A DNA stretch of 64,000 bases from a virus (Duplodnaviria > Caudoviricetes). The position numbers were made by a program, and so were the translations under genes. Numbering within the stretch: position 1 is the stretch's first letter; every line of letters begins with the position of its first letter. This document shows positions 1-64,000 of the stretch, one piece after another. The stretch spans positions 88,285 through 152,284 of IMG/VR virus record IMGVR_UViG_3300028833_000074. One strand, 5' to 3'. Under the pieces are notes generated by a model. The model was not told the origin of the DNA and ran no database searches. It worked only from the letters and a program-made list of their open reading frames with translations.

Positions 1-51
1 ATCACCTACAGATGCATCAGTATGTAAATGTAAATTTACGAAATTATCCAT
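1..51 (-). CDS. 5' end of a PHP-domain protein, probably family C (DnaE-like) DNA polymerase; runs off the window
   Basis: Reads MDNFVNLHLHTDASVGD after a GGTGA RBS. Matches the F-x-x-L-H-x-H-T-x-x-S-x-x-D start of DnaE/PHP domains. Only 17 codons are visible; neighbours are replication genes. Confidence 0.6.
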   Translation of the reverse strand, partial: MDNFVNLHLHTDASVGD

Positions 52-60
52 ACTCTCACC

Positions 61-261
61 TTAAAATTTGGCTATATCTTTAATCCCAAATAAAATATCT
101 GGTTCCGGAAAATCAATACAAGTAATTTCATTATTGATATCTCGATGAACTACAATGCCATATTTAGCAGTTTCAACTGTAACCGAATTTTTACTTGGGA
201 TTTTATATATAGACCATATATCATTTGTTTGATTATATATAATATCGTACTTTTGCATCAT
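61..261 (-). CDS. small hypothetical protein (DUF2283-like)
   Basis: Coupled ORF; weak resemblance only (Y-x-x-x-x-D...GIVVHRDINNEITCIDF). Confidence 0.5.
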   Translation of the reverse strand: MMQKYDIIYNQTNDIWSIYKIPSKNSVTVETAKYGIVVHRDINNEITCIDFPEPDILFGIKDIAKF

Positions 262-1154
262 TTTTTATTCCCTTTAGCATTTGCTTTTGGGAATATTAAA
301 TCATACACTTTATCATATTGTAAATCAATTGTTTCTTCTTTATTATTTGCGCTCATAAATACTTGTTTTTTACCAACAGAGAAGATATTAGACCTATCTT
401 TTCTAATAGTTGCAACATAATCTTCTACATTAACATCTTCTACACTTGGTATTTTTTCGATTGTTAATCTCATAGAACATTCATCTATAAGTCTTTGTTT
501 AACAGAAGATAAATCCTTACCTTGCTCTACAAGTTCTGGTATAAAATCAGAATGAGTTACATAAATGACCGGAGTATCAAGACTCATGAATGCTGAAGTA
601 CATTCTCTAAAAAATTTATTTCTAATTTTCCATACACTTAATTGTGCGCCTTGGTCAGCATCAAGATTCTTTTCTAATCTCATTCTTGCTTCAGCATATT
701 CAAGTAAAAATGAAACACCATCAAGAATAACACCCTTAACATGAATATCTTGTTCTAATGCTTGTCTAACTGCTTCGGCTGCAGATGTAACATTATTAAC
801 AATAGTTTCTTCATCCTTAACAGTTGCACCTTTCTCATTTTCGGTAAAAGCATCTGGATTATATATTCTAATATTACCAGATTGATATTCATCTAAATAA
901 AATGATTGAATGATTTCTTCACCGCTATTATCAACACTAATATAAACAATAATTTCATCATCCTTTAAATCATAAGTTAATAAATAAAGTGCTAAAGAAG
1001 TTTTACCAGTACCATTCTCACCACTTAATAATATTTTCTTATTAATTTTATCATTTATCTTTTGTTTTTTTGCATCAAAAATTTGTCCAAAAATCTCATC
1101 CTTCATTGATTCTTTTGGTTTACGTGTTTTCTCTCCCATATTACGAATTCCCAT
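258..1154 (-). CDS. P-loop ATPase, AAA_24/Sak4-like recombination protein
   Basis: Walker A GENGTGKT, Walker B VILDGVS, VIYVTH motif. Confidence 0.75.
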   Translation of the reverse strand: MGIRNMGEKTRKPKESMKDEIFGQIFDAKKQKINDKINKKILLSGENGTGKTSLALYLLTYDLKDDEIIVYISVDNSGEEIIQSFYLDEYQSGNIRIYNPDAFTENEKGATVKDEETIVNNVTSAAEAVRQALEQDIHVKGVILDGVSFLLEYAEARMRLEKNLDADQGAQLSVWKIRNKFFRECTSAFMSLDTPVIYVTHSDFIPELVEQGKDLSSVKQRLIDECSMRLTIEKIPSVEDVNVEDYVATIRKDRSNIFSVGKKQVFMSANNKEETIDLQYDKVYDLIFPKANAKGNKK

Positions 1155-1344
1155 AGTTTTCCACCTCTTTCATTAATTTTAATAGTCTTGTTTCTTTCTG
1201 TTCTATAATAGTTTTAAGTTTAATTTTCACAAAGATATCTGAAATGTTATTATAATCTTGCACCAGAATCTTGATATCATTAGTCAGAGTTGTCATCTGT
1301 CTGTGCAACTCTTGTGAATAAGGACTTTCGCTCAACATAATCAT
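1141..1344 (-). CDS. hypothetical protein
   Basis: ORF in a coupled operon. Confidence 0.55.
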   Translation of the reverse strand: MIMLSESPYSQELHRQMTTLTNDIKILVQDYNNISDIFVKIKLKTIIEQKETRLLKLMKEVENYGNS

Positions 1345-1504
1345 CTGTAATTGTATTCAGTTCATCAATAATAATCCCCTTTGTAATGATATGTCTCGCT
1401 ACGACTAAATCATTTTCAAGAATTTGAATTCGAGAACGCACTTCTCGAGTGCGTATCTCAAATAAAGTATAAGGGTTTGATAAATCTTCTGGGGTATATC
1501 CCAT
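1280..1504 (-). CDS. hypothetical protein
   Basis: ORF in a coupled operon. Confidence 0.55.
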   Translation of the reverse strand: MGYTPEDLSNPYTLFEIRTREVRSRIQILENDLVVARHIITKGIIIDELNTITDDYVERKSLFTRVAQTDDNSD

Positions 1505-2463
1505 TATAAATCATCCTCAATTGGTAAAAATCCACCACAATTGTACCTTAAAGTACCATCTCTACGTGGTGTAACATTCATAAATAAGATACCATCAATA
1601 CCATCGGTAATGTTTAATCCAGCAAAAGATGTTGGATGCACCCATACGATAAAGTCATCATCTTCTGTTTCAAAGTTGATTGAGATATCTCTTGTTGGGT
1701 CTTCATTAGGGAAGATATCCATACAAGTTGCTCTAACACCAATAAAAGCGTTTTTATCGTATTTTTTATCTTCAAGGTATTTTAATCCATCAATCATACT
1801 GTCAAATATGATATCTCCAAAGAATTGTTCAACATATCCAAGATAAATTTTAACTGCATCTTCATCATATGCATCTACATCTTCAAGAACAGTTGCCCCA
1901 TTGAAATAAAGAATGTTTGCGTTTTTAACAAGTTGACCAGATTTTTTACCTTCTTTAAAAGTAAATTTGGATTCTTTACAAACCGGTAATACTTTGTCCA
2001 TTGCATAACTACCGATTGATACATCTCTTGCGACAATACCTTCATCGGTTTGGAAGATACCTACAGCACTACCATAAATTGCTTTCTTATCAATGACTTC
2101 ACCTTTACTAAATCCTTGGGTATGAATATATTCGCCTTGTTCATTAGCCATACCCTTTTTGATAGCATTTTCAAGACCATTTTCCTTGACATATCTGTCT
2201 ACTTGGTTCCAAGCATAAAGATTGTATTCTTGGTCTGGGAATCTCATGATAATGAAACCATCCATTCTTTGACCAGATTGCACTAATCTTCTTAAACTAC
2301 CACGTGTTTTTCTCAAAGAACGAATTATTTTCTTGTTTTCATCCATGTCTTCTGGCATACCTTCAAAAATTTCTTGATAGATTCTTTCCATTTCTGATTC
2401 ATTTATACCATGTTTTTCCGCAAATTCTTGATTTTTTTGTTTCTCTGTGTCAATACTACTCAT
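1504..2463 (-). CDS. hypothetical protein, possibly an ssDNA-binding (OB-fold) protein
   Basis: Start reassigned to ATG at 2463 after AGGAGGT. Acidic, beta-rich C-terminal half; lies upstream of the Sak4-like ATPase. Function inferred from context. Confidence 0.5.
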   Translation of the reverse strand: MSSIDTEKQKNQEFAEKHGINESEMERIYQEIFEGMPEDMDENKKIIRSLRKTRGSLRRLVQSGQRMDGFIIMRFPDQEYNLYAWNQVDRYVKENGLENAIKKGMANEQGEYIHTQGFSKGEVIDKKAIYGSAVGIFQTDEGIVARDVSIGSYAMDKVLPVCKESKFTFKEGKKSGQLVKNANILYFNGATVLEDVDAYDEDAVKIYLGYVEQFFGDIIFDSMIDGLKYLEDKKYDKNAFIGVRATCMDIFPNEDPTRDISINFETEDDDFIVWVHPTSFAGLNITDGIDGILFMNVTPRRDGTLRYNCGGFLPIEDDL

Positions 2464-2515
2464 AAATTTTACCTCCTTTAAAATTGATTGACATATTAAT
2501 ATATCCACTTAATCA

Positions 2516-2539
2516 TATATAAATGTTGTGGTTTATATA
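2516..2539. promoter_or_regulatory. divergent archaeal TATA boxes
   Basis: TTTATATA on minus (2516-2523) and on plus (2532-2539), between divergent genes. Confidence 0.6.
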
Positions 2540-2690
2540 TGTTAGAAAAACAAGTATTATTATGGATAGCAGAGAAAACTTTTATATTAATAATTATGCT
2601 TTTTTTGGGTCTACAACGCAAAAACATTGTGGATTAAGCAATCAAGAAAGCAAGGCTATCAAGGAAAAATATAAGAAAAGAGGAGTATAT

Positions 2691-3158
2691 ATGCTACCGA
2701 TACGAAGAATGGCAGAAGATAAATTACCAAGTAAAAATGGTAAGCAAACAGAATTTAGTGCCATCACTTTCGCAGTATCAAGTTTGGATATTGAAGACCA
2801 AGAAAAAATTATTGAATTGGCAAAAAATATGCCAGAACCGGAGTCTTTAATTGACCAAAGCATAGCAATCCAACAATATAGAGTTAAAGTGGGATTGCAA
2901 AATGAATATGACCAAGGCAGATTGCTTGATACAACTGAAACAGCAATCAGTAATTTAATTAATATGATTCAAGCAAAAAAAACTATATCTGATGGTCAAG
3001 AAGTTAATCTTAATGTGAAAAGCACAATATCTTCATTGATTGATGAAATTGATGACGAAGAGAAAGAAGATATAATTAATATTGATATTGATGAAATTAA
3101 TCGCAAAGAAGCGCTCAAAGAATTAAGATTAAAAGATATTGATAACATTAAAGAATGA
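2691..3158 (+). CDS. hypothetical protein (helical, possibly terminase small subunit-like); start uncertain
   Basis: Plus-strand ORF with an acidic tail; function weakly inferred. Confidence 0.5.
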   Translation: MLPIRRMAEDKLPSKNGKQTEFSAITFAVSSLDIEDQEKIIELAKNMPEPESLIDQSIAIQQYRVKVGLQNEYDQGRLLDTTETAISNLINMIQAKKTISDGQEVNLNVKSTISSLIDEIDDEEKEDIINIDIDEINRKEALKELRLKDIDNIKE

Positions 3159-3167
3159 GGCGATAAC

Positions 3168-3452
3168 ATGGCTGATAATGAGGAAATTTCTAAAGAAGAA
3201 TTTATAAATGAAATGGAAAAATTTGAAAAAGAAACAGCACGTAAAATTTTAGAATTAATGGAAAATGAACAATATATGTTACCGGTAACTGTATTAGGAT
3301 TAATTAGTATTGTACGTGCATTAATTGAAAATTTTGGAAACGAAGCATTAAGAGAAGAAGCAACTCATTTCCTTAATTTAGATACAAGCAAATTACACGA
3401 AATGTCATCTGATATTCCAGAAGCGGATGATATTGTTAAAGAAGAAGAATAA
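3168..3452 (+). CDS. acidic hypothetical protein
   Basis: GAGG RBS; followed by a hairpin. Confidence 0.65.
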   Translation: MADNEEISKEEFINEMEKFEKETARKILELMENEQYMLPVTVLGLISIVRALIENFGNEALREEATHFLNLDTSKLHEMSSDIPEADDIVKEEE

Positions 3453-3454
3453 AT

Positions 3455-3487
3455 AAAAAAAAGCCCACCTAAAAAGGTGGGCCAAAA
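3455..3487. terminator. hairpin terminator between convergent genes
   Basis: GCCCACC/GGTGGGC stem flanked by A runs (U-tail on minus). Confidence 0.65.
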
Positions 3488-3503
3488 AGGAATAACAAAT
3501 GAG

Positions 3504-3719
3504 TTAACATGATTTAATAACTTGTAAACTTGTTTTAAATTGATAAGTATCAATTAATTGTCTATTAAAAATTTTATATTTATGAACAATATATAAATTA
3601 TCTTTTTTTGTAATAATATAAGCAATATTATTATCCTTATAATATATTAATTCATATTTATCAATAGTATCAAAATCATCTTTTTTTAAACTACGATTAA
3701 AAACTATCATTGTACACAC
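3504..3719 (-). CDS. hypothetical protein
   Basis: ORF downstream of the tRNA. Confidence 0.45.
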   Translation of the reverse strand: MCTMIVFNRSLKKDDFDTIDKYELIYYKDNNIAYIITKKDNLYIVHKYKIFNRQLIDTYQFKTSLQVIKSC

Positions 3720-3729
3720 ATCTTATCAA

Positions 3730-3802
3730 AGCTACATGAGAGACTTGAACTCTCGACATCCAGATTACAAGTCTGGCGGTCTACCAACTAACCTAATGTA
3801 GC
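3730..3802 (-). tRNA. trnT: tRNA-Thr(TGT)
   Basis: Cloverleaf GCTACAT/ATGTAGC, anticodon arm CCAGA-CT TGT AA-TCTGG, T arm GAGAG TTCAAGT CTCTC; no encoded CCA. Confidence 0.93.
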
Positions 3803-3816
3803 ATAGGTGGTGTTAA

Positions 3817-3986
3817 TTTTACTTCTTAACCCAAGAAGACTTTTTATGACTCTTATATACGAATGTGGGGGTAAAAATATATAAGTCTTGTCAGTAGGAC
3901 GATATTATGAGTCTTTTTACTTCTCTACTTCAGAAGACTTTTAACGACTCTTATAGTAAAACATAAAAAAACTATAAGTCTTGTCA
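3817..3986 (-). ncRNA. two tandem copies of a structured RNA motif (3817-3893, 3915-3986)
   Basis: Shared TGACAAGACTTATA..TATAAGAGTCR..AAAAGTCTTCT..AGAAGTAAAA with variable loops. Confidence 0.55.
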
Positions 3987-4119
3987 AGGAGTTAAAAAAT
4001 TACAATTTGCAATGAAGTGAAAATTTATAAGCCCCGATTACATAATCCCAAAAAATTAAATCATGATAACTTATTATTATATCCTTTCGGATAACGAGGC
4101 TTATTATATCATGATTAAG

Positions 4120-4192
4120 TCAGTATAAGTGGATTTGCACCACTATCTCCCACCACGTGTATTGGGTGTTTTACTATTAAACTATATACTGA
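4120..4192 (-). tRNA. tRNA-like element/pseudo-tRNA with an aberrant anticodon arm
   Basis: Acceptor TCAGTATA/TATACTGA, D arm GTTT..AAAC, T arm AGTGG TGCAAAT CCACT; anticodon arm only 4 bp with a 10-nt loop. Confidence 0.7.
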
Positions 4193-4324
4193 TTATGTCG
4201 AATGGGGAAAGGAAATGATTTAATGATTAGTACACCTAACAATTGTGCATAGTAAACGAAGGTAAAAAACCCATTCGACATAACGACAGTTGAATTCGAG
4301 AAATGGAGAAATAACATGCTCCAA

Positions 4325-4397
4325 AGCCACAGACCGGAATCGAACCGGCACTCTACGACTTACGAAGTCGTCGCATTGCCAATTATGCTACTGTGGC
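4325..4397 (-). tRNA. trnT: tRNA-Thr(CGT)
   Basis: GCCACAG/CTGTGGC, anticodon arm ACGAC-TT CGT AA-GTCGT, T arm GCCGG TTCGATT CCGGT; no CCA. Confidence 0.95.
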
Positions 4398-4407
4398 GGA
4401 CAAAGGC

Positions 4408-4767
4408 TTAAACACCTTCATCCCCAATCATGTCATCAAAGGCATGTTCATCATTACCAGCAATATATCTTGTTCCAGCAGTAATTATACCATCAGTAAT
4501 TTGTGGAGCAGTATACGCTGTAATAGCGGCCACATACCAATTACTGAATAATTCTGGTTGAGAATAGGATAAAGCAATTGCTGCTAATACACCTACAATA
4601 ATAGTTGTAATTGAACCAAGATTAAAACTAATCTCTTTTCCATTACGATAAAATGTAGGCAATACAAAACTACCTTTCATAATGACCAGTCTAAAGATTA
4701 TTGCAATAATTATTGCAACATAAATAGTACTATTCAAAATAGTTCCTCCTACGTATGCTATATACAT
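4408..4767 (-). CDS. membrane protein, holin-like
   Basis: About three hydrophobic segments, 119 aa. Confidence 0.55.
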   Translation of the reverse strand: MYIAYVGGTILNSTIYVAIIIAIIFRLVIMKGSFVLPTFYRNGKEISFNLGSITTIIVGVLAAIALSYSQPELFSNWYVAAITAYTAPQITDGIITAGTRYIAGNDEHAFDDMIGDEGV

Positions 4768-4785
4768 ATATAACTTTTCTTATAT

Positions 4786-7424
4786 TTAAATATTTTGGTT
4801 TTTTAACTCATCACAATCAAATTTCAAATTAGCAAAATTACCATCAATATTCAAAGTGACATGCATAGTATTATTATCATCAATAATAATGTTTTCAACT
4901 TGAATGTTATTAATATTATGGCATCCGCCTAATCTTTGCAATAGATTAGGAAAAAGTATAGATGCCAATTCATTGTTAATAAATTCAAATTCAATACCAC
5001 TTTTTAATCTAACAATCTTGCTGTTATTTTGATTATATTCTTTATGACAAACGATAAATAAATCGTCATCAATAATATCAGTTTGTAACATTATATACCT
5101 TCAAAATATAACTATATTGACTTGGTTCTTCGATACTATTATCTTGTAGGATAAAATTATATGTTTCATTAGTTTTAATTTGGTCATATAATATTTTGGC
5201 ATCACCGCTACCATCATCTAAAATACAAAAAGTATCGCCATCTTCTGTCGCAATAAGATAATAATTCGATTCATGACTATGACTATAAATCTTATTAATG
5301 ACAAGGTCTTGTTCTTCTCGAATATGTTTATTGGTAAAGGCTTCATCTGTTAACATTATACCAAAATATAAACCTACAAAAATAATGCTAAATATCACAC
5401 AAAAGCCAATGCAATATTTATATTTTGTCAGAAATTGCATTATTTTTTCGTGCTGCATTTTTCTCACGCTCCAATCTTGCTTGTTCACAAGTAGAACATT
5501 CACTTTTTTTATCAAAATCAAAATTAATAACAAATTTTAATTCTTGTTTTAAATCCGCATCAAGTTGTTGTACACGTTTATTAAACTCTTCTAATACCAT
5601 GTTCTCTAAATGTGTCTCTTCGGCGTCCTTAAAAAAGGTTAAATGATATACAACTTCTTCATCACCATTAATATAATAATTATACCTAATATCTTTTAAT
5701 ATTGTAGTAAAATTATTTTGAATATCATATAAAATATCCATAATAGGTTGATATTTTTTAGAGAGTTGTAAATAATTAATCTCATTTGATACTAATGATT
5801 CAAATAAATCTTGAGTGTGGAATAGCCATAACACTTCATTGCCATTCCAATATTTAAAACGAAATTTATCATTCCTAATATCAATTGTTAAAGATTGTAT
5901 ATTATCAAATTCATCAATATTTTCTGCTCTTATAGAATCATCATACATTAAAACAAGATTAGTTATAAAACCATTTGTATTTAAATAATTTAAAATTTCG
6001 GTTATCTTCTTTATTCTACCTTCACAGCATAAAAAAGCGCAAATACGTAACTCGATAAGAACCATATTAGCATTATACTCTTGAATAAAATACTTATTCA
6101 TTTTCTTCCTCTGATAATATGTCACGAGCCATTAATGCACCCGGATATAAAATGCTTATCATATAGTTATTAAAAGATTGTACATACTCTTGTTGCATAT
6201 TTGGATTTAATATTTTAGAATGGTTTATCATTTTACACGCTCCATATTGTATATATGTATATATAATTTCATTATACTATTTATATGTTACCATTCCCAT
6301 GATATAAATTTGTTTTTCTAAAATATTTTAAGGGATGAAGCAAATGTAATGGAACATCATAAACTTCATGCAAAAAAATATAATATGTTTTGCGTTTCCA
6401 TTTAGGATATATTACCTTCCATTCTTCTACTTGATTGTAATAAAATCGCTTACGTCTTAAACTTTGCTTATGCAATTCTTGGCTTTGCAATGTTAAAAGT
6501 CGTTTGATTTCTAAACGTAACGAATTCATCTCTCGATATTCTTGTATAGATAAAGGATATTTTAAATTGTAATATCGTGATTTAAAATGTAATATTTTCC
6601 GATTAATTTCTTTTTCTCGTTCATAAAATATTTGATTACGACGTGGTCCTCTTTTTTTACCATGATTACCTTTCTTATATCTTTTACCCATTTTTAGACA
6701 TCTCTTTATCTAATTCACGATTGCTTTTTTGCATACAAGATTTAAATCTCTTGCAATCACCGGCTTCGCATTCGATAATAGGGATATCTTTATCTCTTTT
6801 TAAGCAAAAACATATATTATTCTTTAATTTTTCAAGTGTATTCTTTTTTACCATTTTGTCACCCCATATTTTTGAATTTTAATAATTGCATTATACATAT
6901 AATCAATATTACGTTGATTAGTAAAAACTGTAAAAGAATCTTGATTAATCTGAACATCTTCTTTTCTTACGCCACCTTGACCAATATCAATCTCTTCACC
7001 ATCCATCATATAAACTGTGATGAGTGGGTATTTAGATAATAAGCCGGAGAAATAAGAAGACATACTACTTTCGTTAATAAGTGATAATAAGTCTTCTTCA
7101 GACATCGCTATCATCCACCCATGTATAATAAAATGCCACATGAAATCTGCTGTCTAATCCATATTTATATAATTTATACAATTGCTCATTGGGTACTTTA
7201 TCATATACATACTTTGGATGACTATCAAAATGCATGATATTATAATAATCTCTATATTGATACTCGGTCTCTTGAGAAATTTCTTTTAAAATTTCAAATT
7301 CATCATCACTTATATGAATTTCTCTATCGCATAATTCAATATTATGTCTTGACATTTTACTTAAATGATTAATCTGTATTTGATGATTTAAAATTAACTT
7401 TAGTATATACATAAAATCACCCAA
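4786..7424 (-). other. run of hypothetical CDSs (4786-5091, 5078-5458, 5418-6125, 6281-6691 highly basic, 6848-7141, 7098-7424)
   Basis: Co-directional overlapping ORFs. Confidence 0.6.
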
Positions 7425-7995
7425 ATATCACATCTTTAATAATCTGATTAAACTGTTCCATTGTAATATTATCATTGAAATGCATCTGTGATAAATGATG
7501 CACCATTGCAACAGTTCTATATAAGTCACCATCATTATTGATATGGATATCAATTTCAGATTCCGGTGGTAACATAATAAGACGTGCTAATCGCTCAATA
7601 TACTCATCTGTATCATATAATGTTCTTGAAATTAATACTGTACAAGTAGATACATCATCATCAATATCACAAGTCAATTTAATAAAATTCTTGACATCCA
7701 ACACACCTAATTCATCAACAATATAAATATTAATTTTATCATCTACAAACTGTTCTGGTGTTGTAAAATAAAAATTGCCATCAATAAGTGTGCGAGCGAC
7801 CAAACCTTGTTGATGCATTTTATCCCACATTTTTTCTTCTGTGACAAAAATATGTCCATATTCATCTTCGGACCTTTTTGGTCTTGTTGTGTAAGACATA
7901 ATTGGGTGATAAAGATAAGGATATGTCTGACATAATTTTTTCATGATTGTGGTTTTTCCAGTCATAGATTCTCCACATAATAATAAAATCTTCAT
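7417..7995 (-). CDS. guanylate kinase-like protein
   Basis: GESMTGKT P-loop; SYTTRPKRSEDE and HIFVT motifs. Confidence 0.85.
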   Translation of the reverse strand: MKILLLCGESMTGKTTIMKKLCQTYPYLYHPIMSYTTRPKRSEDEYGHIFVTEEKMWDKMHQQGLVARTLIDGNFYFTTPEQFVDDKINIYIVDELGVLDVKNFIKLTCDIDDDVSTCTVLISRTLYDTDEYIERLARLIMLPPESEIDIHINNDGDLYRTVAMVHHLSQMHFNDNITMEQFNQIIKDVIFG

Positions 7996-8104
7996 ATTAT
8001 TACCTCATCATACATTCAAGTTTATATAAAATCGCAAGCAATAAAAAACCTACGAATATCAATAAGAAAAAACCTTGATACATCATTTTTGTTTTCAATC
8101 TCCA

Positions 8105-8620
8105 TTATAATATAATTTCACCATTTAAATATTTTTCACGCAATTCTTCTGGCCACCAGATATCATAACTATTTACCATATCATCTTGCTCATAATAACA
8201 TGTATATGCAATATCTGCATCAGCATCATATAAGCAAGGTGTTGCCCAGATAGATACAATACAAAAATCATATGGAAAATTATCATAAATTTCACATATT
8301 TCACCATCTTGTAACATTTGTGCTTTAGTATAAAACCAATCTTCAGCCAAGCCAACCCATGCATTTTTAATATTATGTCTACGACATAATTTAATAGCAT
8401 ATTTAAAATCAAAAACCTTAAAAGGCTTACCTAATTGATAAAAAACTTGCGCAGTAAATAAAGAAATATCTTGTGGTGTAACTCGTGTTAAATCAATCTT
8501 CCTTCCTTTCATATAGATAACGCTCCTTTGTGTCATTTGGCCACCATGCTTTTGCATGTTTATCCCAGTCAAAGTTGTAAGTTTCATAATAACATTCATA
8601 TGCAATCTCTGCATCTTCAT
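8105..8620 (-). CDS. hypothetical protein, paralog of 8493-8942 (true start probably nearer 8512)
   Basis: Shares KPFKV, VGLAEDW, WATPCLYD and WWP with the neighbour. Confidence 0.7.
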   Translation of the reverse strand: MKMQRLHMNVIMKLTTLTGINMQKHGGQMTQRSVIYMKGRKIDLTRVTPQDISLFTAQVFYQLGKPFKVFDFKYAIKLCRRHNIKNAWVGLAEDWFYTKAQMLQDGEICEIYDNFPYDFCIVSIWATPCLYDADADIAYTCYYEQDDMVNSYDIWWPEELREKYLNGEIIL

Positions 8621-8942
8621 CGTACAAACAAGGTGTTGCCCATCGAGATGCTAAACAATAACCATATGGTACATTTACACCATAGTCATATGGTATACCA
8701 TAGTCAAGCAAAGCGCTACATGTAGGCATCCAATCTTCAGCCAAACCTACAGAAGCATTTATAATATCATGTTCGATGCATAAATCCACAACTTGTTCCC
8801 AATATAAAACTTTAAAGGGTTTATCATTATAGGTACTAATCATATTTTGTAATTCACCTTCAAAAGGATTAGCCTCATATGTTAACTGTATTATTTTATC
8901 CATCATTATCACCCCATTTCCAACCATATAAAAATACATCAT
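8493..8942 (-). CDS. hypothetical protein, paralog of 8105-8620
   Basis: Same motifs as the neighbour. Confidence 0.7.
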   Translation of the reverse strand: MMYFYMVGNGVIMMDKIIQLTYEANPFEGELQNMISTYNDKPFKVLYWEQVVDLCIEHDIINASVGLAEDWMPTCSALLDYGIPYDYGVNVPYGYCLASRWATPCLYDEDAEIAYECYYETYNFDWDKHAKAWWPNDTKERYLYERKED

Positions 8943-11051
8943 TAAGTGTGGTATGATACTGATATTGTAAATTTAATTCAAGAGAAATAGTATCTTTTTC
9001 ATCTTTGGTAAACTCTTTATCAGAACAAAACTCAATAACACCATGACCCTTATATTCAACATATTGAATATTCGCATGCATTTTCTTATCAAACCAATAA
9101 ATGATAAAAGTTTTTGATTGAATAAATAAATCCTTGAGATATTCTTCTTCGATGATATAACGTTTTAATAGATATTTTGTATAATTCCCCATCAATTTAT
9201 CAGACATTATTCTTCACCTTGATTGACAAATATCAAATTACAATAGATACTACTAATATTACGAATTGGTACAGTATAATTAGTTTTTGATACATCATCA
9301 GAATATGTTATCGATATAGATTCTGGATGTTTGCCATCCATATCAATAATGCGCATATCATCAAAACTTTGTGAATCTAAAAAAAACATACTATTGTGTA
9401 AACCTAATTCAATTTCAAAATCACAACAATTTTTAGCAGAATTAATTACTTGTATTAAATTTTCAATATCCTTTCTTGTTACACTATGAATATCATTTCT
9501 ACTAATATCTATATTATTAAAATTTTCTTTCATTCCAGAAAAATATTTTCTAAAATTTTCCAACACTATCTCATCTCCTTTGTAATTGTATTTAAATAAT
9601 AAACAACGACATCTTTCATCTCTTCTTTTATTAAAGGTAAATCAACATTTTTATCTTTAATGAAATCATTATAAAAATCAAAAGATTCTTCAATTTCATG
9701 AAAGATGTCTTCAGTTGTTATTGGCGCATCAATAATGTCAGATAACATTTTTGATATATTTTGCACCAATAAAATTCCAATATCATTTTCATCTTTATTA
9801 TATTGCTTAATGGTATTAAGTATCAATACCATTCGCTGTTGGTCAGTTAATATCATATTATTCTTTTGCCAAACGATATTTTGTTCTGCCATCTTTTGTC
9901 TTGTTAGTTAAGAACAAAGAACTGCCGGCAAGCAAGGAAGAAACCTTTTGCTTACTTGGTGCGCCACCGACAAAACTAAAAGGTCCTTTTCTTAAATATC
10001 CAACGATATTTTCAATATCGGCTTCTGTAAAAAAATATAAATATGATTCAACATAACATTTAATTCTATCATTTTCGCTACTCACCATAATATCTTATCC
10101 CCTTACAATAATTTCATTATTGTTTAATCTTGTGCATATTTGTTCCATTTCTTCTTGCACTAAAGATTTTGTATCAGCATTAAATTTCATCTCAACAATG
10201 TCTTTGTGTTTAACCATATCAGTAATCAACATGCGTTGACCACGAATAACAATTTGGTATCTTGCACTATCATTAAGAAAATCATCTATCATCGCTTCAA
10301 CATTAATTTTGCATTTCTTCATCTGTATCACCTTGTGAATTATCTTCTGATATAAAAGTTACTATTTGTATATTTATCTTATTATTAACATCAATACCAT
10401 CAATAATATTATCATTAATTAATATATTATAATGACCAAAAAGAATATTATCAAATTTAGCCAAACCACGTTCATCGGTTGTTTGTGTTTGCGTAAATGA
10501 TTCATTTTGAATAACAACATCGATATTAGGTAATAATGTATGCATTCCATTATCAACACCAATGAAAACAACACCTATATTATTATCATAAGTCGCTTCA
10601 TTTAAATTATCATCAGATTCAGTATTTTCAATTTCTTCGCAGATAATATATTCATTAATATCTCTATGTGATAACCACTCTAAAAATTCTGGAATAGTAA
10701 AATCATGAATTGTTAAATCCTTTCCATGTATATTTCCAGATTCACATGCGTTTTTTTTACAACATCTTTTCATTAAATTTCCTCCATATCTAAAATTATA
10801 TAAAATATTACTTCTTTTCTATCATGATGCATTTGTATCTTAAAGGTTTTGATATTACAACATCCAATATATTTGTAAATATCATTAACATCAAAAACCC
10901 TATGCATTTTTTTACGACAGAAAACAATCTTAAAACCACCATTGAAATATTCAATTTTAAAATCTCTTCCAACGTGGTAACCTTGCTCCATTAGAGCATA
11001 TTCAATCGAATCAAAACCTTCTTTGATATTCAATAATTTCACCTCCATCAA
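8896..11051 (-). other. run of small hypothetical CDSs (8896-9207, 9207-9566, 9566-9892, 9858-10088, 10095-10331, 10303-10773 with a prealbumin-like beta domain, 10773-11051)
   Basis: Coupled ORFs downstream of a TATA box at 11081-11088. Confidence 0.6.
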
Positions 11052-11096
11052 GGTATAATATTATATATGACTCGATGTCATATATAAATGTTTCTA

Positions 11097-13034
11097 TTAT
11101 TTTTTGCGCTTGCCCCATTGAGTAGGGTCTACAACAAAAGTCTTTTCCCAATCTTCTCCATATGTATCAATCCATTCTTGCATTGTTAAACCCTTGTGAA
11201 AGGCAGCAAATTCACCATGCTGGTATGCTGTATCAAAATAATGCTGTAAATATGCTAAATTCCTTGCATCAAGTTGAATATTGCGTGGTTTTGAAAATGG
11301 TCCACTACGTCTATTACCACCAAATGCTTGAATATCTCGCACTTCATCATCAGTTAAAGTATGCTGACCCATTGATGATAGAGCCAATAATTTTGCAACT
11401 CGCACCATAGGTTCAGATTTCGCAAAAAAATCTTCTTTAGTTGGTAATTCACCATCAATAAATTTACCTTCCTCCCAATTGTAAAATTTACTATCTGGTC
11501 TATCTCCCATTACATTTTTTTTCTGTTTATTGGCTAAACCAACCATTGCTGGCCAATTATTTCCAATATAATGCTCTGGGTTAGCACCACGTAAAGTAAC
11601 CGGACCATCTTCTTTGTCTGGTATCCAAACATCATTTTTTGGTCCATGAATAGCATTACGCATTATATTACGTGTTTTATCATCATTCTGACGTACTTGT
11701 TCTTCGATAATAGCACCTTGCAAATCTGGAGCATAACATAAGGCTACTCCATATTGTGCCTCACATAATTCACAATTTGATGAACAATGATAAATAGGGA
11801 ATAACTTATATTTGCCATCGCCTAATAATTCATTTTCCATATATAAATCATCATCTTCCGCCTCTATATATTCACCTTTAGCATCTTGCGCCACACCAAA
11901 AACCATATCATATTCTTCAAGATATTTTACATCAATACGCCCATCAATATTATCTTTAGTTGTAAATTGACCTTTAGGTACTGGTCGAAATTCATTAGTG
12001 GCCATAAAACTACTACCCATAATGGTAAATCCTTGTTCAATATTTCTACGCTCATCTTCATCAAGTTCATTCAATTCATCTAAATATTTCAAATATACAT
12101 CTGTACGATGTGTATAAATAGTGCTATAAATACGTTTAATGTTATTTTCCTCTTGTCTTTTGGTCCAATATTTTTGTATACGTTCACCTTTACTATTTGT
12201 AATGATTCCTTCAAATAATTTACCAGCACTACGTGCAATCCATAACAATTCTTTACCACTTGCTACATCACCGGCTTCATTCCATCTAACAAAACGAACA
12301 GTATTAGAATTACCCGGTCCAGTTCGTTGCTTATTTAATAAAGCATTAGCAAAATCTTGTGGGTCAAACTCATGTATCATCTTACGTACCATAGCACTAT
12401 TTTTGCGTTTACCATTCTCAACATTACCAATACCGGCAAAAACACCATACTGTATTCTTGTACGAATTTCGTCACCTAATGCATAACAATGTTCACAAAA
12501 TTCACACATTGAACGAACTTTACCATCTGCACCTTGTATCAAAGTGTTTCTTGATACACAATCAACTGCTGGTGATGTATTTATAATCATAATAGATGTG
12601 CTAATTGGCTTATTATTACCACGTTTTGCGTCAAATACAATACTCTTACCCTTCTCTTTTAATTTTTTTACCTTTAAGGTAAAAGCGCTACCATAAGTAC
12701 CGCCAATTAACCTTCCAAATAATCTGGCACGAAATGATTTAGCCGGTCCTTTATCCTTTATTTTAGAATAATATTGCAAATCGGGAACTTTTTGCAATGG
12801 AATCACAGCATCGTCGTCAAGACCTAATGCTTGATGAATGGTTTTATTATATGTAGGCTGCATCTTTGTTTTCTTCTTATCTCGCACATGTGTAACATAT
12901 ACTTTAAGTAATGTACGATTTGTAGGATTTAAAGAACCCTCTTCAATTAATTCTTCTGACACATCGTACTGACGTGCTAATTTTTTAATCTCACCCCAAC
13001 TTATACCTTCAATAATATCGCTATCTTCCACCAT
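11097..13034 (-). CDS. 645-aa protein with a GP88-like Cys-rich core
   Basis: C..CEFCEHCYA, RFVRWNEAGD, YTHRTD, CSSNCELC..CY; shares these motifs with 56018-56764. Confidence 0.65.
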   Translation of the reverse strand: MVEDSDIIEGISWGEIKKLARQYDVSEELIEEGSLNPTNRTLLKVYVTHVRDKKKTKMQPTYNKTIHQALGLDDDAVIPLQKVPDLQYYSKIKDKGPAKSFRARLFGRLIGGTYGSAFTLKVKKLKEKGKSIVFDAKRGNNKPISTSIMIINTSPAVDCVSRNTLIQGADGKVRSMCEFCEHCYALGDEIRTRIQYGVFAGIGNVENGKRKNSAMVRKMIHEFDPQDFANALLNKQRTGPGNSNTVRFVRWNEAGDVASGKELLWIARSAGKLFEGIITNSKGERIQKYWTKRQEENNIKRIYSTIYTHRTDVYLKYLDELNELDEDERRNIEQGFTIMGSSFMATNEFRPVPKGQFTTKDNIDGRIDVKYLEEYDMVFGVAQDAKGEYIEAEDDDLYMENELLGDGKYKLFPIYHCSSNCELCEAQYGVALCYAPDLQGAIIEEQVRQNDDKTRNIMRNAIHGPKNDVWIPDKEDGPVTLRGANPEHYIGNNWPAMVGLANKQKKNVMGDRPDSKFYNWEEGKFIDGELPTKEDFFAKSEPMVRVAKLLALSSMGQHTLTDDEVRDIQAFGGNRRSGPFSKPRNIQLDARNLAYLQHYFDTAYQHGEFAAFHKGLTMQEWIDTYGEDWEKTFVVDPTQWGKRKK

Positions 13035-13050
13035 TTTAAAAACCTTCTCA

Positions 13051-13332
13051 TTATCTATTATTATTCTCTTGTATTAAATACATATATTGTGGATGATTAT
13101 AACACCAATTCTTTAACTCTAAAATACGTTGTTCCATATCATCAAAACGATTCTGATGTATCTTGCGCATCACTTGTTGATATGTTAATGGCTTCTTGCT
13201 TTCTAAATTACGCAAATATTTAACTGTATCAAACGCTGGTATACGCAATAAAGATGGCACATACTCTTCTAACAATTCAAGTTCGGATACAATTTTTTGA
13301 ATTTCTGCAAAATTATAATAAAAATCAGACAT
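13051..13332 (-). CDS. small ART-associated protein (paralog 3; putative immunity/chaperone)
   Basis: ELELLEEYVPSLL...LKNWCYNHPQY; directly downstream of an ART gene. Confidence 0.75.
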   Translation of the reverse strand: MSDFYYNFAEIQKIVSELELLEEYVPSLLRIPAFDTVKYLRNLESKKPLTYQQVMRKIHQNRFDDMEQRILELKNWCYNHPQYMYLIQENNNR

Positions 13333-13340
13333 TTTTTCAC

Positions 13341-14690
13341 CTAATTTATCAACATAATTTCAACTTGTTTTATATCATGGTTTACACCAATTACTTGATA
13401 TTTTTGCCCTTTGCCTAATATAAGTTCATGTAAATCTGTTAATCTTGCATCTGGTACAGCATTCTTATCAACAGATGCAATATGAGAGCCTTTAGGAGCA
13501 TAAATAGTAATTAAATATTCATCACGTCCATCTTCATGTGCAAATTCAAGCGCAACACTTTTATCAAATGATGCAGATGTAATATATTTAAATTCACCGA
13601 CATCACCAACTTCAGCATTTTCATCAAATCTACCGCCCCTATAAAATATCGTATCATTTTCTACACCCGGCAACATACTAATCATCTCATTTAAACTCTC
13701 ACTATATTCTTCAATACTTTTAAAATATTCTGGGTCATCTCCATATTTGCGTATAAATTTTTCTTTAGATTCCTCATCTCCATATACATATTTGCCATAA
13801 TAATCACCTACAGTATAAGTCATATCTAATACATATTTAGAAAGATTTTTATAATAATCATACCATTCATCCTTAAGATTAAAAATACCTTGTGTATCCC
13901 ATTCAAATACTTTACTTAAATGCACATTATTTGCATAAGCATTGACTTGATTAATAATTAATGAACGTTCTTGGTCTCCCCATTGAGTATGTGAGCGTCT
14001 GTCATTAATTAATACTTCTTCATAATCCGAACGATAATTTCTCAAGTCAATAATTTCACCATTAACTTCACGCATCCACATACTGCCATCTTGCATACTT
14101 TCCAATCTACGTATATGTTCATCTAAAAACTCTAAATAATCCTCTAAATTTTTAATACCTTTCAAATAATTATTCTGGCGACTCACCATATCCGCAAATT
14201 TTGTATCTAATCCATCTTCAACTTGTGGTAACATTGCTTTAACTTGCCTATAGGAATACATCATCATATTACCATATGTTGATGGACCAAATTCATCAGC
14301 AATTTCCTTAAATCTTTCTCGAGTTAATGGCATACGCAAATAATCCTCTGGATACTTATTTTTTAATGATTCTAATCTTTCTTGAGCATATTTCTTAAAT
14401 AATTCATCCCCCAATTCTTGCGCTGACTGATTAGTGTTTGTAGCAAACTCTTCATAAAAATCATCTTCAAGACCGGCTTCCATTAAGCCAACTCGAAAAT
14501 CAAATTCTTTACTACCAAGTTGCTTTTGAACAATAGGAATCAATGCCATCTTTTCATCAAAAGTTAATTTTTTACGTTTTCTAACTGTATGATTTTTAAT
14601 GGTCACTTCACCACTAAAATTATCTAATGTTGATTGACCTTGCACTCGTTTAGTGATACGTCTATTTTTACCTTGTCTTCTACGTGCCAT
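13341..14690 (-). CDS. VIP2-like ADP-ribosyltransferase domain protein (ART4)
   Basis: C-terminal FYRGG, ITSAS, IYAPKG, LHELIL (R-S-E class); Arg-rich N-terminus. Confidence 0.85.
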   Translation of the reverse strand: MARRRQGKNRRITKRVQGQSTLDNFSGEVTIKNHTVRKRKKLTFDEKMALIPIVQKQLGSKEFDFRVGLMEAGLEDDFYEEFATNTNQSAQELGDELFKKYAQERLESLKNKYPEDYLRMPLTRERFKEIADEFGPSTYGNMMMYSYRQVKAMLPQVEDGLDTKFADMVSRQNNYLKGIKNLEDYLEFLDEHIRRLESMQDGSMWMREVNGEIIDLRNYRSDYEEVLINDRRSHTQWGDQERSLIINQVNAYANNVHLSKVFEWDTQGIFNLKDEWYDYYKNLSKYVLDMTYTVGDYYGKYVYGDEESKEKFIRKYGDDPEYFKSIEEYSESLNEMISMLPGVENDTIFYRGGRFDENAEVGDVGEFKYITSASFDKSVALEFAHEDGRDEYLITIYAPKGSHIASVDKNAVPDARLTDLHELILGKGQKYQVIGVNHDIKQVEIMLIN

Positions 14691-14700
14691 ACTATCTTTA

Positions 14701-15906
14701 CTATCTGTTTTGCCATTTTCGCTTCATATCATCATCAATCAATAACACAAGGGCCTCACGATTAACTGTGTCAACTGATAATACAATAAATTCTTGATTC
14801 AAACTATGAATAAACTCACTACGACCAGTACTCGTATGAAACCACATTCCTAAATAACGCTGAATTCCAGCAGAAATACCTTTAGTACCTTTAGGAGCCA
14901 ATATAGTTATCCTATAACGTTCACTTTTTTCACTATCAAGACGTTGATAACTTTTATAAATATCTTCTGAATCATAAGAACTAAAAGCAAAACCAGCAAA
15001 ATTAGATATATCACCGGCTTTTAATTCTTGATGATTAAATAAACTACCAAATCGAATAAGAACTGTATCAACTTCTAAACCGGGAGTTTTATCAATAATA
15101 CCTTGAACAGCATTAGTCACACTCGTAATGTAATCAATATCCCAATCCGATGATACCCCATCACCTTCAAATATCTCCGCCCAATATTGAGCGATGCTAC
15201 GCCAATTACCTCGCTGAAACTCTGTTAAAGTCTCATGAATATATTCCAAACGACTATCTGTATCATACTGAACATTTTGCATAAAAGCCGGTAACATTTT
15301 ACGCACATGAGTGGCTTGAACTTCACCAATTATATCCGCTCCTATATCTTGATAAAAAGCATTAATATTTATTCCTAATACATCGGCAATTTCATTAGAT
15401 ATTGATTGAAGATTTCCATCTTGTTGCCAATGTAATGATGTATTATATACAGAAGCAGTATTCGGTACTTCCGGTAAAAATATTCGACCGGAAAACATAG
15501 GATTATCTTCATAATTATCCGGTGAAAGAGTTGGGTCCCATGCTATTGCATCTTCATATTCCATAACTTTTGGACCAAATTCTTTTTGCAATTCTGTCAA
15601 AGGATGTATATTTATTGCTTGAACATAACGTTTTAAGTCCATTTCATCTGCCAAATATTTTTTCCAATCCCACCAATCACCTTCATATTCTTCCATTTCT
15701 CTACGATAATCTATGATTTCATTATGCAAATCTTCAACATCTACAGACTCTCTCCAACGTAACCTTTTATTAACAGTAATAGTTTGACGATTACCATTAC
15801 GTATTTTAATATCCTTATTTACTTTTGGCGCTTGTCGATTTTTATATTTTCTTTTCATCAATTCAAGTCTTGCACGCCTTTTACGCTCTTCGTATGAATC
15901 TACCAT
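14701..15906 (-). CDS. VIP2-like ADP-ribosyltransferase domain protein, divergent (ART3)
   Basis: LIRFG, FAFSS, ILAPKGTKG, RSEFI. Confidence 0.75.
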   Translation of the reverse strand: MVDSYEERKRRARLELMKRKYKNRQAPKVNKDIKIRNGNRQTITVNKRLRWRESVDVEDLHNEIIDYRREMEEYEGDWWDWKKYLADEMDLKRYVQAINIHPLTELQKEFGPKVMEYEDAIAWDPTLSPDNYEDNPMFSGRIFLPEVPNTASVYNTSLHWQQDGNLQSISNEIADVLGININAFYQDIGADIIGEVQATHVRKMLPAFMQNVQYDTDSRLEYIHETLTEFQRGNWRSIAQYWAEIFEGDGVSSDWDIDYITSVTNAVQGIIDKTPGLEVDTVLIRFGSLFNHQELKAGDISNFAGFAFSSYDSEDIYKSYQRLDSEKSERYRITILAPKGTKGISAGIQRYLGMWFHTSTGRSEFIHSLNQEFIVLSVDTVNREALVLLIDDDMKRKWQNR

Positions 15907-16166
15907 ATCAACACGTCTTTATATTGTGGATAATTATCGAGCCACGTGATAAGTTCTTGCATTTTTTCTTGCTCGCTGAATAATGTGGATTTGCTTAAGC
16001 GTCTTCTGATGCTTACTTCATCGGTTGCAGAACAAAATTCTTCAATATTGTCAATCCATAGACGATATTCAAACCATTTTGTACGCAATAAAGAAGGAAT
16101 GTAATCACGAATGTATGGCAATTCATCGCTAATAGAACAAATATAACTTTTATTGAGGTTTGGCAT
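15900..16166 (-). CDS. small ART-associated protein (paralog 2)
   Basis: DELPYIRDYIPSLL...LITWLDNYPQY; start after a GGGGG RBS, overlapping the end of ART2. Confidence 0.75.
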   Translation of the reverse strand: MPNLNKSYICSISDELPYIRDYIPSLLRTKWFEYRLWIDNIEEFCSATDEVSIRRRLSKSTLFSEQEKMQELITWLDNYPQYKDVLIW

Positions 16167-17370
16167 ATGGTTGCCCCCTTCTGCTTCTATATTGGTCACC
16201 TTCATTTAATAATAAAACAGTAACAATATGATTTGTAACATCTTTTTCCAATACAACATATTTTTGATGCGCCATATTAAAAACTTCTCCGGCACTATAG
16301 TGATAACCTTTAAAACGTGAAGCAGCGTTTACTGCTGCTAATTTGCTTTTTTCTGGTGCATATACCACATATAACCAATTACCCCTATCGGCATAAGCCT
16401 CTGCAACATCACGCTTAAAACTAAAAGACGTTGGAGATTTAAACTCTGAAATTTCACCCACTTCTAATGTTTCATCAAAAGGTCCACCCCTAAAGAGCAT
16501 AACATCTTCGGGAAGCCCCGGCAATTGTTTAACAACATTACTGATACTATCAATCATCCATTCCATATACTCAAACTCCTCTTCCATATATTCTTCTAAA
16601 GTCATATCTTTATTTGTATGATTATATCTATTTTCTACCCCATTGTTATAATCTTGAATCATCTCTTCCATAACCTTTACTTTTTGATATACAGCACGAT
16701 TAATAGTGGCGGATATATCGTTAAAGAAGTTTTCAATCGGCCATAATCCATCTTTACCACGAAACGACATACCATCAATATTGATATCAGCATCACGTTG
16801 TAGTTCAATTAATTCAAATTCCATATCAGTTAAAAAATCAGTAAAAGGGTCGCCTTTCATTCTTTCTAAATGGCGCATTACTATTGGATAAGCAGCATTA
16901 TAAAAATCATCATCTAAATTATCCTTTAAGAATTTTTGAAATTTTGGTTTTACAGTCTTAAAATAACTTTCTCTTTTATATTGATATAAACTACGCTTCA
17001 TTTTAAAATTTTCGTGCGCCCAGTCATCTAACAAGTCAGACTTTGCATCATACAAGGCACCCGGCATAGCATCAATAATAACTTGACGTGGAACTACAAA
17101 ACCATCATCAACAATATAACTATCCTTAAAGAAAAATTCAAAATCTTGTATAACTGGAGATTCCCAATCAATAAATTCTCTACTTTGACTTGGACGTGTA
17201 TTTTTTACACGTTTAGTAAATTTTTGTAAATCTTCACCTTTGGAACTTTTAAATACTGCACGTGTGGCTGTTGTATCTGTTTCAACTTCCATACTGCCAA
17301 TCGTAGCCCCAACTTCAACTATAGTATTTTTACGTACATTAATATTACGTTTTCTTTTTCTTCTACCCAT
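16150..17370 (-). CDS. VIP2-like ADP-ribosyltransferase domain protein (ART2)
   Basis: LFRGG, PTSFS, VYAPEK, AGEVF; MGRRKRKR N-terminus. Confidence 0.82.
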   Translation of the reverse strand: MGRRKRKRNINVRKNTIVEVGATIGSMEVETDTTATRAVFKSSKGEDLQKFTKRVKNTRPSQSREFIDWESPVIQDFEFFFKDSYIVDDGFVVPRQVIIDAMPGALYDAKSDLLDDWAHENFKMKRSLYQYKRESYFKTVKPKFQKFLKDNLDDDFYNAAYPIVMRHLERMKGDPFTDFLTDMEFELIELQRDADINIDGMSFRGKDGLWPIENFFNDISATINRAVYQKVKVMEEMIQDYNNGVENRYNHTNKDMTLEEYMEEEFEYMEWMIDSISNVVKQLPGLPEDVMLFRGGPFDETLEVGEISEFKSPTSFSFKRDVAEAYADRGNWLYVVYAPEKSKLAAVNAASRFKGYHYSAGEVFNMAHQKYVVLEKDVTNHIVTVLLLNEGDQYRSRRGQPYAKPQ

Positions 17371-17380
17371 AGAATATCAC

Positions 17381-17662
17381 TTATATAATAAATTTCATAT
17401 ATTTGGGATTTTCATGACACCATTTGGCAAGTTCTTCATATTCAACTTCAACATCAAATTGATTTTCTCGCATTTTTTGCAGCATTTGATACTGTTTATT
17501 TCGCACGTCATCATACATATTATGTTTTTTTAAATTATCATAATATCGATTCATATCAAAAATATAATGCGTAATTAAAAAAGGAATATAATCCGGTATC
17601 ATTTCTAATTCTTCTTTTGCCTCTTCGATTAAACTATAATTAATTTGCATAAAAAACCTCAT
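17381..17662 (-). CDS. small ART-associated protein (paralog 1)
   Basis: EELEMIPDYIPFLI...LAKWCHENPKY; ATGA overlap with ART1. Confidence 0.75.
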   Translation of the reverse strand: MRFFMQINYSLIEEAKEELEMIPDYIPFLITHYIFDMNRYYDNLKKHNMYDDVRNKQYQMLQKMRENQFDVEVEYEELAKWCHENPKYMKFII

Positions 17663-18834
17663 ATCTTAAAGTTATCATCTATTAATAACACTTCTACAAC
17701 TTTTACTTTATTACGTTCGTTTGGAGTAAAACGACCTATTCTGGGGCGTGTATCAAACACAAACATATCATATTCTTCGTGAATACTCATCACATAAAAT
17801 TTTTGATTAGGTGGAAATGTAACTTCATGTTCACCCCCCCAACCACGAAACGCTGGGGATGATGCATGCAGACCACGCATACCTTTAGGTGCATGTACAA
17901 CAATAATATATCTGTCCGGTTCTGTACCGGCAAATTCTTGCGCAACATCAATATTGTATGATGTTGATGTTGGCACTAAAAACTCACCAATATCACCGAC
18001 CTTTAATGAAGCATCAATAGTACCACCATGAAAAAAGGTAATATCTTGTGATAATTCTGGCGCTTTTGAAAAGGCACTTTTAACACCATCTATCATTGGA
18101 ATAATTTCTTGCTCTAAATATTTTTTTTGTTCAGAGATACGCATACTGGCCATTTTATCATTAAAAGAACGTACGTAATTATTATCATTAGATACTCCAT
18201 GTGTATGTAACATATATCCTTTCATATTATAATACGAACCACCATAATATTGATTCATACCCCATACTTCATTATCATCAAAATACATAGGAGTTTCTAT
18301 TAGAGGAGTCAATTCTGATGCTTCTAATCTTGATGTGGTATCAACAACATCACTAAAATTAAAAGCATCAATATCAATATTGTTTTTTGCTAATGTTTCT
18401 AAAACTTTAGGGTCACGTTGTCCTTGACAAAATTTTATTAACTCTGGTATTGTTTCTAATTTACGTTTCTTAATACGCTCTTGCTTTTGAGCCATAATTT
18501 TAGCATTTTTATCTGCAATTTTTTTATGAATCAATGCTGATTCTAATGCATTAATATCAAGACCAGCATTTAACATAGCCATATCTAACTCATCAGCGTT
18601 TTTAGACTCGTTAACAATACGAGAATACTCATCAAAATCCATTAAGTTATTTAATATATAATCACTATAAACTTTTGAAAAAATTCTTTTATATTTTTGT
18701 TGTAATTTTCGTAATTTTCTTAAATGATAATTTGATATTTTTCCACGATTATAAATCGTTACACTATTCTTTCCACCACGAGCCTTATTTGCTTGTCCTA
18801 CACGTTCCCTTGAATGTGATGTAAATCTTGCCAT
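17659..18834 (-). CDS. VIP2-like ADP-ribosyltransferase domain protein (ART1)
   Basis: FFHGG, PTSTS, VHAPKG, EHEVTF (E-x-E). Confidence 0.85.
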   Translation of the reverse strand: MARFTSHSRERVGQANKARGGKNSVTIYNRGKISNYHLRKLRKLQQKYKRIFSKVYSDYILNNLMDFDEYSRIVNESKNADELDMAMLNAGLDINALESALIHKKIADKNAKIMAQKQERIKKRKLETIPELIKFCQGQRDPKVLETLAKNNIDIDAFNFSDVVDTTSRLEASELTPLIETPMYFDDNEVWGMNQYYGGSYYNMKGYMLHTHGVSNDNNYVRSFNDKMASMRISEQKKYLEQEIIPMIDGVKSAFSKAPELSQDITFFHGGTIDASLKVGDIGEFLVPTSTSYNIDVAQEFAGTEPDRYIIVVHAPKGMRGLHASSPAFRGWGGEHEVTFPPNQKFYVMSIHEEYDMFVFDTRPRIGRFTPNERNKVKVVEVLLIDDNFKI

Positions 18835-18837
18835 AGT

Positions 18838-18885
18838 AAAGATTTCCTTGATTTTTTGCGAATTTTATTTGATGTCCTATATAAG
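18838..18885 (-). promoter_or_regulatory. ART-operon promoter with an ATTCGCA element
   Basis: CTTATATA box followed by AAATTCGCAAAAAATCAAGGAAATCTTT, a variant of the 33-bp dispersed repeat. Confidence 0.55.
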
Positions 18886-18919
18886 TACTTCTATATTCGA
18901 TAGTATATAAACACCTTTT

Positions 18920-18959
18920 AAAAAATAAAAAAAAGAACGCAAGAAATTAATCTTGCGTT
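18920..18959 (-). terminator. hairpin plus T-run terminator
   Basis: AACGCAAGA/TCTTGCGTT stem followed by a T-tract on minus. Confidence 0.7.
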
Positions 18960-19564
18960 TATGCTTTTTGGAGATACTTGCGACTGTATCCCATCTTCTC
19001 TTTTCCGCAATTGCCACAAAAATCGCTGTCACATCTTGAACAAGTCAGTTCTCGTTCATGACGTGCGTTGTGCTTGTGTGCATTATATATAGTTCCATAA
19101 TGGTGGCAATTCGGGCAATAACTGACGTATTTTCTTGTTCGCCAAGTGTACGATTTTGAACAGCGTCCACAACTTGGTTTACAAGTAATTGATACTGTCG
19201 GTTTAGGAATTGTAAACTTGCCTTTTGTTGTGACTTTTTTATATTTCTTGTCACCGGCAAATTTTGCTGTAAAAGTATGTGTGCCAATTTTAGAATAAGT
19301 TGTTTTTACTTTTGCAACACCTTTGGCATTTGTTGTTGCATGATAGTTCGAGCCTTTTACAGAAAACTTAATTTTCTTTCCTTTAATAGCCTTGCCTTTT
19401 GCTGTTGTTAACGTGGCGTATAAGTTTTTGCCTTTTGATTTGACAGTTAATTTAGTTTTTTCAACAGTCTCATCGCTTACAGCAGCAAGCGGCACAAGAG
19501 TTCCTATTATAAATAATATCAATATGATTGATATTATTATTTGATTTGTTTTAATGTTTTCAAT
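18959..19564 (-). CDS. secreted adhesin-like protein: Ig-like repeat plus Cys-rich C-terminus
   Basis: Signal peptide; GKKIKFSVKG..ATTNAKGVA..FAGDKKY as in Methanobacteriales adhesin repeats; probable ATT start at 19564. Confidence 0.75.
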   Translation of the reverse strand: MENIKTNQIIISIILILFIIGTLVPLAAVSDETVEKTKLTVKSKGKNLYATLTTAKGKAIKGKKIKFSVKGSNYHATTNAKGVAKVKTTYSKIGTHTFTAKFAGDKKYKKVTTKGKFTIPKPTVSITCKPSCGRCSKSYTWRTRKYVSYCPNCHHYGTIYNAHKHNARHERELTCSRCDSDFCGNCGKEKMGYSRKYLQKA

Positions 19565-19658
19565 AACACGCTCCTATGTGCGAGCAAATGCATTTAAACT
19601 CGAGATTTATTATTTTGTTGTCTAAAACATATAAATGTCTTATACTTAACTTTTTTAA

Positions 19659-19853
19659 TTATTCTGAAACGACTCCTTTATTTTTGGAATCTTTAAAGAT
19701 TAATTCTCCTTTTTCGGTTATTCGATATTGTGGCTCTACAGTTATTCTTTCCCTACAAGAAAAACATATATATTTTTCAACTTGTGTAATATTATTTCTG
19801 CTTAATAATCTTAATGTAGCCTTTCCACATCTTGGACATATCATTATACTCAC
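19659..19853 (-). CDS. zinc-ribbon protein
   Basis: CPRC...CFSC. Confidence 0.65.
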   Translation of the reverse strand: MSIMICPRCGKATLRLLSRNNITQVEKYICFSCRERITVEPQYRITEKGELIFKDSKNKGVVSE

Positions 19854-20049
19854 CTCTCATTATTGTATATTAAATTTTAACTTGTATCTTCGCCTATTAA
19901 GACGATAGAAAAGTTATATTTTTCTGTTTTATTGATATCAGAAGTTAATGAAATTCGACTGGCTAATCCTATGTTTGATGATGTGATGCATACCTTTACA
20001 TCCATATCATCATCATATTGTTGTAATATTTCTTGTAAATGTTTGTTTT

Positions 20050-21534
20050 TCATTTTATTCTCCTATCCCATATATTTCGATTTAATTCTTTTTCTTTTTT
20101 ATCGGTATGGTCCGGCACCATATTATAGGTGGTGCGCCAACAAGTTGTTTTGTGGCATTTTGGGCAAGAAACATATTTTTTATCTGAAAATAAAAAAAAT
20201 ATCTTAAGCAAGAAAAAAGGAAAGAAATTATCTGTGCCGCAATAATTACAGCGCAGATTATATTTTTTATATAATTTTCCTTGTTTAATTTTTGTTGAAA
20301 TCACACCATTCACCATCCTTAATACGTAAATATACACCTAAATCACTAATGATACATAAATATGAAATACCTTTAACCTCTAAAAATAATTCCATTGTAT
20401 CATTGACCTTGATGCGTATAAATTTTTTATGGTCACGAAAATACTCAATTGCAGTATGCATATGAATATTGTCAACTTCAAGATGCATATACATATTATC
20501 ACCTATGATAAATAAAGAAAATCACCTACAAATACGTCATCTTCACAAAAAGGCACATAAAAATCATCTTTATGAAAATCAGCCAATATTGTTTCACATG
20601 GCAATCCATGACAGTCATTGTATACACATACATTAACATTACCATATTCTTCTTGACATTTTTGTAGATATTCAATAAGTTCATCTAACATCATATTTTC
20701 ACCCTTACTTATATATATGACATTTATAGTATATATACTTTAAAGATTTTCTCTATTTTTTGCGAATCTGATTATTGCACTAATCTTCATTTCCATCCCA
20801 TTCGTGTATATGGCTTCTTGTACTATATGTTGAGCCACTTCCTTCTTGCACAACAATAATAAATTCACCAATCTCACTATCATATGTGATATAATCAATA
20901 TCATAATACATATCTTGCTCTTTGATTACAACATTCACCGGCAAATTAGCGCCTAATTGAGCCAACCTTGCAATAATCTCTAAACTCATCATCATTGTAT
21001 CACGCTTTATCATTCAATATCGCAACTACCTCTTTGATATTTAAAGCCCTATTTGTTTCTGTATCCCATATCGTATTCACATATTGGTCAGATATCTTAT
21101 ATCTATCACTTTTAAACACTTTAAAATAATCTTTCCCATTTTTCCATTCCATCCAATCACTCATCATCTTCCCTTTCGCTATTGGATTCCACTACAAAAT
21201 ATTTCTTCTCTAAATATGGACAGTCTTCCCATAAGACAAAAATATCATTGCTGTGCAAACAATTTGGTTTGCAAATATATTTTTCATCTGCTTCTTCATT
21301 ATATACGAAATATTCACACCAAGTGCAAGTTGGTGGCGCTTCAATAATTCTTTTGTTGGCATTGCGAATTTCTTCTTCCAACATTTTAATCTTATCTTCT
21401 TGCTTATTCAATAAGTCGCATACATCTTTTGCACCATAATATGTTAGACAAATGGTCACCAATTCTTTATCGACCACATCATAAACCATTATCGGTTGTC
21501 CATCTGCATCGACATCAATCATATATCTTGACAT
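20050..21534 (-). other. small hypothetical CDSs (20050-20337 Zn ribbon, 20285-20494, 20503-20694, 20780-21013, 21157-21534)
   Basis: Co-directional ORFs with GGTGA RBS. Confidence 0.55.
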
Positions 21535-22418
21535 TATAAATCACTCCTATTGTTTTCATTGTATAATTGGAAATATTTCGGCTCTAATCTGTTATATAGT
21601 TTTACAACCATATTCTTTTCTATCAAATTGTACACTACACTATATATGGTATACTCAAATTTATCTTGCACATCTGTAACGCCATAAATTTGCTCAACGC
21701 TGCCAAGCAAATGCATTGTTTCATTAATGGGGCTAAAGATATCTTCGCAATTATTTAAGCAACCAAGCAAGTAAGTAAGACGCTCGAAACGCTCATCTGA
21801 TGAGTATCCACCGGCAAGTCCATCGGTTTTGCGCCCCCTTGAGTACCATACTGGGTCATTGCCATAATTAGATACACTATCTCCAATCATACTTAAGCCG
21901 AATTCACAAATATCTTTTTGCAATGGATATGGGGGATTATTGGTCATCACATCATTATGATATACTTTTAAGCCATCAATGGTTTGCTCAACAATGATAG
22001 CATCGTTCTCATCACAAATAAACCAATGCATATCAGTATTTTGTATTGTATCTGAATAGTTCTCATTGGTGATATTTACATCAATAAGCCATTCTTCAAC
22101 TGTAGCAACATCCCTAAATTGTCCTAATATTTCAAAAACAAATTGATATGCTGGTATATTTATCATAAATTCTTCTGGCTCATTATAGTGAGCATTACCA
22201 GTAAACGCTAATGCCCCACAAAATAAGCCACATTCATTAATCCCATCATATAGAAGGGGATATTCTTCGGCTATTCCACTACATATTCCTAAAATTGCGA
22301 ATCCACTATCGTATTCGTCTCTTTTGATTTTTATTATTTGCTCTTGGTAGGACATTTCATAGTCAAAATTCCTACCGACGCAATGTTTATATTTCAATGC
22401 GGTACACATCTTATTCAC
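21534..22418 (-). CDS. choloylglycine hydrolase/penicillin V acylase family (Ntn, C59) hydrolase; likely start at 22409
   Basis: M-CTA catalytic Cys, GRNFDY, DGINECGL, HWFICD, VMTNNP, SSDERFER. Confidence 0.9.
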   Translation of the reverse strand: MNKMCTALKYKHCVGRNFDYEMSYQEQIIKIKRDEYDSGFAILGICSGIAEEYPLLYDGINECGLFCGALAFTGNAHYNEPEEFMINIPAYQFVFEILGQFRDVATVEEWLIDVNITNENYSDTIQNTDMHWFICDENDAIIVEQTIDGLKVYHNDVMTNNPPYPLQKDICEFGLSMIGDSVSNYGNDPVWYSRGRKTDGLAGGYSSDERFERLTYLLGCLNNCEDIFSPINETMHLLGSVEQIYGVTDVQDKFEYTIYSVVYNLIEKNMVVKLYNRLEPKYFQLYNENNRSDL

Positions 22419-22521
22419 CCACTTTAAAAAAAATCACCATAACAATAATCAATGACATCAATAACACAAAAAATAACCATATATCACTTATCATCAATAG
22501 ATATAACAGTAATTCCCACAT

Positions 22522-25500
22522 TTAATTATCCTCTCTTTCTTTTAATTCATCATCAATCATTTGCTTAAGATTTTGCAAATCATCAACAGTAAAATATTCT
22601 AAAGGCAGATATTTCAATTGCATTGTAATGGCAAACATAAGAAATCGACTATCAAGGGTTGTTATTTCATCATATAATGTAATGCAATCATCGATACGAT
22701 TTACTTCATCAACAAAACATTCCCAACTAACTGCTGTATCCCATAAGAATTTTTGACCCCAGTTTGTATCTAATGCAATATTCATCTGCTCTTCAAGCAA
22801 AATAGCCCAATCAGATAAATATTTGTCCAATTGCTCTTGTGTTAAATCACTCATTCATATCACCTTGCATCTTCTTTAATTTTCGTATTTCATCTTCTTT
22901 TTCATTTAGTATTTTTACAACTTGTTTGCCTAATCTTTGATGCTTAATTGATGTCATAATAGCACCATCATTTTCATTATCAACTATGAATCCAGTTGAT
23001 TCCTCATATTCATACCTATCCATATCAATCACTCAAGTTAATAATAACACGACATATATAGAAAATAAACCAAAAATATATTATTATGAAAACCAGCCAA
23101 CTTAATCCCATAAGATTGAAGACATATGTTGCCAAGTATATGCCACTTCCTAATACCACGCACATAAACAACAATACAAGCAAGTAAGCAAGAAGTTTAA
23201 TCCAATCCATTTTATTTCAACTCCACTTTTCTGCTGTTTAGGTCATCGACCCATTTTTTAAGTCTATAATCACGAACAACATATTTGTCATGTCCATCAT
23301 ATGATGCAAACGCAACTATAACATGAGTATCTCTATCTATAATGACCCATCGCTTATTGTCAACATCATCTTTAAGGGCATATCTCTCTTGCCATTGATA
23401 AAAATCATTTACCATTTTATCAACTGCAAACTTGTTATCAGTAATATATGCACTTGTATCATCAATTGACTCTAAAAAATCTACAAAGTATTTCGCTTCC
23501 CAATCCCATAAAGAATTTAACGCTCTTTCGTTTTCTATTGTATGTTCCATATTATCTTCTCTTAAACCATAAATAATCATATCTTCTATGAAAATCATAT
23601 TTTGCTGTATGAATCATCGGATGTTTTACCCAATGTCCGCCGGCATTTTCATCTTCGGATTCAAAAAATAAATCTAAATCATCAATTTTAAACCATTCTG
23701 TAGCAAATGTTTTATATGGTCGATTCTGACTTCTAAACATTGGGCAACTAAATGGCCAATTATATGATGTTCGTTCATCCCAATAATCCTTTAATTTGAT
23801 GCGATTACAAAATCTCGCCCAAGCATAAAGGTAATCTCGGTCTTTTCTCATTTTTCACACCATTCTTGAAACTCTAACAATTTTTCGCATTGATGCTTGT
23901 AATGATTCACTTCAAATCGCAAGAACACATTCTCTTCTGCAAGTTCATTTAATAAATTAACAACCTTATCTATTTTATACAAAGTATTATGCTCAACCAC
24001 AACATAAGGCATATCTCGTATAATGTCTTCGCTTACAGCACACCGAAATCGTTTATCACTCATCTTTTAACCTCTCAAATTTCTCACAATATCCTTTTTT
24101 AAATTCATCAAAAACCAAACAATAGCAATCTGAATCATATTCATCAAAACAATAACTTTGAAAATAAACACAAGATTCACAACGATTAAAATAATCATAA
24201 CTATCAGTCATCATCATCACCCACAAATCGAATACAAGTACTGTCTGTAATATCTCCTTTTTCTAAATAACTCCTCCAAATCTTATTTAATACCTTTTCC
24301 TTTTGTTTTAATATTTCTATTTCCTCTTTTAACTGCTCATTCTCTTCTTTCAATTTCTCATTTTCTTCTGCAAGATTGGATTCAAAGGTTTCTGTTCCCT
24401 CATTGAATTTACTTTTCCAGTAATTTCTTTGTTTTATAAGAAATGTGTTTTCCTTTTGCAGTTGCTCGTTCTTTCCTCTTAATTGTGAAATAGTGGCTTG
24501 TTGCTCATTTAATTTATCAACAACCTTATGGGAATCAACAACATCAAGATGAGCAAAATATTTTCCATCTTTTTCAAATTGGTATTTATTTACATTAAAA
24601 GCAAATCGTTCTTCACTCATCTTTATCACTCTTCACATTAACTTTGCCTATTCTTTCTACATCTTGATTTCTCCTTTTTTCCTCTTTTTTGAATTCTTTG
24701 AATATTCTTTTTATCTCTTCTTTTGTTGTTCCATCATAATATACAATTAAAACCATCAGTCATCACCATTTCAATCTTCTCATTCATCATTATTCCTCTG
24801 TCTTGGTTCTGCAACAATCTTATAAGTATAATCCCACTTCTCATCCTTATCTTTTGCAAAATATGAAACTGCATACACATTTCCGATGTAATTATAATGG
24901 TGTTTGCAACGATAATCTCTTAAACAATAAACCATATACTCATCATCTGACCAACCAGCAATCCAAATGGATATTATACCATTTTCTTCTTCTTCTAAAC
25001 TCCCCATTTCTAAAGAACCTTTTATAATGGGAATTAATTCTTCAAATGTATGTTTATTATAAAATTTTATTAGTTCTTCTTCTCCTAAATCAATCATTAT
25101 TCATTCTCCTTTTCTAATTTTATTTTTTTCATTCATTTTTTCACTCCCCAAACTACCTCTTCATTAATTTTATTAACTTCACCAGTAAAATAATTAATAA
25201 CATATTTAAGAGCAAGTTTTTCAAGATAAAATTCCTTACCTTTTTCTTTTTTTATTATTTCATTTTTTTCACCCCATTCATCTAAAAGAAGTTTTTTCTT
25301 ATTTTGCACATTTGTATAATGTCCTATTTCATTATTGCATTTTATTCTTTTCTCTAAAAAAGATGTTTTATTTTTCAATTGTTCATTTTCTTTTTCTAAA
25401 TCTTTGACTTCTGCTTGCAAAAAAGCATTATAATCACTTGTTGCATTCATAGTAGTTTCAAGTGATTTCACTTGTTTTTGTAACTGCTCATTTTCTTCTT

Positions 25501-28486
25501 GTAATGAATTAAGCCAACCAACAACCATTCTTTCCTTATTTTCAATTGATTTTCCAGTAATATTATCTGTAATTCTCCACCAAGTTGATTGAATATAATC
25601 TAATGTAAATCGTTCCTCACTCATCATCAATCACCTTTTCACCCATACCTTTCACCTATTTCAATAACAACTAAACACCATCTTTTTACTTTTCAACAAT
25701 TTATAAACCATAAGCATCTGCTCTTCTGTCAGAAAATACATATTAGGGATTTTCCCTTTTCTATCAATTATCCTAAAATGAGTAAATGGAGTAGTTTCAT
25801 CTTCTCTCCATTTATGCATAATAAATCTTTCACTCATCTTTCTCACCATCGGATGTTGTGAATGTTATTCTCTTTCCTTTTGGTAGTGGAGGAATTTCCC
25901 ACACTTGAATCTGACCATCATCACTCTTGGGTTGTTGGCAGATTAACAATTGTGTTCGCAATAGTTGATAATCAATTATCATTTCATCGATAGCAATTTT
26001 CTGCTCATCAATAATAGATTGTTGTTCATTCAATAAATCTATGACATCATCTATTTCTATAAAAAACTTATCTTGATTGGAGTCAAATATATATTCTCCC
26101 CTATCGAAAGGATAGGCATTTTTAAGTACAAATCTTTTATTGCTCATTTTATATCCACTCATCGAATGTTCCATTATAAATATTATAAATTATTCTCCCA
26201 GTTACATTACTGTCAAATTTTGTATGAAACTTATTCTTTATTTCTTGAAATATTTCTGCATTAAAATCTTCAAAAGGGGGTAGCATATTTTTTATGGTTC
26301 TGACATCTTTTATTCGCCATTGTGCTTTATGCCCATTCCCTAATCTGACTATCCCATTTGGAGAAACATTTCTGATATGATATTTTTTTACATGACTGGA
26401 ATTAAATACAAATCGTTTTTTACACCTTCCAACATCTTCTATTATTTCAGTATTCCCATTCGCCCAAATAAGAATATCATTCTTTTCTTCAAGTGCAACA
26501 TAATGAGAAAACAATTCACGATAATCATTTTTGCAATTATCATTCTCTTCTTTGAGTTCCGCAATGATTGTTTGAAATCTTTTGTTTTCTTGATGTTTTT
26601 CAATCGTAAGATGTTTGATGATAGATTGTTGCTTGTTCAACCTTTCAGTTACTTCTAAAGCAGTCATTTCCCTTTCTTTTTCGTTATCCCATACAAAAAA
26701 GGTATGCTCATCAAACATCAAAGTATATCTGCCATCAGTCCATTTATGAATATCTTTACTCATTATCAATCACCTCTTTAATCTCATAAGCGACACCAAA
26801 TGGAATAAACATCTGACAGAAACTCATAATATTCTCTCTTTTTCCATAATTACAATACACCATCAATTTCGGTTCTGACTCGTAAGACATTTCTAACTTG
26901 ACAATATCATCATATGCAATCGCTTTAAACTCCAAATCTGCTAAACTACCTTCCCTATACTTTCCGAAAACATTTCCTTTTATCAATTCTTTTAACTTAT
27001 CATTCTCCTCTTTCAGATTTTGAATAAGTTTATTTTGCTCACCAATTTTTACAATGTCTTTGCTATGTTGCTCTATCCATTCGCTTATCTGTTTATCTTT
27101 TTTCTTAAGTTCTCTTTCTTGCCCTTGAATTAGCCATTCATTTGCAGTTAATCCCTTATAATGTGTCAAATTCCCATATCCACCATTAATCTTTTCCAAT
27201 CTTCTCTTTAACTGCTCATTCTCTTCATACAAGGAATTTATCAAATCACAACTTTTATGAATATCATATTCAGTAGTGTTTTTGTTGACTGCATAAATAT
27301 CAATTATTCTCTTTTCATCAAAACTAACTTCAAATCGTTTTTCGCTCATTCGTTTCACCACATCTACTTCAAATCGTTTCTTCATATTAACTTCCTCGTT
27401 ATTACTCTTCTTCATTGTAGGACATCCAAAAGACATAAAAAAAGAAATCAAGAAACCAAAAAAGCAAACGACATAGTAAATTTATATGAAAATTGTTTCT
27501 TTTTTGTCTGCTTCCTCTAAAAATGCCTTTATGATGCCATTAGGTAATGTAATACCACGAATTGATAAATATTTTTCAAACTCTTCCAATACATAATCAT
27601 ATTTTTGACTTGGCAATGCACCCATTCTATCACCATAACCTTAAAATTAAAGATTTTCTCTAATTTTTGCGAATCTGATTTCGTAGAATATATGGCTCAA
27701 CATCTTATGAGAGAGTGGTTTCTCCAGCGTTAATAAAGTGTATATATCTTGCCTTTTCAAAGGGATATGAATATCGATATGTGTGTGTATTGGTCAAAAC
27801 AATATCAATAATAGGTTTGCCATCGTTGTCTTTTGATATACGAATACTATGTATATCATCACTTATGAAAGTTAATGTATTTGTTTGTGTACGATTGGTA
27901 ATTTTAACCAAAGCATTGTGTACTGTTGGATTTACACAATTTTTGATATGAAAGCCATAGTCCATTTCCATTAAGGCATCACAAAATTTTAATAATTTGT
28001 CTGTACCAGTAAATTCTATCATAATGTTAGTTATATATTCTATTGTTTAAAAACTAAAGATTTTCTCTAAATTTTGCGAATCTGATTTTATGCATTTGCA
28101 TCGTTATCGTATGCGATTTTTTCTAAACGCTCTGTAATGTCATGTTGTTTTTCTTTTTCAAGATAACTATCATTCATTGATGATATGTAATCATAATATT
28201 CATGTATAGCATCAACAACTTTTTTAGGGTCAAAATGTTTAACTTGTATTAAAAAGCGAATAAAACCATCGATAGTGCTTTGTTCGATTTCAACTGCATA
28301 ATCTTGTTTTCTTTTCGTATCTACATATTTGTTTTTTTCATATTCAAGATAAGAGATTTTTTCAATGTAATCTTTAATTTCAAGATATGAATCTGATTCT
28401 TCTGCTTTTTCCTTTAATAATCCTATAATTTCATTGTATATATCATTAGATAATTGTAGTCTATAATAATCATTCATTTTCTTCAC
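22522..28486 (-). other. cluster of small CDSs including the MSExRF/EENEQLK paralog family
   Basis: About 18 coupled ORFs with a recurring N-terminal motif and coiled coil. Confidence 0.65.
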
Positions 28487-29002
28487 CTAAAATCCATATT
28501 TTTGCATTTCTGCATCAAGTGTTCGCCATCCAACACCATTCATACTTTTTGCCACAACATCAATGGGTTCATCAAGCAATAATATTTTATGTACTGCAAG
28601 ACGCTTAATGCGTTTTTTCAATATCATATTTTTCTTGTTTTCTTCTGCGACCATTGTCATAAAAAAAGTAAGCCAAAGCAATAATGTGTCTTCTGCATAT
28701 TTTTGAGCAACTTTTCTGCAGACATCCACACATTGCCTTTTTGCTTCCAAATCCCAATTTTCAGTTACAACATCATACACCAAACAAAAAGAATCATACA
28801 CATATTGCGAACCATATTGCTGTTTTAAATAGTATAATTCTTGAAAATAATCAATATCTGTTGGTCTTTTCGCATTGCCATTGGTGTCTTCAATATAAAC
28901 ACACCATTCATCAAAACTACCAACATCAAAATATATCTTATATCCATTGGACAATTCAAATCCCCTATTATAGTTCACCACTTGTGTAAATTTTCTTATC
29001 AT
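28487..29002 (-). CDS. hypothetical protein (start likely MIRKF)
   Basis: FDVGSFDEWCVY...LKKRIKRL..H. Confidence 0.65.
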   Translation of the reverse strand: MIRKFTQVVNYNRGFELSNGYKIYFDVGSFDEWCVYIEDTNGNAKRPTDIDYFQELYYLKQQYGSQYVYDSFCLVYDVVTENWDLEAKRQCVDVCRKVAQKYAEDTLLLWLTFFMTMVAEENKKNMILKKRIKRLAVHKILLLDEPIDVVAKSMNGVGWRTLDAEMQKYGF

Positions 29003-29004
29003 TT

Positions 29005-29461
29005 TTACATCAATCCATATATTATGAAAGACAGTAATAATACTAATATTACAATAAGTATGATAATTCCAAAAGTAAAGATTTTCTCTAAATTTTGCGA
29101 ATCTGATTTGGGGTCGGCTTGAAGCCATTGCAAAATCACGAATGCTTGAGAATAATTTAGTCCATAGGCAGTATTGCCATTTTCATCGGAGATGTTGTAG
29201 TATGGTTCGTTCGTAATTTTATCAACAGATTCTTCCAATGTATATTTACTCATCCAATTCACCATATTTGGCTTTGTACAGATGCAAGACATAACTTCTG
29301 CAGAAATATAATATCAAAAAGCCAGTTGATAAAAAGATTTCCCCTATAAGATAAGTGCTTATTCTATGTGAAAAAATGGTCTGCAAAAAAATCAATACCG
29401 AAAGCACTACACAAAATACTCCTACGATTTCGCAAACATTTGCTATCATCATCTTATTCAT
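29005..29461 (-). other. two small membrane-protein CDSs (29005-29252, 29246-29461)
   Basis: Hydrophobic segments; TATA box at 29505-29512. Confidence 0.55.
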
Positions 29462-29708
29462 TTATATCACCATTATAATTTATGTAAAATTTTATTTTTT
29501 ATCATATATAAATATTGTTATTTTTACTACTTTTATTAAAAATAGTCATTACATATATATGTCCTACCATTTTTTTGGCATTTTCGCACAAAAGTATGAA
29601 AAAAAGCAAAAAAGGAGCAAGGAAATCGCTTCTTTTGAAGTTGAATATCGTTTCTTTGGGCTTCTTTTTGATTTCCTTAAACCGATTTTTTGGGCAGTCA
29701 GATATATT

Positions 29709-31919
29709 TTACTGACCACCTAATTTTTGGATGGCTTCGACACTTTTTGGTTTTATGCCTACAAAAATGACTTCACCATTTCTTGTCTTTGTGTGATATT
29801 CAGATGGGAGATTCAAGGCTTCTTTGACTTCCTTGATGAAAGTTTGGCTATTTCCTAACTTGATTGTTGGCTCAAGCATTTTATCAAGCAAGTAATTATG
29901 AATGAAAGTATGCATTTCAGTATATGTTACTGATTCTTCTTGGTCTATTTTACCTTTATCATCATATACTGGAGCGAAATGCTCTTTAACGAAATATCGC
30001 TCTGGATATGTGCATTTCTCTATCCTATTTTTCTTTTCTTGGGCAGAAATAGATGGAATAGGGATAGATTTCTTATCAAGTTCCAGTTCGATATAGGTTC
30101 TTGTTGCTTGTTGGACTAACCATTGCTTACATTCATCGGTTATTAGGTCTTGCCAACGATATCCCAAGTCCTTTATTGATTTCTTTGGTATTATGACAAG
30201 TACTCGCCTAAAAACGCCCTCTCCAGCAAATTTATCGTACATATTTCGTGGAAATTGGTTACCTATAAACCAACATCTTGGTACAGTTTCTGATGGAATA
30301 TTAATGGTATTTTTATTTTTCTTTTCTACTGCAAGGTTACTTCCAGTACTGATTGTTTTCAATATCTCTGCAAAATCGTTTTTCGCCCCTTGTATCTCAT
30401 CTATGATGATGCAATCATTTTCACCGAACATAGATAAACCGAATTTTTCATCTGAAAGTTTGGTGACTATTTGGGATTCCCATTGATAAAATATTTCGCA
30501 GATAGCCTTAATGAATGTTGTTTTTCCAGTTTCACCTTTAGAGAGCAAGAATATGGATTCTTGTCTTTGTGTATACCCTTTATCATACAAGCAACAACCC
30601 AAGTAAGCAAGTAGGGCTTCTCTATCTTGTTTTGTAAAGCATTCGTTGAAGATATGCTCCATTGCTCCACCATCAATATCTTCATCAAGATATAATTCAG
30701 TCTTTGTGTTTCTCAATGGTAACAAAGGCACATTATAGTTTAATTTCTCTATCTTCTGCTCTTCGATGTTGTAAAAGCAGTTATTGAACCCTACAAGGTT
30801 TTGATTTTTGTACTGTTTCCCTTGTATCCAGTTAGGTATTTTCTCAAAAATATCGGTAGCAGAGATAAGTATGCCATCCTTATATTGAGTGCTATTGGCA
30901 GTTTCCTTGATAAAGGTTGTGTTATTTTGTATTTGTTTAACTATATCCCTATCGTGCTTAAAAGGTACAAATCTGCCTTCCCCATTGTTAAAATAATATT
31001 CATTTGTGGTCGGCTCTTCGCACAATCCTATTTGCTTTTCCAATTCCTTGCACAATGCAGAAAGCATATCATTAGGAGAGAAAGAAGAAACTACAATATT
31101 ACCTTGATATGTCCAAATATTCTTCAAATTAGATAATAAGAAATACAATCTTTTAAATTCATTAATGGTTTGATAATATAATGAGTTTTTCACCTTTTCC
31201 ATATTCCTTGTTGGTGGAATCCTTGTTCGTGGAATCTTTTTCCATTCCTTGATGTTTGCTATATCATCTTCAAGTTTTGCTATATTCTTTTCCAATGTGC
31301 TTACTGTAGTAATGTTATATAGGTCAATCACCTTATTATCTACATACTTTTCCCAATCATCGCCATATTCTTCTTTCTTTTCTTCGACAGATAGGAGCAA
31401 ATCAATGTTTGCCTTTTCGTTATCAATTGCATTTTGCTTTAATTTGATTTGTTCATTTAACATATTGGTTATGGTAGATTTGATAAATGTACGATTCGGA
31501 TATTTCTGAACCAATTCGTAAAAATGGTCGAAAACGATATTATCAACATTCGGACACCCATTAATGCTCTGAATACTATATTGCTCATTGAAATCTTTAG
31601 CCATTCTTTGCCATAATGCCTTTTTATCATCGGAAATCTTCGGTATCTTGGTGTGTTGCATATCTCTCAATTGCATTTTTTCATACTTTTTATTCGCTTT
31701 TTTTAAGGCTTCATTCTCTTCCCTTAACTTTTTATTCCTTGCAGTAATGCTTTTATTGTTTTTTCTATATTGCTCCAAGATTGATGGAGAGCCACCCCTA
31801 ACTTGTTGCAAAAGTTTAGCATTCTGCTTCTTTAGGGCTTCATAGTTCGCCTTATCATACTCTTCTTGTAATTCATTATATAAATCTTCATCTATTTGAT
31901 TGAAGTCTTCTTCTCCCAT
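29709..31919 (-). CDS. D5/P4-family SF3 helicase with an N-terminal coiled region
   Basis: VGFNNC (D5_N), Walker A KGETGKTT, Walker B IIIDE, motif C FIGN, FRRV. Confidence 0.88.
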   Translation of the reverse strand: MGEEDFNQIDEDLYNELQEEYDKANYEALKKQNAKLLQQVRGGSPSILEQYRKNNKSITARNKKLREENEALKKANKKYEKMQLRDMQHTKIPKISDDKKALWQRMAKDFNEQYSIQSINGCPNVDNIVFDHFYELVQKYPNRTFIKSTITNMLNEQIKLKQNAIDNEKANIDLLLSVEEKKEEYGDDWEKYVDNKVIDLYNITTVSTLEKNIAKLEDDIANIKEWKKIPRTRIPPTRNMEKVKNSLYYQTINEFKRLYFLLSNLKNIWTYQGNIVVSSFSPNDMLSALCKELEKQIGLCEEPTTNEYYFNNGEGRFVPFKHDRDIVKQIQNNTTFIKETANSTQYKDGILISATDIFEKIPNWIQGKQYKNQNLVGFNNCFYNIEEQKIEKLNYNVPLLPLRNTKTELYLDEDIDGGAMEHIFNECFTKQDREALLAYLGCCLYDKGYTQRQESIFLLSKGETGKTTFIKAICEIFYQWESQIVTKLSDEKFGLSMFGENDCIIIDEIQGAKNDFAEILKTISTGSNLAVEKKNKNTINIPSETVPRCWFIGNQFPRNMYDKFAGEGVFRRVLVIIPKKSIKDLGYRWQDLITDECKQWLVQQATRTYIELELDKKSIPIPSISAQEKKNRIEKCTYPERYFVKEHFAPVYDDKGKIDQEESVTYTEMHTFIHNYLLDKMLEPTIKLGNSQTFIKEVKEALNLPSEYHTKTRNGEVIFVGIKPKSVEAIQKLGGQ

Positions 31920-32155
31920 ATCATCACCTTTTAAATCATTTATTGTCTTGAAATTTTTCAGACACTTTTTTGTCTTTCTACTCCCTTACTTTATATATAT
32001 ATTTTTATTAAATACCTACTATTTATTTTTTTTTATTTTTTTATAATATTAAGGGGTAGAAAAGTGAAAAAGTGTTGGTAATATATATCTTGTATATAAT
32101 ATTTAAGCCTTACTATGTTCGTAAAAGCACGAACGAAAGCAAGAAAGAAAAAAAA

Positions 32156-33132
32156 TTAGATTGTGGACATTATTCTGATTACATCGGTTTCATCGATGGT
32201 GCTTGTGTCATCATAATGCCATACATTTTCATCATTATATGTTTCAAATTTGCTATAAATCATTTCTTCAAAAACTTCAGTAATTTCGGCTATCAAATCA
32301 ATAATAGTAAAATTATCTAATCTATTTAAACTATCAAGCCATTTTACAATATCTTGTACTGCATAATTCCATTCAGTAGGATAAATGTAAATTAATTCTA
32401 TAAGGGAGATTTTTGCATCTCCCTTTTTATACATTAGACTCATCTTTATCACCTTTATCCTTATTCATCATAAATAAATTCATTTTCAACACTTTGTAAT
32501 ATCAAGGTTGCACAGATTTCTGCACTAACTTTATTCAAATCATCTATTGTCTTTTTTAATTGCTTATTTTCTTCTCTCCCATCCTTAAATTTATTTTTCC
32601 AGTAATCTCTCTCTTGTTTTAATTGCTTATTCTCTTCTTTAAGTTTATCCACTTCAACGAAGTAATTAAGCAATTCTTCATCTATATTAATATTTACATT
32701 TGTAAATTTACTCATCATTATCACCTTTAGAGTATAGTATGACAGTTCCCTTTCGTGCATCTTGAAAGATTACTGGCTTAAAACTATCCAATTCTTTCTT
32801 TAACTGCTCATTTTCCTTATTCAATCGCTTCACATCTGCTTCCAAATCTGCAGAATACTCCACAAAAGATTTTATCACACACATAATTTGCTCATTTGAA
32901 AGTTTAATTCGCTCTCCAATCACAATATCACCTTTAGAACAATCCCCTTTCAGATATCAGAGCCATTATCATCACCTAAAAAAACCAATGACCCATCAAT
33001 CTCCACTAACTCAACACATAAATCTTGGTCAACCATTTGATAGGGGTATCTTTCGGCATCTTCCTTATCAAAGAACAATGCTTTAATCTCATTCTGTTTG
33101 GTTATTGCGTACATCTTCGGCATCGATATCAT
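32156..33132 (-). other. small hypothetical CDSs (32156-32452, 32461-32718, 32708-32923, 32950-33132)
   Basis: Coupled ORFs; two carry the EENxQLK coil. Confidence 0.6.
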
Positions 33133-33454
33133 CCCCTAATGTATTCTTTAAATCAAGTTTCATCAACTTACAATCGCTTTCTATCGCTTCCAAGTGTTTT
33201 ACAAGCCTTTCTCTTTCTGCCCTTAACTTATCCTTATCCATATATGGAGCGATGCATTCCTTGAGCATTGAGTAATCCAATACTGTATATGGATACTTAT
33301 CCAGTTCTGCACAAACTTCCTTAAGAATGCAAGAAAGAAAGACATTCATTTCCACTTTCACTCTTTCTGATATCATCTTGTTTTCGCCGATGTTCTCTTT
33401 CATTAGTCTGACAACTTCGTTTTTCGCAAATAACATTTTATCTGTCATTATCAC
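33089..33454 (-). CDS. archaeal histone-fold (NFYB/HMf-like) protein with a C-terminal coil
   Basis: LFAKNEVVRLMK..ISERVKVEMNVFL..ILKEVC..TVLDY fits the three-helix histone fold. Confidence 0.7.
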   Translation of the reverse strand: MIMTDKMLFAKNEVVRLMKENIGENKMISERVKVEMNVFLSCILKEVCAELDKYPYTVLDYSMLKECIAPYMDKDKLRAERERLVKHLEAIESDCKLMKLDLKNTLGDDIDAEDVRNNQTE

Positions 33455-33463
33455 TCACTCTCC

Positions 33464-35067
33464 TTATATATCTAATTGTTCTTCTGCCACTTCTAATTTT
33501 TCTTCAAAATCTGTTTTTAAGTTCTCTTGTATTTTATCAATTTCAACACCAATATATTTCATATTAATAAGTGATGGCTTGATATGAAATTTGATAATCA
33601 AATCTTTATCACTCAAATCATCTAATATCTGAAAGCCATTGATTTTTTCCATTTGTTTTTTCCAGTATTCCAACTCCATTTTGATTTTTGGTTTTTGATA
33701 TTCGTATAAAGGTTCGCAACTTTTTCTTAAGGCAGTCAAGTAAGCAATTAGGATTTCTCTTTTATTCAGAATCATCCACATCACTTCCTACCTTATTGAA
33801 AGGATTTCCTTTGAAGATAATACGATTAAGTTTATTGAGCAAGGTTTCTTCCATCCAATAAATTTCTTCTGCGATATTATCTTCTTCCAATTTGTGATAA
33901 TCTAATTCAATATCCCATCTTTCGCATAATGCGATAAGCCATTGGTCATATTCATCATTCTTTGCAAGATTATACCAGTATAAAGGCTCTATATCACCAT
34001 CATTGAGATATTTGAAGTCATTGTAAGCGATATATTCATATTTCGCTATATTTTCCCTTAAATGAATATAGTCATATAGGGCTTCTTCTTTATCGTATGC
34101 AAGAAAGAAAGCACAATCGCTTGGATTTGTGCAGACATTATCATTTACATATTCACATTCGCATATTGTTCCATTTTGATATTCACACATTTTATTGACC
34201 CTCTTTGACAAAATCATCTTTTTTATTACAGAATACTATGTTTTTGAAAGCATAGAATTCTCCATTTTCTTCATCTTTAAAATATATTGGTTCTGAATAT
34301 TTACAGTTTTTACATTCTTTGCACATTATATTACCCCCTATTTGCTATCCAATACATAAGCGACATCGCCTACTACATTAGTTAAATGCTTTATTGCATT
34401 TTCAAGTGATTCTAATTTTTCATTCATTTCTGCTAATTCTTTTTGTAGAATTACATTTTGTTCATATAACTGATTTGCTATTCTTGATACCATTTTATAT
34501 ATCCCCAAAAAATTTATTATTCAACATAAATCTATTTCCAACATAAAATCATTCAACAATCTAAAAACTTCAGAATCAACATCAAAACAAGCATCTTGAT
34601 TTTTTGATGCAATTAGAAGTTCTGCACACATTTCTCTATAATTTTTTGCTTGATTCTTTATTCCTAATTTTTCAAAAAGAATCATATTCAAATCAAAGAA
34701 TGAAAGAACCACTTCTGCATCTTCTAATCCTATTTTATGCAGATGATAGGTACTATCATAATCTTTTTGAATTTTCTGTTTTACACTTATCATAATATCA
34801 CCATTTTAATATTTTTTCAATTTCTCTTAATTCACCACTATCGGCAAATAATTCAATATAATTTTTAATACATTCGCTTTTAATATAATTCATATTTGTT
34901 TCTTTCATATCTATGAACCAATCATATAATTCCCAATCAAAAAACCCCAATAACATTATTGCATCGATTTGTTGCTTATTTGCTTGATTTACTTCACAAA
35001 CCAATTGTGGAATCGGATAACAATATGATTCAATATTTTCTGACTTAATTTGCAAGGATATCACCAC
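33464..35067 (-). other. small hypothetical CDSs (33464-33784, 33762-34217, 34521-34793, 34798-35067)
   Basis: Co-directional ORFs. Confidence 0.55.
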
Positions 35068-35375
35068 CTTGTGATATCCATCGCATCATTAGGGCAAATA
35101 TGGTTGCAGAGATAACCTTTAATTTCAATGGCATTCTTATTTTCTGCATCTTTTCCAAGAATAGCAGTAAGTTTGCCATTTTCATCTCTCAAGATTCTTG
35201 CTCCACAATGGTGGCAAGAGCAACCATATGATTCGCCATTAAACCATACTTTCCCATTTGGACTAATGGTTAAAAATCCTAAAAAGCCATCATCCTTGTT
35301 AACAAAAGAACAAGCCCTTACACAAGTGTAGCATTGCTTACACTTATTTGAATTAATGCTCCATACTGTATCCAT
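35061..35375 (-). CDS. 4Fe-4S ferredoxin-like protein
   Basis: CKQCYTCVRAC, CHHC...CNHICP. Confidence 0.8.
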   Translation of the reverse strand: MDTVWSINSNKCKQCYTCVRACSFVNKDDGFLGFLTISPNGKVWFNGESYGCSCHHCGARILRDENGKLTAILGKDAENKNAIEIKGYLCNHICPNDAMDITRW

Positions 35376-35407
35376 TATATCACCTACGAAAAATTATTGC
35401 AGATGGT

Positions 35408-37995
35408 TTAATAGCACCATCTGTATTTGTTCTTGGTATTCTGAAGAAGTTCAGAGAAAAATTCTCCATTTTCTAAATCTTTGTCAATCGCTTCTTTTAA
35501 TTTAGGAGCGATGACTTCAATGGCATTTGCCATTATATCTAATTTCTGTTCCATATCACATTTGTCTTTAAAGACAGATTGATATTCATCGTGCCAGTAG
35601 TGGTTAATGTCAGAAATTCTATCCATCTCTTCTTCTTGCTTACCTATTTGTTTTTTTAGGTTAGCAATTTCCTTATGAAGTTTAATGATTTCTTCATTTT
35701 TTTGATGAAGTTTATCATTTAACTCCTTAATTTCTGCACCAGTTTCTCTGATATATTGTAAATATGTTTCACTCATATTTTATCTCCTTTAATTAAATCT
35801 CTCATTTCATCTTCAAGGTCAAGAATTCTATCGATGATTTTATCTCTAATATTATCATCACATTTTATTCTTAATGTTGATAATTGAGATTCGAGTTCGT
35901 ATAAACTTGAAATTTCCTTACAATAGTCATATAATGTTTTTTCATTAGCCATAATATTTCTCCTATCATTGCATACATATAGTATCTTTTTCATCATATA
36001 TAAATGTTTCTATTCTTGATATAAAAAATCAATACAAAACATTTGTTCTTCATTTTCTTCTTTATCATATAATTTTATATGATGAGAAAGGAAAGGATAT
36101 TTTTCAGTAATAATTTCAATCAATTGATATGCTCCCATTAATGCCCTTGATGTGTTATTAAACATATCCATAAATTCGCAAGACATACCATTGAGTTGAA
36201 GTGATGAACAAGTCATATTGACCCCTACTGGACAGTAAAAGTTTGCAAGGTCGAAGATTTCATTATCAAGTGTTAAATTTGAAAACTCAATCATCCAAAC
36301 TTGTTGCCCATCATCATTAATTTCATATGGGCTATATTTAACTGTAAGCAAGGGAAGATGGGTGATAACAAATTGAGATAATTGATTTAAGCCAGTTTCT
36401 GCATATATCATATTATCATCTTCTTCTATAATATCAAAAAAGACTGCATCCCCACTATCTCCTTGATTAACGATAGTTAGGTTGACTGGGCAATAATTAC
36501 TTACTAATCTTTTGACTTCATTATTAATCTTAATGCTCATCGGATTCCCCCTTGGTTATAACTGTAGTTTTGTAATATTTTTTTGTGACTGGGTCAAAAA
36601 CCACATTTGCTTTCTCTTCTTCTTCGTATAATTCTTTTCCCCATTTGGTTAATTCACCATTATTTCTGATGACTCTATCATATTCAAGGTATTCAGAGCC
36701 ATCTTTTTTAATTTCAATTTTTTTACAATCTCTAATCATTTATATCATCTCATCCACTAACATATGTTGAATTTTCATTGTACTCTTAATGTTTTCAATT
36801 TCTTCTTTAAGTTTTTGTATGTCTTTAATATCTGATTCCACAGTTGTTTCAAGGGATTCAATTCTTGCTTTAATTTCACTATCATCATTATTATTGATGT
36901 ATTGATTCATCTCCTTAAGTGTGCCTTTTTTTAATGCTCTCATATCTTCCTTTAAATCTTTAACTTCATCATTTAAATCTTCAAGAGTATTTGTAATACT
37001 CTGAAGAATATCTACAAGTGCTTGTTCATCCATTATTCCACTTCCATACATTTTTGTAGTTTATCATTCAATGTAGCGAACATTAATTTCGCTTCTTTGA
37101 TATGTCTGCAGTATCCTTTGCGATAATGATAATATTCGCAAGTACATCTCCAAGATTCGCCATCGAAGATTGTAGTGTGATAGCCATCCCTTGATGATTT
37201 AATTCTGAATTTGATTTCCCCATTATCCATATAAATGTCTTGGGATTGTTTTTCACTTTTTTCAACCAACAATTCCTTTAATGATTTATTTATGTCATTT
37301 ATTCTTGCTTGTGTGGTCATTTAATTCCCCCTATAATTTTGTGCTTAATATCCAAGCCTTTTGTAGTTTGCCTTGATATAAGGCATCTGCTATTTGTTCA
37401 ACAATCTGTTTTTCACCACTTTTTTGTAAGCGATGAAACATACACATATATTTGGTCATTACAGTATTATAATTGTTTTCAAAATTAATCAAAGCCCAAT
37501 TACAATTACTTTCATCACCAAAGCAATGATGATAATTATCATCAATTTCCTTTAATCTAACATTTTTTTTCTTCGCTTCTTGGAACATTTCGTATCACCA
37601 TTCCATATATATAGTATGTCCTTAATGGTATATAAATGTTTGTGTTGTTTGTATAAAATAGAATGAAAAATATGATTGATTTAGAAATCATATTCTTCAT
37701 CCATATAGAGAATCGCTTCTTCTTCACAATGAATTTGTGGTACAAATTTACCAAAAGCATATAGTAAGTCATCTGAAGAAAATGGTTCTATTGCATCTTT
37801 AAAATCTTTAATGACAGTTAAATATATAACTGCATCTGTTTCATCCATATAATCGCAAAATGGCACTAAAATGCTTAATTGAATTGGCTTATAAGTACCA
37901 TAAATAATTTGCATACCTATTCTTCTGATACAAGCAAGAAATTCTACTTGTTTTTTGTTGTTTAAACTATAAAAGTCGCTTTCCATATATATCAC
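35408..37995 (-). other. small hypothetical CDSs (35408-35776, 35773-35997, 36010-36540, 36530-36739, 36740-37051, 37331-37588, 37681-37995)
   Basis: Co-directional ORFs; TATA boxes at 35997 and 37629. Confidence 0.6.
37033..37320 (-). CDS. SWIM zinc-finger protein
   Basis: CTC-x9-CRH. Confidence 0.8.
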   Translation of the reverse strand: MTTQARINDINKSLKELLVEKSEKQSQDIYMDNGEIKFRIKSSRDGYHTTIFDGESWRCTCEYYHYRKGYCRHIKEAKLMFATLNDKLQKCMEVE

Positions 37996-38027
37996 CTTGT
38001 TTATTTTTTATAGAAAAAATGGGGTTT

Positions 38028-39302
38028 TTAGACATTCCAACACCAAGAAAGAGCGATGTGTTGCCTTTTAGCCCAATTTTTTATGAATTTAAGTTCTTCA
38101 TCAGTCGGTTTACTATCTTCTTTCCCATATGCTTGGAGCAATACACCCTTTTTAACTTCTATGGTTACCAAAGGAGTATCCAAGTCTTTAGTTTCTCTCA
38201 AAAAGAGAATGCAAGTTTTACCATCACACATTGGTTGAATATAAGACCTAACACAATGTTTAAGTGTATCGGCTTCTACTTCAATCTCTGTTGAATGTTT
38301 TGGTACAACAATAGAATATTTTTGTGTTTGATATTCATAATGTTGATTCTTTGCAGACATTCTTGCGAAACTTATTTCATTGATACTCTGTTTCATAATT
38401 GCAAAATCTTTTTTAGTAATCAGAAATTGTGTAGCGAAAAATTTTGGATATTTTTCCACTTTTACTGATTTCCCTTTTTTTAGAGAATATTGCATATTCA
38501 GATAGTCATAATAATGTCTGCCATTAAAGAGATATTCAATATCAATACTTTCCACTCTTTTCATTCTATCTAAAAACCTAATAAAAGCCTTAATATCTAA
38601 ATTAAAATCTTCTATAGTTTCTAATATAGAATCTCTAATGGAAGATGGATGTTCATTATTGAATGCATATTCTAAACAGTTTTCAATTCTTTGATAAGCA
38701 GAATAACTAACTCTTTTACATCCAAATAAATCTGAAAATTGAGGCATATGGCTATATTCAAGCAATTCGTGATATATTTTTAATTGCTTTACATTATAAC
38801 TATGCATTACATACTGAAATTCTTTCATACTTAATTGCATATTGTATTTTTTAATTATCTTTAACATTTGCTTGTCAAATTCTGATGGTTCAAAATCGAA
38901 TAGAAAATGATGATATGTATAAATTTCGCCATCATTTCTTTCCATCACTTCCAAATGCTCATCAACATCCTTAAAATGCATATCAATCGCATCCCATTTC
39001 TCAAATGTTAAAGTAGGCTCAAATGTAGCAAAATGCTCAATGTATCTGACTGGAGATTTATATCTCCTTAATAGTTTATGTGATTTGTTAAACCAAAATA
39101 ATCTTGCAAATTTATGCTCTTTTGTAACTAAAGTGCAATCTGTAAACCATTTTGTGATATTCGCTACTTTTACTGGAGTTACTTTAACTCCAGTTGTTTT
39201 ATAGTGATTAATTCGTTCAAAATTGCCATTTTTAAGATTGTATCTATATTGTTTAGGGTCATTTTCTTTTTCAAGATAAATGAATTCCTTATCTTTTGTC
39301 AT
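38028..39302 (-). CDS. PcfJ-like domain protein
   Basis: YYDYLNM...IVVPK..EADTLKHCVRSY..ILFLR..PLVTIEV..QAYG. Confidence 0.85.
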   Translation of the reverse strand: MTKDKEFIYLEKENDPKQYRYNLKNGNFERINHYKTTGVKVTPVKVANITKWFTDCTLVTKEHKFARLFWFNKSHKLLRRYKSPVRYIEHFATFEPTLTFEKWDAIDMHFKDVDEHLEVMERNDGEIYTYHHFLFDFEPSEFDKQMLKIIKKYNMQLSMKEFQYVMHSYNVKQLKIYHELLEYSHMPQFSDLFGCKRVSYSAYQRIENCLEYAFNNEHPSSIRDSILETIEDFNLDIKAFIRFLDRMKRVESIDIEYLFNGRHYYDYLNMQYSLKKGKSVKVEKYPKFFATQFLITKKDFAIMKQSINEISFARMSAKNQHYEYQTQKYSIVVPKHSTEIEVEADTLKHCVRSYIQPMCDGKTCILFLRETKDLDTPLVTIEVKKGVLLQAYGKEDSKPTDEELKFIKNWAKRQHIALSWCWNV

Positions 39303-39365
39303 AAAGATTCTTGGGGCATTTACTTGCCCCTTGTGTAAAGTATATATAGTTATAATATCATCCCC

Positions 39366-42300
39366 TTATATATTATAATAAGAAGTGCGAAGTTTTTCTG
39401 TCATATCTTCAAAATCATCCTTGTCGATATCTAATAAATATAGCCAAGTGTCAATGATATTTTCTTCATAATCAATTGTGATTGTTTCAATATCACAACG
39501 ATGAATGAAGATGTCTTGAATATCCCTTTGACCATTAAAGGTGACTTCGTAGCAGTCACTATAATCAATATTGTCGATATATGTTTTTGTAAAAGTCATA
39601 TAGATATCAAAATCGATATTAACTTCAGATAAATGACATACACCAATTTTTAGGCTTTGTAATTTGATATCTTGCCTTTGCAAGAGTATAGAAAGCATTC
39701 TCCATCTTTCTGTTTGATATACTGCTTGGTTGACTACATTAAAAAACATTATATAACTCCTTAATGCTCTAATTTTTTCCCCATTATCTCTTCGTATGCT
39801 TTATCTTCAATAAGGCATTCAATATGGTGTTTTTTTGCTATATCAATAATAGGTTGATATAAAGACTTTGCTACACCTTGCAATATGCCATCTTCAAAGA
39901 AATCACAATCGATGGTATATCCACTCCAAGACTCATTATTGGACATTAATATGTCAAATTCGCTAATGCAGTCGGCAATTAAATCTTCTGCATATTGTCT
40001 TGGTGAGCAATTGACAGTTATAAATTCTTCCTTTTCTTTATCGTATGCTTTTGCAGTACAATAAACTTCTTGTTGATTCCATCTGACAAAATCTTCAACA
40101 AAATCATTTGTCAGATAATCATATAATAGGTATATATCATACCAAGTTTTATTATGTACAGAAACTAATTCTGCCATCATTTTGGTTCTACTGTCAAGAT
40201 AAAACCACATATTTGCTTTATCTTGTAATGATTTTGATGCTTCATAGATAATATCATCAATAGTATCAATAGTTTCATCTAAAGGTATTTCAGAGAAATC
40301 TATTTGAGATTCTCTTTCTGCACATCTTTTAACATCTTTTAAGTCTTCTTCATTTTCAAGTTCAAACTCTACAAGAGTATTGTATCTTTCTCTTGCTTCA
40401 ACAAGAGATATAAGGTTTTCAATATTTAATTCTTTCATTTAACTCACTTCCTTTTTATTTTTAGGGGGGAATATGCCCACTTCCACAACCATAGTTAATG
40501 TTTGATTTATATCACATTAACCCCAATTAACTTCCCCTACTTATATATTGCACTTCATCCTATATAAATGTTGTTATTCATATTTAATACGAACATTAAT
40601 GGTCTTTACATATTTATTGCCAGTTTCTTTAAATTTATAATCGATGAAGCCAAATTCCTTGTTGAGCATATACATCATTTTTAAGTAACATCTTTGTAAT
40701 TGCTCTCTATAGTTCTTGATATTCTTTTCAACACTAATGCTAATGCTATATTGTTTCCAAGACTGGTAATCTCTTTTAAAGCCCCCATAAACATTGGGTT
40801 CGCTTAAAATTACAACATCAACAATTTGTTCAATTTCTTTAATAATTTTATCGCTATGTTTCAATATATCACATCCTTTTATGCATCATATCCTATTTTT
40901 CGACAACAGACATCATAATATTTTCGCTTAAACATTGATAAAGGTTGCTTATTGAAAATCCAATATTCAGTTCTGACATTATTTTTCATTCTTAATACTG
41001 GTTCTCTTTCGCACATTTCTCCCAAAATTGTTTCATTATATAATTTGTCTAAACGATTTTGATGTTCAAAAGTGCTTAAATGAAGCCAATGACTAATTGT
41101 CCATACATTTTTTTTATAAGCACCATTTCTTTTTTTACTATTCCACATCTGAACCATTTTATCATATTCGCTTAATTGTTTATTTTGTTGCTTGATTTTA
41201 TCTTTTTTGATAAAATTTTGATATTTATTTGTATAATGATGAATTTCTTCTTTCGTTAGTGGTTTTTTGCTATCAAGAAAATCAAGATAATATTTTAACT
41301 GATAATCTTGATATGCTCCATTCACTCTTTTGATACCCAAATGATGCATCACATCATAAGGTTCTGTTAATTCACAATTTCTTTCTCTGATTTCCATTGC
41401 AGTCATTTTTGCTAAATCTTTTGCCCCCTTAATGCCTAATCCAAGCCCTATAAAAGCCAATGTCATTCCTATCAATATATCACAACCTTAATAAGAAGAT
41501 ACATCGATAACAATGTCATTTTCTTCATCAATTCTGATGCGATTAATTTTAAGATATTCGCCACCATCATTGTTCTCTAATTTAACTACCACTTCTCCAG
41601 TTGTCCATTCGTTATAAGCCAACAGAAAATTTCCTATTTTATATGCCATACTGTCTGTATTAATATCTTCTAAACTTGTCATTTATATCACTTCCTTATA
41701 TAATTCATCTTTTTCATTCAATAATGAACATAAATAATTAATTTTTAATTCATTATGATATATTTCAATTTTTTTATGATTTGGTATTATTTTTTTGATG
41801 ATATGAATAAATATTGTATCATATTCACTTATTCGTGAATATAATTCGCCATATTTTGCATATTCATTCTTTTGCAATGTTTTCATTGCTAATATTTTAG
41901 CAATATAGCCATCTTCATCGTAGTAAAATTGTATTGGCACTTTTATATCTTCTGATTCTGCAAGTGCCACAGTAAAAACCCAGTATTTTTCATACATGAT
42001 AGTATCCCCTTACTTAATCTTCTTTAATCATTGTTTAAAATCTCAATTTCGTTTTCACAAGCATAATCTAATGCATATGAGAGTAATGTAGCCCCTATAT
42101 CATCTGTGATATTCCAAATAGTTCGTTCGATATCATATTTGTCGGCTACATCTTTACCTAAATATTCATCACCCCTTTTTAAATTTGATAATACTTCTTG
42201 TCTGCCCAAATTACTTTGTGAGATAACAAGTGTTTCTCCACTAAAGAATTCCATTGTAGGACAAGATGCATTGTTATACTCATCTAAAAAGGCTTCGATA

Positions 42301-45300
42301 ATTTCTACTGCTTGAGAATACTCCATATTACGAAGAATATCGATATTATTTTTTGTTATAATTCTTATATCATTATCTTCATCGATGAATGCTTGTTTGC
42401 CTATTTCTGCACTTTCCTTAAAGAATTTTCCATCATCTTTAGTTATAAATATCTTTAATTCTTTAGGTTCAATACCTTTTTTGTTTGCAAGATGATTTAA
42501 ATCTGCTAAAGTTATGTAATCTGTCATTATATCACCTATTCAATAAAATTATAAAGATTTTTTGTTTTTAGTTTTTCGTTCCTTTTTTGATGTTGCTTTT
42601 CGATATCGAAATACATTCCGATATCAGAAAAAAACATTAATATTAATTGTTTAATTAACATTTTACCACTCTTATTGTGCGATATCTAAATTTTTGTTCA
42701 ATTTCTTCAACAATTGCAATCATATCTATATTATCTTTTAATTCATATTCATTTTTCCATACTGTATCCAGTATTTCTTGAAATTCAAATCGATAAACAC
42801 TACCCAATGCATCAAATACATCATATGCTACTTCAAGAAAATGAACAAAAGCATCTTGTGTATTCAATCCTTGAAATAATCCATAATTAGTATAGAATTT
42901 TCTAATTAAAGCATCAGAATTTAATTCTTTTGTTGGGATTTTTGACATATAGTCATCAATCATATATGCCATTTTATTTTCCCCCAAAGATTAATTGTCT
43001 ATATGCTCTTTCATCATCTACTCTGTAATCGCAATTTTTATCATATAGTTTTTCTGCTTTTTTATTAATTGTTCTGATGAGAGTTTTTTCATATTGATTT
43101 AGAAAATTATCATACATAGCAAAGTATTCAAAATCTCCTAAATCTTCAATGAGCATATCGTTGCAAATTGGATATTGCAATCCGATATCGTGGATTTCAT
43201 CTATATCATATGTTTTGTAATCCATATGACCCCATTCGGAGTAATCTTCCCATTTACATTCTGCAATATAATTACAAAAATCTTCAATATCTATACAGTT
43301 TATTAAATTAATTTGCATCTACATCATCCCCATAAAATTCGGATTTAATTCCATTTTTAAGTTGGTTTGAAAGTTGTTCTGCTTGTTGTTTAGTTCCACA
43401 GAAACTTGCTTTATCCAGTAATCTGTTATGTTCGTTATAAAATCTTAAAATGATTTTGTCATCTTCATAATATACATCAATTTTATCAATAGTATCAATA
43501 ATTTTAACCCAGTTAATATAGCGACCAAGTCTTAAGTTTTCTTTTAATTGAGTCATATTGATGTATAAATTTGTACCATTACAAGTATAATTTTCATAAA
43601 AGATTTCATAGTCTTTTTCACATTGTTCTTCGATAATCAATTCTGTATTTAAATATTTTGGAGTGATATTAACATTGTATTCTACTTTCCAATTATCAAT
43701 GACTACAGATTGATGGTCGATACAATCTCTTGTAATATGTACATATGCTTTTGAATGACAAACTTCATATCCTAATTTTTTTAGAATATCATCAATTGTA
43801 TCTGTATACACTTCATTATATATACTGCTTTCCATTTTTATTCCCCCTTATACTCCCTATACTCTTTTTCAGAGCAAGGGATATCTTCATAAGTTAAGCA
43901 ATTGATAACTTCAATAATTTCATCATTGCTTTCTTGTTTACTGATGTAATCAATCGCTTCTTTAATTTCATCTGTCACATTAACTCTTTCAAGAAAATCT
44001 AAAGCATCGGCTTTAATATCTTTGCCCTTGCAATAGTCTTTCTCTAACCATTCTACATTTGTAGATACAATATCTACATCTGCTTGTCTGTACCAATCTT
44101 TCATTTTGTCACTTCCTAAAAAATTTGTGAATTTAATTCACAATAATACTTTGTTCGGCATCCTATATAAATGTTTCTATTTGGATGGTTCAAATAAAGT
44201 AATAGTAATTTTATCATTATCATATTCAAGATAATTTTTTCTATTAGTTTTATTGTGAAATTCACTTAATAATTCTTCGATATTTGAAATAAGTTTTTCT
44301 ACATCTTTATCTGCACTTCCGATTGCATAGATTTGTGTTTCATCATCACATTTGTAGTGGGCTTCTAAAAACTTTTTAATTGTTTGCATCGCATTTAAAT
44401 TGATTTTTGCTCCATCTTCGACATAGTAATCTAATACTGCTCTCCATCCCCCAAGAATGAAAGAGATTATTAAATCGCTTATTTTTTCATCTGAACACCA
44501 ATATAAACTTTTGGAATCACCATAATAATCACATATTATGTGTTCTTCTTTGCAACCATCGTAGCATCCATAATATCCACTACATCTTTCGTTGCAGAAG
44601 AATTCGGCATTTTGGTCGCATTTGGAACAATCAATACCTAATAAATCCCATACTTGACCTTTATCTGCATCCAGTATTTGATTCCACAATTCTTCTACAT
44701 CGGTTGCTATAATATCTTCTACAGTTATATCTGTTTCAGTAATATCTTGCAATAACTTATCTTGTTCTTCAGAAGATAACTCAAACCACTTTAATAATAA
44801 ATCTGTTCGTGTCCATTCGCTTGGCATTTTTATCACCCATTAATAATTTTAGTAATTTTTGCAATTGCTACTGGAGAGAGTTTATCTATTCTCTCTGCAA
44901 TCATTTTCCTATTATCTTCAACATTAGAGTAAGCATCAATAGTTGCTTGTGTAATGTCTTCATTATATCCTTTAATTAAATCTGATTGTTTGATTCCCCA
45001 ATAATCATTCAATTCAGAGTCTTCTACATCCCTTAATTCATTCTCAAAGATGATGCTCCTTAATTCTTCATTATCTAATTTGTGAAGACATTTTTTTGCA
45101 TTTTTAAGCAAATATTTTCTTTGTTCTTTTCTGTCTTCATAATTATCAAATTTTCTTCCACGATTATCCTTTACATATTCCCCAATGACAATTTTCCATA
45201 TATTTTGTATGCCATTGTCGGAGAGATTTTCATCTTCTCTCCATAGGCAAAATTTAAAAACTTTATATAATTCTGCAAAATCTTCTTCTGTTTCCATAAG

Positions 45301-46071
45301 TACAAAAGAATAATCATCATAAAATATTTTTGCAAATTTTTCTTGTTCTTCAGTATTCATTGGATTCCCCCTAATATTAAATTTTTAATTTTTTTTTCTA
45401 ACTCTTCGTAAAGAGCAAATGCTCTTTCATCGCCAATTTCAACATCAGAGTATAGATGTTTATAATATTTATAATCTTTTACTTCGATGTCATATTTATC
45501 ACATTTTTGAATCATTAGTGACTCAAATTTTGCGATTACTTCTTTATTGTCGGTTTCATCATCCCAAGCACCAATATATTCACCATTTGCTTGAGCAATT
45601 TCAATTAAATCTTCAATCAAAGTTTTATAATTGTTCATTGTATCTCCTTTTATAATAATCTATATCAAAATATTCGATGTCATATGCCTTAAATTGATAT
45701 TTTGCATCAATATGGGTGTAAATAGTGACACCTACCCATTCTTCTTCATCTTCTATAGCAGTTTCGATTTGCTCTCTATCGTAATGTGCTTCTACGAAAG
45801 GTAAACGATTTATTTTATCGATGATTTCTCTGACTTCAATAAAAGCATTTTCAGTCATAAATAAGATTTCGTAATCCATTCCGATGTGAGAAATACCCAC
45901 TCTTGTCTTTGATTCCCAAACATCGCAATCACATATCTCATTGTTGACAGTTAATGAATCTTTCATATCCATATCAACAATTATCATTTTGATTTTGTTC
46001 TCTTCACTTTGGGAATCAAAGATTTGCTCCCTTTCTTGTATCTTTTCAACAATTTTTGTTCCAGTACTCAT
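39366..46071 (-). other. run of acidic early-type hypothetical CDSs (39366-39749, 39761-40438, 40574-40864, 40879-41475, 41488-41682, 41683-41997, 42024-42527, 42655-42987, 42974-43318, 43308-43835, 43838-44104, 44177-44836, 44833-45360, 45357-45638, 45625-46071)
   Basis: Coupled ORFs with RBS; no recognisable domains. Confidence 0.65.
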
Positions 46072-46230
46072 TATATCACCATTAAGTTAAACATTTTATT
46101 ATTTTCATAAAATTTAATAGTTTGCATAAGGTCTTTCTGTCTTTGTTCTTGTTCTTTAATATTGATTTTTGTTTTGTATTTGTGTGCTTGATTTAATTTG
46201 TTTCCCATTTGTATTCCCCCATAATAGATG

Positions 46231-46581
46231 CTATTTGATTATAGCATCTATAATAATCACATTTCTGTGTATTTCTTTTATATAAAAGTTGTATCCTTTG
46301 TAAAAAAGAAACATTCTGTGATTATTGAAATATTTATCTTCAATCAAATTTTCCCCATCTATTCTTTCAAAAATACTACCGATTCGTTGATTTTTTGAAT
46401 TATAAACTTCTAATCCTTGAGCGAATTCGGTGCTTTCTTTAAGAAAGACTTGTTCACCGATATTTAAGTTCTTAACATCAAAATCGTAGAAGTGCATTCC
46501 TACGATTTTTGTTAAAAATCTTCTTGGCATTATTTTGCCAAATTTGTTAAATTGAAATATTTTAATTTGCATTGTAATCAT
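46231..46581 (-). CDS. HIRAN-like domain protein
   Basis: TKIVGMHFY..LNIGEQVFL..LEVYNSKNQRIGSI. Confidence 0.6.
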   Translation of the reverse strand: MITMQIKIFQFNKFGKIMPRRFLTKIVGMHFYDFDVKNLNIGEQVFLKESTEFAQGLEVYNSKNQRIGSIFERIDGENLIEDKYFNNHRMFLFYKGYNFYIKEIHRNVIIIDAIIK

Positions 46582-46659
46582 TTCCTATATTTTGGTAAAT
46601 TTGCGAATCTCAATGATTCACACATATAGTTTATTCGACATCCTATATAAAGGTTTTGG

Positions 46660-46902
46660 TTATAATAGTAATTTTTTTCCCAATTCCTTTATTGCTAACT
46701 TTACATTTTTAGAGCATTTATCACTATTTTTGATATCAAAATGCTCATATGAATAGGTGCATTTGCACCCTTTTTCGTGGAAATTGCTACATCCGACAAA
46801 TAAGCCGAATCTACCTTTTTTAATCACCAAATTTCCACCACATTTTTGGCATTCACCGACAACATCGCCGACATTAATGCCTAATAAATTTTTTAATTTT
46901 AT
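46660..46902 (-). CDS. topoisomerase-type C4 zinc-ribbon protein (absent from the ORF track; probable ATA start)
   Basis: IKLKNLLG...GECQKCGGNLVIKKGRFGLFVGCSNFHEKGC; 80 aa after a GGAG RBS. Confidence 0.75.
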   Translation of the reverse strand: MKLKNLLGINVGDVVGECQKCGGNLVIKKGRFGLFVGCSNFHEKGCKCTYSYEHFDIKNSDKCSKNVKLAIKELGKKLLL

Positions 46903-47520
46903 TGTATCATCTCCACTTTGATACTATATTTTTCTAAATATTTAATATATTTTTGTAGAGTTTTATAACCATAAATTTCTACAATTATCAAACTATCTTC
47001 TTGATTTGGTTCAACAAAATAATAATGATAATTATTATAATTATGTATCTTCAGATATTTGAATAATTTCTGAAGACACTTTTGAGTTACTGTGCATTTA
47101 TACCAGTTACTCATATAATCTACCACCAATCTTCGCATTTATTACATTGCACACAGATGTCTATATCATCGGCTACACAGAAATATTCATCTGTATAATC
47201 AATATATTTATATTTGAAAACTTCATTAAGTCTTTGATAAACTTGCCAAATGGTTAGTCCACCATTGGCTTCATCTTCGACAACATTGTCATTTTCATCG
47301 ACAACGATGTAAGTGTAATCAAACAAGTTTTTTTTCTTGTTTTCTTTCCATTGTTGTATTTCAAAATACACAACGAAATTATCTTTAAATTTTTTAATTG
47401 CAGTACTTATGGTTCGTAAACCTTTAGTGTCGAACCCTTTGTAATATTCATCGAATATTCTTTTGTAATGTGATTGTTTTTTTTCTTTCATTTTATCTCT
47501 CCTATTTTGCGAATCTAAAA

Positions 47521-47568
47521 GGAAGTGTGGCATAGGAATTGCCATCATATAGTCAAAACTACACTTCC
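47521..47568 (-). ncRNA. tRNA-like element (variant)
   Basis: GGAAGTG/CACTTCC stem stacked on TGGCA-7nt-TGCCA. Confidence 0.55.
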
Positions 47569-48629
47569 ATATGAATAATAAAAAAATAAGGAATTAAAGG
47601 TAACCATAGGTCTGTCCTTTTGAATTCCATAAGATTAGTAAAAATATTATAAATGCTATACCAATTATTATCCAAAATAATAATGGGTATTTAATCATTT
47701 TTTCTATCAATCTTTTTTTCAAAGATTTTTTCCTTGGTCTTGGGTAAACTTTACTCATTATTATCAAACCTTTTTATTGTAATTCAATTAATACTCCATC
47801 TTCAATTAATTCATCGTAATCGCATTCATAAATTACAAATACATTTAAGTACCAATCATCAATCAATGGTACATAGTCATTGTCGCTTTCGATTATTGCT
47901 TGAACATTCAAGAATTCGATTGGACAGTTGAGTTTGTAATATTCAATATTATGGTCGATTACTTCTTCGCTATCTTTCACATTATATGCCAAGAATTCTT
48001 TAAAATTCTTGTGTTCGTGATTGACAGTACATTTATTTCTATGTAAGCAGTTTGTCAAGACATTATTAATTGCATTAATTAATTGTTCTTTTTTTTTATT
48101 GCTCATTTTTTCAAATTCTTTTTCAATTTTCATCTTGTCACCTTATATTTTTATAAATTTGCGAATCTTCAATGATGCACACATATAGTTTAAACTTCAT
48201 CCTATATAAATGTTTGTGCCGAATTATAATTCGGCATTAAATGTTATATAATCTAATTTCATATACTTGATTGGAATATTACTTTCATCATAGACATTGT
48301 AATAATCCAATATTGAATAAATTGTTCTAATTAATTCCATTTCTTCAACAGTTAAGTCAGATGCAGATAATTCATAGATATCTGACTTATCTATGTCGAA
48401 TTCGATTCCATAAAAAGAATCGAAATAGAAAAATTGATTTTTTTGATGCTTGATGTAAGCGAATTGATTAATTAAATTCGCAATATTATAATCACCTTTG
48501 ATTTTTAGGGTAATTTCGACATCTTCGTTGTTTTTTTCATAATAATATTTTGTTCTGATATTTACTTTCATTTTATCATTTCCTAAATAATTAATTATAC
48601 TCTTGAAAATATGCGAATCTCAAGAGAAA

Positions 48630-48683
48630 ATCAATATAGTGGACTCAAACCACTTGGAGCAGTCATCGTGGTGCTTTATTGAT
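48630..48683 (-). ncRNA. mini tRNA-like element, type A
   Basis: ATCAATA/TATTGAT; GCA-CCACGATGAC-TGC; AGTGG TTTGAGT CCACT. Confidence 0.8.
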
Positions 48684-49753
48684 AAATAGAATATTTATTC
48701 TATTTCATCTCTGTAATCGATGTTGATATAGAAGATATTATTGTTATCTTCTTCTTCACCGACATAAACAGAGCAATGTTCTAAAGCATTTATTTGTTCT
48801 TCTAATTGTTTTAAGTCGGCATCTTCATCTATACTTATATCAAGATGCCTTAATCCTATTTCATCTTCTTCATCGTAAAGTATGTCTACATAGCAGACAT
48901 CTGCTATAATTTCTATTATTTCTTCGATTTTTGCTTCGATTTTTTCTTCGATATTCATTTTGTATTCCCCCTATGATTATAATTTTAATTATTTTTTATG
49001 ACTTCTAATGCTTGTAATATATTGCAATCTTGTAGTAATGCGACAATTTTTCTGCATTTTGGATTCTCTGAATGCTCATATCTTGTTGCAAGATAATCAC
49101 ATTCGTTGTACAGATATACTTTATCATTAAATGCATCTAATCGGTGAATCATATCAACAGAGAAGCCATAATCTATTATGCCATCGATTACTGGGTCTAT
49201 ATATTGTTCAACTCCATAATTATTATTAAATGCTTTATTAAGGTATTTGTGATATTCTCCGAATTCCTTTTCCAGTTCTAAATCTAACTCAATAATTTCA
49301 TTAAAATGAACATTGTCTAATAAAGATTCAATTTGGTGTCTTATTCCAAAATCATCATCTATGTGTTCTCTAATGAAGTCATAGAGTGATTCTGCTTGGC
49401 ATTCATCCCAATTTTTACATTTAAGACAGTCATTTCCATTTTCATCCCCATTACAATAACTGCAGTTATTTGTGAAGTCTTCGTAATTTTTTATATCTAT
49501 GATAAAGATGTAATTGTTATCTTCATCTTGTGAGAATGTTTGATTCCCACAGTAATTGATTTTTATAAATTTGCTTTCTTCTATGTTGAAATAAATCTTT
49601 TGGTTCGGTCTATTCCCTTGATGAGCAAATTCTATATTGTTTTCGATAAATTTTTCTAAATTTTCTCCAAACATATTATTATCTCTCCTTTAAATTAATT
49701 ATATTCGCATAAAAATGCGAATCTGAATTTTTTAAAGTAGTATTCGCTACCAA

Positions 49754-49810
49754 ATCTCTATACTGGAATTAGCACCAGTTTCTGCAAATGCAGATGTCTA
49801 TATTAGAGAT
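49754..49810 (-). ncRNA. mini tRNA-like element, type B
   Basis: ATCTCTA/TAGAGAT; TATAGACA; TCTGC/GCAGA; ACTGG TGCTAATT CCAGT. Confidence 0.8.
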
Positions 49811-50516
49811 AGAAGAAGATTATTCTTCTTCTATGATGCCGATTTTAAAATTATCGGCTTTATCGATAAAAAAATTGATATTAGCCTTAAATTTATCATC
49901 TGCTATTAGATATTTTTCATCGATTTCTATTTTTTTTGATTTAAGCAAGATATTTTTACTTGTTTCGTATGAAATAAGTATTCTGTAGCCATCTTTTGCT
50001 TTGGCTACTATTCTTTCGTTTTTTATTGCTATGTCGCAGTTTGGTAATGCAGTTACTATCATTAATGCTTCTGTAATGCTTTTTATCATTTATTTTCCCC
50101 CTATTTTGAGAATTTGTCTATTATTATCTTCAATTAAGTCAATTTGAGCATTTTGTTCAATTTTGCTTAAAAAAACATCTAACATTTGTTTTATGTCGAA
50201 GTTTGGTTCAAAATTAATTGTAAACCAATAGATGAAGTCGACATTAGTATTTAGACAAATTTCAATATATTTGTTATCGTTGTCTAACAACCAATGAATT
50301 TCTAATTCTTCGTTGTTAAAGATATTATTTAATTCTTCTATATCGAAATCTGATGTTATATCAGTTATATTGTCGATTAAAGTATAGTCGACAATTTCGA
50401 TTATGTTTTCTACATTATTGTAAATATTTCTTTTGATAAAAGTCTGTGTGAATGTCATTTTTTCATCTCCTTTAAAATTTATTATATCCTTTAGATTATG
50501 CGAATCTAAAAGGAAA

Positions 50517-50569
50517 ATCCATCGGTGGAGTCAAACCACATCGGACAGTCATTGTAGTGCCAAATGGAT
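50517..50569 (-). ncRNA. mini tRNA-like element, type A
   Basis: ATCCATT/GATGGAT; GCA-CTACAATGAC-TGT; GTGG TTTGACT CCAC. Confidence 0.8.
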
Positions 50570-50922
50570 AGATGGATAGATGCCTATCCATAAATTTCGT
50601 TTAATTTGTATTCTAATTCTTCATCGGAGAGATTTTCTCTCATATCTCTTGTGAAAAGTGGAGATATGAAGAATTCTCTGCCTAATTTCTGCAATTCTCT
50701 GATGCAGTCATCAGAAAGAATATTTATTAAATAAGCACCATCATTGTGTTTATTATTTATTATAAAGTCATCTAACTCTTCTGTTAACTCTTGTGAACCA
50801 ACAAAAGCAGTATTTTTTCTTAACTCTTTGATTTGTCTTGCATCAAGCCATTTAGTTTTAATACTCATTTTTTCACTTCCTTTTTAATTATATCTTTCAG
50901 AAAAAGCGAATCTGAAAGAAAA

Positions 50923-50976
50923 ACCGATAGATTGGATTCAAACCAATTAGAGCAGTCATCGTGGTGCTTAATCGGT
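50923..50976 (-). ncRNA. mini tRNA-like element, type A
   Basis: ACCGAT/ATCGGT; GCA-CCACGATGAC-TGC; ATTGG TTTGAAT CCAAT. Confidence 0.8.
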
Positions 50977-51952
50977 AAATTGGCAAAGTTTGATGGATGC
51001 TATTCAAGATAGCATTCATCATTGGTTACATCTTCCATTTCTGTCAATGGTTGATGAATTATTTCAGAAACCATTTGATGTTCAAGCCATTGGTCAACAT
51101 CAGAGAAATAATAGGAATTTCTATTGCAATATTCGTATAAAAAATCTGCAAATTGGAGTAATTTCTCTTTATCTTTTGTATGTTTAGTGATAATATCAAA
51201 TAAGGTTAGCATACTAATTTCTGCTTGATTAGAGAACCATTTTTCCATATCATCCCATATATCAGAAATGCGATTTCCTTTTGCAATAAGATGAACCTTG
51301 CTATCTTTGATGTCAAATAAGTGAATAACATCTTCTTTGTAGGTTTTTCCCCTTGAACAGTCAAGGTAAAGTCTGTTTTCGTATAATGTGGTTGGTTTTG
51401 ACATAGTTAGTGAAATAAAGTCACCTTTGATGCCATAACCATTTTTTTTATTGCTATCAATTCGTTTGACTTCTCTTGCATAGCCATTTTTATGACTATT
51501 TTTTGAACGATTAAAAGTGTCAATTCCACTTTCTTTGCCAAAAACAATTGATATGCTTTTTGATTCATTGTTTTGGGCATCTTGTAATGTCTTTCTTTCA
51601 TTATAGCGATGAGCATAGTAATTATCATTCACACTATCAAACCATTTTAAAGTTTCGGATTGAGCAATAATGTACCATCCATCTTCGTAATGATTAAGGC
51701 AGACAAAATAACCCTTTGAACCGAATTTGCTTTTGTATCGCAAGTCATTGATGGCATTGCGAATCCCCTTTGCCCTTATATATTGATTTGGTTTATAAAT
51801 TAGTTGAACAATAGTTTCGCCAGTTTCAAAGTCATAATCAATTACTTGACCACATTCGTAGCCATTTTTTAATAGTTTTGGATATTCTGTCATATAATCA
51901 TCTTCCTTTTTAATTTATTATACCTTTCAGATTATGCGAATCTAAAAAGAAG

Positions 51953-52004
51953 ACCAATAGATAGGACTCAAACCTATTGGGAAGTCATCGTGGTTCTAAT
52001 TGGT
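51953..52004 (-). ncRNA. mini tRNA-like element, type A
   Basis: ACCAAT/ATTGGT; GAA-CCACGATGAC-TTC; ATAGG TTTGAGT CCTAT. Confidence 0.8.
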
Positions 52005-52571
52005 TGTCTGAAAGAGCATTATGCTCTTTCAAAGTAGCCATTTTCATCGCAGATTAATTCATCTGTAATTAATTCTGTAATAAAAATGGCATTAGGATTT
52101 TGTAATTCGCCAAAATCAGTTGAGCGAATCTCAAAATTAAAATCTGAATCAGAATGTAGTTTTTCATCAAAATAGATATCTTCATCGGTTTCATCATCGT
52201 ATTTGATGACTTCTACATACTTACATCTTTTATCCCAGTTGCCAGTAATTTTTTCTACTTTTTTAAGTGACATTCCATCAATATTTTTAAAAATAGATAA
52301 AATTTCACAACCATCAAAATATACACCATTTAGATAAGCAATATCTTTTATTGCTTCTTTAATGGCTTCTTTTTGTTTTTTGGTAATTTTTTCATCTTTA
52401 ATTTGTACATATGCGATTCTCACATCTAATGGGTTAAGTATTAAATGTGAGAAATTTTCTTCTCTGTTGAGAAAAATAATTCTTGCAATATTTATCATAA
52501 TATCTCCTTTTTTTAGTTATATTCGCATAAAAATGCGAATTTGATTATTTTAGGTAGCATTTGCCACCAAT

Positions 52572-52627
52572 TTGCCATAACTGGAATCGAACCAGTTTCC
52601 AATAAATTGGATGTCCATAGATGGCAA
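52572..52627 (-). ncRNA. mini tRNA-like element, type B
   Basis: TTGCCAT/ATGGCAA; TATGGACA; TCCAA/TTGGA; ACTGG TTCGATT CCAGT (canonical T loop). Confidence 0.85.
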
Positions 52628-53139
52628 CGAATCTATCTAACAGTTTTTGAAATATTTTCTGTGACCATCTTTGTTTTGTATTGAGATGGCAACATTGTTA
52701 TTGGGTGTCTTATTGCAAAATACCTTTATTGCTTCGTTAAAATCCACATTGGATTCACAAGGAATCTCAACAAAGTAAATAAAGTCAATTTCGGTGTAGA
52801 TTGTCATAGTAAAGGTTGTATCGTAGTTATGGAATACATAACTGATTGATAACTCTTCATTATCATCAAATATGTTGTCTAATGCTTTATCTATATTTTC
52901 TTTGACTTCTTGAGTGATATCGAAAGATGGTTCGATATAAGTGTGGTCTTGGGCAGATATTGTGCCATTTAACTCTAAAGCCTTTTTAATTAAGGCTTTA
53001 GTAAAATTCCACCTTTTATCGTTCAAATTGATGTCATTTAAGATTGTATTGGACATTTTCATTAATATTTCTCCTTTAAATTAATTATATCTTCGCAAGA
53101 ATGCGAATTTGATTATTTTAGGTAGCATTTGCCACCAAA

Positions 53140-53194
53140 TTCGCATATTCGGAATCGAACCGATTTTCTCAAAGAGAATGTCCATAGATGCGAA
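53140..53194 (-). ncRNA. mini tRNA-like element, type B
   Basis: TTCGCAT/ATGCGAA; TATGGACA; TTCTC/GAGAA; TCGG TTCGATT CCGA. Confidence 0.85.
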
Positions 53195-53601
53195 AGAAAA
53201 ATATTACTTGTAGAGTAATGAGAACCATACTCCACCGAATTCGTTTAATAACAATTCTGCAGAGTATTTTGAACCATCGATGGTTAGAGTGTCAGAATAT
53301 TCCCTAATCCATAAATGACTGAATGTCATTTTTACTGATTCTTTGTCTGCATCAAGATATTCAAATATAAAGGTCATATCTGACCTTGCTACTGCAGATG
53401 TTACATCATTATTGGTTATTTTTTCTGCGAATCCATAATAACACATCATTTCTAAAGCAGATTTTAAATCTGCTTTAGAAGTACAAAATTCTTCACATTT
53501 TGAACTTCTTGACATTTTTGTCATATTATCTTTCTCCTTTTTAATTATATTTGTCAGATTGACCGAATCTGACTCAATAAAGAAAGCATTTGCTTTCTAA
53601 A

Positions 53602-53658
53602 TCCTTGCAGATGGAATTAGCACCATCTTCAACAAATGTTGATGTCTATATGCAAGGA
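53602..53658 (-). ncRNA. mini tRNA-like element, type B
   Basis: TCCTTGCA/TGCAAGGA; TATAGACA; TCAAC/GTTGA; GATGG TGCTAATT CCATC. Confidence 0.8.
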
Positions 53659-54053
53659 CAACAGTTAGATTTTTACCAAAATTCATCTGCAGTAGTTATA
53701 CTACGATTACACCAACGAGCATTTGGTAAATGTTCTTTAATGATTTCTGCGACAGTATAACATAATTTGAGATGTGCTACACTATTTGCTCCATCTTTTA
53801 ATGCAAGATTGTACCATTTTTTGATTTTGGTTTCTTCTTGCCAATTTAAACCATCAAACATACCCAATTTGTTGTTATTTATGTCATCTAAAGGCAAGTT
53901 TCCATTTTTAAAGTCAAAGCAGATATTATCAAGATATCCACATTGAACCTTATTATATACTGGTTCTTTCATACTCATTTTTTATCAATCCTTTTAATTA
54001 TATTCGCATAAAAATGCGAATTTGCGAAAAATAAGAGAGATTAACTCTCTAAA

Positions 54054-54107
54054 GCCTATTTGGTAGAGTCAAACTACATCGGACAGTCATCGTAGTGTCA
54101 GATAGGC
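54054..54107 (-). ncRNA. mini tRNA-like element, type A
   Basis: GCCTAT/ATAGGC; ACA-CTACGATGAC-TGT; GTAG TTTGACT CTAC. Confidence 0.8.
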
Positions 54108-54629
54108 ATTTTTTTTGTTTATTTGCTTTTAGAAATCATCCGATTTGTATTTCGGATGATTTCTGCAGTTTTTTTGTCATTTTTAGCAATTTGCTTTTTT
54201 GTTTTAGCAAATTGCTTCTTTAAAACATTTGGAATCATTCTAATTCTCCGATTTTATCTCCGAATAAGGTCACATAACATCTTTCATATTCTTCTTTATC
54301 GTTAGAATAGTAATTACAGATGTCTAATAATGTTTCAACAAGGTTATTCACATCACTAAAGCAATATGTGTAAGTATTGCGAACATCAGAAGATGTCGCA
54401 GTATATAAATGCTTTTTTTCTTCGTAGGAATGTCCATCGTAAGATAATAATCTGTCTGTGACCATTGTTTTGCCACAAGAGTCATATTCTTCGATTATAT
54501 TTAAGGTTGACCCATTTACAATGCGTGATGCAATTCTTAATGCTTGTACTCTGTTTATTTTTGTTGTATCTATATATGTTGCCTTAAATGTCATAATATC
54601 TCCTTTTTTAGTTATTTTCTGTGAAAAAT

Positions 54630-54730
54630 GCGAATCCAATTAGGATATGTAGTGAATTTGCCGAATCCGAAAGGATATGTAGCAGATTCACCGAATCTGA
54701 AAGGATTTGTAGCAAATTTGCCGAATCTGA
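54630..54730. repeat. ~30-bp tandem repeat, 3.3 units
   Basis: CGAATC at 54631, 54662, 54692 and 54722; the first three followed by AGGATWTGTAG. Confidence 0.85.
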
Positions 54731-54838
54731 TTTATAAATAAAGGCAGATGGCAATAAATCGCAGTCAGATGGTCATTTTTCACGAAAAGGCAGGAAATCC
54801 TTCCTTTTCCCATTTGGAAGCCAGATTGACTCCCGAAA

Positions 54839-54901
54839 GCCTAAATAATGGAATTGAACCATTCCCAGTTAAAATAACCTTGCCACCATTGGTATTTAGG
54901 C
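54839..54901 (-). ncRNA. tRNA-like element
   Basis: GCCTAAAT/ATTTAGGC; GGTTA/TAACT; AATGG TTCAATT CCATT. Confidence 0.75.
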
Positions 54902-54930
54902 AAAATAAGTAATAAAAATAGTTAGAATGA

Positions 54931-55293
54931 TTAAATCAATGATTTAATCAAGTTTTCATCTAACCATAATACTTCAAATGTATAAAAAATCATCATATCA
55001 TTCTCCAAATCAACATTAGGATTAAAAATATTGATTTGGTCATCAATATAAGCCTTTATAGAAGAGTATCCACCATTTAAAGCATCTTGGATGCTCATTT
55101 CACATAATGGTTTAATTTCGGCAGATATAATTTTAATCTGTCCAAATCTCTCTTTACTACAAAAATTACCAGTTTTTAGGTAGGTTTTGCTTCCTACCTT
55201 AACTGGCATTACTCCTTTTTTAGTAAAACATCTAATGGTCAATGTTTTTTGACCATTTAAGATGTCTAACAATTCTTTAATGTTAAACCACAT
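54931..55293 (-). CDS. ASCH-domain protein
   Basis: ILNGQKTLTIR..QDALNGGY. Confidence 0.85.
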   Translation of the reverse strand: MWFNIKELLDILNGQKTLTIRCFTKKGVMPVKVGSKTYLKTGNFCSKERFGQIKIISAEIKPLCEMSIQDALNGGYSSIKAYIDDQINIFNPNVDLENDMMIFYTFEVLWLDENLIKSLI

Positions 55294-55304
55294 TTAGATA
55301 ACTC

Positions 55305-55894
55305 CTATGCAAGAGAGAAGTACAATTCTACAGTATTTACTCCCATACTATTAGGAATACTTGTAGAATTTTGTATAAACTTCTCTAACCAGTTTTCAAA
55401 GCCAAACAAGGTCATACCTTGTTCAATTTTGGTTCTACATTCAGTATGTTGGATTTTCTCCCAAACTATAAAAGTTTGAAGAGTAGAGAAGCCACTATAC
55501 ATCTCTAAATCACTCCATAACTATCAAAAACTTCGTTAATGACAGTTTTAATTGCTTCTCTTTCTGCTTTTGTGATTTGCTCACCATATGACCTTCTTTT
55601 AATATGAAGGCATACAGAACGATATATTCTGTCACGAAGTGTGAAGTATTCGGAAAAGTCATAAAAACTTTCAGATTTGCTTTTAGCATTAACTCCGAAG
55701 TTTTTAAATGATTTCTCCAGTTTTAGAGAGTCAAATCTCTTTTCAGAGAAACCATATTGACTTACTAAAGTATTTCTAATGTCATAAGCAATGTATCCGA
55801 ATTTTGATTCAGATGGATGTACTCCGAATCGGTCAGAGTACCTTGCTTTGACAAGATGCAGTATGCTTGGATTGTCGATTAATCTTATAATCAT
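55305..55894 (-). other. two hypothetical CDSs (55305-55502, 55505-55894)
   Basis: ORFs, the second with AGGAG RBS. Confidence 0.6.
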
Positions 55895-55939
55895 TCTTTC
55901 ATCTCCTTTTGGTTAATAAAGGAAGCATATGCTTCCAAA

Positions 55940-56004
55940 ATGGCATATGATGACTTGCACATCCTTTTTAACTCATTAAGAGTCAAAATGACTATATATG
56001 CCAT
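55940..56004 (-). ncRNA. tRNA-like element
   Basis: ATGGCATAT/ATATGCCAT; AGTCA/TGACT; GATG TGCAAGT CATC. Confidence 0.7.
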
Positions 56005-56017
56005 AATTAAGGCATTT

Positions 56018-56764
56018 TTATGCCTTATTTGGATTTTCTCTGAATTCTTCTACGATTTCGCAATTTTTTATGCTTGTATCATAGCAGAAACCGATGCCAT
56101 ATTCTTCAAAACATTGAGAACAGTTACTGGAACATTTCTTTCCATCATCAGAGGATGGAAAACAAGTAAAATTAGCATCCCAGTTAAATCCAGAACCAAG
56201 GATTCTCAATGATTCGTAATTATGTCTGATTTTCTCAAAAGCATTTTTTAAGTCACTTCTGTGAGTATAAATTACAGAAATGACTCCCAATTCATTAAAC
56301 AAGTAATCTGCTACTTGTTCAACAAAAATTAAGTACTGCAATGATTTTAAATCACCAGTCATATTCCATCTTAAAAATTTAAGACGATTTCGTGGATTTC
56401 GACAACGATTGGACATCTCTGCTAACTCTGATGCAAAGAATAATGCACCAGTAGGGTGATTTACAAGATAATCAATAGCAGATTCATCCTTTTCACGACA
56501 TCTGATGGTATTTGCACCCATCATTGAATTCTGTTCAAATACAAGCCCGTAACAGTCATCACCCAATGGACATAAACCTAATTGAGCAGATGGACATTTT
56601 GTGCTACTGGTCATTGAAATTAGCCAAATGTAGTTTGGTATTGGTTTAGCAGAACCACATTTGACTGTGATTTCAAATTCTAAATGTTCTGATGGTTTAG
56701 AACCATCAATGCAAACATCTTCTGTACTGAAATTTAATTTTTTGTTACAAGGTTTCATTTTCAT
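56018..56764 (-). CDS. GP88-like Cys-rich protein
   Basis: CPSAQLGLCPLGDDCY, LRWNMTGD, YTHRSD, CSSNCSQC..CY. Confidence 0.7.
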   Translation of the reverse strand: MKMKPCNKKLNFSTEDVCIDGSKPSEHLEFEITVKCGSAKPIPNYIWLISMTSSTKCPSAQLGLCPLGDDCYGLVFEQNSMMGANTIRCREKDESAIDYLVNHPTGALFFASELAEMSNRCRNPRNRLKFLRWNMTGDLKSLQYLIFVEQVADYLFNELGVISVIYTHRSDLKNAFEKIRHNYESLRILGSGFNWDANFTCFPSSDDGKKCSSNCSQCFEEYGIGFCYDTSIKNCEIVEEFRENPNKA

Positions 56765-56923
56765 TATATCATCCTAAATCTTTTGTTTTTTGCCATAAAC
56801 GATGCTATGCCGATAAAAGCAGTTAATCCTAAAAATATGGCAGTTTTTTAGGTAAAAGCATCCATAATAATCATTGAAATAAAAAAAGAAAAATAAATAG
56901 AAAAGAAAAAGTAAAAACAAGCA

Positions 56924-57193
56924 TTATGCTTGTTTGTATATGTGAAAAATTGTATTTTCAAGTGTAAATCTAATATCAGAGATTACTGGACAGATAAAAA
57001 TAGCAGTAGTGATTATTTCGGTTTCTGTTGTGATTGCAGATACCAATCCAATGTCTGAATCAAATTCTATTAAATCTGCACAGATTATTCCACCATTCAC
57101 CATTAAATCAGAACATTCGTGAAAATCTGACTTTAAAATGGTTTGTAATGCTAATTTTATTTGATTTTCATTTTCTACTTTTAAATCAATCAT
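56924..57193 (-). CDS. hypothetical protein
   Basis: AGGAG RBS. Confidence 0.65.
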   Translation of the reverse strand: MIDLKVENENQIKLALQTILKSDFHECSDLMVNGGIICADLIEFDSDIGLVSAITTETEIITTAIFICPVISDIRFTLENTIFHIYKQA

Positions 57194-57341
57194 CTTTTTA
57201 TCTCCTTTTTAATTTTGTTGGATGTTATGATACTGAAATCATTATATCTTGCATTTCCTTTAAGGAAATCAAGAAAACATCCATAAAAAATAAGTAGAAT
57301 AAGAAAAAAAAGAAAAATAGATGAGATAGAATCAATTGAAC

Positions 57342-57728
57342 CTATCTCATTGAGATTTTGAATGTAAATTTAATTGTTCGTTCTCCAATGTCTGTTTTAA
57401 CCTTGAATGCATCAAGGTTTTGTGCATAAAACTTTTGATATCCAGCAAAAACATCAAAAGCATCATTATCATCAAGCATTCCATCATAACTTGCTAATTT
57501 GATGGAATATAACTCCAAAGATATTCCTAAATCATTTTTAGGACATTCTAACCATATACGAGATTCTGTTTTTCCAGTATATTTACTTTCAGAGTATACT
57601 TGAAGATTGAGAACAAATTCTGTGAGATTCTCTAATTTAGAGTACACAGAACATATTTCTACAATTTTTGCACAATTTGACTCAATTTTAGACATTTGGA
57701 ATGATTTTTCTTCATTATTTTCTTCCAT
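57342..57728 (-). CDS. hypothetical protein, first gene of the leftward unit (start reassigned to MEENNEEK)
   Basis: AGGAG RBS before 57728; the upstream extension in the track overlaps structured RNA. Confidence 0.65.
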   Translation of the reverse strand: MEENNEEKSFQMSKIESNCAKIVEICSVYSKLENLTEFVLNLQVYSESKYTGKTESRIWLECPKNDLGISLELYSIKLASYDGMLDDNDAFDVFAGYQKFYAQNLDAFKVKTDIGERTIKFTFKISMR

Positions 57729-58149
57729 AAACGATTCTCCTTTTTTGTTTTTTGATTTAAACGATGCTTCCAAATTGAATTGGATAAATCTTGCATTTCC
57801 ATCAAGGAAATCAAGTAAAGCATCCATTTGAGTAATCAAAAAAGGAAAAGGATGAAAAATGATTGTTAACTTACATCGCAAACCGAAATTAAATTTCGGA
57901 TGTTCATAGGATGACATAAGTACAAAGGATGCAAATATAACCTTGTTGGTTAATTTTACCATCGGAAATGTGTCTTCCCAATGGGTGCTAACTCCAATCA
58001 TCATTAATTGCCCATTCCATCACAGTCAAGGCAATTTTAGAAAGGTCGCCAACAAGACAAAATGCCATCATAGAAGATGTTGCCATCTTCAAGATTGCCT
58101 TTGCCGATGTCTGCTAATATATTGGTCACCGTTTTATATAAATGTTTGT

Positions 58150-64000: not shown

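Follow-up and report, generated by a model that had tools for sequence, protein, structure and literature searches.

Four ADP-ribosyltransferase (ART) genes stand in tandem with three genes for small proteins on the minus strand of the window, the whole 64,000-nucleotide stretch of viral DNA that was analysed. We lean, with modest confidence, towards reading the ARTs as polymorphic effectors that are probably delivered in the virion and that are each restrained by a cognate non-enzymatic inhibitor; the small partner genes most likely encode these inhibitors. A polymorphic effector/immunity (or chaperone) system had been proposed in the first-pass annotation. This idea is strengthened by the exchange of ART-A and its small gene as a cassette, by the strict linkage of the small family to one ART subfamily, MuF-ART fusions included, and by an orphan copy in an archaeal defence island, and the same observations make us favour an inhibitor over a chaperone.

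Organization of the array

The order ART-small-ART-small-ART-ART-small on the minus strand (13051-18834), as first read, is borne out by the ORF coordinates (Table 1). The small genes smA, smB and smC abut or overlap the upstream ART-A, ART-B and ART-D, respectively, which also agrees with the first reading, and the gaps and overlaps in the array range from -17 to +10 nt. Of the small-gene starts given earlier, that of smC was kept and those of smA and smB were moved to Met5 and Met14 of the earlier reading, since each chosen ATG has a ribosome-binding site and matches the start in the orthologues.

Table 1. Positions of the array genes, their flanking signals and the variable region of ART-A/smA in the window.
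Feature	Positions	Strand	Remarks
Hairpin	18939..18956	minus	followed by T-run 18920-18937; ends upstream Big_1/zinc-ribbon gene
TTTATATA box	18904..18911	minus	matches archaeal box A/TATA consensus; ~70 nt upstream of ART-A start
ART-A, 391 aa	17659..18834	minus	unrelated helical middle part; ART domain from ~aa 199
Left border, first 32 ART-A codons	18739..18834	minus	near-identical across all alleles
Hypervariable cassette	17444..18738	minus	ART-A codon 33 to end and ~first 69 smA codons
smA, 89 aa, acidic, all-helical; putative cognate partner of ART-A	17381..17650	minus	
ART-B, 406 aa	16150..17370	minus	
smB, 88 aa	15900..16166	minus	start inside ART-B end, 17-nt overlap; GAAGGGGG ribosome-binding site upstream
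ART-C, 401 aa	14701..15906	minus	sole array ART without own small gene
ART-D, 449 aa	13341..14690	minus	last 188 aa modelled
smC, 93 aa, putative partner of ART-D	13051..13332	minus	ribosome-binding site TAGGTGA overlaps ART-D stop codon
Cys-rich protein, 645 aa	11097..13034	minus	weak lead to GP88/DUF7227; closes transcription unit of the array

The hairpin and T-run form a terminator-like boundary ahead of the array, behind a gene whose protein matches Big_1 in Pfam, and the TTTATATA box is likely to be the operon promoter. The intergenic spaces within the array leave no room for a further promoter, and the next TATA box after it is found at 11081-11088. The operon comprises eight genes, namely four ART genes, three small genes and, as the last one, the gene of the 645-aa protein. 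No further ART or small gene was found in the whole 152,284-bp genome beyond these four and three, and the array sits outside the head-morphogenesis module. An archaeal host (gut or rumen archaea) fits the methanogen box-A promoters and the gene exchange with an archaeal chromosome.

Domains and family identity of the ART proteins

The four proteins are alike in their C-terminal region only (BLASTP E 1e-5 to 1e-17, with matches starting at about residue 180-260), as claimed before. The N-terminal parts are indeed unrelated (hhalign probability <=0.4%), their extent being ~190-270 aa and not the 270-330 aa first given, and the ART domain including its helical sub-domain covers ~190 aa. A strongly basic 45-residue leader is common to all four ARTs; in ART-A, residues 1-45 have a pI of 11.9.

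The VIP2-like assignment of the first-pass annotation holds, through transitive profile search and fold only. As single queries, the four ARTs gave no match against Pfam, PHROGs and PDB sequences, and hmmscan found no direct match to PF03496 (ADPrib_exo_Tox). A profile of the four ART C-termini retrieved 604 relatives, the nearest of which either score above the PF03496 cut-off (found at E 1e-31 to 1e-20) or are Phage_Mu_F fusions. The Phage_Mu_F domain (PF04233) is carried by the relatives P0015, P0019, P0023 and P0057; it was not detected in the four ARTs, nor did a search of the whole 152-kb genome with E up to 0.1 find it. Against the PDB, a 35-sequence profile including the four ARTs matched the Lmo0066 ART (1e-15, the PDB sequence that the family profile matched best), Certhrax, Vip2, C3 and SpvB. 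ART-D was the sole ART modelled (AlphaFold, residues 262-449, pLDDT 82, pTM 0.76), and its model shows the ART fold with the helical N-sub-domain and split beta-sandwich. The Foldseek check suggested earlier agreed with the assignment, the top matches of this model being iota Ia, CDTa, C3bot, C3larvin, Certhrax and Vip2 (E ~1e-7, probability 1.0, TM ~0.5).

The catalytic positions are H / S-T-S / E-x-E (E-H-E) in ART-A, R / S-F-S / A-G-E in ART-B, R / F-S-S / R-S-E (the latter at the ARTT-loop positions) in ART-C and R / S-A-S / L-H-E in ART-D. The catalytic Glu is found in all four and is invariant in 35 of the 35 aligned family members, and both R and S-x-S are present in ART-B and ART-D. 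The E/Q-x-E pair of the ARTT loop occurs in ART-A only, the first E/Q being absent from ART-B, ART-C and ART-D, so that three of the four ARTs are atypical. His replaces the expected Arg in all four ART-A alleles, a swap that was also seen in several other family members, and the first Ser of S-T-S is gone in all ART-C orthologues. The active-site variant of each paralogue is constant in all orthologues, down to ~30% identity. ART-C is the only paralogue without this Ser and also the one without a partner, which is a single case.

The small-protein family and its linkage to ARTs

The three small genes, noted at first as paralogues, are truly so (24-38% identity, 15 invariant columns). The proteins are acidic (pI 4.9-6.1), with a confident predicted helical domain, and had no match among Pfam, PHROG and PADLOC families. 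Family members range from 85 to 101 aa, are all helical and lie below the known size of ADP-ribosylhydrolases (ARH), to which they may still be distantly akin in fold. The C-terminal motif E-L-x-x-W-x-x-x-x-P-x-Y is conserved among the diverged paralogues, and could serve for docking, in keeping with an adaptor role. The family is new, and it accompanies Alt/VIP2-type ARTs both in archaeal viruses and in viruses with MuF toxins.

The gene-neighbourhood survey, also proposed in the first-pass annotation, placed each viral small-gene copy directly downstream of an ART of the subfamily found in the array. Such a gene comes directly after an ART in the 152-kb viruses and likewise in a virus with a single ART (hhalign 96%), and it also follows two independent MuF-ART fusions (hhalign 99.3% and 99.2%), both of which are located behind terminase and portal genes. 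Since the family follows MuF-ART fusions as well as a short single ART, the small partner is tied to the ART domain and not to the delivery part.

Cassette exchange of ART-A and smA

Between viruses whose neighbouring genes are 93-99% identical, ART-A is only 30% and smA 48% identical. The variable region was swapped as one block with sharp borders, one at ART-A codon 32 and the other within smA, ~20 codons short of its end. Three allele classes of this cassette were identified, and the same three were recovered in the ART-A tree and in the smA tree. The co-variation of the small protein extends over all of the variable body of ART-A, and so covers the non-catalytic middle part too.

A chromosomal orphan of the smB type

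The chromosomal gene P0164 is an orphan of the smB type, with 56-64% identity to smB, its closest viral relative, and a position within the smB clade (support 100/98). No ART was found within 10 kb on either side. The 10-kb insert that holds P0164 varies between strains, carries a type I restriction-modification (R-M) system and lies next to ZacABC; P0164 has a TATA-like box and a ribosome-binding site of its own. The DNA homology to the virus ends at the ORF ends, and the dN/dS between P0164 and viral smB is ~0.24-0.36. The contig would belong to an archaeon solely through an ArcS-like neighbour, a gene that scores below the curated cut-off and lies on a sister contig 94-95% identical.

A tentative reading, possible but short of probable in our judgement, is that the host has domesticated the virus's smB-type inhibitor gene, which would now work alone in defence and share a mobile 10-kb cassette with a type I R-M system, and that such capture would drive the rapid allelic turnover of the viral ART-inhibitor pairs. 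If true, archaeal antiviral immunity would have an 'antidote capture' arm directed against injected viral effectors and not against viral nucleic acid. P0164 could also be a relic and not a working defence gene.

Proposed mechanism and alternatives

In our model, the four ARTs encoded by the one operon would be diversified effectors, namely mono-ADP-ribosyltransferases of the Alt/VIP2 (C3-like, R-S-E) kind, each having a catalytic C-terminal domain and an N-terminal domain of its own, which probably determines delivery or target. After three of the four ARTs, a translationally coupled small protein would bind the ART domain as 'immunity' and keep the ART silent in the producing cell. Free ART would act on host targets, most likely after delivery by the virion into the next cell, as modelled on T4 Alt and the MuF-fused relatives; packaging in this virus is suggested only by those relatives and by the common basic leaders. 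Effector and inhibitor would co-evolve and be exchanged jointly by recombination between conserved borders, and an archaeal lineage would have captured an smB-type inhibitor into its defence island, where it may neutralise incoming ART-B. The gene anatomy, the fold and homology of the ARTs, the linkage, the cassette swap and the orphan in its setting are observations; binding, inhibition, enzyme activity and packaging, as well as the defence role of the orphan, we infer.

Chaperones of type III and type VI secretion effectors work in grip-and-dock fashion. The small proteins might likewise be packaging chaperones or adaptors, the variable N-terminal two thirds gripping the ART and the conserved C-terminal motif docking to a capsid or portal component. 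We regard this as unlikely. The conservation of that motif among otherwise diverged paralogues, the acidic pI and the co-variation with the entire variable body of ART-A are what such a chaperone would lead one to expect, but the same family follows MuF-ART fusions, in which MuF itself targets the capsid (PMC5576092, PMC11699363), and also a short single ART, and one would hardly expect to meet a packaging factor as a lone copy beside restriction-modification genes on a cellular chromosome. An equally improbable reading takes the pairs for virus-borne toxin-antitoxin or exclusion modules against competing viruses or plasmids that have no matching inhibitor, with no host takeover and nothing packaged. 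The long private N-terminal domains and the common basic leader of the four ARTs are hard to account for in this way, and the relatives are head-protein fusions, although a toxin followed by a small gene, together with allelic polymorphism, resembles polymorphic toxin and toxin-antitoxin loci (PMC3482391), and the array stands outside the structural module of a genome without MuF domain.

Two further explanations appear very improbable to us. The small proteins might assist the ARTs as positive cofactors or specificity subunits, such as target adaptors, and strict pairing and co-variation would allow this; ART-B and ART-D, without the usual E/Q specificity residue, might need such a helper. 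An activator of a viral enzyme, however, would be of no benefit to a host that kept it in a defence island, and those non-enzymatic partners that are known for ART toxins act as inhibitors (PMC11699363). Some of the four ARTs, or all of them, might instead be pseudo-enzymes, NAD-binding or purely structural, which would leave the array without a transferase role. The non-canonical sites (H for R in ART-A, the missing first Ser in ART-C and the lack of E/Q-x-E in ART-B, ART-C and ART-D) and the failure of any curated model to recognise the four ARTs directly are in line with this, but the catalytic Glu never varies in the alignment, the variants are conserved across distant orthologues, the R-to-H change recurs in the family, and the existence of dedicated partners that co-vary with the ARTs implies that there is an activity to be controlled.

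Comparison with known systems

The array resembles the Bxa-Bsi(-BAH) locus of a Bacteroides stercoris prophage and the MuF polymorphic toxins in having a viral C3/VIP2-type ART with a small gene immediately downstream (PMC11699363, PMC5576092), the likeness of the small family to Bsi being one of gene arrangement and not of sequence comparison. As in MuF toxins, the toxin part is polymorphic, and relatives of the array ARTs are themselves MuF fusions followed by the same small family. In contrast to both systems, the array virus has neither MuF nor an ADP-ribosylhydrolase partner; it would be an archaeal virus, and it carries in one operon four ARTs with four unrelated N-terminal domains and basic leaders.

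Several Alt/VIP2-family ARTs in one virus, presumably with different targets, are also found in T4 (Alt, ModA and ModB), for which we know of no dedicated small partner genes. Unlike those of the array, the T4 genes do not form a tandem array, and no allelic cassette exchange has been described for them. In this lytic phage, which carries several such ARTs, Alt is packaged in the head and injected (PMC9503650, PMC10468400), whereas packaging of the array ARTs is putative.

Polymorphic toxin systems share with ART-A/smA a conserved N-terminal stretch followed by a variable toxin and cognate immunity that are swapped jointly, and immunity genes without toxin occur in other genomes (PMC3482391). 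The difference is that the conflict here would be between virus and host or between viruses in archaea, and not between bacteria, that the variable block starts after only 32 codons, and that the neighbours of the orphan are restriction-type defence genes in the presumed host. In Tre1-Tri1, Lmo0066 ART-ARH (PDB 6drh, 8za7) and DarT-DarG, an R-S-E or related ART toxin is likewise accompanied by a neutralising adjacent gene, which is putative in our case; there, immunity is provided by ARH or macrodomain enzymes of ~150-350 aa, whereas the present small proteins are helical, have 85-101 aa and belong to no curated family.

To our knowledge, almost nothing is known of host takeover by methanogen viruses, and a defence by keeping an antidote has so far been hinted at in Bacteroides phage systems only. 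The locus offers four candidate host-modifying enzymes with putative built-in, specific off-switches, as well as cassette exchange in the style of polymorphic toxins within a large, apparently lytic archaeal virus. The orphan suggests that hosts may protect themselves against an injected viral enzyme by retaining its antidote, which is directly testable here. Laboratory work might also make use of the small proteins as specific inhibitors of ARTs.

The large proteins carry an ADP-ribosyltransferase domain

Searches of Pfam and PHROGs with all seven proteins of the array, and a comparison of a four-sequence profile with the PDB sequences, gave no ADP-ribosyltransferase (ART) match, so the assignment needed an exhaustive profile search. 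A profile of the C-termini of the four large proteins (ART-A to ART-D) retrieved 604 relatives from 1.8 billion representative proteins. The nearest relatives outside the virus group are of two types: one scores over the Pfam cut-off for ADPrib_exo_Tox, and the other combines a Phage_Mu_F domain with a C-terminal copy of the domain studied here. An alignment of 35 family members showed the consensus L-Y-R-G-G ... F-T-S-T-S-Y ... Y-A-P-K-G-T-K-G ... E-H-E-x-L-L with an invariant final Glu, and its profile matched the solved structures of the Lmo0066 ART (1e-15), Certhrax, Vip2, C3 and SpvB. When the last 188 residues of ART-D were modelled with AlphaFold (pLDDT 82), Foldseek matched the model to iota toxin Ia, CDTa, C3, C3larvin, Certhrax and Vip2 with probability 1.0. 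These data bear out the VIP2-like C-terminal domain proposed in the first-pass annotation. ART-D had no tblastn match in GenBank phage records.

The active-site residues vary among the paralogues and are fixed inside each orthologous group, which argues for four putative enzymes maintained with different specificities rather than for decay. In all four ART-A alleles, His takes the place of Arg in the catalytic R-S-E triad. The same replacement occurs in several unrelated members of the 35-sequence alignment (P0025, P0029, P0035 and P0042), and is a recurrent variant in the family.

The annotation had also described the N-terminal parts as unrelated, and profile-profile comparison with hhalign agrees, since the regions of about 190–270 aa that precede the ART domain showed no relation among the four proteins. 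No recognisable relatives of these regions were found, and an Atlas search with the N-terminus of ART-D gave no usable match. A feature absent from that first sequence-only reading is a common leader: residues 1–45 of all four proteins are very basic (pI 11–12, charge +6.5 to +10.7), and the remainder of each protein is acidic. That the leader might be a packaging or nucleic-acid-binding arm is speculation.

We also detected at least five tandem ART paralogues of the same subfamily, with the common N-terminal motif M-V-Q-Y-K-T-I-I-K-A-I-E-D-Y-L, in a 126-kb viral or MAG contig (L026, GCA_016295295.1), so that arrays of several ARTs are a recurrent feature of big viruses.

Organization of the ART operon

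The segment from 11.1 to 18.9 kb of the window holds eight closely spaced genes on the minus strand, comprising the four ARTs, the small genes smA, smB and smC, and a Cys-rich protein. Within the array, neighbouring genes overlap by up to 17 nt or lie up to 10 nt apart, smC and the Cys-rich gene have 16 nt between them, and the small genes have ribosome-binding sites that overlap the 3' ends of the preceding ART genes. With this tight spacing and boxes of one kind only at both ends, the eight genes look as if they were transcribed as a single unit from a promoter of archaeal type. The complete 152,284-bp record, of which the window is bases 88285–152284, contains exactly four ART and three small genes of these families.

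Features of the ART locus and of related loci. Identity is that of the window protein to its counterpart in the related contig L001; active-site residues are given as Arg position / S-T-S position / E/Q-x-E position.
Feature	Length (aa)	Position	Strand	Context	Active site	Identity
Big_1/zinc-ribbon gene	187	18959-19522	-	upstream of array		
Perfect TTTATATA box		18904-18911		after hairpin and T-run of Big_1/zinc-ribbon gene, ahead of ART-A		
ART-A	391	17659-18834	-	gene 1 of 8	His / S-T-S / E-x-E	30%
smA	89		-	gene 2 of 8		48%
ART-B	406		-	gene 3 of 8	Arg / S-F-S / A-G-E	93-99%
smB	88		-	gene 4 of 8		93-99%
ART-C	401		-	gene 5 of 8	Arg / F-S-S / x-x-E	90.5%
ART-D	449		-	gene 6 of 8	Arg / S-A-S / L-H-E	93-99%
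smC	93		-	gene 7 of 8		93-99%
Cys-rich protein	645	11097-13034	-	gene 8 of 8, last in operon		
Next box of TTTATATA kind		11081-11088		directly past Cys-rich gene		
CBAH gene		21534-22418	-	few kb from ART locus		
CBAH gene, L007		4493-5344		few kb from ART		
Insert, L015		8871-18920		between ZacC and PD-(D/E)XK gene		
Tandem ARTs, L026		4001-8666				

For the Cys-rich protein the one lead, a weak one, was to the phage family GP88/DUF7227. Its identity is 99% with L001 and only 40% with the related contig L013, whose neighbouring genes show 70–84%, a contrast that marks it as a further fast-evolving gene of the operon. The gene ahead of the array, which occupies this place in every related virus and has a hairpin and T-run terminator at its end, encodes a very basic protein (pI 10) in which a Big_1/Big_3_5 Ig-like domain is combined with a four-Cys IBR-like zinc ribbon at the C-terminus.

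A small-protein family coupled to the ARTs

Comparison of smA, smB and smC confirmed that they are true paralogues, as the first-pass annotation had it. The proteins are acidic to near neutral and belong to no Pfam, PHROG or PADLOC family. The model of smA is a compact helical domain of high confidence (pLDDT 93), for which fold searches (Foldseek against the PDB, the ESM Atlas and a wide VIA-align search) gave no convincing match, the best Z being 3.4; this absence of a match does not demonstrate a new fold. No fused or longer forms were found, which is weak evidence. The 85-aa partner had no tblastn match in GenBank phage records, and the related-locus searches were empty both in viral contigs (two family alignments) and in genome contigs (P0164, one alignment).

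The family is rare among 5.8 billion protein clusters. The neighbourhood survey that had been proposed showed that every viral member that can be placed sits directly downstream of an ART from this subfamily. Four related viruses of the 152-kb type have three small genes per genome, a more distant virus has one after a canonical 308-aa ART (hhalign 96%), as does the contig L014, and two independent MuF-ART fusions are each followed by one (hhalign 99.3% and 99.2%), both fusion genes being placed behind terminase and portal genes. Across these contexts the delivery part varies, being MuF in some, a set of four private domains in others and nearly absent elsewhere, and the ART domain is constant; the function of the small proteins is therefore tied to the ART domain. 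Immunity genes of MuF toxins lie at the same downstream position (PMC5576092), and in a Bacteroides prophage Bsi, a non-enzymatic protein that binds the ART Bxa and blocks it, is encoded directly after Bxa (PMC11699363). 

In L026, a lone 93-aa ORF after the first ART has family-like end motifs and no significant score (probability 2.7%); it is a lead to a candidate member of the small family.

Exchange of an ART-A/smA block

Gene-by-gene comparison of the window with L001 revealed 93–99% identity in the neighbouring genes, a range from which ART-A and smA depart strongly. In the DNA alignment, similarity is near-perfect up to codon 32 of ART-A, then collapses, and recovers for roughly the last 20 codons of smA. 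A third ART-A/smA allele is present in the related contigs L004 and L013. The three allele classes are identical in the ART-A and smA trees, and all ART-A alleles keep H, S-T-S and E-x-E. In the ART-domain tree the deep nodes are unresolved, and agreement between ART and partner trees is readable at the allele level only. The block swap has the sequence signature of a polymorphic effector that would need a matched partner.

An orphan partner gene in a chromosomal defence island

A chromosomal orphan of 89 aa, P0164, is 56–64% identical to viral smB and falls inside the smB clade with support of 100/98. Contigs that carry it come from 35 blocks of the collection, and no ART was found within 10 kb of the orphan in any reading frame. 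The gene has its own TATA-like box and a GGGTGAT ribosome-binding site; its DNA similarity to the virus (69–74%) ends at the ORF limits. The dN/dS between P0164 and viral smB is about 0.24–0.36, with synonymous sites near saturation.

The neighbours of P0164 are ZacA, ZacB and ZacC (PADLOC E-values down to 1e-293), a NucS-like 285-aa protein, a 240-aa protein and a complete type I restriction-modification (R-M) system. A sister contig with flanks 94–95% identical is without the 10-kb block that holds the orphan and the R-M system, and runs on into glutamate-synthase-like, XseA/B and ArcS-like (archaeosine) genes. Taken together, the Zac and R-M neighbours, the sister contig and the ArcS-like gene indicate that the locus is probably a strain-variable defence island of an archaeal chromosome of about 28% G+C; the archaeal origin is indicated by one neighbour, the ArcS-like gene. 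Record labels suggest that the orphan contigs come from ruminant gut metagenome assemblies. In the contig L015, a strain-variable 10-kb insert contains the NucS-like gene, the orphan, the 240-aa gene and the complete type I R-M system. On every contig with both flanks visible, the 285-, 89- and 240-aa genes are together, and they could form a separate unit.

Proposed function and host

Most likely, the operon encodes four ART effectors, and a cognate small inhibitor would hold each of them silent in the cell where it is made. The enzymes would later work on targets in the host, to which the virion probably delivers them. The only indications that the ARTs may be packaged are the MuF-fused relatives, the common basic leaders and phage precedent (PMC9503650). 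No MuF domain was detectable in this genome, and the array is distant from the capsid genes. For a host, a protein that inhibits an incoming viral enzyme would be of obvious use, and the packaging factor or activator of that enzyme would be of none; the inhibitor model is ranked first for this reason. ART-C is both the only paralogue whose S-T-S motif is degraded and the only one that lacks a partner; this single case fits the inhibitor model.

Phage ARTs were already known, among them MuF fusions with small genes downstream, and ARTs are known in two haloarchaeal tailed viruses (PMC8651126). New are the small-protein family with its strict coupling to this ART subfamily, the four-ART operon with paired partners in a putative archaeal virus, the effector-partner pair exchanged en bloc between near-identical viruses, and the orphan partner gene within a probable archaeal defence island.

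Three observations suggest that the host is an archaeon of the gut or rumen: the promoters are of the box-A type, the labels of the related viral contigs resemble those of ruminant gut metagenome assemblies, and a gene has been exchanged with an archaeal chromosome. A search for a PeiW-type lysin (PF12386) yielded no match, and yielded none in the control genomes either, so that this negative carries no weight. A gene of the choloylglycine-hydrolase family (CBAH) lies near the ART locus of the window and also near the ART of L007, a distant single-ART virus.
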